64,000 nt of DNA from Callorhinchus milii (Eukaryota). Below are positions 1 through 64,000 of the stretch, one piece after another. Within the stretch, counting starts at the first letter, position 1; every line of letters starts with the position of its first letter. The position numbers and the translations under genes are program-made. The notes under the pieces were generated by a model. That model did not search any database and was not told the DNA's origin. It saw nothing but the letters and a program-made list of their open reading frames with translations. The DNA lies in the NCBI RefSeq assembly GCF_018977255.1, contig NW_024704743.1:21330001-21394000 (forward strand), in the 5' to 3' direction.

Positions 1-799
1 AAACTGAAAGTGAATAATAATATTTCTTGTATTTAAATTAGCGCCTTTCACATTGGGTGGACATCTCAAAGCGCTTCACAGGATTTACTGTAAAGTGTAG
101 TGACTGTGTATTTTGTAGGAAAACGTGGCAACCAATTTTCTGACTGGTTACCATGTAATTGAAAATATTATTCTAATATGAATCAATCTGTCCATCTTCT
201 GCAGCCCCGCCAACCATTAACATCATCCATGTTTCTTGACATTGTGAGAATATACACATTCCCCTTGTAGCATGTTCGCCTATACAATACACAGTCACTA
301 AAGTTTACAGTGAAGCACTTTGAGATGTCCTCCTGATGTGAAAGATGCTTTATCAAATGTAAGGATTATTATTATTAACATAATAATAATGCGCAATGCA
401 CTGCCCTGCAACGGAGAATCAATTGAGCTGCATTAAAGCAGTCGCCTACAAATACAAATTCACCCACAAAATATGCAGTCAATCCACTTTACAACATATG
501 TTGTGAAGCGTTTGGAGACGTCTCGACGATGTGGTAATTCACTATCAAATGCAGAGATTATTATTACTATTATTATTAATACACTGTTACTGCCCTTGAC
601 AAGAATTAACTGTAAAGCATTTTTGAAACATTTTATAGTTTTAGGAACTATTTCTGATGCAAAAAATACATTAAGATAAATAGAAACATGTGTAGTAAGG
701 CTTGTGGCAGAGAACAGAGAAATCAGATTGAAAAGAAGTGTTTGTTATAATATAATAAAATGGCTAAATAGGTTTCATGACCAAATTGCTCCTCTATCT

Positions 800-1097
800 C
801 CTTCCCATTATTTGGTGGTCTATAGTATATCCCCAGCAGCATAACAGCTCCTTTTCTGCTTCTCAACTCTAACCGCCTCCTCTTTTTCCTTCCCTATCCA
901 TCATGAATACGTTGTAGCCAGGAACGTTAAGCTCCCATTCCTGCACTTGTTTGAGCCAGATCTCTGTTATTGCCACTGCATCATAATTCCATGTGGCAAT
1001 TTGCGCCTGCAGTTCACCGACCTTATTTGTCACACTCCGAGCATTTATGCACATGCACTCCAAAAGGGCCTTTGTCTACTTTGCATTTCTCCCCTGT
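800..1097 (-). mobile_element. Second CR1 fragment: start of ORF2 endonuclease
   Basis: ORF 869..1063 CMCINARSVTNKVGELQAQI...YDAVAITEIWL...GYNVF..DREGKRGGG. Confidence 0.85.
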
Positions 1098-1193
1098 CTA
1101 AGAACATAAGAATTAGGAGCAGGAGTAGACCATTCGGCCCCTCGAGCCTGCCCCGCCATTCGATAAGATCATAGCTGATCTTCTGACCTAACT

Positions 1194-3176
1194 CTAATTA
1201 CCTGCCCTATCCCCATATCCCCTAATCCCTCTATTTTTTAAAAAAATATCAGTCTCAGCCTTGAAAATGCTCAAGGACTGAGCATCTACAGCCTTCTGGG
1301 GTAGTGAATTCCATACATTTACTATCCTCTGAGTGAAGAAATGTTTCCTCAACTCTGTTCTAAAAGGCTGACCCTTAATTTTAAGACTGTGACCCCTGGT
1401 TATAGATTCTCCTACCAGGGGAAACAGACCCTCTGTGTCTTCTTTATGCAGCCCTTTAAGAATCTTATATGTTTCAATAAGATCTCCCCTAATTCTTCTG
1501 TACTCTAGAGAATATATCCCTAGTTTATTCAGCCTATCCTCATAGGTCAGTCCCCTCATTCCAGGAACTAACCGAGTGAATCTACGCTGCACCCCCTCTA
1601 GGGCAAGTATGTCCTTTTTTAAATAAGGAGACCAAAACTGCACACAGTACTCTAGGTGCGGTCTCACCAAGGCCCTATACAGTTGCAGCAAGACTTCCCT
1701 ACTCTTGTACTCTAAACCTTTTGCAATGAACGCTAACATGCCGTTCGCCTTCTTAGTTGCTTGCTGCACCTGCAAACTAACTTTTTGAGACTGGTGTACA
1801 AGGACACCCAAATCCCTCTGAACACTAACACTATCTAATCTCTCCCCCTCTAGAAAATAATCTGTTTTTCTATTTTTGCTACCTAAGTGAATAACTTCAC
1901 ACTTCCCCACATTAAATTCCATCTGCCACCTACTCGCCCACTCCCCTAGTCTATCTATATCCCGTTGCAATCTTTTTGCATCATCCTCAGAGCTTACTCT
2001 CCCACCTAGTTTAGTGTCATCCGCAAATTTAGATACGTTACATTCAATGTCCTCGTCTAGATCATTGATGTAAATTGTAAATAGCTGAGGCCCAAGCACT
2101 GATCCTTGTGGCACTCCACTAGTCACATCCTGCCAATTCGAGAATGACCCGTTTATCCCTACTCTCTGTTTTCTACCCGTTAGCCACTCTTCAATCCATG
2201 CTAATATGTTCCCATTAATCCTGTGGGCCTTAACCTTGTGCAATAGCCTTTTGTGTGGCACTTTGTCAAATGCCTTCTTAAAATCTAAATATACTACATC
2301 TACTGGTTCCCCCCTATCTAACCTGCTAGATACATCTTCAAAAAACTCTAAAAGATTAGTTAAGCATGACTTCCCTTTTGTAAAGCCATGTTGACTCTGC
2401 CTAATCTTGTTATGGTCTTCCAGGAATCCCATAACGACATCCTTAATTAAGGACTCAAGAATTTTCCCTACCACTGATGTCAGACTAACTGGTCTATAGT
2501 TCCCCATCTTTTCTCTCCCACCCTTCTTAAATAGTGGTGTTATGTTTGCAATCTTCCAATCAATGGGAACCGTTCCAGAATCCAGAGAATTTTGGAAGAT
2601 CAAAGACAAGCCATCCACTATCTCAGTAGCCACCTCTTTTAAAACCCCAGGATGTAGGCCATCAGGTCCAGGGGATTTATCAGTTTTAAGACCTGACAAT
2701 TTACCTAAAACCATTTCTTTACTAATATTAATTTCCCCAAGTTGCTCGCTAACATTGTCTTCTTGGTTCCCCTCTATTCTTGGTAGGTTTTCAGTGTCTT
2801 CTAAGGTGAAGACAGTAGCAAAGTACTTGTTTAATGACTCTGCCATGTCTTTGTCCCCTACTATAATTCCCCCCATCTCTGCCTCTAACGGACCCATATT
2901 TACCTTTGACAGCCTCTTCCTCTTTATATATTTGTAAAAACTCTTGCAGTCTGTCTTTATGTTCCTCGCTAGTTTGCCCTCATATTCCATTTTCTCCCTC
3001 TTAATCACTTTTTTGGTTCTCCTTTGTTGATCCCTAAAGTTCTCCCAATCCTCGGGTTTACTACTCATCTTAGCTGTTTTATAGGCTTCTTTCTTTAACT
3101 TTATACTTTCCCTATCTACTCTAGTAAGCCACGGTTGGGCCACCTTTCCTGTGGCATCTCCTTGAACGTCTGCCAT
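1194..3176 (-). CDS. CR1 ORF2 reverse transcriptase region (660-aa open frame)
   Basis: KSPGPDG, NYRPVSLTSVVGKILE, QHGF, YLDFKKAFDKVPH, GVPQGSVLGP, FADD, RDLGV, LYRALVRPHLEYCVQFW, FFTQRIVNVWNSLP. Confidence 0.95.
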   Translation of the reverse strand: MADVQGDATGKVAQPWLTRVDRESIKLKKEAYKTAKMSSKPEDWENFRDQQRRTKKVIKREKMEYEGKLARNIKTDCKSFYKYIKRKRLSKVNMGPLEAEMGGIIVGDKDMAESLNKYFATVFTLEDTENLPRIEGNQEDNVSEQLGEINISKEMVLGKLSGLKTDKSPGPDGLHPGVLKEVATEIVDGLSLIFQNSLDSGTVPIDWKIANITPLFKKGGREKMGNYRPVSLTSVVGKILESLIKDVVMGFLEDHNKIRQSQHGFTKGKSCLTNLLEFFEDVSSRLDRGEPVDVVYLDFKKAFDKVPHKRLLHKVKAHRINGNILAWIEEWLTGRKQRVGINGSFSNWQDVTSGVPQGSVLGPQLFTIYINDLDEDIECNVSKFADDTKLGGRVSSEDDAKRLQRDIDRLGEWASRWQMEFNVGKCEVIHLGSKNRKTDYFLEGERLDSVSVQRDLGVLVHQSQKVSLQVQQATKKANGMLAFIAKGLEYKSREVLLQLYRALVRPHLEYCVQFWSPYLKKDILALEGVQRRFTRLVPGMRGLTYEDRLNKLGIYSLEYRRIRGDLIETYKILKGLHKEDTEGLFPLVGESITRGHSLKIKGQPFRTELRKHFFTQRIVNVWNSLPQKAVDAQSLSIFKAETDIFLKNRGIRGYGDRAGN

Positions 3177-3384
3177 TGCTGGTCTACTGTCAAATCCTTA
3201 AGTCTAATTTATTTTAGCTAAATCCTCTCTCATACCAGCAAAATTTATTACTTAAATTTAGGACCTTTGCTTCGGACTTAACTACTTCTCTCTCTAACTT
3301 AATGCTAAATTCCATCATATTATGATCACTTTGCCCTAGAGGAGCCTTTTCTGATCAGCCCTGCTTCATTACACAAAACAAGGT

Positions 3385-3864
3385 CTAATATGGCCTGTTC
3401 CCTGGTTGGCTCCTTGGCAATTTTCCAATTTGGTTGTCCCAATCTATATGCAGATTAAAGTCACCCACAATTAATGTTTTTCCTTTGCTACATGCTCCGC
3501 TAATTTCCTGATTTATACCTTGAGAGATACTGTGATTGCTGTTCAGGGGTCTATAAACTACTCCCACTAGAGTTTTCTCCCCTTTGTTGTTACATACTTC
3601 TACCCATACTGACTCTACTTCCTGCTGTTCTGATTTTACATCTTTTCTCTCTACTGTTTTTATCCCATCCTTTATTAGTAGGGCCATCCCCCCTCCTCGT
3701 TTACCACATTGCTTATCTTTTCTATACACCAGGTATCCTGGAATATTTAGCTCCCACCCTTGATCTCCCTGTAACCATGTCTCGGTGATGGCTACTAGAT
3801 CATACCCGTTTGTTTCTATTTGAGCAGTTAGTTCATCTATCTGATCCCTCCTCTTTCTGAACAA
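3385..3864 (-). pseudogene. CR1 ORF2 APE endonuclease fragment
   Basis: YDLVAITETWL, RGGG, VESVWVE, VGVVYRP, IVGDFN; disrupted by deletions after GDFN. Confidence 0.9.
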
Positions 3865-3999
3865 TTCTTTATTCCAAAGTGATTTATTTGTCTCTCTCAG
3901 CCCTCTATGTTCCTTGTTTCTCTTCCCTCTCTGATGTTACATTCTGGTCCTGTCCGTGCCCCCCCCCCATCAAGTTAGTTTAAACCCTTCTCCACAAGC

Positions 4000-4780
4000 A
4001 CGAGTTAACCTCCCCACGAGGACATTGGTCCCAGTCATGTTCAGGTGTAACCTGTCCCAGGAATCTGAATCCTTCCCTCCTGCACCATTTCTCCAGCCAC
4101 ACATTAACCTGCTTTATCTTGCTGTTCCTATACACACTGGGAGTAATCCAAAGATTACCATCATTGAGGTCCTGCTCTTTAGTCTCTTCCCTAGCTCTTG
4201 AAACTCTGCTTGGTGGACCTCGACCCTTTTCTTTCCTACGTCATTGGTTCCAACATGGACCATGACTTCTGGCTGTTCCCATCCCCTCGCAGAATGTTCT
4301 GCACCCATTCCATGACATCCTCCACCAGGGAACCTACGCACCATCCAAGACTCAAGTCTGCGCTTGCAGAAACACCTGTCTATCCCCCTGACTATTGAAT
4401 CCCCAATGACAATAGCATTGCTACACTAGGCCGTGGTCCCCTGTGGAATCGTTTGGCCCACTGTGCGGTGGATTTGCCTGACTGCACTCCCCTGAGGTGG
4501 CGTCACCCTCACCGGTATTCAGCACAGAAAACCGGTTTGTGAGTGCCACGCTCTCCTCCTGAACTCTCTGTGGCTGCTGGGTGACCACCTCCTGAAACGT
4601 GCGGTCCATAAAGGCTTCAGCTTCCCGTACGCACTGCAGTCTCTTCTCAAACTCAGAAACCCTGAGCTCGAGCAGCCGGAGGCACTTTCTGCACACGTGG
4701 GGTATCCAGTAAAAACAGGGATCCTGGAGTTCCCACATGGCACACAATGTGCATGCAATAGGTCTCAGCTGTTCTGCCAT
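4000..4780 (-). pseudogene. CR1 ORF1 remnant (Zn finger/coiled coil plus SGNH esterase)
   Basis: CTLCAMWE...CRKC..LELRVSEFEKRL; IVIGDSIVRG (read at ~4380-4420); VMVHVGTNDVGKK; frameshifted. Confidence 0.85.
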
Positions 4781-7255
4781 ATTCCCAGAATTGTTTAAAA
4801 ATTATTTGTGATATAAGCACATCCTTCCCTTTCTGCACCAAATTCCCACTCTCACCAAATCCCTTCACTAAAGGCTTACTCTGTTCCCACCTCATTCCGT
4901 GGGGCTCCCTGCTCACAAGTCTCCCCTCTAGATTCCTTCAGTTTTATACCCTTTTCGATTTCTTTCATAGAGTATTGAGTCTGACCTCACTCAAATTGGG
5001 TAAAATTTAAATTTTTCCACCTGTGGAATAAAGAGAACTGTATTTGAAGATAAATCAAAAAGCAAGCGAGCTGCCAAGTAAATGCTTGGTTTGAACTGGC
5101 AAATATTTATTTAAAAAATGAGCTGTGAATCGGATTTGACCACTGCAGAGTCTTGAGCTCTGGGTTATTTTTCCATCGTTGATAAACTCACTGACCTTTG
5201 ATATTCTCAGGCTGTTGGTAAACTTATTGAGTGTCAGTGGTATTCACTTATTCACTATTTGATAGTGTTCACTTATCCTATTATAAGTCGTCTCCCCCAC
5301 CCCACCCAAAAGTCAGTGAATGTATCACCTATGCAAGGAATAACTCCCTTTGCAGCAATTGTGTTACTTCCCACCAGCTATAGAAGTGTATGATTGCATG
5401 ATTCTGTTTTTACTATAAGGGATTTGTTTTTTGTCAGCTGGGTGTCTGGCACTCATCACCATGCTTAGACGTACCCAAACCAAACTGAGAGTTTCACACA
5501 TCCCACCCACGCAAGGAAATTCCAGAGAATTTATTGGAATGGAATGTGCACTCTCTCCCTGGAGAAACGCATTCTGTTTTACCAAATTCCAGAAAATATT
5601 AGCCGCAGGTTGGCAAGAGACCCTGTTTACCTCCCCCCCCACCCCTCCCCCGCAACCACCTCACCACCACCCACCGTCATTAGGTGAATGGCAGGTATGA
5701 GGAACCCTCTGGAAGCTTCCTGGTGGGCAACACACCTCAGCACTTGTCGCCCCAAGCCTCAAGAGTTTCTTCATCAGCCATCCGATGGACCTCTGCCTTC
5801 AGCATAGTGGAGGGAGTTTACAACAAGGCTTGTGACGTGCCAGCCCACCTTAATGTTCTCGAGGTTGGACTGTAAGGGAGAGAAATTCAGAAGAGATTTT
5901 TCCCTCTTTACGCTAATGGAACAACCTGATATACCCAGGTACAGCTTGGCCAAATTTTTCTCTAACGTTTGAAGAGCCCACTCCCACTTTGTTAACAATT
6001 TGCCATTTCCATCTCCCAGATCAGGCAGCCCTACAGCTTTCCGAATAGGATTGAACACTGGAATACCACATTATACTGTAGCTGCATCTGTTCTCTGGGA
6101 GTTAACTAAGATTTAACAGAGTTAATTCAGGCTCAATTAATTTTATTTGGAGCCTCATTAGCCATTGTTGAAAACAGGCCCATTTTGTTCATCTTGCCTG
6201 GATTGAAGCATATGTTCCAGAGGTGATGACATGGAATAATAAGTGAAAACAAGATTTGACATTTTACAGTTTTATTTGAAGCAGAATGCAGAATGTCTAA
6301 TTAAAAACACAAGAATGAAAAAGATTCTATGATAATTTGTCTGTTCCAAAATCAAATGTTGAGAAATTGTGCAAATTGTAGACAGTTGTGTGCATTGTTT
6401 CCCACTCTTTAGAAGATATGAAATCTATGTTCGTGTCACATATGCCATATTTAAAGTTATTTGTTAAATGATTGGTTCTGTTAACCACTAATTTGAAACT
6501 GATGCCATCCTGATTTCCTTTTGCCCTATTATAATAAGAATAAGAAACTTTCCATTGGATATATCATCATACCACATCATCAAAACAATATGGGATTCAA
6601 ACCCACAACCTTCTGAAGCCAGAGGCAATAGTTCTACCAACTGAGCCATGCTGACACAGAATAGATATTTTCAAGTACACTGCTCTCTTACTGCCCTGAT
6701 GTGAAATCACGGGTGCAGTGCCTTTACATCTGGAACAATGCAAATTACAACAACAACAACTTGCATTTATATAGCGCCGTCCACGCTGGGCGGCGTCTCA
6801 GAGCGCTTAACAATGGTGGAAGCCCAGTGAAGGGAATTTATCCCTTCACTGGGATCACTCAGCATTTCCAGTCTGACCTGGGGTACTAGGATTGATCACT
6901 CGGCAATTGTTAATATGACGTAATCTTTTTGTTGCGTGTTCAGATGGGAAACCCTATTGTACATGTGTAAAGTAAACATAGCTAGTGTTAGAGATTGGCA
7001 CATCAATGACTCCATGTCCATGGCTTCTCAATAGCTGGTCAACTGACAATGCACTGTGGACAATACTGAAGTCTGGACTGATATCCACTGAGATCTGAAG
7101 GCACAGTTACAGATTGGTCACGTAGTATAAGTGCTGAGGCCCATCCTGGTCTTCCTCAACAAGCATGTTCACTTTTCTTTTATATTTTAATTTCCATACA
7201 AGTTGCCAAACTGTTATCCTGCTTTTTCATTCAATGTGATAATCTCTGTCCATAG

Positions 7256-7419
7256 GTACAACAAATGCTACAGCAGCAAAGTACTCCGAGATCAATTTGG
7301 AGTCGTTGAGTGATGTCATTCAGATTTCTACCACTTGTACACATCAGCTACAAGTATTTGAGTTACGAAGAAATGTTCAAGACCTCCGCCAGCAGCTTCA
7401 GCAGTTAAGATTTCTACAG
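7256..7419 (+). CDS. KIAA1217: KIAA1217 exon (164 nt, phase 1 to 0)
   Basis: ctgtccatag|gtacaaca...tttctacag|gtattg; TTNATAAKYSEINLES...FELRRNVQDLRQQLQQLRFLQ (coiled coil). Confidence 0.88.
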
Positions 7420-7459
7420 GTATTGTTCATCTTTTTGACAAGTTTAACGACAGCATAGC

Positions 7460-8057
7460 ACATGCAGTGCGCGGGGAACACTGCATTGTTGGAGGTACGT
7501 CGTTTGCATGAGACGTTACACCAAGATCCTGTCTCCCTATAATAAAAGCAGAAGTCGCTGGGAACACGCAGCAAGTCAGGCAGCATCTATGGAGAGAGGA
7601 AAATGAGTTACCGTTTCAGGTCGATGACCTTTTGTCAGAATTCTGACGTTGAGTTCTGACGAAAGGTCGTCGACTTTAAACGTAAGCTCATTTTCCTCTC
7701 TCTACAGATGCTGCCTGACCTGCTGCGTGTTCCCAGCAACTGCTGTCTTTATTTCAGAATTCCAACATCTACAGTATTTTGCCTTTTGTATCTTGTCTCT
7801 CTATTCAGGTGGACATTGAAAATGCTATTGTGCTATTTGAAAAGGCCTGAAGTTTCTCCTGGTGTCCTGACCAACAATCTGTCAGATAACATTTGTCATT
7901 CACTTCATGGTTGTTTGTGGGATCCTGCTGTGTGCAAATTGGCTGCCGCCTATAAAATACACAGTCATTACACTTTACGGTATATCCTGTGAAGCTCTTT
8001 GAGATGTCTCCCTATCATGAAAGGCACTATATCAAATGCAAGGATTATTATTGTTAT
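7460..8057 (+). mobile_element. Deu-domain SINE split by a palindromic Penelope-derived element
   Basis: gcattgttggagg...gagacgtt..ccaagatcctgtct | resumes ttcaggtggacatt...ctggtgtcctgaccaa...tail. Confidence 0.78.
7541..7789. mobile_element. Palindromic Penelope-like terminal-repeat mini-element with degenerate hammerhead motifs
   Basis: Arms 7541-7640 and 7654-7753 are inverted repeats; flanked by atcctgtctccctat (7526-7540) and atcttgtctctctat (7790-7804). Confidence 0.8.
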
Positions 8058-9299
8058 AAATGTACATAAATCTCATGTTTTGAGGCTACAGCAATAAGAT
8101 AATTGGTGAGTCCAGAATTCTTAAGCTCTGCTTCATGAGTTTAGATGCTCAATGGAATATTGAATGCACTCCAATGATACCAAGCAGTGTCAAGCTGTGG
8201 ACATTGATCATTTACAGCTCCTGCAATGTACTGCCTCTCTGTGCTGCATGTTAGCTAAATCAAGCAGTGCTTTAATTCAGCTTGTCAGAGTCTTGCATCA
8301 CGTAATCCAGTCTCACGGAGTGTTTTATTTTTCAGAAATTGTCAGTAAGTTACTTATGGTAAAACCCCACTTACATTCCTCCCCAGGAGGAGTCAGTTAA
8401 AGTGAATAGTGGTTGCTGCTGAATTCGATAGTGAACAACGCACTGAACAGCATGATGTAGATTAATTTTGGCAGTCTGATCTGCTCTGTAACTTGGAACA
8501 ATCTGAACACAGGACAGCCTCTTTCCAAGGTCACAGTGTTCCACGTAATGCATGGCACAACATGGGGGTAAAGGGTTAGAGTTCTGACTAATAATACAAA
8601 CCTCTGAAGAATGGTGAGGCCAGAAATAAACCCTGGTAGCTGAGGAACCTCGCTGAAAATGTGCTGCGTTGACCAAAATAAGATGCGAATGTCATGCTGA
8701 TGTCCTAGCAGGCTGTGGTTATATTTTCATTGCTTCCTTCTTTCCCCTGGAGTTTGTTGTTTGGTTAGCTGGGTGTCTTGACACACACGGAAATCCATCA
8801 ACGTGGTTATCCATTGCATGTATGCCACCTACACATGGAAGTTTGCGTGTCTGGAATGGAAAGTGCACTCTCTCTCTCTCTCTCTGGAGGAACACGCCTA
8901 ATTGTGGAGTGTGTTAGCCACAGGATGGCAAGAACCAAGGCTCTAGGGTCCCCTAGGATCCCAAAGTGTGCGTGAGGGTATAATTGGAGTCTAGTCAGCT
9001 AAAACTACCATTGAAACCACTGTCTGGAAAGCTTGCCACTGCTTGCCAGCAAGGATCACACTAGCCGTTAGGGCTCTGGTTTGCAGGGTTAACGGGCCAG
9101 AATGGGATGAATCTCTGTCCTTAGTCTGCCCCTTCAGGTTCTACTGATGAGCCAGGCTAACAAGTCTGTTATCAACAGCAGTGCCCTGGAGTACTGCAGA
9201 CCCACCTGGCTCAGGAACTGGACTATCAAGACCTCCACACAGGATTGACTCAATGCTAACATTCCAGAATACCCCCACTATCTTCCTGGTATATATTAT

Positions 9300-9720
9300 G
9301 AAATCGGCCTAAGCAACTGTAAACCTATGTCCTCTTGTTCCACTGTCCTGAAGTATTTACAGATCCTTTTAAAGTTTTACACATCTCTTGAGTCATTTTC
9401 TCCTAAGACTAATTGTTGCTCACATAGCTCATTCCTCTCACATTAGGGATCATCCTTGTTGCATTGCCACTGTGTCACAGTGACCAGAACTGTATGCTGT
9501 ATTCTAGGTGCGGTCTGACCTGAGCACTGTACAGCCTGAGTAGGATTTAAACTCAACTGATTTTGCAACATCCTGGTTACCTTGTTTACTGCTGCCTTTC
9601 ACTGATTGGACTTTGTGAGCAATAAGTCAGCTTGGATCTCTCAGCTTCCCTCTTGAAAAGTTCTAGCCCATCCGTGGAGTACTTGTATTCTACATGGAAT
9701 AGTTTGCATTTAAATTTATT
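9300..9720 (-). mobile_element. Old CR1 3' fragment
   Basis: gaccagaactgtatgctgtattctaggtgcggtctgacc = VRPHLEY..QFW on - strand. Confidence 0.65.
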
Positions 9721-10114
9721 AAACTAAATTTGTTAAGACTGAATTTAAGAATATTCAGCAAATATAATTCGAGAAAGGAAGCCCAGGGCCATTGCTATTT
9801 TTCAGCTGCAGATGGAGACCTGATATTACATTTTCTGTGAAAATATTCTTCTTCACCTGCTTACTCCTCATTTGTTGGTGGATTCATGTGTTTCCACAGC
9901 TCTGGAACAGACTTGCACATTGCCAACAGGTCTATTTAGATAAGCTTGCAGATGTCCTTCCTGATTTAAATTTAAGGAAGGACACCCAGTATTCAGGGCA
10001 TCGGGTCCGAGAGGACCTTCAGACCCATCGACATCTTGATTTTGCTAAGTAGAGAAACCCCAAACCCCCTGGAACTTCAGGAAATCCCAGAAGATGTGTA
10101 GTCAGGTATCAATT

Positions 10115-10297
10115 TTGATAGTAGCTTGCAAAAGGGAATTGGATAGGTACTTGAAAAGGAAACATGTGCAGGGCTATGGGTTAAGAGCGGGGGAGTGGGA
10201 CTAGTTGCATAGTTTTTTCAAAGAGTTGACACAGACATGATGGGCCAAATCCTTTGGATCCCCCTCCTTTTGGGCTGTAAGATTCTATGATTCTTCA
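10115..10297 (+). mobile_element. CR1 3' end fragment (similar ones at ~14130-14310 and ~42080-42285)
   Basis: aagggaattggataggtacttgaaaagg...gggctatggg...gatgggccaaat...ttctatgattct. Confidence 0.65.
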
Positions 10298-11114
10298 TGT
10301 CCTTTTGACTATAGCCCCTGCAGTACTGGTCATCTAGCTCTGCATCTTTGAAATCCTTGGAGGGGCTTCTGCCTGCTAAATGTTGTGGGCACATTGGAAG
10401 TGTACACATCAGCACCTAAAATTGGGACTAAAATTCCCAGGATGCACAACAGGATAATGTTTCAATCTGAAACAAACAAGGATGGGCCTTGGCTAACAAA
10501 TGATTTTCTACGACTACAGAGGGCCTGAGACCTACTTTGGTATTTAATGGAAGTGTGGAGTTTCATCACCATACAGATAACAAGAATGTAATACTTTTCA
10601 CTGATCTATGTGTGTACCTAACCTGATCAAGGCCAAGCCTCCTTTGAAAGAAGACTTGTTGAAGTAAGTTGCTCTGTAAAATTTGTGGTCGCGAGAAAAT
10701 GTGCTGATGTTGGTTTTAGCTTCTGACCGTGAAAAGCAAATCATCACACCATTCCTCCAAGTTGCTGCTATTACTTAGGATTCTTTTAAATTTAGATGTC
10801 ACTACAATAGATAGAAATTCTAATTTATTGAGTAGTGAGCAGCTAGTGACTTGAGAAACAGTTCCTATTTCTATTCCATAGAATATTTAATAAAAACTCT
10901 GGAATTTATGCTTGTTATCTCACTCACATTTACCTGTAGGTAAATTTCATGCTCTATATTATTCCAGCATTTTCTGGGTTTCACTGATTGTTATTCCTGT
11001 TTATCTTATGTTTGGAAATGTCTCAGAGCCCTTAAAGATAGATTTAAGGATAGATAAAGAGGCTTTGAGACAGAGGGATTTAGGCAGGGTGTTCCAGAGG
11101 TCAGGGCATAGTAA

Positions 11115-11430
11115 TAATAATAATAATCCTTGCATTTGATATAGCGCTTTTCACGTCGGGAGGACGTCCCAAAGCGCTTCACAGAACACACTGTAAAGTA
11201 GTGGAAGGCACAGTCACTAATGGCGGTGAGGAGTGGTTGGAGGTTATCAGCAGGCCTGTGTTAGCTGAGGGAAGGAGCTGTGCAGAGGAGTGGGGTACGA
11301 ATAGGTCAGAGAGGTAGGGAGGTACTAAAGAGTGAAGGGATTTGTAGCTGAGAGTGAGGATCTTGAAATTGATCCTTTCAGAGACAGGGAGCCAGTGGAG
11401 CCCGGTGAGGAATGGAATGATGGGCATGTG
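11115..11430 (-). mobile_element. L2 fragment plus SINE-type tail
   Basis: LHWLPVSERINFKILTL in ORF 11179..11562; tail with stem-loop and (ATT)n. Confidence 0.75.
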
Positions 11431-13719
11431 GAGTTTGGTAATAACATTATTCCAGTAGGTCAAACCAGCATTGTCCAGCCATCTCCTGGATGAAATGCTG
11501 TTCCATCTAGTGGCCTGGCTAGAATTGGTGTCAGTCGAAAGTAGGATGTTTTCAAATCTCAAACCATGCGTGCTTTATGGTTGAGATAAATGGCCCATTC
11601 AGTTGGACACTGAGTTACTTGCAATACTGCTTCCCTTCATGATGCACTGCATCGAATGTCCAAAAACTGGTGTGGTGGGAATGTAAGAAAATCATTATAT
11701 TCCTAAATGCATTCTGTTCCATATTTAATCAATTCCTTCCATAAGGCCATCAACTTATATTGCTCAGTGTCTCTGTATTTGCTTTGGGTAGAAATGTTGG
11801 GACAGTGAGCAGCTCCCTATTCAAATTGAAACCCACCATCTCCCAAATCTCCCCGCACACACTGTAGAATGGCTAACTAAGAAAAATCAGCAAGAAGAGA
11901 ATAAATCACTGAAGGACTGAAGGTGAGAGCTTGATGGCTCTCCCCACATGGTCAATTCCAGATTCCACTGGGGTCTTTGTGGTGAGCAAAAGCCACATCC
12001 AGTCAGTTAATCCCTCTGCCTGGAAAGTGACAGCCTGTCATAACATTCGAGTTTCAGAACCCACTGTTAGCAACTGAATCGCCCATAGTCTATGTCCCTG
12101 GCGGGACACAATAACAGCACCGGTTCTGGACAGTGTTCCAAATGACTTTTATTCAGTTTCTCTGGTTAAGGCGGGACACTTATGTCGACTTGGAATATTA
12201 GATCACTCTACAATCACAGCAGTTTACCCTGGAGTGGTTAGGTAAATAGCATGGACAGCGTAACACTATACAGCAGTTGAATCGATGAGGCAGCAGGAAT
12301 GACACTGACAAAAAGGACCAGAGTTAGATACAGTCTCTTTCTTACAGGTCTTAGAAATCTTACAAATCTTTTAGGACAAAAGCTCTTTCTTCTCTCTTGG
12401 GCACCCCACTTGTCTCTCTCACAGTTCAGTAGTCTCACTCACTCCCCACAGCCCCACTCTCCTCCTCTTAACATATATCTACCCAGACGACAATGCACAT
12501 TCCCGAGTTACCAAAATTATACAAACACAGCACAGAACAAAAAGCTGCTCCAATGACTTCCTGGAACATACACGGGATGATCGCTTCTGGCTATCTGGCT
12601 TAATCTGCCATCAGATCTGAGTTCAAAGTAGATATTTGCATGCAAAATACAGCAGTTACGCATTTGGGAGGCCCTTTTGTTTTCCCCAGACTTCCTGCCA
12701 CTGAAACTTGATAAGCACAGCAACATTCACTTGATACTGTAAAATCTTTTTGCTGACTTTAACCAGAGAGTGTGAGGATGCAAATGGATGAAATAACATT
12801 TTATACCTTCATACCATATGGGATGGCCAATTTACTGCAACCAGAACTTGCATTTAATCTATTACATTCTGGTCCACATTTTTGTGAAATGGCAGCAATC
12901 TGTGGGTTGTGTGTGTGTATATGTGTATGTTTTAGTATGTGGGTGTTTGTGCAGGTGTGAGTGTCAGAGAGAGAGACTAAATGAGGGACGTGTTTACCTG
13001 CCTGCTTGCCCGTCTGCCATTTTTGTACCATTTACAAATGATTTTTAAGGTTTTTTTTAAAAAAAACAATAAGCTGCTTGTCTAGCTCAGACTTTAATTC
13101 ATGAGTTGAAATTTGGAGTGATGGTTTTGTGATTGTTTCTATTAAAGGGATATTGTCGCTGTTGGAAACTAGCTGTTTGAGCTCTCCAACGGCACACACG
13201 ATCAGGTAGCACAGTGATGGATTTCACAAAGCTAAATATTTCAACAAAAAGCCTTTTTCCTTTGTATCTTTTACTTAAAGAGGAAGAAACGACCAGAGGG
13301 TATACAGTCTATTCAGAGTATTGTCTTTAGACGTCCTCCTGATGTGAAAGGCACTATACAAATGTAATTTTGTTGTTGTAGATCCAATGGTTTTATAAAA
13401 ATACATTTATAAAAGTAATTTATTTGTAGTAAGCATCTGTTGTGTTTCTATATGACCTGGGACACGCTATCCATTATTTGCTCTCTCGTGTTTGGTATCT
13501 CCAGTGATGATGAGGAAACATATGTATCTCAGAGTAGCTTCATTGAGTTTAATGGGAAAGATGCTTTGGGCCGGTCTGGGAGCCAATCTTTAGAATTGAC
13601 AGCAATTGCCTTTGAAGTACTTTAAAATGTTTTGTTGTGACACGCACCTCAAGTACAAGTTGTTTCTTTCATTTCTTACACAGACGATTGTTCCAACATG
13701 GAATGGCATACCTTATTAT

Positions 13720-14115
13720 AATAATAGTAATAATAATAATAATAATCCTTGCATTTGATATAGCACCTTATCACGGCTTCGAGACGTCTCAAAGTGCTTC
13801 ACAGAATATACTGTAAAGTGAATTAACTGAATATTTTGTGGCGAAATGTGATAGCCAATTGCGTAGTAGTGTCCCACAAACAGTTGAGGATTGCGTGACC
13901 AAATTATTATTTTGTTTTTAATTTTTCTTTGAAAGGATTATCACCGCCAAAAAAGCGATTCGCCAATCGACTAACAACCGGGTTCCTACTAATGCTGGTA
14001 AACAGAGGCATGTGGAGTAAGGAAACTTGCCTAAAGTTTCGCCCTTCCTGGGAATCGAACTCAGGTTCTCTTGCTTGCGAGACGAGTGCTCTAACCACTA
14101 AGTTACAGGACTCCA
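13720..14115 (-). mobile_element. Same tRNA-derived SINE, full-length
   Basis: Reverse complement of the 50441 copy, with (TTA)n tail. Confidence 0.88.
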
Positions 14116-16369
14116 CAATACTTTGCTGTTGAGGCAAAGTCAAAAGCGACATTTCAAAGGAATTGGAAAAATAATATTGGAAAACTACTATTGAAGGATA
14201 TGAGGAAAGAGCAGGGGAATGAGGATAGAGTAGGTAGTTCCAATGAGGGAATTCACTTCAAGCCAAACAATGGGCTCCAGGGTCATTCCTGTTCTGCAAA
14301 CATTAAACAATTCTTTCTGTGATCTCCAAGAGTTAGTGAAGGATCAAATATCAAGATGTTTGCAATTTTACAGGAACTATTTTGATCAGTGCAGATAGAA
14401 AGAAATATGAAATTTTTAAGAATTTTTTAGTGCAAACGTGAGCAAACCAATATTAAGCCACAACTGGCAACAAGTTGCATGTGGGTGATGCGTAGAGCCA
14501 GGTTCAGAAAGCATAGGAAATCTTGCACAACCTGAAGGACTTTGTGCTTTGTCAGCCAATGTTTTCTTTGTTCTCTCCTCTCAAAGTTAGGATGAGATCA
14601 AATGGGCTGAAAAGTCTGAAGCGCTCTTGTGGTTTGTGCTGTGGTATTGGCAGTCACACCGTGATGCCTTGCCTAAGCCATTTTTCATGTATCAACTTGG
14701 ACAGTGACTGAATGTCAACATCTTGTTGGGCCCTTAGCACTGTTGAGCAGTGTCAGTGGTTCTACATGCAGCACCATTGCTCCATCCACTGACCCAATAT
14801 TTTAAATGAAATTCACACTTTCATGTATTTAAAGGCTCGTTTTTTTCCCCAACAGTTTAACAGCCCTGAACAATATGTTTTTGAAAATATTTTGAACACC
14901 CAGAAATGCTTAACATTCCAACAAATGCTCTCAACTGAGTATGTTGTAACCTGCTATTTGGTATCATACACTAACATGCTGGAGGCAAAGCACAAAACCT
15001 GATGGGAAAGGTAAAGGTGACAGAACACAATGCAACAGGACTTAATATAATGATCATCATGGTTTGAAAATGTCTGCTGTTATCAATGCCAGAAGCTCTT
15101 GGTTTTACAGGTTTTCGCTGTGTTGAAATATTCAAAAGACAAAAGACACATAATTAGCTCTTCCTTCCCAGGGCCCTCACTGTAGAGGCTTATAGCTTTC
15201 TGAGCATTTCACGAGGCCCAGAAAATGGGTGCAGTGAAACAAATAAATACATGTTTTGCCTAGATATGAGGTACATGGAATGGGGTCAGTTGGCTGCAGC
15301 TCCATTTGGATCAGACATGTTTAGAGCAGAATCCACTTGCATAACATAACATATTCAAGCTGTATTGTCATTGAAAATTTAAAGAGCTTAACAAGACATG
15401 AATGGTTCCCCCATTGCCTTCTCATTAGGATTCGGGCATGTGGGATGACATTGCTGGTGTTTCCAGTGGGGAGAAGGGTTACAATCATGAATAAACAACA
15501 AAGGAACACGTTCACACTCTCCGCAGAGTTCATTTCTATTCCAATTATGAAGCTTCCTCAGAATTGGATGGGATGCATTCCAAAATAAAGTTGCTTAATG
15601 GTGCAAATCTAAAGCTGTAAAAGCCCATGTTGTGCGATTTGTTACATCCCAATTCTCAATCCAAGTTATTAAGCAGCCACCACTGTGATTTTGTTTAAGT
15701 ATATAATAGTGAAATGATCTCTGCTGTCTGATGTCACAGTAAATGCTAACTACCTTTGAGATGCCTAATGGAATAACGAATGTTAAATTCACAGGAAAAG
15801 ATTTTGATCAATGGATATTGTAAGATGGATATTGACTGTAAACTCCATGTACAAACTGTTGCCCATTGTGTCATTAAAGTGACTGATGGTGCAAATAATT
15901 TAGCATAATAGCCGTTTACAGGCATTGAATCTTTTTATATCACAGCATAGTTTCGACTCCCAAAATGATGTAATTTAGAATCATTTCATTTTTTTAACAC
16001 AGGAGCCCATTTGGTCCATCATGCCTGTGCCACCTTCTGATAGACCCATCTGTTTAGTCACACTCTCTTGCCCAGTTCCTCATCTCGCTTCAGTGGCTCC
16101 CAGTGCTGTCAAGTAATTTGAGACATTATTTCCCGTGAAATGCGCTATGAAAACATAAGTTCTTTCTTTATTACAATATTCCTCTGAACTCCCCCTTTTT
16201 CCTTTTGGCAATGATTATTAATTTATATTGTGTTTGTACTGACTAAACTGATCGGTGAAAGGAATTATTCTTGCCCGATCATCCACTGCTGATTCTGCCT
16301 TCCTGGAACATGCAACCGATATTTTCAAGTTAAAAGTATTGTTTGTCATTGTATGTCTGATCCAGTGAG

Positions 16370-17388
16370 TCAGAATGACTCAGTTGGTAGCACACTCGCT
16401 TCTGAGTCAGAAGATTGTGGGTTCTATGCTGACACGGCAATGCAGTGTTGGTGTGTGCTACATTATTACAGGTGATGTAATTTGGATGAAATGTTAAACC
16501 AAGGTCCAGTCTGGCTGTTCAGGTAGACATTTAAGATCCCACGGCACGATTCGAATAGCCATCAATCCCCCCCCAAAAAAAATTGGTCACTCACTCCATG
16601 GCTGTTTGAATGAGAGTCACTCCAAGACCCTCATACACGCATTCATAACATTGAAGCTTGACTATGCAAACTCCTTGCTTGTCGGCCTCATCAACTCCCC
16701 CTGCAGGCTGCATATCATCCAGAACTCTGCAGCCCGTGTCCTCTCGCGCACCAGGCTGCGTGGTCCTATTACCTCCATCCTCCCCCGACTCTACTGGCTT
16801 CCCATCACACGGAGGATACAGTTCAAGATCCTGGTCCTCACCTTCATAGCCCTGCATGGCCTTGCTCCCCCCTACCTCTGTGAACTTCTAACCCCCTACC
16901 AACCTGCGCACTCCCCCCGCTCAGCGGGCTCTGCCTGCTTCACATCCCCGACTCACCTACCTCACCATTGATGGGTGGACCTTCAGCCACTCTCCCCTTA
17001 CCCTCTGGAACTCTATCCCGCAGTCCGTCCACCCCATCCCTTGCCTCCTTTAAGACCTGTCTCAAGACCCTCCTCTTCGACTGTGCCTTCGATCATCCTG
17101 TTTCCCCCCACCCCCCCCTGCCCTCTTCCCTTCCCGATCCTGAACCCCAGCTTGCGTCCAAAATACTGATTGTTCAGCACCTTGGGATGTCCTTCCAATG
17201 TGAAAGGTGCTATACAAATGTAATTTTGTTGTTGTTGTTGTTTGTGAGGCATAGGTGTGCGCAAATTGACTGCCGCATTCCCCACAAAATACTCAGTCAT
17301 ATCACTTTAGAGTACACCCTGTGAGCCACTTTGAGATGTCTCAACAACGTGATAAGGCACTATATCAAATGCAAGGATTATTATTATC
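16370..17388 (+). mobile_element. Deu-domain SINE split by L2
   Basis: Head actcagttggtagcacactcgcttctgagtcagaag; body to ~16610; resumes at 17241 and runs to the (ATT)n tail. Confidence 0.8.
16615..17240 (+). mobile_element. L2 LINE 3' fragment
   Basis: KTLIHAFITLKLDYANSLL...IQNSAARVL...YWLPITRRIQFKIL; (GTT)n tail. Confidence 0.9.
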
Positions 17389-17496
17389 GCTACCTTCCAA
17401 GGCAGACATTTCCATGTATGTCTTGGATATATGTGTAGAATTTGTTTTTCGGAGAAGCAGCGTTAAGGGGGAGCATCACTGACCCTCATGTTGAGA

Positions 17497-17690
17497 AAAG
17501 GTGGTTGCTGAGTGAATTCCTTTTGAAGCACATAGGCATCCACTAACCTGTGTCAATGAAGCATCTCTGGGAGATTTGAAATCAATTTGGCCAAAAAGTT
17601 GGTTGCTGAGTGAAGCTCCTTTGAGAGCACAGAGGACATTCACTATACTGTCATAAAAATAGCTGTAGGAGATCTGAAATGGATTCTATC
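17497..17690 (+). repeat. Diverged tandem duplication, two units of ~97 bp
   Basis: tggttgctgagtgaa..cc.tttga..gcaca.agg..at.cacta...ggagat.tgaaat occurs twice. Confidence 0.8.
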
Positions 17691-19084
17691 CATGAGGAAG
17701 GAAATATGGTACAAAAATGACTATACTTCTTTAAAGAATAATGTACATCCCATTAGCCTTCAGCTTCCTGTTATAGTAAATAATAGCTGTCATTCCTCTG
17801 TTATAGTAAACAGTGTCAAACTAACAATTCACGACACACAATGACTTATATAATCATTGTGAAAGTAATTAAAACTCAAATGATAAGCAAAGTCCTGTTA
17901 AGGATAATGATTTAATATTAATTATTATGAAGTATGAATGGATTAAATTGCTTCCTTGAATGGCTCACACAGCAATCGAGAATGGATTTGGCTCCTATTT
18001 GCGTTCAGACATGTTGACCATACTAAAGGAAGTCTCATCAAAAGCTGTCAAATTGATTAAAACTAACAAAGCTGCTTGTGAACCGTGCATAATGTGAACC
18101 ACGAGAGCTGTGGGTGAACTAAAAATAAAGCTTTGTGCGTACAGCTTTCAAAGGCATTAGGTCTTGGATGCCATGCTAGTAGAAGGTAAGGATGGTAACA
18201 GCATGAGCAAACAAACAGAGCAAAGAGTTCAGACTTTCCGAGAGGAGTCAATGAGTAATGGCTGAAACAGTTCTCGAAGAGCTTCTTTTATCATTACTAT
18301 TTCTTTGAAAATAGAATAAAGGTGAAATTTGTATGTGTTGGTGAACCAAATACCCTTGTTTTGAAGATCACAATAGCAGATACTTAGGCTTATAAGCATT
18401 AAAGGCTGATATCAACGGCTTTCCATTATAGTTAACTAATGAGAACAGAGTAGTTAAGAAGTAAGCAATTTCAGATAGTCATCAAAGTTATGTTGTTTGA
18501 TGGGGATTCGTTCCTCCTTCCTCCACCTCACTGTTGGTCAAGTATAACTCATTAGGTTCTACTAGGTCCTAAAAACAAATGCAACAGCTATGTATCAATC
18601 GATTAATGTTACAGGAAACATCTGCCTAATATACTCTCTTACTATTAAAAATAAATTTGATTGAAATGCAGATGGTGCTTTTGACCTTTAACTCATTGAA
18701 GAACAGATTAAAAGCCATCAAGATTTAGTTTTCAGCGTCATAATAATACTTGGATTTGATGTAACGCCTTATCACATTGTCGAGACGTCTTAAAGCGCTT
18801 CACCGGATTTCACTGTAAAGTGTTGTGACTGCATTGAGGCAGCCAATTTGCGAACAGCAATGTCCTGCAAACAGCCATAAATACTGATGAGGAGAGAGGA
18901 TGCTCCATGCACCAAATATGAATGATTATGTTCAAACAAGCAGAGATTATCTTGAGTATTGGGCAAATCTGAAAGATCAGCAGGAGTTTGCTGCGTGAAG
19001 GCATACATGTAGTTTACCTGCTGCAAAACTGAATTATCTTTTTGTCGTTTTGAGATGTTTGAAAATAAGCAAGTAGAAATATTG

Positions 19085-19410
19085 ACAAACTAATGAAATG
19101 TTGGTGTGTCAGAAGTACAGACCTTCATCTTAAAATGTTAAACTGAGGTCCAACCTGCTGTTCTTCAGGTTGATGTCAAAGATCCCTTGACACTATTTGA
19201 AAAGAGAAGAGAGTTCCTCCCAGTGACCTGACCAAAAAGCCTCTAGTTGAATTGTAATGAATTGTCATTCACCTCATGGCTGTTTGCTGAGCACGAAATG
19301 ACTGCCATGTTTGCCTCCAGAAACATTTATTACGCCTAACAGCAATTACTGTAAAGAGTTTTGAGACCTTACAGTGCTACAAGGCACTGTAAAATACAAG
19401 TTATTGCTTT
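19085..19410 (+). mobile_element. Degenerate Deu-domain SINE
   Basis: aaactgaggtcc...aaagatcccttgacactatttgaaaagagaagagagttc... Confidence 0.65.
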
Positions 19411-20364
19411 CAAATGGTTCACTATGTTATTCCAGAATCACAGAGAAAGTGAATGGGGTTGTTAATGTCTGAAAAAGCTGGTAATTCACAAGATATCAAG
19501 ATAAATGATGAATCTAAAAAACGCATTCTACACATATAATAATAATAATATATAACACATATATCCAAGCTTTACATGGAAGAAAATAATAATCCTTCCA
19601 TTTGATATTGTGCCTTTCATATCTGGAGGATGTCTCAGTGTGCTTCATAGCATATACTGTAAAGTGTTTTGACTATATTTTGGAGACAAACAATACAGCC
19701 AATTTGCGTTCAGTAAAGGCTAGGCTAAGCAATGAAGTTTTAGCCTAGTCTTAGCCTGTAAGTTAAATAATATTTAAGATTGTGCAGAATTGTGAAAAAT
19801 ATCTTAAATTCAGTTCTAACTGGGAAGCCAGTTTGTTTTAACATTTGCTGTAAACAGGCTTCTGAATTCACAAGATCACATTTAACTTGTCTTTCCAGAA
19901 TACCCACCCAAATTGATCAAAAGGCAGGCAGAAGTGCAGGCAGATCGTGAACATGTTTAATGAGGGAGACATGGACCATACATCTGCACAGACGTTGTGC
20001 ATTGGTCATGAAGCCCCGAAGTGGAGACATAAAACTAGTGTGCCATTTCAAGACCTTGGTGATTTGACCATGTAATAACTGACCTCACATTTTGTTGCTC
20101 TTTCCGTTCACATCTATATTCACAACATGCACTTCAGTGGCATATAGACCCTGCCTGAAGCAAAGACATTTTATTATGCAGGATGAATAATCTGTACTAT
20201 TGATGTATCTTCAAAGGTTTCGCAGTGAAGAAAGGTTAAGTGCAACAGCGATATTATGCAACTGTTCTAAGATCACCATATATCAGTATAGACACATATT
20301 TAAATCTGAGACCTCATTTCATGATTATTATTTTTTTAAAAACATTCATTTTCATCCCTTTTGA

Positions 20365-22150
20365 TAATAATAATCCTTGCATTTGATATAGCACTTCATC
20401 ACGTCTTTGAGACATCTCAAGGCACGCCACAGAATTTACTGTAAACAACAACAACAAAATTACATTTGTATAGTGCCTTTCATGTCGGGTGGACATCCCA
20501 GGGTGCTGGAGAGACAGAGTTACGGACCAGAACTGAGGGTCGGGGTGGGGGAGGGGGGAGGACAGGGAGTGAAGCAGGGAGATCGAAAGCACAGTCGAAG
20601 AGGAGGGTCTTGAGGTGGGTCTTGAAGGTGCCGAGGGAGGGGGCAAGACGGAGGGATTGCGGGATGGAGTTCCAGAGGGTGGGTGCAGACTGGTGGAAGG
20701 CCTGCCCGCCAATAGTGGGGCGAGCAAGACCAGGGATGTGAAGCAGGCTGGAGCCCACTGAGCGGAGGGAGCGAACTGGGTGGTAGGGGGTTAGGAGGTC
20801 GCAGAGGTAGGGGGGAATAAGGCCAGGGAGGGCTTTGAAGGTGAGGACTAGGATCTTGAATTGTATCCTCTGTTTGATGGGAAGCCAGTGGAGTTGGGCA
20901 AGGATGGGGGTGATAGGGTCGTGGAGCCTTGTGCGGGAGAGGACACGGGCTGCAGAGTTCTGGATGATCTGCAGCCTGTGGAGGGAAGAGTTGGGGAGGC
21001 CGACAAGCAGTGATTTTGTGTAGTTGAGCCTCGATGTAATGAGGGTTTTGGCAGCCTGCAGTGTGAGACAGTGTTGGAGCCAGGCGACGTTGCGGAGGTG
21101 GGGGAAGGCAGAGTTGGTCATGGTGCAGATGTGGGATAGAAAGGATAGTTGAGGGTCAAACAAGACCCCAAGGTTCTGGACTGGCTTAGCAAGGTGGAGT
21201 GTGCAACCATGGATGGTGATGCTGTCAGCGTCTGAGGTGAGGAGGCGCTGACGGGAGCCAATCAGGAGACCCTCAGTCTTGTTGATGTTCAACTGAATAA
21301 AGTTAGCTCTCATCCAGGACTTGATGTCTGTCAGACATTCTGTCAGGACAGCAGTGGTCCTGGAGTCAAGGGTGGAGGCAGAGAGGTAGAGTTGGGTGTC
21401 ATCCACATACATGTGGAAGTTGACCCCATGTCTGCGGATGATATCACTAAGAGGGAGCATATAGATATTGAAGAGGAGGGAACCAAGGACAGAGCCCTGA
21501 GGAACACCACACGAGACGGTCCGGGGGCTAGAGGAGAAGCCGTTTGAGGAGATGAAGTGCAGGTGGTGTGAGAGGTACGATCTGAACCAATCAAGGACAG
21601 CGTCGTGGATATTGAGGTGAAAGGAGAGGCGGTGGTTGAGGATAGAGTGGTCGATGGCGTTTAAAGCAGCAGAGAGGTCAAGGAGGATGAGGAGAAGGAG
21701 GGAGCCCTGGTCACTGATGGACAGAATGTCATTTTGTTACTTCGACCAAGGCGGTGTCTGTGCTGTGGATGGCATGGAAACCCAATTGGAGGGGTTCAAG
21801 AAGGGAGTGGCGGGAGGGGGAGGAGCGAAGCTGAGAAGCAACAACTCATTCCAGTACCTTGGAGAGGAAAGGGAGGTTGGAGATGGGGTGGTAGTTAGGG
21901 AGCAGAGAAGGGTCCAAGGGAGGGCATTTTTAAGGATAGGAGTGATGACAGTGTTTTTTAAAGGGGTGGGAACAGTACCAGAGGACAGGGAAAGTGAATT
22001 AACTGTATATTTTGTGGGCGAAAATCGGCAGCCAATTGTGCATAACAGTGTCCCACAAACAGTCGTGGATTGAGTGATCAAATTATTATTATTGTTATCT
22101 TTTTTAAGGGATTATTACCCCCAGAAAAATGATCTGCCATTCGACTAACA
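20365..22150 (-). mobile_element. 5'-truncated copy of the same SINE, split by the L2 insertion
   Basis: Tail 20365-20445 and body 21991-22150 rejoin as ...actgtaaa|gtgaattaactg... Confidence 0.85.
20446..21990 (-). mobile_element. L2-clade LINE, 5'-truncated (RT domain and C-terminus)
   Basis: GVPQGSVLG, HMYVDDTQLYL, NLGVLFD, LQIIQNSAARVL, LHWLPIKQRIQFKIL; tail tatacaaatgtaattttgttgttgttg. Confidence 0.93.
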
Positions 22151-22414
22151 ATATTTACTCAAAGATATATACTCACATTTTATTATACCAGGGTACAATT
22201 GCTTCCATTGGAGTTGGGCACCCCACGTGTGAACCTTGTAAGTGAGTGTCAGTTTAAATGAAGGAAGTATCATAGCCAATATCAATCACATCCTCATTCA
22301 CATGCAAGCATCTTCCAGCAGAGATCCTTGGTTGTGTTTTTATTCTTCCCTTCCCTAACTCAGGAGTGCTGTTGAATTTGCAGTATCCCATCTACTGCCT
22401 CAGGAGAAATGAGG

Positions 22415-22735
22415 TAATAATAATCCTTGCATTTGACATAAAACATTTCACATTGGGAGGACATCTCTAAGTGCTTTACAGGATACACTGTAAAGTGTAG
22501 TGACTGTGTATTTTGTAAACGAACGCAGCAGCTAACTTGTGTACAGCAATATCCCATAAACAGCCAGGAAGTGAATAACCAATTTTTATTTGTGGGTTTG
22601 TGATCAGGCCATTGGGAGAAACTCTCTTATTTTTTCAAATAATGTCATGGAATCTTTTAACGTCCATCTGGACAGGCAGACGGAACCTCAATTTAATATC
22701 TCATCCAAAAGACGGAGCACACTAGACCGTCGGGG
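22415..22735 (-). mobile_element. Degenerate Deu-domain SINE
   Basis: tgtcatggaatcttttaacgtccatctg...tctcatccaaaagacgg; (TTA)n tail. Confidence 0.7.
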
Positions 22736-22769
22736 CAGTGTTGGAATCACTTGTTACTTCATTTAACTT

Positions 22770-23040
22770 GATGACCTCCTAAACCCCTACCAATCTGTCC
22801 CCTCCTCCGCTCAGTGGGGTCCAGCCTGCTTCACATCCCCGCCTTGCCCGCCCCTCCATTGGCGTGCGTGCCTTCAGTCTCTCTGCCCCCACCTTCTGGA
22901 ACTTCATCCCACGGTCCCTCCATCTCGCCCCCTCCCTCACCACCTTCAAGATCCGTCTCAAGACCCTCCTCTTTGACCATGCCTTTGGTCACACTCCTAC
23001 CCCTACCCTCCCTGCAATATGAATGCAAGTTGTTGTTGCC
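22770..23040 (+). mobile_element. L2 3' fragment
   Basis: Similar to the 3' ends of the 16.6-kb and 20.5-kb copies; tail gcaagttgttgttg. Confidence 0.8.
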
Positions 23041-24366
23041 CTATCCTGTCATTATTATCATTGCTTAATGCTTCATATACATGATGGAAGAGGTTTAATG
23101 CATTGAATGGCCTTCTCCTATTCCTATTAGGTTAAGTGCTTCAAAACATTCATTCTATAAAGGTTCTGCAAAAGTGCAAGTTGTTTCCATTCTCAGATGT
23201 GTGAAGTCTTTTTTTAATCAAGCTATCTTTGCCCCTCTGCCATTTTTATGACCTACAATATCTACATGTGCATTTGCTGTCGAATATTCGTCAGAAACGT
23301 TGATCTGAGGCTGGTGAAATCTGTCAAAAGATATCCCTGCTGCGATTTGATAATTGTAAAATTGGGTTGCCTTTAGCAAATAGTGTCATGCACAGCACTG
23401 TGCACAAACCTAACCTTTTCCCCTCTGTCAGAGCAGAACAATGTTGGTGTAGAAACACTCAGTATTATCCAGTACTTGTTCCCTGTGAACTCAGACAGCA
23501 GGTTTTTTACAAATAAACCTTTTCCCATCTTCAAATTGCATCTGAAGACCTTCCTCTCTCTCCAGCTCAGCTTTAAGCACTGCCACTGTTAAACAGTGCA
23601 ACCCGAACGAAGGGCCCTATATGAATGCAAGTTGTTGTTGATCGTATTTCCCCATTATTTTGCTTATTTTTACATAAGAATTTTTAGGATATGCATAGAA
23701 AGGGCAGAAGGCTTGGCAAACCCAACGACTTGTGCTAGGCGTCATCCTCTGCTAACTTAACATCTGACTGTATGCCTCAAACCTTCTCTCTTTCTAGATC
23801 CATCTCTTGAACTAATGTGTACTCTTATGGATATTTTAAAATAAATCTGTGTAACATTTTCCTTCTTGTATCCGAAATGTGGTTGGTAATACAGGATAAT
23901 AAAGGGATAGTTATCAATTTTACTCTGTATACAGCGAAGCACAGAATTAGCTGCACTTTGATATATTAGACTGGGTGTTATGTGACCATTGAGACCTTAA
24001 TCACAGAAGATTGGAGCAATGCAGTACTTTCCGAAATCTAAAACCTAAACCTTCAGTTTGGCAAGAACATTGAATTTCATCATGACTAGATCAAACAAAA
24101 TTAATACTGCAATTTACCATATTTTAGTGGTGTAAATTTGTGTCTTAATTACTGGTGCAGACATGATGATTGTGACAACTGTCGTTCTGTCAGTCGCCTG
24201 ACTTTATATAATCCCAGCTCCACGGAATAAAGCTAACAGTTAAAATAAGACTAGGCTGTGGGGGGTATTCATTTGAAGTGGTTTCTGGGGCCTGTAAAGC
24301 ATTCGGTTGTCAGGGATGTTATAGTGATACAGAGAAAATTGAACCTGAATTATTTTCCACTGACAG

Positions 24367-24542
24367 CTGCAGAACCAAGAGATGCTCAAAGGGATGTTGA
24401 AGAAAGCAGAATCTGAAATCAATAGCAGAGTTAGTGAAGCATTGAAGAGAATGGAAGATCCGCTGCAGCGACAGCGCATGCTGGTGGAGGAGGAGAGACA
24501 GAAATACCTCACTGAAGAGGAGAAAATAATACAGCAACTCTG
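24367..24542 (+). CDS. KIAA1217: KIAA1217 exon (176 nt, phase 0 to 2)
   Basis: ttccactgacag|ctgcag...ctctg|gtacgt; LQNQEMLKGMLKKAESEINSRVSEALKRMEDPLQRQRMLVEEERQKYLTEEEKIIQQL. Confidence 0.96.
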
Positions 24543-24784
24543 GTACGTCAGCTGATGTCAAAACCCACAGGGACTAAGAATCTATGATAATTATCGTTTT
24601 GTTTAAAAAAAAGTATTAGACCAATATCATTAACGTCGCTAATTATTAATACGATCAAGGTTTAATTTTGCATCAGCTTCCTCCTACTTTATGGTTTTTG
24701 CTTTATTTACCCTGCATCTTTTCAGGTTCCCCAGTTTCCTCTTGTAGTTGTTTACTTTGAATTTTATTTGGCTTCTTTAAAACA

Positions 24785-24829
<45 letters not shown>
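24785..24829 (+). repeat. (GT)n(GA)n compound microsatellite
   Basis: gtgtgt...gagaga. Confidence 0.95.
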
Positions 24830-24869
24830 TAAAAAAGAAAAGACGCTGTAGTTATGGAACTCAAGCTGC

Positions 24870-25290
24870 TTTTCCTTCTGGCTCTCTGCCCACCCAATCT
24901 GTGCTGCAAAGAAAAATGTTGGATTTGATCCCTGGTCAGAGCTTGGTTAGCTATCTCAGCCTGGCTGGTGCTTGGTGCAAAACAATTTGCCTCAGTGTCC
25001 TTTGGCGAGGGAAGGGCAAAAAAAAAATCCAGCTTTCCCATTTCTGATAGTACATGGTGTGTGCCTATGTGTGAACATTGAGTGAGGGTGGAATTGGCAT
25101 TGATTTGTTATGGTTATCAATCAATGATGTGCTGATAGTCACTGCACAGGCTCACACAAGGAGAGCACCTATTTGGGAAAAGCACCAATGGTTCCCACAG
25201 AGTTGTGCTTTCAAGAAAGGAAGCGGGAAAATTGATAACACAGGAAGGAAATGGAAAATGGCAAAATCATTCTGCTGTCCCTCAACAAGA
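24870..25290 (+). mobile_element. Third SINE-like family (older); related copies at ~22200-22410 (-), 34130-34650 (-), 35470-35535 (-), 45570-45750 (+), 47585-47790 (+)
   Basis: Shared motifs: gatccctggtc...ttagct.atctcagc, ggaaaaatcagcc, and on the opposite strand ttccagc..ggggtcactggatag. Confidence 0.55.
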
Positions 25291-26306
25291 CTGTGACAAT
25301 TGCAACTTCACTGCAGTGTCAGCAGAGGTGAATTTAAACTCAAAAAGCCACTTTATTGACAAGATGTTTGAAGATAATCTATAATTTGTAGAGAACTGCT
25401 TGATTTATTGAAAACTGCTGATTTAATATCAAACGTTTGATGATTTGTGCTTCCTTTCCATCTACAAGATGAGCACAGATTGGTTAAAAAAGCTAAATAC
25501 TATGAACATTTGGAAGTTTTAATTACTTAGTAAGATTCCACTAAAGGTCGCTTTACACTAAGTCATAGATCACTTCTAATATATAAACTTAATAATATAA
25601 ATTTAGAGTAATGTATTGCCTGTGACTGGTGAGAACTGAATTTGAAGCCCCAAATTGTTTAAGCTTTAAGACCTCCGTCTTAAACATTTAAAATCGTGCA
25701 AATTTCTTGCTTTTAATCTTTATTTGGAAGCTGTTTTTGAACTGCGGAAAATCAACCTCTAAATCAACACAGAAATTAAGGACTTTTGAATTTTTAGACA
25801 AAATAACTAAGACTTGGTGGAATTTTAGGTCTCAGTTCTGTATACTCCAGTCATAAGAACACAAAATAAGAAATGCTAGACGAAAAAAGACTAAGGTCCA
25901 TTTAGTTCGCTTTCCACTTTCCTGGTGGTCCATGCACATATGTCCCAGTCAGTTAGTTATTACCAAGGCCAATAGAAAATTGCGGAAATATTTGCCACAA
26001 ATTGCGGAGAAATTAAGCAGGACCGTGGGGGGAGGTTGCAGGGGTTAATATAAAAAATTGCAGAGTGGTGCTATTGAGGTACATATTTACTGCCAACCTA
26101 CATTTCTTCACTTTATTGATTAAAAACTAACACAAAGAAATAATACATATTAGATTGTTGCAAAGAAAATTATTAATGGATTCTTCAACAAAAACTGGGG
26201 TGGGGGCGACACCAGGGCAGGCCCTAAGCAGGCCCGCCAAGCTCGCCAGTGTCCTGACTGCGGGGCTACAGGAGGTCACCATCTCCTGCCTCTCAGGGCT
26301 CATCAC

Positions 26307-26541
26307 ATACAGACCCAGAGAGACACACACACACTCACAGACAGACAGAGAGACACAGAGACGCTTGAGAGACACACACGCACTCATAGACAGACAGAGA
26401 GACACAGAGACCCAGAGAGACACACACGCACTCATAGACAGGCAGAGAGACACGGACACACTTCACATAAACGCAGAGAGAAAGAGAGAGATACAGATAC
26501 ACACACACAGACACACACATACAGACAGAGAAGAGAGAGAC
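26307..26541 (+). repeat. (CA)/(GA) low-complexity array with an internal ~46-48 bp duplication
   Basis: gagagacacacacgcactcatagacag occurs twice. Confidence 0.9.
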
Positions 26542-28236
26542 ATGAAGAATCTCGACAGCGAGATCTCGGGGTGAGTGAAGCCCATTTCCCGCTCGCGCTG
26601 CACCACGCATTTACGTCCGGAGCCGGACTGAAAAATTACTGAAAATGCGGATATAGAGGTACATTTTGAGACAAGCTTCGACTAAGAGGAGGGAACGAGT
26701 TGGAGGGAGTTCTGGAGAGTGGGGGCAGAATAGCTGAAAGTTGGGAGGGATAGGGTGGGGGACAGGAAGCAGGCCGGTGTTGGCTGAGTGATGCGAGCTG
26801 CTAGGTCAGTAGGGCTGAACTGAATTTGGGGCAGATCAATACTGTAAAAGCCTATTTCTCGGCTGTATTGGAGTGGGTGCCTGTGACCAGGAGGGTTAAT
26901 GGCAGCCCAGCATTTAGATTGGCCAGGAAAAGCACCTTAATGGAAGTCATCATGTTACCTCCAGTGCTAAAATTGCTTGCTATCCACACATGAACCCAAT
27001 CCACTCTCTGCCTGCAAATGTGCATCAATGCAGGAAATGTTGTGGGCAATCACACTGCGGAAAACAGCAGATTGTACCGGGGTTGCGCTGTTTGAACTCT
27101 GAGCTACATGGCTGTGTCCAGTAGATAACTGAGGTGTTACTAGCAGGGATACCATTTCTGGCCACAGGTAGCATTACTTATAGCAGTCACACGTTTGCCT
27201 CTCTCACTTACGATACTTCAAATATATCCATCTACTCTGCTCTGCCAACTCGCTCTGCTCCATGTCGAATGCCCCTCTATCCCACCATTTGATGGGCAAG
27301 CCTTCTGCACCTTGCCCCCTTACTCTCTGGAACTCTTTTCCTAAATCCCTCCACCTTAGATCCTCCCTCAAGCTCTTAAAACCCTCCTAATTGTTCTCTT
27401 TGACTGTGCCTATCTTCAATTCCATCTGTCCCCTGATCTCCATCCTCCCCCCACCATCCCACTTAGGTTTGACATCCATCTCTGTGAAATTATTTTTGGG
27501 CAAGCTGAACTTTTTCCTCTTGAGTGCACACATCTGACCATAGAAACTTACAGTCATTTGGCCCATCTGTGGATATTTGTGCTCTTTGAAACAGTCTATG
27601 TTTTATCAACCTGTTATCAAAGAAATGAAAATGCCCTAAACAGATGATGTGATGATATTGTACCATTGAGGAATATTTTGACAGAACACAACCAACAAAT
27701 GGGGACTGGAAGCAACAAGGAAAACAATTCTGAAGTTCTTCTAAATTTCCTATTTTTTGCATTTTGGTTATAGCGTCTATCACATCGTCAAGACGTCTCA
27801 AAGCGTTTCATAGGACACACTGTAAATTGCGTTGACTGCATTTTGCGGCTGAAACCTATTAATAATCAAATAAATATAATATTTCAACTCCTACTCAATG
27901 AACTGGTTACAAATGTCACCAGGAGTTTGATTACTGACTACAATAACCCTGCAGTGCTCATTCCCCATCGTTCCCGATGTCTCGATGTTCAGGTCCATTT
28001 CCATAAGCAAAGTCAGTTCAAGTTGCCCTTTATTTGTGAGTCTAAGCAGTGGTTGTTGGCAGACTATTCAACCGTGGGCATTACAGCCAGCCCCACCCTG
28101 TCCTCACTCAATTTCTACACACGAGCACTTTGCAGCAAGGGTCACTGGCTAGCAATCGGGAACAAGGATCCAGTTGATTATTCCATGAATTACGACTCAT
28201 TGTAAAGCATGTAAATCCAGCTGCAGTGATCAACAA

Positions 28237-28564
28237 AATAATAATAATAATAATCCTTGCATTTGATATAGTGCTTTTCACGTCGGGAGGACGTCCCAAA
28301 GCGCTTCACAGAACACACTGTAAAGTGAATTGACTGTATATTTGCGGGCGAACGCGGAAGCCAATTGTGCACAGCAATGTCCCACAAACAGTCGTAGATT
28401 GAAAATGACCAATTTATTATTGTTTTTGGTTTTGGAGGGATTATTATTAGGCTCTGTGTGGAGTAAGGAAACTTGCCAAAGGTTTCGCCCTGACCTGCCT
28501 GGAATTGAACTCAGGTCTCTCACTTGCAAAGCGAGTGCTCTAACCACTGAGCTACAGGACTCCA
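28237..28564 (-). mobile_element. Same tRNA-derived SINE, with internal deletion
   Basis: Head tggagtcctgtagctcagtggttagagcac on - strand; lacks the gtttacctagcagtaagtaggaaccc segment. Confidence 0.85.
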
Positions 28565-29279
28565 TCGCATGGTCAACATTTTGACACACTTTCTTCAGCA
28601 ATTTGGTTTGCGCATGTTGTATTGAAAACATTGATGCTTTAGCGCTTACAAACACACACATATATAAGGTATGGCTAGCAGCCAGAAGCTGGAGAAGCTG
28701 AAGGAATTGTGCTGGTTATTGAGTGTGACTGTTGATTGTACAGAATACGATCTGGTAAATTGCTGTTTAACAAGTTAATAGTTTACAGTATTCTTTCCTG
28801 TCGTTTATTTGCACTTGTAATTACTTTATTATTTTCTTCTATGATAAGTACTGATTGCACTGGGGAGTTGAGTGTTTCCACTTCTAAGTACCATTATCAG
28901 CATCAAACACAGCAAGCTCTGCAGAGAGAAGCTTCCTCAACTCTTCCCCAACAAAATTCCTCAATGCCAACCGCAGACGAGCACTTCTTACTGCATTATT
29001 TCCTGTGCTAGTGGTGCCACTAATACTTAATAATAACAATCCTTGTATTTGAAGTAGCGTCTTATCAATTCATCGAGATGCTTCAAAACGTTTCACAGGA
29101 TTTTACTGTGAAGTGTGTTGGCTGTATTTGTAAGTGACCTGGCAGCCAATTAGTGCACAAAAATATACATACAGTCAATTCACTTTACAGTATATTCTGT
29201 GAAATGCTTTGAGACGTCTTGAAGACGTAAGGATTACGTAATGTAAGGATTATTATTATTAGAAAATGTCCACGACTAG

Positions 29280-29570
29280 CCATGAAGTCAGTGATGAATT
29301 TTATCTGATGGTTTGTTGGCCAGCACACTCTGAGAAACTCCCTTCTCTTTTTGAGTAGTGTCATGGGATCTTTAATGTCCATCTGAATTGGCAATAGGAT
29401 CTTGTTTTTTTACCTTTCATCCACAGGACGGCACGTCCAACAATACAGCACACCTCCTAACATACATTGGAGTGTCAATTTAGACTATATGAGTTTGAAG
29501 TGTTGACATGCGACTTGAACCCACAATTTTCTGACTTAGAGGGCTGCCACTTCAGCCAGGCTGACACCAT
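29280..29570 (-). mobile_element. Deu-domain SINE
   Basis: Reverse complement of the 59331 and 16370 copies. Confidence 0.75.
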
Positions 29571-29924
29571 GCTTCTGAACGCTGGTATACTTGAGCAGCT
29601 TAATGATATTGTTGCTATGATAAGTCCTATTAAATTCTGATAGTACGTGCAGTGGAACTATTTGATAAGCGGTATAACATGCACAGGAGGGTTTACATAG
29701 AATTACAAAGAATGATATGGTACAGAAACGGACCATTCAGCCCAATTCGGTGCCAGTGTTTATAGTCCACATGAACCTTCACCTCCTCCTATTCCCTCTC
29801 CTATGCCCCTCAGTTCTCTTCTCCCCCAAAACTGCTGCCTGCATCCTCACCCATTACAAACTCCAAGCCGTTTTTCTGCATGAAGGACACTATATAAATG
29901 CAAACGTCTCTCATGTGTACATCA

Positions 29925-30614
29925 GGTTCGACCCACAATTATCCTTCCTCCCCCACATCTAGTCCCTCACCAGCACCGCTTTTTTCCACCTCCGATGCAT
30001 CGCCAGTCTCTGCCAATACCTCTCCCTAAAAGCCACTGAAACCCTGGTCTGTGCTTTTGTCACCCCTTGGCTGGACTATTCTAACTCCCTCCTCACCGGT
30101 CTCCCCTCCACTACCATCCATAATATCCAGATTATTCAAAACTCTGCCGCCCGCATTCTCACCCGCTCCCCGATCACCCCAGTCCCTGCCAGACTGCACT
30201 GGCTGCCTGTCCCAGAGAGGATCGACTTCAACATCCTCACCCTTGTCTTCAAATCCCTCCACTCCTCTGCACCCCCCTACCTCTCTGACCTCTCTCCTCA
30301 AAACAGTACCTGTTGCCTTCGTTCCTCCTGGTCTGGCCTTCTCCTTGTCCCCCAAGTCCTTCACTCCACCCTCAGCGGCCGTGCTTTCAGCCACTTTGCC
30401 CCAAGGCTCTGGAACTGCCTTCCTCACTCCCTTCGCCTCGCTCCCTCTCTTCCTATTTTCAGGTCTCTGCTGAAGACCTTTGTTTTCGACCGCGCCTTTG
30501 GTCACTTTCCTCCCCCTCCCCCTGGCTCGGCCCCGGGATCCGTTACTGTGAAGCGCTCTGAGACGCCGTCCGGCGTGGAGGGTGCTATATAAATCCAAGT
30601 TGTTGTTGTTGTTG
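29925..30614 (+). mobile_element. L2 LINE 3' fragment (different subfamily)
   Basis: LDYSNSLL, IQNSAARIL, LHWLPV.ERIDF; tail tatataaatccaagttgttgttgtt. Confidence 0.88.
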
Positions 30615-31754
30615 TATCATGTTTCCTCTTAAATACATTGATGCTTTTTGCTTCAACAAAACTTGTTTGACGAATTAAACAACAGAGTCAAGGTGATGAG
30701 GTGGGTGACGAGCATAAGATGAAGCATGTTTTCACCCAGACTCAGCTACACACGTAAATAACAACAACAACAACTTGCATTTATACAGCACTCTTCACAC
30801 GGGGTAGCATCATGGAGCGCTTGATAGTGGCAGAGTCTGATAACTCAACAAATAATCCATGTATGTGTAGCTACAAACTCTCACTGGTGCCTGTTCCAAC
30901 AATTGTAAATCTGATCAATAAGCTCCAGTGGAATGACTTTTAAAAACTGTGAAATTTGCTCGAATATTTTTAACACGGCAGCAAATGGTTATTCCATTAA
31001 GAAACATGGCCCAATCTTTTTTCAAATGTCTTAATACTTGACACTTTATATGTTACCTCGGTAATTTGGGGCTGATGCAGCCAGAGCTCATTGATGTATT
31101 GTGTTTTTTAATCGAAATCTGCCTGACTGATTCATTCACAAAGATTTCCCAACACACTGTACAGACTGTAAATATAGCTACACAATTAAGCTACTGCTGA
31201 GTATTCCAGATACAGAACTGCTGGAGACATAATGATGTATTACAAGATGCCCAATGTCTTAGTGACTATGTTTATATAGTCTGTTTGTACGTATGTTACC
31301 AGACTGTACAGTTCATGGCTTGAAAAGCTTGGTGTTGCTTGAATTTCCGAGACTGTGATGACTTTAAAGCAACAACAACAATGTGAGAGTACAAAAAGCA
31401 TCACATTACCTATACAAACTGAAAGCAAACAGCATCAGTTTTTGAACATTATGCTCTTTTTACAAGCAGAGAGTGAGGTCCAAAAAGCAACAGGAATTGC
31501 AGAGGATTCCAGAATATTGAATCCCGTCGGTAACTCAATGTGCATCACACCGATCTGAGGAAACTCTGCCCTAACGTGTCCAGAAGGAGATCAGAGGTCA
31601 CAAATCCCTGCATGGTGCCCATCGTGTTATTGGCAGGTTTCAATAATCACAACAAATTTGTGAACACTGCATTTTAAACTATCAGTGGGCATTCACTTCA
31701 TGCCAATTTTGAGGACATTGCTGTGCGCAAATTAGTTGCTGCGTTTGCCTACAA

Positions 31755-32331
31755 CAGGGGTTCTCAAACTTTGACATAGTGAGCCTCCCTAAACTAAGAA
31801 GAAAACAATTGCACCTCCCCGTAGTTTACTACGGCAAGACCAAAGAACTGAAAATCCTAGATTTTGCAAGATTACGAGCAATAAAGTGAAAGGGCTTTGA
31901 TCAGTCTATTTATAATAAGAGTATCGGTGTCAAAATTACTCACTTTATTTCATAAAGCACATCTCATGGCTTCTGTTCGAAAAAGAAGTACAAATCACAG
32001 CAGCTAAAATAAAACCGCCCTAACGTTTTAGAAAATCATAGCACCAAACAGTTATAGATGGCGTTATAGATCCCATCAGTCCCAGCTTGTCAGTAGAAAG
32101 AGTCAAGTTGTTTCCTCGCTGGACCTCAGGGTCAATCCGTTCAACAGTCCCACCCTCCCCTCCCTCCTGGCACTCTGATTGCCGCGGGATTGCTGTGGTG
32201 AGGAATGTTGTCGCGTGAAGCTTTGTTGCGGAGTTTGGTGATTGGGGCAGTGGCTTTGGTGGCCCGTGGCACCTCCCCCGACACACCTGAACCTCCCCAG
32301 GGAGGTGCGACCCGTAGTTTGAGAACCTCTG
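31755..32331. mobile_element. hAT (Charlie-like) non-autonomous DNA transposon
   Basis: TIRs CAGGGGTTCTCAAACT and AGTTTGAGAACCTCTG (15/16); 8-bp TSD gcctacaa / gcccacat; inserted in a SINE 3' region. Confidence 0.88.
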
Positions 32332-34762
32332 GCCCACATTATGCACAATCACTGTATTTTAGAGTAAATCCCGTGAAGCGCTTTGAGACGTATCGACAAG
32401 GTGATAAGATGCTGTATCAAATGCAAGAATAATTATTTTATTATTCCTATATGTATCTTACCGGACACCTTTGTCTCACACATGTCTCATGCCTGAGGCC
32501 GATGAGCAACTGCAATTGTGAGAATTTGGTTCAATTTCCCTGATTTGTCAATACGAGCAAACATTCTTTATTGACCAGTTTTGATCATTAACAGCACGTT
32601 GGGACATCCTCCCTACCTGAAAGGCTCTTTACAAATGTAATTTTGTTGGTGGTGGTGTTGTTGTTGTTGACTTGGTTTTCAGAATTTTTCTGTTTGCATT
32701 CTCTGATCTTTTGCATTCGTATAACATTCATCCCATGCACTGGCTGTTAAAATGTTGATGGCAAATGTTTTGATGACGCAATCTCCCGTAAGCCTCTCTT
32801 TGTGACTATAATCATATGTGGGCACCTTATGGCAAATGAAACTGTTGTGATGCGAGCAATGCTTTTGGCAGTCATATGAGTATGAAATAATGTAATGAAA
32901 ATCATTCCGTCAATTCATTCCTTCATTTTCCTACTGAAAGCACCAAGCTTACTGTTGAATGAACTTAGTTCCTTTCAAGATGTGAGATATATTGTTTTAA
33001 GTAGTCAGCGCTGAGTAAAATGTTACCTGTCAAAAAATTGCAGAATGCCTTCAGTGATAAAATGGAAGTAGAAAAGAAATGTGAATTCAGAGCAACGAGA
33101 GACAAAGTACTCTTGCACAAAAATTCCTCAGAATATTTCTGAATGAACACAGTCATACTAAATGAGACAAATTGTAATTCTGCTGGAAGCTGTTCTTAAC
33201 TGAGGAAAACTTTAATTAAGCTCAAGACTGACATGAAAGCCAGAGGCAGATTTATTTAAGGAACAACCGTGTTACAAGCATATGTATATATGTGTGTGTG
33301 TGTGTATCAGTTGGAGGGAGGCAGTTTGAAGAGAAATCAATGATTGCTGTTTAATTGTAACAAAAAATCCACAGCATGGTTCTTTGTTAAAATTGACTGA
33401 AAGTCAATGGAGCGCACAGAGGGGGAACAAACTTCACAACAGAAGCTGCATTTATGGCAGCAAATATAAAGTAAGAAAGAACATGAATAATAGGAAACTA
33501 ATACAATACTGAGCTTGAGAAGACTGCTGAGCTACTAAATTATGTGAATAGAGTTCACTCGTATTAGTCCTTAAAGTCTTGTAAGATCTTTGTGATAATT
33601 GAGCTATGAGACCACAAAATAAGAAATAAGAAATAAGAAATCACAAAATAAGACTGGCCAACGTGGGATGCATAGTTTCTTGGGAATTCAAAACTTCCTT
33701 CAGGTCTTGCCAGAAATGATGTTACCGTATCAATCTAATTGGAGTGTTGCAGGTTGTCAGACTGACTAAACCTGACTTGGAAACAACAACTCTGTCTGTC
33801 TGACCCATTGCTTTGTCCTTCAAAATATTCACAGTAAATTTGGGTTGACACTGGAAGTTCAGATTTGTTATACTTTGAGTGAGTACTGCCCTCTTGTGTT
33901 AGTTGTAGGAAAAATAAGCTGAATGCAATGATAACTATCCAATTGGAAATAACTTGTTTATATGTAGCTAAATGAAGGTGTGGGAATGCTTTTTTTCCCC
34001 GTCAAAGATTTCAATATGTTATAGAGTTAGAGCGTATAATTGGTAGATGACATTGCCGAAACTCTAAACATCTATTACTAAAATGATAAAATGTGACCTT
34101 AACTTTGTTGTTGGTTATTTCCGTATCCCTTTTCCCAGAGAGCGAGTGTTGACTGATTTGGTTCTCACTAACATTTTCCAGCCTTTTTTTGGGGTGGGGG
34201 GGGGGGCGGAGGGGGGGACGTTCACTGGATAGAGACCAGGGATCAGAACACCAACAACAACTTACACTTATATAGCACCGTTCACGCAGGATAGCATCTC
34301 AGAGTGCTGCACAGTGCCAAGGGAGAGGGTACTGGGATGACAGATGCGGTGATGCTCTTAAAATGGGATTCAAAGACAGATAAAGGGTATGTTAGGATGA
34401 GCAATTGAGGCAAAGAGTTCAGCAGATTAGAGGCATAGTGGCTGAAGCCACAGCCAGCGATGGTGTGGAGGGGCGGGAGAACACGCAGCAGACCTACACT
34501 AGCTAAAACACTGGCTGATTTTCCCCCTGCCTTTTCCAAGGGCAAGGAGGTCAGTTGTAGTGTTCACATTACTGTCCTGGATAAGATCGGCTAACCTAGC
34601 CTAGATCAGGGATTGAACCTGTGTGTTCCTGGTCTTGTAGCTCAGTTCCTTCTTTACAGACTGGGTTGTCCGGGTGGGGGTGGTGGGGGGTGGGGAGGGT
34701 GATAGGGGAATAGTATCAATGTAGCTCAAAGCAATGCGTGTGGAATGAGTTGCCCACCTTCC

Positions 34763-34793
<31 letters not shown>

Positions 34794-34981
34794 ATTTGTC
34801 TTCAAGAAGCTTAACGTCTGCTGCATGAGACAGGACTGGCCTTCAGAGGAGCTGAGTGGCTGAATAATAAATAAAAGAATGAACAGGATCCAGTGTTGGA
34901 GGTGCAGCATGCGTGCGTTGATCCGAAACAGGTAGAAAATGAGCTCTGTTATAATGTGTTGCGTTCTCTTCTGATTTATAG

Positions 34982-35112
34982 TGGGCTGGAGATATCTATA
35001 GAAGAGCTGAAAAAGGACTGCACATCAGCCCAGCAAAAAGTCACTCTGAAGGATGTAGAGGAAGGTGCAGTTGCCCTGCGCCATGTGGGAGAATCGCTAG
35101 CGGGACTCAAAG
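34982..35112 (+). CDS. KIAA1217: KIAA1217 exon (131 nt, phase 2 to 1)
   Basis: gatttatag|tggg...aaag|gtaacg; GLEISIEELKKDCTSAQQKVTLKDVEEGAVALRHVGESLAGLK. Confidence 0.96.
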
Positions 35113-36686
35113 GTAACGCACTTCCAATACTCTTCACAAACAGGAGTTCTATCGCAAGGCTTCCAAAAAAAAATGATCGCTCAATCCGCTACTCTTCGTG
35201 GAACACTGCCCCGCGCAATTGGCTGCCGTGTTTTTGCCCGCAGAACACACAAAGTCGATAAACGTTACAACGTATTCTGCGAAGCGCTTTGAGACACCTC
35301 AATGTCACTGCATTGTTATTGTTAAAACGCTTCCGTTAAACATCTCGGTTTCGAGCACTGCCCAATGCACGGCTTTGAATTTCGAGAAACATAGGGTTCA
35401 TTCGAGCTGACGGCACATCCGCTGGCGTACAGGAGGAGAATGACTGTTTCATAATGAGAGCGGTGTCTGTGATTCTGTACTCGCTAATATATTCCAGCTT
35501 TGGGGGGGCGGTCACTGGATAGGGACCAAGGATCAGAACAACAACAACTTGCATTTCTACAGCACCTTCAGGGCCAGTGTTTGCCTTGAGGGGGGCTCTA
35601 TGCAAAGCTCGATTCCATGACCACTATCCCTGTGCGAGGCCGCTGGAGGGAGGGCAAGGTGTGGACCCAGAGCAGCCACAGGTTGGCCTGCGCGAGGTGT
35701 CCATCAGCCCAACACCAACCCCCCCACCCCCTCCCAGCAGGTTAGGTTGACAGAGGTGTCATTACAATGGGTTTTGGAGTTGAGCGAAGCCTGATCCGGA
35801 ACATGTGAGACAAGTAACTAAAGTAACTGAGTCACAACGGCAATTGCATGGGTTCCACATGCCTAATCTGGCCACCGAGCACCTTACACACAGAATAGCA
35901 CCATGATCAGCAGCTCCGCTGATGCAATGTGGGATTGGCCTATTAGTTGGAATAAGTGGAGAAGGAGCCACACTCGTAAATACTAGCGCTGTTCCCAAAC
36001 TCCGCATGTGGGCCACTTTGGGGCTTGAAGTCATAGCCCAGACTTCCACTCCAGTGCGGTTGTTGTCTGATATCCTGTCTGGGTGGACACTAAAGATCTG
36101 TTGCATGTTCAAAAAGAGAAAGAAGTTTTTCCTGGCTTCCTGGGCAACAATCTCCCGGATTTATTGACCGTGACTGTTGTGGTTTGTTGCCTAGTACAAA
36201 CGGCTGCTCTGTTTGTCTGCGGATGGCTTTACCACACTTAACAGTAAATTGCCGTTGGGATGTGATAAAGCGGTATAAAAATAAAAGCTCTTTTACTTTA
36301 TGTACTCCACACATCAAACAATGAGATCCTCCTTGATCATTCCAAGGGAGTTTCTGGTCTATGGGTATGTTTCCAATTGGCAAACAGACTTGTAAAATGA
36401 CCAGGGACATCCTGCTATTGCTAATGTCCGATTGCGATCGAGATATTCCAGGAAAAGGAAAAGGAAACATAATGTGATTGAAATAGTTTAATAAATAACA
36501 CAGATCTGAGAAATTAGAACCAAGAGTTTACTCCTGAAGTGTCACGGCCTAGGTAGCATCCACTTGTATCTGTGAATTGATTCTTGTTTTGTGTGCTGCA
36601 CTCCAAACCCGTGCATGGATTGAGCGCAGCCACAGTGCGTTCTGATGCCTGATCCATGCTCACCCGAGCGTGTCTGTGTCTTCCAG

Positions 36687-36834
36687 CTGAGTTCCCCCCT
36701 CTACAGAACAAGATGCGGGCAGTGCTGCGGGTGGAGGTGGAAGCGGTGAAGTTCTTGAAAGAAGAGCCTCACAAGCTGGAAAGTCTGCTGAAAAGAGTCA
36801 AGAGTATGACTGATCTGCTGACTGGTTTAAGAAG
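36687..36834 (+). CDS. KIAA1217: KIAA1217 exon (148 nt, phase 1 to 2)
   Basis: tgtcttccag|ctgag...agaag|gtaatg; EFPPLQNKMRAVLRVEVEAVKFLKEEPHKLESLLKRVKSMTDLLTGLR. Confidence 0.97.
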
Positions 36835-37894
36835 GTAATGTTCACCCCAGTGTGTCTTTCCATGTGTTGTGTATAAGAACATTAGAACATAGGAATTGCT
36901 AGACAAAAGAAGATCAACATCCCTCCAGTTTGACTTCCACCATCTTGTCAATCGCATACACATGTCAAGTGCCAAACAATATACTGTATCCCATGGTATT
37001 GTTTCCCAAATAAATCTAATTTGCCTTTGAAAATTAGATAGATTCCCCCTTGCCCCCCACCCCTACCATTTGAAATAATAAATGTAGAATGTGAAATGCA
37101 GGAGTAAATTTGGTGCTTGTTTCTTATTGGATTTTCTTAAATTAAGAAATCTGTCAGAAATCCCACAATTTTATGCAGTGACCAGTGAGTGACCTGTTTG
37201 TTTGGAGGATTTAGTCAATGAAAGGCATTGGTGTTCTCTTAGCTGTTTATTGTTGCTGGTATGAATCCCCCTCTCCAAATGGACGTTTTAAGTGTTTATG
37301 CCGAGTTTCACTTTAGGCAATGGATTTAACAATTGAACCACTAGTGGAGTTCACAGTTAGAACATTTCAATCAAACGTAAAGCTCAATTTTAGACTTCAG
37401 GGGATGAAAGCAATTAATCTGAATCATTATTAAACATTTATTATAACGTAATCCTAAAGACAAAAAGTAAATGAATATTGTGCACGTTAATCTTCTGCTT
37501 CTCTCCCACATTTCAATATAATTTCAACCTGTGAGTTCTGTCCTGTTTATTACTTTTCTGGAAATTTGCTTTACAGTGATTTATTCAGAAATCTGTTCCT
37601 GAGCATCAGGGGGAGTGTGTGGGGGTGGGGTGGTGGTGGGTGGTGGGGGCGTGTAAGCAGGGTGTCCTTGCAGCTGGACTGACTCTAGGGTGACAACAGA
37701 ATGTTGGAATCAAGCCAGCCCTCTGCTGTGGTGGTCTTGCTAGTCCGGTTCCTGACCCAAGCTGGTCTGAAGTACCCCAGGGCACTGCTGATGACAGCAC
37801 AGTCAGCCTGGCTCATCAGAGGGGCAGAATGGTTAGGAGGGGGTCGGGCTGAATGGTCTGTTTCGTTCCTGTGGACTCCATGTAATTCAAGGTA

Positions 37895-38745
37895 ATTACA
37901 GTCAATTCACTCCACATTATATTCTGTGAAACGCTTTGAGACGTCTCGCAGACATGATAAGGCGCTATATCATATGCAAGGATTATTCTTTTTTTATTAT
38001 AATTTCCACTCCAAGTATCTAACTGTCTTTTACTTTAATGCCTCAATCAATTTATCCTACCTACCTGCCCGCTCCTTCCGTTCAGCAGGCACCGTCCTGC
38101 TTCATGCCCCCACCCTGTCCACCCCACAATTGGAAGTCAGGCTCTCAGCTAATCTGCCCCTATTCTCTGCAACTCCATCCCGGAGTCCCTTGGGCTCGCC
38201 CCTTCTCTTACCTCCTTCATGGTCCACCTCTTCGGTCATCGTCCTCATCTCTTCCCCTCCCTTGGCTCTCATCCCTCCCAAATCCAAACCCCAGTTCGGG
38301 TGTAAACCTTGGGAACATCCTCCTTTTGTGGAAGGTGCTATATAAATGCAATTTGTTTATTCGTTTGTTCTCATCTATGGCTTTCTGGGGCAGTGCATTG
38401 CCTGAGCTTACAAATACTATGTCAGTATGCTTTACAACATGCCCTCTGTTCCACCATTGGTGGCCGCACTTTCAGCCATTACGCTCAGAAAATCTGGAAC
38501 ACTCTTCCTCAATCCTTCCGCTTTGCCCCTTCCTTCCCCATCTTCAGGTCGTTCCGAAGACCTTTTTATTTGACCAAGACTACGGTCATCTCCCCCTCCC
38601 CTCCGGCTCAGCGCCGTGCCCTGCCACTGTCAAGCGCTCTGGGATGCTATCCTGCGTGAGGGCACTATATAAATGCAAGATGTTGTTGTACGAAAAAAAA
38701 AGCTCTTGTGAAGTGCTATATCAAATGCAAGGAATATGATTATTA
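37895..38745 (+). mobile_element. Cluster of four tandem SINE/L2 3' ends
   Basis: Tails gcgctatatcatatgcaagg (~37970), gtgctatataaatgcaa (~38340), gcactatataaatgcaag (~38670), gtgctatatcaaatgcaagg (~38720). Confidence 0.75.
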
Positions 38746-38820
38746 GAATAGAAAATTCATCCTTTACTCAACCCGTTTGCCTTAATTATAAGGTCAACTT
38801 GTTTGTTTGTTTGTTTGCAG

Positions 38821-39355
38821 ATTGGTAACCGAAGGCCTAGGCAGAGGAACAGAATCCACACAGTCATTAGATCCTCCACCCACCTGTGTGGAGTCAGAAA
38901 TCTCCAAAGAGGCTCCTTTCCAAACTGTGGAGCAGGTGACCGCTCACCACGCATCTTTGCCTCAGGCTGCTCCTGCCGCATTCCACGAGACACAGAATTC
39001 CCTGGTGAAGTCAGAGCCCCAAATGGTCATCCATCACATCCAGAGCTCCTCTGTGCTGATCCAACCGACCCACCACTCTTCAATGTTGGTTCACCCTTCC
39101 CAGAGTCCTCCCGGAATCCCAAAGCAAGCTCACAATGTCTCGGCTACGGTTCAGCCTCAGGCACCGTCCTCCTCGGCTGTTACAAAGCAATGCCAGGAGT
39201 CCATAGAAAGAGTAGCTCAAACCCAGAGTCCTCAAGCTCACCAGCCTCTGAGCTCCCCATCCACAGCGCAGCCTGCGTCTGCCCAGAACCTCTTTATTGA
39301 CGAGATTCACGCTGCGAGTGCTAAAAAAAGCATCTACCGAAAAATGAGTTTCGAG
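38821..39355 (+). CDS. KIAA1217: KIAA1217 exon (535 nt, phase 2 to 0)
   Basis: tttgtttgcag|attg...ttcgag|gtagtg; LVTEGLGRG...HHIQSSSVLIQPTHHS...QNLFIDEIHAASAKK...SFE. Confidence 0.94.
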
Positions 39356-39476
39356 GTAGTGTTTCACTTTTGATTTCCGTCACCTTGCTGTAAATCATTT
39401 TGTCGCATTTTGAGAGGACCATAACCTGGACCAAATTGATACGAATCTCCAGGCTCTGATTTATGTTCAATTGCAG

Positions 39477-39657
39477 GCCGCGGAGAGAGAGTGGGAAGAG
39501 AAGAGGCACAACATTAATCAGTACGACGGGAGGGAGTTTGAACGGCTCTTGGAGGAAGCGCAGGCCAATTTGATGAAAGCAATTCCCAGTCTGGAAGTGG
39601 AGCCTGAGCAGAAAACAATTCAGAAGCCAGATGAGGCAGATGGAATCAAACAACTAG
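39477..39657 (+). CDS. KIAA1217: KIAA1217 exon (181 nt, phase 0 to 1)
   Basis: attgcag|gccg...ctag|gtgtgc; AAEREWEEKRHNINQYDGREFERLLEEAQANLMKAIPSLE. Confidence 0.95.
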
Positions 39658-41035
39658 GTGTGCTGTGTTTCCTCTGTGCTTGTGATCAACACAACACAAG
39701 TACATTACACATTTACATTTGTATATCGCCTTTCACGTCAGGAGGACGTCGCAGGCACTTAACAATAATGGCTTGTGAAGAGAGAAGTGAAGGGGTTGAG
39801 CAAAGACCTTTTTTTTAAACTTAGTACTAAACTCCTGATGTGTTTGTAAACGAAACAATTTGTGGTAAGACACCTGAGGAGCAAGGAGAGGACTAAGACA
39901 GAGCTCCCATAACTACATGTGTAGCTGTTAATCTGACCACTGGAGGGTGCCTGAGAGTAGGCTAAAGGTGAGTCCCTCATCTTCCCTTTCAAAGCTGCTC
40001 TCACAAGATTACACGATTGGTTTGGTTAAAGAAGGCCCTTCAGCCCATTTGATCTCCTTCCAGATTACTTGCTCTACTGTCCTTCTCCCACATCACCAAG
40101 CTTTTTTTAAAAAAAATTGGTATAGTGATCTATTCACATCATTAATTACCTTTCGTGTAAATAAATGCTTCCTGGTATCTGTCCTGAAATTGTCATTTGC
40201 AATCCTAAATTAGTGTCCTCTTGTTCTGCTTTCTGAAATACTTCCCACGCATTCAGGAAGTCACAGTGCAGTGAATTGTAGGCGTTAACAACACCAACAA
40301 CAAAATTACATTGTATAGCGCCTTTCACGTCGGGAGGATGTCCCAAGGCACTGGGTAATAAAGCTAGGTCTTACCCAGCCCAGCACATTGGAAGAATATT
40401 AAAACTATCACAACAACAACAACAACAAAATTACATTTGTAAAGCATCTTTCACATCGGGAGGACATCCCAAGGCGCTGAACAGACAGAGTTATGGATCC
40501 GAGCTGGGAGGGTCACAACCCATAATAAAATAATAAAATAACCCATGTTTATTGCTGCAGTTTATTCCGAGTCCCAGCCCTACACCCCAGCACCAATGTG
40601 CCTTGGTAAGTGCCACCAGCACAGATGCTTGTGTTGCTCTAACAATAACCACTGATGCTCTCTCCGCTATGTTGGTAACCATTTTGCACAGGTTTTTAAC
40701 TATATTAGAAATGATTCACACAGATAACGCCAACCGTTTGCTTTCTGCGGTAAATGTTTGCGTCAACTGATACACTAAACCCGGGTTAGTTGAGACGACT
40801 GTATTGTGAGCCCAAGCAATGCACAACCAGAACGCAGCTCAGTAGTGGGTCATCAAAGAGCTCCAAATACATGTTGGCTGAGTGAACCATCACTAGAATG
40901 TAAATAGTTGCAGTTCAGTTTAAATTGTAGCATTTGGGTCCGAGCCATAATGCTGCTTTCTTTAATGTTGTACCTGTGTGTGCCAGTCCAGACTGAGTTT
41001 GAAGCAATGACATAATCCTGTATTGTTCCTTGCAG

Positions 41036-41190
41036 AGGAGATGCCGCTGCCTGAAAAGGGAACCGAGAAACCCATGAAGTCACCTCCTCCGCCACCTCCA
41101 CGCCGGTCCTACCCTCCAGGCTCCGGCCTGACCACTGCCAGATCAGGGGAAGTGGTCGTGACTGCCAAGAAAGACATCATTACCATTATA
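41036..41190 (+). CDS. KIAA1217: KIAA1217 exon (155 nt, phase 1 to 0), proline-rich
   Basis: ttccttgcag|aggag...attata|gtaggt; KSPPPPPPRRSYPPGSGLTTARSGEVV. Confidence 0.93.
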
Positions 41191-42530
41191 GTAGGTGTTT
41201 GCTTCCGGATATCAGCTGATTGGCTCATTCGCACAGTTTAACAAGTAAAATAGTCAATAATATCCACAATATCTATAGAAAAGCAATCTCAGGTCTTTTT
41301 GAAACGCTTTGAGACATCTCAAAGACCTGATAAGGTGCTTTATGAAATGCAAGGATTATTATTATTACTACACACTAACATTTCTTATGATGTACTACTA
41401 CATTGTTTTAGCCAGAGATTCCATTGTTAGCCTGTTCCAGGTTTCTGTATAACCACTTCTAAAACCAGCTACTGGGAAACACCTCTCAAAAAGACCCTGT
41501 ATGTTTATTTTCCCTTTTTTTTGGACACGTATTTCCCTTTAGGGCTTCCCTCGCCTGCACCACTGAGATTAGGACCTCCCATTCGTGTGGGATTTCAGAG
41601 TCAGTGAAGGAATATCACGACGACAACAACAAATTACATTTGTAAAGCACCTTTCATGTTGGGAGGATGTCCCAAGGCTCTGAACACTATGACAGTACAA
41701 TTAGCCAGTGTAAGAATGAGTTAATATTTAGAATTTGCAAACCAAATAAGTCGACTTTTAGCATTTATTTTGTTAGGGGGAGGGGATTTGGGGGCTGTTG
41801 ATGATCTCCCTTTTCTTTCCTTCTTCTTCCTTCTCTTGGGGATATATCTTGTCACCAGCTACTCTCTCCAAGAGTGTATGCCTACCTACCTACTCAGTGA
41901 ATGTGACTGTTTGGCCGTGGAGGGCAACACAACTGAGATCCACTGGGTTCATTCACACTGGGCATTTAGATGTCAGTCAACCTGTCAATCCAGTGTGTCA
42001 GCCAGTTTGGCTTAGTAGTAGCACTCTCGCTTCTGAATCAGTAGCCGAGCCTTTGGTTTCTACACCCCTAACCTCTGGAACAGGCTCCCTAGAGAGACGG
42101 TTGAAGCAGGAAATGTTGATTTCTTCAAACACAGATTAGATAGTTTTCTTTAAGGAAATAATATTAAGGGGTATAGCACATAGGTTATTAAGGGACATCC
42201 GTGTGCATGCGACCGCCAGGAAGGCGGATGGCGAACTAGCTGGACCTTGGGTCTTTTTTGCGTCTAGCATTTCCTATGTACTTATGACTCTGTCGTGCCC
42301 ACACTCTTTCTGTCTTTACATCCCTCCTCAAATCCTACATCTTTGAACGTGCCTACAATCACCCCACCCGCCCACTGTCGGCTCGGTGTCTAGCCCAGGC
42401 TTCTGTATATCCACTTTATATCCACTATATACTAAAGTTATCCTAAGATGTTACCCTGTGTGAAGGGTACTATATCAATGGAAGTTGTTATAAAGTGTGT
42501 TGGATAAAAGCGTACTCTGTTCCCGTTTAG

Positions 42531-42680
42531 GCTGATGAAGAGAACAGCCCAGTGCAACCACCAAAGTCACCAAAAAGTCCATTGGAGATGAAGGGAAAAC
42601 TACAGCCTCCCGCTCCCATTGCAGCCTCAGCCATCAAAGAAGATGAGGATGAGGGTGACCGGATAATGGCAGAACTCCAG
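42531..42680 (+). CDS. KIAA1217: KIAA1217 exon (150 nt, phase 0 to 0)
   Basis: cccgtttag|gctgat...ctccag|gtacat; ADEENSPVQPPKSPKS...KEDEDEGDRIMAELQ. Confidence 0.94.
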
Positions 42681-43096
42681 GTACATGTAGAAGCGAAGGA
42701 CCCCTTGTATTTATTTTTAGCTTTGCTGTAAAGGTTACCAGAACTTCAAGCCCTGACTTGCCTGTGTTGGTTAAACGGCTGGAGATTTGGGTAATGACTC
42801 TTGTGTATTTATCTGTTTAACACTGGGTTGCCTAGCTTTGTTTTTTTTAAAACTTCTAAAGGTTTTCATGGTACATAGGTGTCTAAATTGTGGTGTTTCT
42901 TAACAGGATTTCTTAATAAGTAATCCGAATCCCACTGATTATGACTCTTTCCAGTATAAGTACGTCAAGTTGATCTTGACACAGTCATTTCCACTTTTCA
43001 GTAAAATCTCGTGAAGCGCTTTGACATGTTTTGAAAAGTGATAAGGTTCTACATTAAATGCAAGGATTATTATTATTACCACCACTCTGACTGATT

Positions 43097-43444
43097 TCTG
43101 TAGCTCAGTGGTTAGAGCACTCGCCTCGCAAGCGAGAAGCCTGGATTCGATTCCTGGCAGGGTGAAACGTTGGACAAGTTTCCTTACTCCACGCGCCTCT
43201 GTTTACCTAGCAGTAAGTAGGAAGCTAGTTGTTAGTTGATTGGAGGATTACTTTTCTGGAGGTAATAATTCCTTACAAAAATAATAAATTGGTCACTTCA
43301 ATCATGACTGTGTGTGGGACAATTGCCTGCCGTGTTTCGTCCACAAAATATATAGTCCATTCACTTTACAGTATATTCTGTGAAGCGCTTTGAGAAGTCT
43401 CGAAGACGTGCTAAGATGCTATATTAAATGCAAAGATTATTATT
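43097..43444 (+). mobile_element. Same tRNA-derived SINE, full-length
   Basis: tagctcagtggttagagcactcgcctcgcaagcgag...ttcgattcc...tail aaatgcaaagattattatt. Confidence 0.88.
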
Positions 43445-45762
43445 TCCGTAGCAGAGTTCCAGCCTGTCGATGGGAATTCTATTGAGATTTTTTGTTGAGC
43501 AAAATCTAGTCTGAAAAACATCATAAATTAGAGCCTGTTCTGAAAGCAGAATTCTCAATAATTCCAAAACCATCACACTGGGGGAAGAACGTGAAGATTA
43601 CTGCAGTGTTGAGCTGCAGACTGGGTCATTATCCCATTGCGTCACTGTGTTCTCCACTCCAGCTACATTCGAAAATAAGCAGCAGTCACATAAATACAAT
43701 TCCCCAAGGGGACAGCGATGGCACTGCATCTTTTTCTATGTCTCTACTGAGCAGACGTAAGCCTTTTAAAGCATGAAATGCACATTATTGCTGTGCACAA
43801 ACTGACAGTAATGACTTAGTGTAAATGTATATTATTTTGAAGACCTTCAGAATGTGCTCGAGCGAGGATTTCGGGTCACAACGTGACAAATGTGGATGTG
43901 GTGTCTGCTAACGTCCTGGGCGCGGCAACGGCAACTATATATTCAAAGCAGTGAGGTGTCAATAGGAGCAACAGGTTAAAGAGGTGTTCCCTGTGGACAC
44001 TGTGACTGAGGTCAAGAGTGAGATCTTCGCCTCCTTCACCTCCCTCGCCCCCCAACCTCTCAGTGCTCACCCCCAGCCTGAGTACAGACTCTGGGACGTT
44101 CTCCCGACATGGAAGCTGCTATATAAATGTAAATTTGCATTGCGTTGTCGGAGGCTCGGTGCTTTTTACATAGTCCTGAGTATGAAGTGGGGGTGAGGGG
44201 TCACTGCAGGAAAAAACAAAACCTTTTATGTGACTGTTATTTTGGGGCTGCCACCAGTTCGGACACAATCGCCCCCGCAGTGTGTAATAAATCTAATAAT
44301 TTATTAGATTTTAATAAATTATATTAGAAACATACTGCTGCAGGAGCACCTCTGCAGCTCCCTCTCACTGAATTTGGCCCCTTTCACACTGCAGGGGCGA
44401 TTCTGACAGAAATGAAAGGTTAGTGGATTTAAGCAGTGGAGAAGCAGAGGAGAAAGAGGAGAAAGAAAAGAAAGTCTGGACCTGGATACTCAAGCTGAGA
44501 AAACCTCCACACTTAACAATCTGTATAACAAGACATGTGAAAGGATGTCTTGGTGGAGGAGATTGGTTGCAGGCTACATTTGGATGGGAAGAGTGCATTA
44601 GCTGGGGGTTTGAAAGGATGCCCAGTGTAAACGTGTTTGTCAGCTGGTGATTTGATCGCCCACATCTCAACGCCTTCATGAATTATTAACATGTAGTTTT
44701 AACAAACTTCTTTTCTCCCTTTCCACTTTGTTCTTCCCGGTGACATATATGCTGCGACATGGTTGACGAGTGACATTTGCTGCTTAACATGACAACGAAA
44801 GCCCAGACTTCCATTTCAATGCAGTATTGTGAAATGCCTGTCAACCCGATTTACCTGCACTGAACTTGCCTGATGCGAAAAAGCAGATTTCAGCACCTGT
44901 TGTGTTGTGCCCCTTTCTTTAGGCTGATGGCAGAAATGGTCCGTTTGTCTGGCTGACCGGGTCTGTTTGGAAGTGAATGTACAAGGTGCATAATACGGAG
45001 CAGGGTGACCTTGCACTTTCACGGAGAAAGCCAAATTGTCATTTTAGGAGTTTCAATCGGCTTTTTTGTAGTCCACCCGGAGATATCTCCAGTGAAAGAT
45101 CGTGGTTAATCGAGTTAACTTCGCAAGCAACGTGGGCTGAAAACTTATGAGCAGGAATTAATTTACATTGAAGCGTCCAGTGCTAGTTTTAGTTTGGTGA
45201 TTCAGAAACAGAAAGAGGCTCATACAGTTCAATGTTAACACAGTTGATGCTCATGATTTAGTTGCCTGTAGCTTCTCATGAACTTAGCCTTAAAACCGTT
45301 GTATTAAAATGTGAGACACAACAGAATTCATACGATTTTTATTTACAACATTGCCTTTCACATCGAGAAGATGGCTCAAACCACTTAATACGTTTCCACT
45401 AATCCGCATGGGTTTAAGTTGTACTTTTCCTTTGGCAGCATTATGTTCTGGTAGTTCTTTTTTCACACAATGGTGGAAAAATAAAAAATTTGAAAAAATC
45501 TTAATTGTAGAATTTTTGAAAATTTTGCACAATCTTAAATGGTGGTCTTTTGGCTAAGACCGTGGGATATTTCGGGTCTTGGGTTCGGCACTTTGTGCTG
45601 TTACCTAGTTTGAGCTAAAAATGAGTCTTATGAGCCTGGGTCAGGGAAGAGAAAAAATAGTGAGGATTTCTGCTCATGATCGCCCTCCATTGACCACCTG
45701 CTAGAAGTATATGTGTGTGAATCTCCTTTGAGACAGGTTAGAACATGGCTGTAATGTTCGTC

Positions 45763-46215
45763 AACAACAACAACAGCTGGTATTTATATATATCACATAG
45801 GGCAATTCTTATGATGGGGTCAGATGCCGAGCAGGACAGGTGGGGGTAGCAGGGAGGTGGCCGGAGGCGCAGTTGAAGAGGTAGGTTTTAAGACGGTACT
45901 TAAAGCAGACAGACAGATTAGAGAGGGGATAAGATTCAGGAGTGGAGGGGAGAAGTTCAGAGGTTAGGGGTATAGAATCGGAAAGCTCAGTCACCGACGG
46001 TGGTACGGACAGAGCAGGGGACATGTGGACAGGGCGGGGAACGTGGCATAAGCCCCCTTTGCTGAACGAAGGTTGTGAGCTGTGAGCAGAGCAATGGAGT
46101 AGAAGGAGATCAGAGAGACAAGGACATGAAGGGATTTACAGGAAGGCTGAATAGCTTGTATAGTCTGCCAAGCCTTGATTCTAGGCACAGACAGGAAGAT
46201 TGGCCACTGAAAGGC
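45763..46215 (-). mobile_element. Degenerate L2 3' fragment
   Basis: (CAA)n tail at ~45765; FKYRLKTYLF and QWP remnants. Confidence 0.65.
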
Positions 46216-48307
46216 AGCTAGTGTTGAGAAAATTATGTCCCAGCGTGAGTCAGTGCCAGGTTGGCGGGGTGGGGGGGGGGGGAGTGGGGGGAGAGGAAGG
46301 GACAACATTCTGTTTCATAAATGTCTGGTGCCTGTATGAAGTTTTGGAACTGGATCAGCACTTTACATGGGGGACATACAAGGTCAGCAAGCGGTCACTG
46401 CAGCAAAGATTACATTTGTAAGACGCGTTCGAAGCTGCTGATTTGTGGAAGCTGGTTGACTGCACTTCGAAAGCGCTCAGTCGGCATTTTTCTCTGTGTC
46501 AAAACAATCACAGTTTAAAGGAAACTAATCTGTTGTTACCGGCTTGGATTAGCACCTTAATATTCTGCAGGGTGTTTCAGTGCGTTCAGTTTGTGTGAAG
46601 TGTTTGCTCAATCTGGTGGCAGTTTTTTTCCGGTTCATTCTGTCATCTTTCCTGTTGGACGCCAGGCAGTTCATTGAATGTGAATCAAATGTGAAGTCTA
46701 CATTAATAAAATAATAGGGAAACTCTTATCCCTTTTCTTTTATCATGTTTGCATGTGAGGTATTAACAAATATTGGCAAGGGGCTTGAAATCTGGGTGCC
46801 AAACCGTGATTAAGCTCCTTGGGGCGTCCTCCCCATTGTAATAAATGTAAATGTGGTGTAATGTAAATGACAAATATTTATACACTGAAGGTCACTATCC
46901 CTGCCAAATTTTGGCTTTCAGGCTGTTTCTGGGATGAGAAATGATCCAAAAAAATCCGATTTTCCCTATTTATGTCAGGAAAAGAGAAAATAGCCATCTT
47001 GTGTTCATCGGGTAACCACCATGTTATTTCCTGTTTGCAGGAAAAAATCAGGGAAAATCAGGAAAACTTGCAAAGGCTCTTTTGTGGCTGGTGTTCGACA
47101 GTAACCTGAGGACCTAGAAGGTCGACTTTGTTTAGCACGGGAAGCCGAAATGCTTTGCAGTGGGGCTACACCGTGCATTCTCAACCCTGTTCTTTTGAAC
47201 AATAATTTTAGCATTTACAGTAAGGNTTTTTTTGGTGTGTCTGATACATACAGATACCCATCACTATGTTTAAGACCATCCAAACCAAACTGAGAATTTC
47301 ATGCATCCCATCCACACATGGGAATTCCCGAGATAGATTGTTGGAATGGAATGCGCTCTCTCCCTGGAGGGAGATTGATTTTTTTATCCACAGGGGATGT
47401 TTTTGTCTGATCTAATCAGACAAATGTTATTTCATTACCTGGACTGAAAATATCCAACCTGAGTGAACATTTAGCTCGAGGGGTTATTTCACATTCCCTT
47501 TGGTTCTGCTCCGTTCTATAGATGGCTCTTCAGTGTTGCTCTCCGAAGAAATGAACAGATTTTCAGCCTCACAAGTGAACCAACAGCTCCCCCAGTGGCC
47601 TAATGGGTGAGAGCAGATAGGCCACGCACACAGGTTGCAGTGGATGAGTCAGCCAGGGTTAGGTAGGGAAAAATCAGCCCAAATTCCTGCTTCCAATAAC
47701 AGGCAGAGTAGATGTGTACGTGGGCATCAGGGGACAGAAATTCCACCTGGGACTGGATTTACTATTTTATCTCTTAGCAATCCAGAGCATCCAGAATTTA
47801 GCAAATTCTTGAATACAGTCTCAACGTAGAAGCCAGTTTTCAGTCATTTATTTTAAGAACTGGCTTCGGAGTAACATGAAATTCAGCGATTTACCAGATT
47901 CTGGTTCTAAAATAGAATAAATCTATTTGTCAAGCGGAATATCTACCCTCAAAGACCTCAAATGTTTATGATCTGAGTCTTAAGACCATTATCTTAACAT
48001 GTAAAATCTTAGAGTTTGGGGAAAATTAAGTCTTAATCTAGGAGTCAGTTATGTTAATAATAGAATAATAATAATCCTTGCATTTTATACAGCGCCTTTC
48101 ATATGAGGACATCTCAAAACACTTCACAAGATTTACTGTAAAGTGTGCTGACTGTATTTTGTAGGTGAATGACTATATAGAAAAGGAATAGTATAATAAC
48201 TGCTTTTTAAAATATTTCTTCCATGATCTGTGATGTATTTTGTATCTTGACTTCATTGCACTCTTGCGTCCTTTTTGTTGCTAACCTGATGTACTTTAAT
48301 CTCTCAG

Positions 48308-48427
48308 GCTTTCCAGAAATGCTCAGTTATGGATGTAAGTTCCAAACCAGGTGTTGAGCAGCCCAGAGTTGAATTGCAAACCAGAGACCTAAGGCCCATG
48401 GCTTTAATATCACCCAAAGAAAAGAAG
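48308..48427 (+). CDS. KIAA1217: KIAA1217 exon (120 nt, phase 0 to 0)
   Basis: aatctctcag|gctttc...aagaag|gtaaca; AFQKCSVMDVSSKPGVEQPRVELQTRDLRPMALISPKEKK. Confidence 0.94.
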
Positions 48428-49019
48428 GTAACAACTCTGACATTGGAATCTGAGCTTGCCATGCTTCCACACATCGCATACTCTGCCTGCTTCAAGTACT
48501 AACAGCCTCTGCAGCTTCTATAATGCATTCTTCTATAGTTCACTCATCTCTACTACAATCTTCTGTACTGCAGTGCAAACATGCACAGCTCCCTGAAGTG
48601 CTTTTGAATGCTGTAAAATGCAAGTCTGCAGAGAATGAAAGTTGCCCTTTGCTATACACCACACAACCACCACTGGCTTCCTCGATAACCAACTTATAAC
48701 ACTTTCAACATTTACAGAGCACAGTTGCTCTGAATATTAACCTGAGGCCTCAGCAGTCTTGTTTAGAACCATATTCTAGGTGTCTTTATTTGAAAGCAAA
48801 CTGGTGACTTTCTGATGGAGTACACGGCACTGATTCTGAGAAGGCAAAAAGCAAGTGTAGTCCCATCAAGAAAAAAGGGAAGGCACAGTGGTTGGGGTGA
48901 TTAGGAACCAGAATTTTTAAAGGTTCATATATATCAAACGTCTATCAAACGTGTATCAAACATACACAAAATTTAATAAATTCAGAACTCCACTGCCCAG
49001 ATACTAAACCACACAAAAC

Positions 49020-49446
49020 TCCAGACCCCCATCACACCAGTCCTCGCCAGGCTCCACTGGCTCCCAATTACTGAACAGATCGACTTCAAGATCCTCTCAC
49101 TCGTTTTCAAATCCCTTCATGCCCTCGCACCTCTCTACCTATCCGATTTGCTTACCCCCACAACTCCAACACCCACTGCCTCTACCAGTCCTCCTGTTAA
49201 TCTCTTGCCTCCCCCTCCACTCCACCATTGGCAGCCGTGCTCTGGAACTTCCTCCCTCAATCCCAACTACCTAGCCCCCTCCCTTCCCACTTTCAAATCC
49301 CACCTAAAGACCTTCCTTTTTGATCGTGCTTACGGTCACCTCCCTCACACCCCCTGGCTCGGGGTCAGACTCCACCACAGTCAAGCGTTCCGGGACGCTA
49401 TCCCACTTATAGGGCGCTATATAAATGCAAGTCGTCGTCGTTGTTG
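49020..49446 (+). mobile_element. L2 LINE 3' fragment
   Basis: ctccactggctccca...gatcgacttcaagatcctc; tail gcgctatataaatgcaagtcgtcgtcgttg. Confidence 0.85.
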
Positions 49447-50440
49447 CTAGTAACCAGATGTGCATCACAAGATCACTCACTCTAGAGATGTGCTCCTGCT
49501 GGCTGTGTCAGAGTGGAGTTTCTGCTGACTACATTTGGTCAACTGCAGGATTTGACATTCACCAATGATGTTGCTGCGGATACAACAACAACAACTCCCA
49601 TTTATATAGCACCCTTTATGCAGGGCAGCAACTCGGAGCACCTCATTTTAGACCCATTCCAGTGGTTCTGCGCTGAGTGCCTTGTTATTTTTATTTCTAT
49701 CTTGTTTTCTGCCCGTTCTCCAAAAATATATTGAGCCCAATTAGTACACAGCTCCCTCGAACCAAGAAGGAAAACACATGACCTGCTCCCAGCTCTCCAG
49801 AATCACCAATTCTCAGCTCGCTGCTAAGGAGTGGAATAGAAGAAGCACAAGGTGACTTGTCCTCCTTTTAGCCTCCCCTCAGCCCATCACCACCAAAAAG
49901 ACTAGAGCTTATTTGGCAGACACTAAGCACAGAACCTGTGCCCAGTTGTTTCGTGCTTCAAATTCCCCTGTTTTCTGGTGTTCTTCATTGTGTTTTTCAC
50001 CCTCCCCTCGAACACAAACATTTCTGACTTATTAGTGGTCTCTCCTCCGCTGTAAGCAGTCCTGTGATCAATACGTTCTTTTGCCAGGCTTATCGTAGAG
50101 CACACTCAGGTTAGTGAAACTGATGCTGTCTCGATATCGAAGCAAGGAAATTAAGCTTCTCGTTTTGAAGGGAAAGCTTTTGAGGAATCAATAGCGAGCA
50201 GCAGGAAGTATGAAAAATATCAACAACTACAAGAATCTATTTGAAGCCATAGAAATTTACAACATAGAAGAAGACTGTTAGGCCCATCATGTCTGAACTT
50301 GCAGTTTCAACTTGTTCAAATTCAGAAACATCATTTCAACTAGTTTCTCGTTCAGAGGCAGGATTTTAAATACATCAGGTCACCTCCCCAATAGCTCAGT
50401 CAGTAGAACCACTTTGCAAGAGTCAAAATCTAAACCATTG

Positions 50441-50790
50441 TGGAGTCCTGTAGCTCAATGGTTAGAGCACTCGCCTCGCACGCGAGATGACATGGGTTCG
50501 ATTCCCAGCAGGGCGAAACGTTGGGCAAGTTTCCTTACTCCACACGCCTCTGTTTACCTAGCAGTAAGTAGGAACCCAGTTGTTAGTCAATTGGCAGATT
50601 GCTTTCTGGGGTTAATCCCTTCTCCAAAAAAAACAACGATTTAGTCGCTCAATCCATGATTATTTGTGGGACACTGCTCTGTCGTGCTTCGCTCACAAAA
50701 TGCACAGTTAATCCACTTTACAATATATCCAGTGAAGTGCTTTGAGACATCTCAACTACGTGTTAAGGTGCTATCTCATGTACGGATCAA
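50441..50790 (+). mobile_element. tRNA(Ala)-derived SINE with V-like central domain and L2-type tail
   Basis: A box TAGCTCAATGG, B box GGTTCGATTCC, anticodon-like arm ctcgc-ctCGCac-gcgag; body ttgggcaagtttccttactccac.cgcctctgtttacctagcagtaagtagg. Confidence 0.88.
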
Positions 50791-53700
50791 GTTTCTCAAG
50801 AACAGAGGAAAATTTGGATTGCTGGAACTCCTTGTTCTTTGGCATACCTTTTCTAGGTTGACAGACAATGAACCAAGTGATGGCTCCCTGACCTCCTTCC
50901 TCTCAGCCAGACTTGAAATAAACCCATTGTTATCGTTGTTTCCCTTCACTCACCATCTGTTGCATCACCTAACCCACTCACTGCTAATCCACTAATGCAG
51001 ACGGAGCCAGCCTCTGTTTCTGCTTGCGCTGCTGTTTTCATTTACTGCACAAACAAAACAACTTCAATTGTACGGCATTTTGTGAATGAAATCGACTTTG
51101 GTTCATTAAGAGACCTTTTTAATAAGCAGAAGTTGGGGTTGGTATTATCTGGACTAACCACTGAATGGGTTCGAGACGTTGCCTGCAATACTTTAATGGA
51201 GTAAATATATCCTTACTCAGATAAATATAAAACACTACAGATTGACCATGGGCTGTGTTTTTAAGGAGAGGCGAATACTGTTGGACTACATTCTGGATGA
51301 TGAAGTCTTGCATTTGTTGAAGCAGTAAAGGTTTTCTCCCTTCACTACAAGTTAAACCATCTTGGATATTTGAACCGGATCTAGATTATCATTGAAACCA
51401 ATCGCATCTTAAAGCACCACAAAAACAATTGAGACCTAAGCTCGATTTTATTGAGGTAAATTGCTGTATTCCCTAATATATTCAATGTGTTAATTATCAC
51501 ATCAAATGAGTTATAAACTCCTGCAAATGTCACCACTATAATTCTTCAAGGGATACAAAATAAATTCTTTCATTTTGTTGCAGACTTACTTACTTTTAAA
51601 AGCTTGGAGCAGTACTGCTCTCTTTCTCTCTCGCTCCTTCCCCAATGTGCTATGTACTGATTGAGCCCATTTCCTGAATTATAAACAATTCCAGTTCCTA
51701 ACTGCATTGATTCCTTCCAGCTTTCTTCTTTCTTTTCGCTCTGTGGCTGCAGTGCTTAAATACCCACTGACATTAAGGTTTCTGTTTAAGAGCAAATTTC
51801 TGTCTGAAAACCAAACCGGGCAAATGTCTAAGTCTGTAATTGGAATGGACAATTCACGGCATATTTTTCAGCTTTAAGAATTCCTGTTCTTCATAACAGA
51901 GATCTTGAAGACAGCAATTTGCTGACCCAGTCAAACTTTGTTCATATATTCTCAATTAAGACATGTTAACATTTATGTGGCATTTTATAGATTGACTCTT
52001 GTTTCTTTGTCCCCCTTTACAGTGAGATTGAGTATTGGCAGGAAATGTACAAAAGACTGTTTAACACTTGGATTTGTGCAAGTTAAATACTTATGTAATT
52101 GCAATTTGGGTGGAGCTCTGATTAGATGAAAGCGCTTTAAAACTCTACATTTATGCATTTGCTATCAGTAATCACCACTGTACAATTAAGATAACTGAAA
52201 ACGCTCAAAATCAATTAAAAAATCAATAGTCTTATGTGGCCAGATTCTAAACTCATTAATGACTTCAAAGCTGTGATGTGCAGCAGGTCTTTCATAACCA
52301 AATACTAAATCCCACCTCATTGTGCACCTTATTCATAAATGCCCTGTCCTATAACTGAAGATTGGTTAATAGATTAATATCCACATTGTAAAACCAGTCT
52401 GTGTATACTTCTGCGAGTGCTTCTACTTAATCTGAACTAGAACAGAATTGGATTTTTTTTGTGTTTGAGTCTGATATTACCTTGTTTGCAGCATATTGGT
52501 GTGCGTTTGTGTAAAGAAAGCCTGATAACTACAATTACTAATACAGTTGAACTCCTATTATCTGAACATAATAATAATCCTCGCATTTGCTACAGCACTG
52601 CTCACATTGGGAGGTCGTCTCAAGGCGCTTCAAAGAATATACAATAAAGTGTGTGACTGTGTATCTTGGAGGCGAATACGGCAGCCAATTTGTGCACTGC
52701 AACATGCGCATTCACCCAGACTATGTAGCTTGAACACACATGGTATTAAAATGGAACTGTTATTGTAATTGTGATCATTTGTAACTATCTAGTGTTTCCT
52801 GGTCAGTTCATATAATAAGAGTTCTCTGTACAGAAATATATTTTGCTTGCAACCTGCAGTATATTTTAAGTGTCTGTGTTTTCAGTTTGATGTAATTTTT
52901 CCTGGAGACACAGGTGAGACTGTGTTAGTGCACATGTTGTTTGGTTTATCTCATGGAAGCCTTGCTTGATTCCTGAAGAGGATACAAGAAAGGTATCTTC
53001 TACCTCCAAAAGCTACATTGTCTTCTGATCCTTACCCCATACCCCTTGAACACTAAAGCATGATCATCTCACATTACATCAAACTCCTGGCTGCTACACA
53101 TTCCAACCAAGATTCCTACTGATGTAAAAATGTTCTGGACAACGATTATTCTTTGCAAAACCTGTAAACTGAAATCACAGAAGTCTCGCTATTTTAAAGG
53201 AGAATGAATTGTTATGTAGTTTCTCCAGGCAGATACTAGCTGTTGGCTTGATATTCTATGCAAATTTCACAAAGGATTTCACTGCTTGCACAACTTCGAA
53301 ACGCATTTCCACGGGCCTGCTTGTTTGAACACCTGAGTGTTAATGTTCCCTTGCTGGTTTGGGGATTATGGCTATTAGTGCAAGGCTTTTCATCTGCTGT
53401 GCTATTTCCTTTGGGCATGTAAGGTTATGAAGTTGAGGCTATGGTAATTGCAAGTGTGGAAGGAGGTGATGTGAGGTAAATGACAAAGTCTTGCCCAAGC
53501 TGTAACCTTTGCTTTAGAACTTTGGAATAACCATCTCTAAGGTTTGGATTTGAATACGCTGACTTTTGGAATGTGAGTTTGACATCGTAAAAGGATTTTG
53601 TTTTGCTGATTTCTGCGGGTGCTTCCTTTGCAATTTTTGGGATGTTGCAGACTTTTAACTGGGTAAAATGCAGCAGGTTTGTTATTGGTGGGCAGTGTGT

Positions 53701-53798
53701 TTTCACCAGACCTTTAAATGCATCAGTGTTTAATAAGAATATTTCATTCCTAATCTGTCAAGCTTGTGTTGGTCAATAACATATTATGATCCTAGCAG

Positions 53799-53876
53799 AA
53801 ATCAGACATTTTCAGTGAAGATAAACAGGCCATAGATACACCGAATGAGGGCCAGGCTGAGCTGGAATCTGCAGAG
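53799..53876 (+). CDS. KIAA1217: KIAA1217 exon (78 nt, or 81 nt with upstream AG; phase 0 to 0)
   Basis: cctagcag|aaatca...gcagag|gtaagt (strong donor, weak acceptor); KSDIFSEDKQAIDTPNEGQAELESAE. Position and 26-aa length agree with the short exon I recall before the large exon in mammalian SKT. Confidence 0.75.
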
Positions 53877-54046
53877 GTAAGTGTCTTGAGTGGTGGAAGT
53901 TATTAAATCAATAATAGTAATGATCATAATTTTCTGTTAAAGCTTATTAGCTAATTTATTCTGCATCTTTGATGTTTGCGGCAATAAAAATCTTTACAGT
54001 TCAGAGAATATTTGCCAATTTTATTATTCTTGGCTATCTTTTACAG

Positions 54047-55762
54047 GATTTGTCCGATAAACTCGAGACCTCCACCTTCATCTTTCATGATGTTCATTCA
54101 AACGATTCCCAAATTGAAGTTCAGCCTCAGAATGACACATCTGTGCCTCAGGAGGCCTCCAAGGAGACCCTCAAATGTTTGGGAGATGAAGAGCAATCTG
54201 TATCAGATCAAACACAAGTTGCGCTCGAGTCTGCTGCAATCGAGCACAGTGTTACTTTGGAGAAAGAGCTGGTGCCTGCCTTAAGAGGTCATGAATCAAT
54301 CGTAAAGGTTGAAACAGAGTACAGACTCCACAAACCTGACCGAGTGAGCGAATTGGATAACACATATTCTGCAAATACTCCCGATATGAATGAGGTTGTT
54401 AATCGAGGTGATACTAACCTGGTTAGACCAGAGAAGGGCCAACCGTATATGCAGCAAATCACCTCATTTGTTAGCCAGCAGGATTCAAATGTTAATCAAT
54501 TTCATCCTCAAGAATGGGACGTGCCAACAGCAGAGTCTAGTCAACAAGCTGGAAATTGCAGCCAGCAGGTAGTATTGAGACCAAAGACTTCGAAAAAGGT
54601 TACTGTCAGATATGCTGAGGATATTGACTCTTCGGGTTCCTCTGGAGATGAGACATCATCGACCGACAACATAGCATTTATGATTACAAACACCAAGGTG
54701 CAGGCCCTGTCCAGTGGTGAGGTCAACGATTTGGTAAACCAAAGTGGAGAAGGCATCCAGACTGTGAGCGTTGATGCAAATCAAGCAATGACGGCACACC
54801 AGTACACCCCACAGGATACTGGGAACGAAGCCCCAGAGTTTTGCATTGATAAGAAACCAGTGATTATCATCTTTGACGAACCCATGGATATCCGATCGGC
54901 TTACAAAAGATTGTCGACAATTTTTGAATCTGACGAAGAGCTGGAAAAAATGATGGCCGAGGAGAGAATAGAGGAAGAAAACGAAGACATGGAAGTGGCA
55001 TCCGAGACCGTAACCTCATACTCCACGAGGATCAATAACATGAACAATAATCAATTATGTCCAGAATCTTTCGCTTTGAATTCAACAGCTGATTCTGAAT
55101 CTGGTGAACCTAGTGACGTCCGCTTCGGTTTGGATGAAACGAAGACAGCAAACAAAGCCAGTACTAAAGCTGTCCAAGATGAGACATCCACACCTGACTG
55201 TGTGGACACCAGTAAGAACGATTCCAAGAAGAAATTCAAGTTCAAATTTCCCAAGAAGCAACTTGCAGCTTTGACCCAAGCGATCCGTACAGGCACGAAG
55301 ACCGGGAGGAAAACACTGCAGGTCGTCGTGTACGAGGATGAGGAGGAACCTGACGGAACTGTGAAGCAGCACAAGGAATCAAAGAGATTTGAGATCACCC
55401 GGTCAAAGAATAAAGAGGAAGCCGCCAGCAAAACCAGCGAGCCAAAGCAACACAGCACCATCGATCCTGTGTCGAATTCAACCAGAACAGATCAGATTCG
55501 GAAAAACACTTACAAGACCCTGGATAGTCTTGAGCAAACCATCAAGCAGTTGGAAACGACAATAAGTGAAATGAGCCCAAAGGTTTCAGATCAGGGGGAG
55601 GAATATGTGGATAACGCCACAATTTTTTACGACTCTGGAACGGTTCAGGATGAATCCAAATCTCCTGCAGATCAATCCCTGCTTTCTTCTGGAAAGGCAC
55701 CTCAGCAGGCCAAAGGCAAACCACCGCTCCTTCCAAAAATCTCCACAAAAGCAAGTGTACAG
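54047..55762 (+). CDS. KIAA1217: KIAA1217 large exon (1716 nt, phase 0 to 0)
   Basis: atcttttacag|gatttg...gtacag|gtgtcc; lies inside ORF 53969..55783; contains QVVLRPK, DNIAFMIT, DKKPVIIIFDEPMDIRSAYKRLSTIFE, KKKFKFKFPKKQLAALTQAIRTG, LDSLEQTIKQLETTISEMSPK. Confidence 0.95.
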
Positions 55763-56299
55763 GTGTCCCCTTCTATTCCTTGATCGCTGCTTCATGTGGT
55801 GGTGTGACTCCTCTTTCTGGTTTCTAACAACTGACGCAATAATTGGTTAAAAGTATATTCTTTAAGTGTGGTGTTGGGGAAATCTATTGTTTATTAATCT
55901 GACTGCTGAGCTGAACTGAGCCGGGCAACTTGATTTTCTTTATTAATTGGCAGCATTATGGTGTATTCATAGAAGCCGGATTTTGTTTCAGGTAATGTAT
56001 GCTTCTTGTAGGTTAACCTTATTTTTGTTTTCTTGCCTCTGCATCTCTAACCTGAGTAAGAATCTGGGTGAAGTGGGGACTCTGTTGCTCACGCATGTAA
56101 CGGGTCAATGAGCTTTCCTAATCTTAGGGTCATGGTGATCTATGCAGATGCAGCGCAGAATAGCATGTCTGCGATTGATCCTCTCTGGTGATTCAATGGC
56201 CTGAATTCTGATTTCAAAATATTTGTCCACAGGTATTGGAATAAAAGAGGAATCAAATTCTGGGGATTTGTTTTTAAACGAGGATCGTTCTGTTTGCAG

Positions 56300-56440
56300 G
56301 CTTCAAACCTGATGTCGCCCACTAGCAGAATGCCGGTCTCTGTGGGATCCAAAACGCAACAGCAGCGGCAGCAACAGCAGAGCAACGCAGACAAAGCGAC
56401 CAAACCCAAACTCCAAGACCCCCAGCGCCAGTTCCGACAG
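56300..56440 (+). CDS. KIAA1217: KIAA1217 exon (141 nt, phase 0 to 0)
   Basis: ctgtttgcag|gcttca...cgacag|gtagtt; ASNLMSPTSRMPVSVGSKTQQQRQQQQSNADKATKPKLQDPQRQFRQ. Confidence 0.94.
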
Positions 56441-57167
56441 GTAGTTTTGTTTTAGACGTCTAGCGAGAATGTAGTGAAGAAAGTTAAAACATTGAGGGAT
56501 TTCAGAATTGTCCTCTTTGCAAAAAAAAATTGTGGACATTCAGAGAGTTTAAAACTGTTTGCAACTATGTCTGGTTTTAAGTTACATTGTGAACCTGGGG
56601 CTAACATCAGTGTTCAGACACTGATGAATCGTGTGAAAATCCTGGTCTCTCTTTTGTAACCCACAAGTGACTTGCCACATTTCTTGTCAGTAACCTTCTC
56701 CTGTGTATCTGTGTCCTCTCCAGCAGTTATTCCCTTTTACTGGTAACTTACTATTGTACTGTTTCCTGTTCCTTTTCCCATTTAGTGTTTTTGTGCATAA
56801 ATGGAATGGCTGAAATAACCTGTGCTGAATAATCTTCAGAACTAACGACTGGATGGTTATGTGTCCAGTGAATGAATTATGAAATGAATCATTGTTTGAT
56901 TAGTTTTTTTCCAATCTTGCATTCTAATAATACAGCATGGTTTGCCTAACTCATCATAATCTTATTCATCCTTTTTTTTCCTTTTCTTTCCACCTTTGAA
57001 TGTTGTGGGATTTACCAGGTCCATTAATCTTCCACGATGCTCACCAGGATAAATAAGGTTCTACACTGTTAATTCTTTGTCTATCTGGGACTGCTCTGGC
57101 AGGCCCCAGGGTTGAAATTGTTGCTGGCTCTCTGATAAACTTTGTCTCCCGCCATCTTTGTTTGCAG

Positions 57168-57659
57168 GCTAATGGAAGTGCTAAGAAAGCTGGTGGGGAG
57201 AGTAAGGCTACTTCCCCTACTTTACCTGCTTCTAAGATCCCAGCCCTTTCTCCCAGCTCTGGGAAAACTAGCTCTATATCTGGTCCTAGCAGTGACACTA
57301 ACTCTCCCAGTACCTCTAGTAAATATGCCCTTCCTGCTACTAATTTTACTCCAGCTGCCGGGCGTTCCACTCCACTTTCACCTGTATCTCACATCCCCTC
57401 TGCATCTAACGGCTCCCTAAAGCTTCATGCTCAGAACCCTCCATTAACAGGCAAATCTCAGCATCCTTCCTTCCCACTACACGTGCCAAATGGCAGATCC
57501 TCTTCCTCATCCTCTTCCCCCTCCCCGGTTTCTCCCACTTCATTAATTCAAGGTGTGAAGAGCATTCGGACAATCCATACCGCTAGCTTCGCAAGCTACA
57601 AGCAACAGAACAGCAGCCAGAGCAAGCCCAGTGTGGCCACTCTCAAAGAAACGGCATAG
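57168..57659 (+). CDS. KIAA1217: KIAA1217 terminal coding exon (492 nt to TAG)
   Basis: tttgtttgcag|gctaat; ANGSAKKAGGESKATSPTLPASKIPALSPSSGK...RTIHTASFASYKQQN...KETA*. Confidence 0.96.
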   Translation, partial: ANGSAKKAGGESKATSPTLPASKIPALSPSSGKTSSISGPSSDTNSPSTSSKYALPATNFTPAAGRSTPLSPVSHIPSASNGSLKLHAQNPPLTGKSQHPSFPLHVPNGRSSSSSSSPSPVSPTSLIQGVKSIRTIHTASFASYKQQNSSQSKPSVATLKETA

Positions 57660-59175
57660 ACGCAGCACTATGAACGCATGATTACCACATCATTTATTCT
57701 TTGATTTGCAGTAGAATGCTGTTAATGATTATATATTGGTACAGTCTTTACAAAGTATGCATTAAATGTAACCAGAATTAGCAAATCTGTGTCAGCCAGC
57801 AAACACTGACTTACTTTTGCAGTGTGTGGGGAAATGAAGTCCACTTGCAGTGTTTCTCTTGTAAATAAATGTTCCAAGTTAACCAGGCCTAAAATCAGGG
57901 GGGGTGTGATGAACGAATTCAGGTTGAGATATAAAGAGAGTAGTAACAAAGACATTCACCTAACAAGTTATTTTCAAACGCATTGTTTTGTATACAGAGT
58001 ATTTTTTCACGATGCGCAGATGATATTGATTTAACTATTGTAAAGTTTGAATAATGAGCACTGTGGGATGCTAAAGTAAGATGGGCATAAATTATTCCAT
58101 ACTTACACATGGCTGCATCAAATGATATCTAGCACTGGATCGGAGATGAATTTAGAATCCAGGGCAGGTCGAAAGAACAGAAACTGGGATGACTGCAGCA
58201 ACACAAATATTTTTTGCACTGAATTACATTTATTCAGCACATCGCTTCAGCTTTTCACCTGGCTAGAATATAAACAGGAACATGGGACAAAACACTTTAT
58301 TTAATGGCTAAAGTGTTAACCACAACACATGCCAATCTAGGTCAAAGGCAGCCATGGGGTGAGGAATGTATGTTTGTGGTAAGTACATCTTTTACTATTT
58401 ACAACCATACATAACTGCACATCCTATTGAATCCAGACCTAAACCAAGTAAATCCGCTGTTTTGTTTTTAAATTTCTATTGCTGACAGTTCAATAAATAT
58501 TGCCTAATGTTCCACAAAATAAAAAGGGACAGGAGAATGCAGATTAAATCTCTGGTTTGGAACCAGTGACCGAAAGCCTCATGGTGTAGATATACTGTCT
58601 GTTGTACTGCCTAAGGATATGAGTATTGGTTTTTGGAGTGAGAATGAAAAACTGTTTCATATTTTGCTTGTTTTTTATATATAGGTGGCATTTATTTCTA
58701 ATTGCTCCAAAGCTGTGCTTTTGTACTTCCAACCGATGATTATTCTTTAAAATCTTTTTAAAAAAAGCACCTGGATTCTTGCCTTTTTTGTGCTTTTTTT
58801 TGCCAGTTTTTATTGTAGTTGCTTATCGAGATTTGTTAACCCATATTAAGAAACTTGTAAAACTGGCAAACGCGTGTTTTGTGTGTGTGTATAAAAAAAA
58901 CTATAAATCTATACACATATCTGCTTATAAATCTGCAGGGATGCTTAGTTTCCAAGATAGCACCAAAGTTTGTTTCCTTGCATGCCTTTTTATTATAAGA
59001 TATATTATTTTAAGAAACAGATGGGTATAAGATGGGGCATGTTTGCACATCCAGAGTTTTTGTACATAGTTTTGTTTTTTGTAAAGCAATCTGTAAAATA
59101 TGGCATTGTGGTGAGCTGCAAACTCTAGCCTTGTGAAGAAGCAATGAAATAAAGGCCGCATGCTTGTAACCTCAG
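57660..59175 (+). other. KIAA1217: KIAA1217 3' UTR (end inferred)
   Basis: AT-rich stretch after the stop with no recognisable repeats; ends near AATAAA at 59148; repeats resume at ~59330. Confidence 0.7.
59148..59153 (+). terminator. Likely distal polyadenylation signal
   Basis: AATAAA followed ~20 nt later by a G/U-rich tract (gtttgttgcctttt). Confidence 0.65.
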
Positions 59176-59330
59176 TTTGTTGCCTTTTGAGTGTAATTAA
59201 ATTGATGGTGTTTTATATTAAGTGGACATGAAACAAGCCTGTAGTAACACTGCCTGCACCGTTACAGCTTGCAGGTACTTGTTTCACTGCATCGATCTTA
59301 CACTGTGAACACTTTGCAGACTTTTGGAAG

Positions 59331-59709
59331 TGTGTCAGCCTGGCTCACTCTTGCCTCTGAGTCAGAAGGTTGTGGGTTCAAACTTCAGGAATTGGAATCA
59401 CATAGTCTAAGCTGATACTCCGATGCAGGGCTGGGTGGGTGTTGCATTGTTGGAGGTGCCATCCTTCAAATGAGACGTGAAACTCCTCTTTTTGAATAGT
59501 GCCATGGGATGTACGTCTGCCTGTTTAGGTGGATGCTAGAAGATCCCACGGCACCAGAAGAAAAGAGAAGGGAGTTTCTCCTGGTGTCCTGACCAATAAA
59601 ATTGGTCACTCACTCCATGGCTGTCTGTGGAATATTGCTGTGTGCAAACTGGTTGCCGCAGAAAATACAGTCAATCCACTTTACAGTAAATCCTGTGATA
59701 AGGTGCTTT
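59331..59709 (+). mobile_element. Deu-domain SINE (SacSINE1/AmnSINE superfamily-like)
   Basis: Head ...gcctctgagtcagaaggttgtgggttcaa; Deu-like ggaggtgccatccttcaaatgagacgt...agatcccacggcac...ctggtgtcctgaccaa. Confidence 0.8.
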
Positions 59710-60903
59710 TATACCGTTGGCCACTCTATCCTCCTCCACTGCCTCTCCTCTCACCTCAACCTTCATGGTTCTGTCCTTGACTGGTTCAGATTGTACTTCT
59801 CACAGAGTCTCCACTTTATCTGCACAAACGGCTTCTCCTCTGGCCCCCACACCGTCTCGTGTGGTGTTCCTCGGAGCTCTGTGGTCGGTCCCCTCCTCTT
59901 CAATATCGATATACTCCTTCTTGGTGACATCATCCACAGAAATGAGCTCAATTTCCACGGATGACATGCAGATGACACCCAACTCTTAGCTCTCTGCCTC
60001 CACCCTCGACTCCAGGACCACTGCTGTCCTGGTACAATGTCTGTCAGACATCAAGTCCTGGATGAGAGTTAACTTACTTCAGCTGAACGTCAACAAGACC
60101 GAGGCCCTCCTGATTGGCTCCCGTCAGCGCCTCCACACCTCAGGTGCTGACAGCATCACCATCCATGTTTGCACACTCCACCTTACTAAGCCAGTCCGGA
60201 ACCTTGGTGTTTTGCTTGACCCTCAATTGTCCTGTCTACCCCACATCTGTGCCATGACCCGCTCTGCCTTCCCCCACCTCCGCAACATCACACGGCTCCG
60301 CCACTTCCTCACCCCTCAGGCTGCCGAAATTCATCATGTCTTGGCTCGACTGCGCTAACTGCCTGCTTGTCTGCCTTCCCAGTTCTTCCTTCCACATGAT
60401 GGAGATCATCCAGAACTCGGCAACTCATGTCGTCTCCCAGACCAGGCTCCATGACCCCATCACCCCCACCCTTGCCCGGCTCCACTGGCTCCCCATCCCC
60501 CAGATGATATTCAAAATTCTCGTCCTCACTTTCAAAGCCATTCACGGCCTTGCCCCTCCCTACTTCTGCGACCTGCTGACCTCGTATCAACCTGTCCGCT
60601 CCCTCCATTCAGCAGGCTGTGGCCTGCTCCACATCTCCCAATTGGCTCACCCCACTATCAGCTGTCGGGCCTTCAGGCTCTGCCCCCATCCCATGGAACT
60701 CCATCCCACATTCCCTTTGCCTCTTTCCCTCTCTTGCCTCTTTCAAGGCATGTCTCAAAACCCTCCTCTTTACTGAGCCTTTGGTCACCCTCTACCCTCC
60801 ATCCTTCCCGATCCCAACTACCAGCTCAAGTCCAAATCCCTGACTGTCCAGCGCCTTCGGATGTCCTCCTGACATAAAAGGCGCTATACAAATGTCGTAT
60901 TGT
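59710..60903 (+). mobile_element. L2-clade LINE, 5'-truncated, same family as 20446..21990
   Basis: Close similarity to the 20.5-22 kb copy; frameshifted RT (..ADDTQL, NLGVLLDP, LHWLP); tail gcgctatacaaatgt. Confidence 0.92.
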
Positions 60904-61769
60904 ATTATCAAATGCAAGGATTATTACATTATTATCAGATGATTGAGTCCACCATAATCCCTCAAACTTCTGGAAATCCCTGCCTCAAGCCCTCTTCCTT
61001 GCCGCTTGCTGCCTTTTTGAGGTCACATGTGAAGGCTTTCCTCTTCGACTATCCCTTCGGTCACTTCCAATTTCTCCCACTCGATGTCAATCTACGCCAT
61101 TGTTAAATGCGTCGAGACACAATCCAATGTGAAGAGTGTTATATAAATGCAAGATTTTGTTCAGTGAAAGTTAATATATTTGTCACTCACTGTCACCATT
61201 AAAGTAATCCTATATTGGGATTTTTCGAGTGGCTTTACTTCCTGCATCAGACAGCTTCACAAACCGCTCAGTTCTCATCTCCAATGTTGACTATTCGGAG
61301 TCCCTGCTCAAGGACTATATTATGTGAATATTTTTATTTATAGATTGGCAGGCCCAGAGAGGGAGGAAGTGATAACCTCCCGAATCCTCCCAGTCAGGAC
61401 ACACAAGCATGATGAGCAATGCTGGTGCTCAGAGTATTTCCAGGCCTTCAAATGTATTGCGGTTCAAAGCGAACCATTTGGCCCTTCAGGCCTGTGTTGT
61501 CCCTCACCACGTGGGCCACCCAGTGTTTGTTAAAGCAACAATCTGTGATGATGTGTTATTTCTTCAGGTTTAATTTTTATCAATAAAGTGAAAAAATGTA
61601 GGTTGGCTGTAAAATGTGACTTTCAATCGCACCAATCAAGTCCCCACAATTTTCTGCAAAATCTGTCAAATTTCCCGCAAATAGTTCCGCAATTCTCTTG
61701 GCCCTGGCGATAGGGAGTGTGTGAAAGTGTGAGATGGAAAGAAGAGGCAGCAGAGACAGACATCACTTT

Positions 61770-61970
61770 AAATTTTTTTTGACATCACCAGTAAGTAACC
61801 CTGGAGACGAACATTCATTATCAAAACTGGCATTAAGGAAACTCAGGTCAACTATAGATCAACCAAGATTGAATAATTTGGCAACTCAATCAAGTGTGAC
61901 TTGCTTAACCAGCTGGATTTCAACAACATCACTGAAAACCTTTTGGCCATGAAGAGTAGGAAGAAACTGA
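61770..61970 (+). pseudogene. hAT transposase C-terminal dimerization domain relic
   Basis: FLTSPVSNPGDEHSLSKLALRKLRSTIDQPRLNNLA, then in a shifted frame LDFNNITENLLAMKSRKK; resembles the pattern LT.PV....ERSFSKL....LRSTM...RL..LA. Confidence 0.75.
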
Positions 61971-62159
61971 TTTAAAGCTGTTCTAGTGTAAAATTGTATA
62001 CTTGTATGAGTTTATCTTTAACATCACTAAGTGATATTACCAGTTTGTGCTGAAATTAATATGTTTTGTTAGCTTTAACTTTGATTCAGCTTTACAATTG
62101 TTGTACCACATTTAAAAAACAGAACTGAAATAACCAAGGTAAATTAACATTTGGCATCA

Positions 62160-62460
62160 CTGGAGGCATGGGTGGTGGTAAAACAGTAATGGGATGGAAT
62201 TCAACATGTGAAGAGGGATCCCCCCCAAAAAACTATGATAGCCCTGGGCCCTCATCAAGCTTAATCCAGCTCTGGGACATAGGATTTGCAGAAGATCAGA
62301 GCCATCTGAGTGAAAGTGATGAGTAATGGGTTGTGAGTAGATCAGAGGTAGGGAGTTGCCAAGCATAAAGTGATTTGAAAGTGAGAGTGAGGATCTTGAA
62401 ATCAATCCATTCTACAACACAGAGGCAGTGGAGCCTAGCAAGAACTGAGATGATGGGGTT
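62160..62460 (-). mobile_element. Degenerate L2 fragment
   Basis: PIISVLARLHCL...IDFKILTLTFKSL in ORF 62296..62526. Confidence 0.7.
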
Positions 62461-62766
62461 GCAGTCTGGTATGTATATAATTACTATAATGGTATAACCT
62501 CCACTATAGACTGGGCTTGATGCCAAAACATAGTGTTACTTATTAACTGGCTACAGTATTCTGAGCTGCAGCTCAGGTGTCCTTGCAGGCAGTGTGGAGG
62601 ATGTTAAATGTTTGTAGATTAAACATTGCTAGTATGAAGTTGAAACACTGACAGGATACAGCTGAACTCTAGCAGGGGTGTTAGAAATTTGCATTTAACT
62701 TCAAGTACCTCTGAATTGTTGCCAATCATCCTTAAAGTGATTGAAGTGATGCAGTGATGTCTATAA

Positions 62767-62959
62767 CAGTGGTGGCCAACCTTTCTGGTCAGCCAAATAC
62801 ATTTTATTGATTGAATATTTCTTGATTTGTGCTATCAATTAAGAAATATTCAGTCAAGAATAAACTGACAACATGGACTTGACTGATCGGGGGACTGGCT
62901 GTTTCTTGATGGCGCTGTGGGCCACTTCCAGCCCGCGGGCCACAGGTTGACCACCAGTC
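62767..62959. mobile_element. hAT-type MITE (~190 bp)
   Basis: TIRs cagtggtggccaacct and aggttgaccaccagtc; 8-bp TSD gtctataa / gtctacag; subterminal gcccgcgggcc. Confidence 0.8.
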
Positions 62960-64000
62960 GTCTACAGCAAGAGGTGAAAATGGACATACTGCACTCAAGC
63001 TACATGATTGTAATCTACACTACAGGCAAGGGAATACATTTGGTGAAAATGCACAAAAGAGGTGAACTAAAATGTGCAGGAATTTGGCTCACACTGTGCT
63101 GAATGGATTTCACCTTTTGCAATACAAAAAGAGTAAGAATGAGTTATTTCCCAATGATATTGGGGTCTATATTCTCAGGATCCCCCAACTAACTGATGTA
63201 ATCTCCCAAAATAAAAAAAGGAATAAAAGGGTTCCCCCAGTACATGCGAGCGAACGTATACACAGACACACACTATAGCAGATGAATTTTGTAAAATAAT
63301 TTCTACACACATTCAATATAGACTAAAGCAGTAAAGAAGACTTACTGGCAAAAAATTAGACCAAGATCCACAGAAACAGAATTTTATTTCCAGTGTTTCC
63401 AGGGGACATTTACAAACCATTTGCCTATATCTGTACACAGGCTAAATACAATGTGAAGTCTGAGAAAACAGTTCTCATGCACAATTACATTTCTCATCCG
63501 AGATGGTGAAAAATGTGAGAGGGACCAATTGTTCAGAGACCACTATCTACATGCCTATGTTACAATGCTTTCATCAAATCTCAAATTTGAAAAAAGTTTC
63601 CATGAAATATATACATACACATACACACGCACACATACACACGCACACATTTAAGTTAAGTATCTTTACAGAAACTTTAAAAATTCAAATCCATACAAAG
63701 ACTGTATTAAAACTCTGTCTTTAAAAAAATGTTCATAAGATCCAACTGGAATGCCGAAAGTATGGAAGCTCTGTATTTGTTCGGTTAATAAAATCTGGAA
63801 AAATGAAATGAATTTATGGTTTGTTTATAGATAAAACTCATTTTGTTCACAGTAGATTTCTAGTCTTTTGAACTAAAAAGACAATATGGCACTCTATCTA
63901 ACCCAAAACGTTTTGAGATGAGGCACTTTCTTTAGCAACTGAAGTTCAAACAATTAGGTTCCAATACACATTTTTGTTCACTATTACAAGCTGAAGGACA

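Follow-up and report, generated by a model that had tools for sequence, protein, structure and literature searches.

A decayed palindromic insert in a SINE-like repeat of Callorhinchus milii, probably a 5'-truncated Penelope-like element end with two broken hammerhead motifs

The window analysed here comprises 64,000 nucleotides of the Callorhinchus milii genome (GCF_018977255.1, contig NW_024704743.1, forward strand positions 21,330,001 to 21,394,000) and holds one N. A well-preserved LINE, presumably CR1-like, occupies 1197-4425 on the minus strand, with a 667-aa frame containing a reverse transcriptase (RT) domain (Pfam RVT_1, E 2.7e-34), an endonuclease frame at 3388-3936 and a weak match to a GDSL esterase at 4117-4425. 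Long exon-like frames are found on the plus strand at 38792-39370, 53951-55780 and 57057-57656. The one of 610 aa scored 0.91 against a KIAA1217 cluster in a protein atlas, which makes it a candidate lead, and a PDB search with a host exon frame gave nothing useful. The feature studied here is a 249-base insert within a plus-strand SINE-like repeat, which we take to be of the Deu-SINE/SacSINE1 type. The 5' part of this host repeat (7460-7540, the start being approximate) matches uninterrupted copies at 16440-16514, 59420-59483 and 22742-22674, and its 3' part (7790-8058) is represented by dozens of copies within the 64 kb. The 3' end of the host also matches 20362-20510, just behind an RT frame on the minus strand (20483-21736, RVT_1, E 6.9e-20) that we assume to be L2-like. 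A 3' end common to the host SINE and a LINE of the window fits the account in the available part of PMC5499810, according to which SacSINE1 has its 3' end in common with an L2 LINE.

The insert is bordered by two 15-bp direct repeats (7526-7540 and 7790-7804) that are identical at 13 of 15 positions, and only one of the 63,984 other 15-mers of the window, the one at 7790, agrees with the left repeat to this extent. In uninterrupted host-repeat copies near 16.5k, 22.7k, 29.4k and 59.5k the target stretch is single and both flanks overlap there, and therefore the repeat represents a true target-site duplication (TSD). Between the TSDs lie two inverted arms of 103 nt each (7541-7643 and 7651-7753), which are 85% complementary (15/103 mismatches) and separated by a 7-nt spacer. 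From this complementarity and the comparison with public contigs described below, the right arm reads as the direct, hammerhead-bearing end of an element (pseudo-LTR-like, plus strand), and the left arm as the same end in inverted orientation (minus strand) and devoid of a tail. A tail of 36 bp (7754-7789) is present exclusively on the side of the right arm. The inversion junction (7634-7661) combines a palindrome that is perfect over 14 bp (7634-7647) with a direct duplication of 8 bp (7641-7648/7654-7661), which together have the look of a fold-back and restart; in the orthologous copy of organism B (see below) a different letter at 7646 interrupts the palindrome, whose perfect form may thus be partly lineage-specific. 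The initial annotation had described inverted arms at 7541-7640 and 7654-7753, a short tail and a 15-bp TSD within a SINE, all of which hold, its arms falling inside those measured here. No second copy of the insert was found in the 64-kb window.

Both arms carry remnants of a minimal type I hammerhead ribozyme (min-HHR). A descriptor of this motif, run over the whole window and graded by the number of core mismatches, returned no perfect match, one match with a single mismatch (7656, plus strand) and two with two mismatches (7656, plus strand, and 7638, minus strand), so that hammerhead-like motifs with up to two core mismatches occur in the two arms only. In the right arm (7651-7689, plus strand) the descriptor scan, the family letters and the published min-HHR consensus together delimit stem I (7651-7655/7685-7689), the core box (7656-7662), a bulged A, stem II (7664-7668/7672-7676), a palindromic ACGU (7680-7683) and a predicted cleavage position after 7684, and G12 is lost at 7677. 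The initial annotation had read this motif exactly so, including the mutation of GAAA to UAAA. For the left arm (7605-7643, minus strand) it had correctly noted the retained GAAA and the box CUGACAA, in which G8 is lost (7633), but had overlooked the loss of U16.1 (7611). The palindromic helix III, which permits dimers, is present in the right arm but broken in the left. An intact min-HHR core (CUGANGA, GAAA, U16.1 and H17) is absent from both arms, and judged from these letters the copy is probably catalytically dead, as had been proposed. Mismatches between the arms amount to 8/39 in the ribozyme part and 7/64 elsewhere, an excess that is not significant (p = 0.25). The search with ribozyme models, to which the initial annotation had pointed, gave no such call, as Rfam yielded three matches and no hammerhead at 7000-8400 even at E values up to 10. 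A match to the Rfam family MIR1507 (28.9 bits against a cut-off of 73) was set aside as a generic hairpin match.

The right motif fits the min-HHR consensus of Penelope-like elements (PLEs) except for an A-U instead of a G-C pair closing helix II, and A-U also occurs in the available part of the published list (Cervera and De la Pena; PMC4209133). Like the metazoan min-HHRs of that list, it is of type I and combines the core box and bulged base with a loopless palindromic helix III (C-G) and a NUH triplet. Pairs of min-HHRs on opposite strands, 100-700 bp apart, were already reported there in 2014; in contrast, both motifs in the present insert are mutated in the core, and only some 17 bp separate the two cores. 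No shark row occurs in the portion of the alignment compared, nor is there a shark entry in the part of supplement file 2 available from the same study.

The 249-nt unit as a whole is predicted to fold with -159.5 kcal/mol (z = -24.7), and none of 200 shuffled sequences was equally stable. In predicted folds of transcripts spanning both arms, the pairing probability of the hammerhead stems I and II was 0.000 on either strand, and the same value was obtained for growing plus-strand transcripts ending at 7677-7720. In the left arm folded alone, stem II is predicted to form at about 0.9. Dimer cleavage of PLE hammerheads has reportedly been described by Lunse et al. Each strand of the insert contains one sense and one antisense motif, and therefore no dimer can arise in cis; according to the available part of PMC4209133, min-HHRs did not cleave as monomers and did so little as dimers. 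Even with intact cores, the pair would thus be expected to stay silent unless transcription started at the centre. Accordingly, the notion of a ribozyme on each strand, put forward in the initial annotation, stands insofar as each strand bears a hammerhead remnant, but on these folding predictions the two would be a by-product of the inversion and not a working pair.

To place the insert among its relatives, contigs of four of 24 listed public runs (X1, X10, X17 and X19; organisms A, B, C and E) were aligned to 7250-7910 at 80% likeness; none of the listed runs is recorded as RNA. Between 4,113 and 10,321 contigs aligned per run, matches to the SINE included, and the family proved very abundant in all four, contig depth being distinct from copy number and hairpins assembling poorly. 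In X1 the family letter is G at 7677 (1032/1141 depth units), T at 7684 (646/774) and A at 7686 (646/790), and at 7611 it is A, differing from this copy in 98% of the depth. These majority letters, taken from the best 40 of 113 rows, which do not include 7633, indicate that the family possesses U16.1 and GAAA with G12, that its cleavage triplet is GUU and that the 3' strand of its stem I is perfect. The restoration of G12 and U16.1 in the majority is in line with the hammerhead-bearing family supposed by the initial annotation. The GUA triplet that it had named is indeed present in this copy, but from the letters at 7684 it appears to be private to it, the family triplet being GUU. A related subfamily with loose ends at 7687, represented by 99 contigs in organism B and 80 in organism C, has a different, G-initial stem II, and by its sequence would be a better candidate for an active ribozyme than the subfamily of this copy.

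The 3' end of the family is fixed, as 246 contigs of X19 depart at 7786 into unrelated sequence and the ends in X1, X10 and X17 fall at 7787-7789 among the best 32 of 33,186 pieces. Among the best 24 of 1549 loose ends, 190, 171 and 102 contigs (X1, X10 and X17) depart from the left arm at 7640 into unrelated sequence, with an agreement of 0.37-0.40, demonstrating that single arms with a start a few bases ahead of the core box are frequent. Furthermore, in X1 the depth of the outer arm exceeds that of the ribozyme part about 27-fold, suggesting that the majority of relatives are even shorter or have diverged too far in the ribozyme part. Many family 5' ends are thus located just upstream of the hammerhead box (7640) and not at the cleavage site. 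The conserved letters at this boundary end in CAG, resembling a splice acceptor. In the accessible text of PMC4209133, the intron of the Drosophila virilis PLE is described as ending at the 5' side of helix I.

The long inverted repeats and short total length of the insert would also be compatible with a DNA transposon of the MITE type that is bounded by long terminal inverted repeats and resembles a hammerhead only incidentally. This explanation is barely credible, since the 36-bp extension at the right end deprives the repeats of a terminal position, the family is rich in single arms and variable junctions, and at up to two mismatches the motif is absent from the rest of the window while its core letters are kept by the family.

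The centre of the palindrome behaves differently from the 3' end. In X1 the depth is 36.7 at 7646 compared to 22,052 in the bin 7618-7640, and the ratio between the centre and the neighbouring bin is 0.17% in X1, 0.46% in X10, 0.09% in X17 and 0 in X19. In all four runs the centre hence does not exceed 0.5% of the adjoining arm bin, and many copies of the same structure including the centre were not found in these contig-based data, taken from the best rows of longer lists. Among the best 15 of 245 fold-back joints, each occurs in one or two contigs, and their break points and filler letters all differ; some of these joints, at 80% likeness, may be diverged subfamilies and not true fold-back points. 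Fixed 3' ends without a common centre, together with variable break points, make it most likely that the insert is a fold-back stub and no fixed unit of the retrozyme kind. Against the fold-back reading, the centre is spanned by two X1 contigs from other loci, which contain 7 and 8 gap letters and show that near-identical full palindromes exist at other loci.

These two contigs form part of the case for a dedicated non-autonomous palindromic PLE subfamily, a fixed 249-bp unit derived from a master copy, retrozyme-like and with a ribozyme per strand. Such a unit would also explain that a single TSD pair brackets the whole and that both arms reach the preferred family boundary near 7640; minority letters found in both arms could mark a subfamily. 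In addition, PLE ends can mobilise sequence in trans, as stated in the available part of PMC3846280, and retrozymes have been proposed as PLE derivatives (bioRxiv 10.64898/2026.07.22.740005, as far as its available text goes). We nevertheless regard a fixed subfamily as improbable. It is opposed by the scarcity of the centre, by the gap letters in the bridging contigs and the different junctions, by the lack of a second copy in 64 kb and by hammerhead stems that are predicted not to form in transcripts crossing both arms, also while growing; without a direct tandem, moreover, there is neither a dimer in cis nor a circle from two cuts. As other copies hardly have this centre in common and the fold-back points vary, the proposal of the initial annotation, a fixed palindromic retrozyme-like family, is not upheld.

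The same comparison bears on retrozymes in general. Animal non-LTR retrozymes are described as direct tandem repeats with a complete hammerhead per unit (Cervera and De la Pena, 2020, PMC7229834; Li et al., 2026, bioRxiv 10.64898/2026.07.22.740005; both in the portions available), and the latter source also reports them from a chondrichthyan genome. The insert is similarly short, non-coding and PLE-derived with a type I hammerhead, but it is an inverted pair without a tandem unit, with one sense ribozyme per strand and both ribozymes broken.

The two arms appear to have arisen together. At 7568/7726 and 7603/7691 they have minority letters in common from which the family differs in 89-90% and 78%, respectively, and nine further listed sites combine the family letter in one arm with a private change in the other; the common minority letters indicate that both arms were derived from one template and then drifted apart. 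The arms differ at 15/103 and the TSDs at 2/15 positions (Fisher p = 1.0), and this equal divergence suggests that arms and TSD are of the same age. Together with the single TSD pair around the whole, these results substantiate the earlier proposal that the insert moved as one unit. Two separate events, in which a single PLE end came first and the second arm later by insertion or local inverted duplication, would be in keeping with the abundance of single arms in the family and with the tendency of PLEs to insert beside earlier copies, mentioned in the accessible part of a review. We consider such a course very unlikely, as the one TSD pair is flush with both outer ends, the arms have minority letters in common and have decayed as far as the TSD, and both arms are present in the ortholog of organism B.

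This ortholog is represented by an X10 contig that spans the unique flank and the centre into the right arm (7250-7698), demonstrating that organism B holds the insertion at the same locus and that the insertion predates the split of A and B. Over 7250-7698 the contig differs by 65 letters and 11 gaps, 18 of the listed letters lying in the unique flank of about 200 bases. A short X17 contig (7549-7698) with organism B's letter at 7646 may be the ortholog in organism C. The unique flank (7250-7456) is about 91-92% identical in organisms B and C and better kept than the adjoining repeats, and the two have all 11 listed changes in common where both are covered. Contigs of organism E do not cover this flank and hence say nothing on absence there.

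Retention in at least two organisms, the very stable fold and the candidate KIAA1217-like exons further on in the window on the plus strand would be in accordance with an insertion kept for the function of its hairpin of about 100 bp in a host transcript, either as a source of small RNA or as an editing substrate. However, the drift of the arms equals that of the TSD, the organism B contig shows no better conservation of the element than of its flank, and the MIR1507 match falls far below its cut-off, which makes a host function of this kind highly improbable.

The anatomy supports the Penelope-like origin given in the initial annotation. In the available parts of the literature, PLE insertions are said to be heavily truncated on the 5' side and frequently to have an inverted copy beside the 5' end and a tail of 30-40 bp at one end (Craig et al., 2021; PMC8557442). 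Those of rotifers are described as comprising an inverted pLTR in head-to-head arrangement, a 31-bp tail, TSDs of 8-10 bp and palindromes at the junction, with pLTRs also occurring solo (Arkhipova et al., 2013; PMC3846280). Of five PLE features compared, four were found here, namely a hammerhead in the terminal repeat, a one-sided tail of 30-40 bp at a fixed 3' end, a head-to-head inverted copy with variable 5' truncation and a TSD, the latter judged on this copy alone. The insert thus resembles the endonuclease-positive PLE units of these studies in its head-to-head ends, the one-sided tail (here 36 bp), the TSD around the unit, the junction palindrome and the strong 5' truncation, as far as the accessible text describes them, but differs in having no coding sequence between the ends. 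In addition, the TSD of 15 bp exceeds the 8-10 bp given for rotifer PLEs, which counts against a fold-back PLE origin. For Poseidon of Anolis, in vitro work is reported to show that the tail equals the distance between two RT start sites and that insertion does not require cleavage by the hammerhead (Frangieh et al., 2024; PMC11167929, available part). Copies of the present family that keep the whole uncleaved motif fit such a cleavage-independent insertion.

The Anolis Poseidon reading frame, as described in the same excerpt, starts at stem II and covers the tail. Here, too, a frame (7660-7989, plus strand) runs through the tail, and a pyrimidine run (7690-7710) with an AG directly precedes an ATG at 7708, which possibly represents the start of the reading frame of the parent element, as in other PLEs. 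When the 43-aa frame that covers arm and tail was used in a weak protein search, it gave three candidates, none at E up to 10, so that no protein relative was found. Among the 86 frames of at least 95 aa in the window, five of which matched something in Pfam, there was no GIY-YIG or PLE-type frame. The fifth PLE feature, a terminus in common with an autonomous element coding a telomerase-like RT and a GIY-YIG endonuclease, was thus not recovered from the window or the protein search, which counts against the proposed origin. A 19-base arm pattern had no match in viral contigs; 48 matches in metagenome contigs did not align beyond 36 bases and were dismissed as chance. Element sequence strings had no match in papers, the available part of the supplement of PMC8557442 giving chance 9-mers only.

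Taken together, the most probable explanation, to which we assign a probability of about 0.8, is that of an old, inactive and extremely 5'-truncated Penelope-like insertion, composed of an inverted end, a direct end and a tail, which entered an older SINE and was dead on arrival. The source, included in the same joint estimate with the fold-back stub, would be an endonuclease-bearing PLE or a short RNA of its terminal repeat copied in trans. The enzyme and the order of steps we infer as follows. A GIY-YIG endonuclease would have made a staggered cut with nicks 15 bp apart, and the RT would have copied the last ~139 nt of the element RNA from the tail end, stopping immediately upstream of the uncleaved hammerhead. 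From the same template, a second copy devoid of the tail would then have been added head-to-head, either by fold-back or by priming from the other nick, and repair would have yielded the 15-bp duplication, the palindrome thus having been built at the insertion site. Later, decay would have affected arms and TSD at an equal rate and disrupted the two ribozyme cores, leaving a copy presumably without function. An extension of this scheme, in which a minority of head-to-head pairs propagate as a non-autonomous unit of their own, with the antisense arm sequestering the hammerhead and thereby protecting the transcript from self-cleavage, appears unlikely.

Opposite-strand min-HHR pairs and the layout of an inverted end plus tail are already in print, as the available parts of PMC4209133, PMC3846280 and PMC8557442 show, and the insert is most likely a further case of an already described class of PLEs. 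The literature search returned no publication that deals with this shark-type family in particular, which may, however, already be catalogued in Repbase or Dfam. As a decayed insertion of a known class, the single locus carries little weight, although an insertion common to organisms A and B is a possible presence/absence marker for phylogeny. The junctions, tails and 15-bp duplications of a very large family, in turn, record PLE integration, a process described as only partly understood in the available text of PMC11167929 and PMC3846280. If some head-to-head pairs did propagate as units of their own, which appears unlikely, the accumulation of 5' ends a few bases before the ribozyme box would mean that the folded, uncleaved ribozyme sets the stop of the PLE RT and the fold-back, and a family with thousands of such stubs would allow the origin of PLE inversions, a question of long standing, to be tested by sequence analysis alone.
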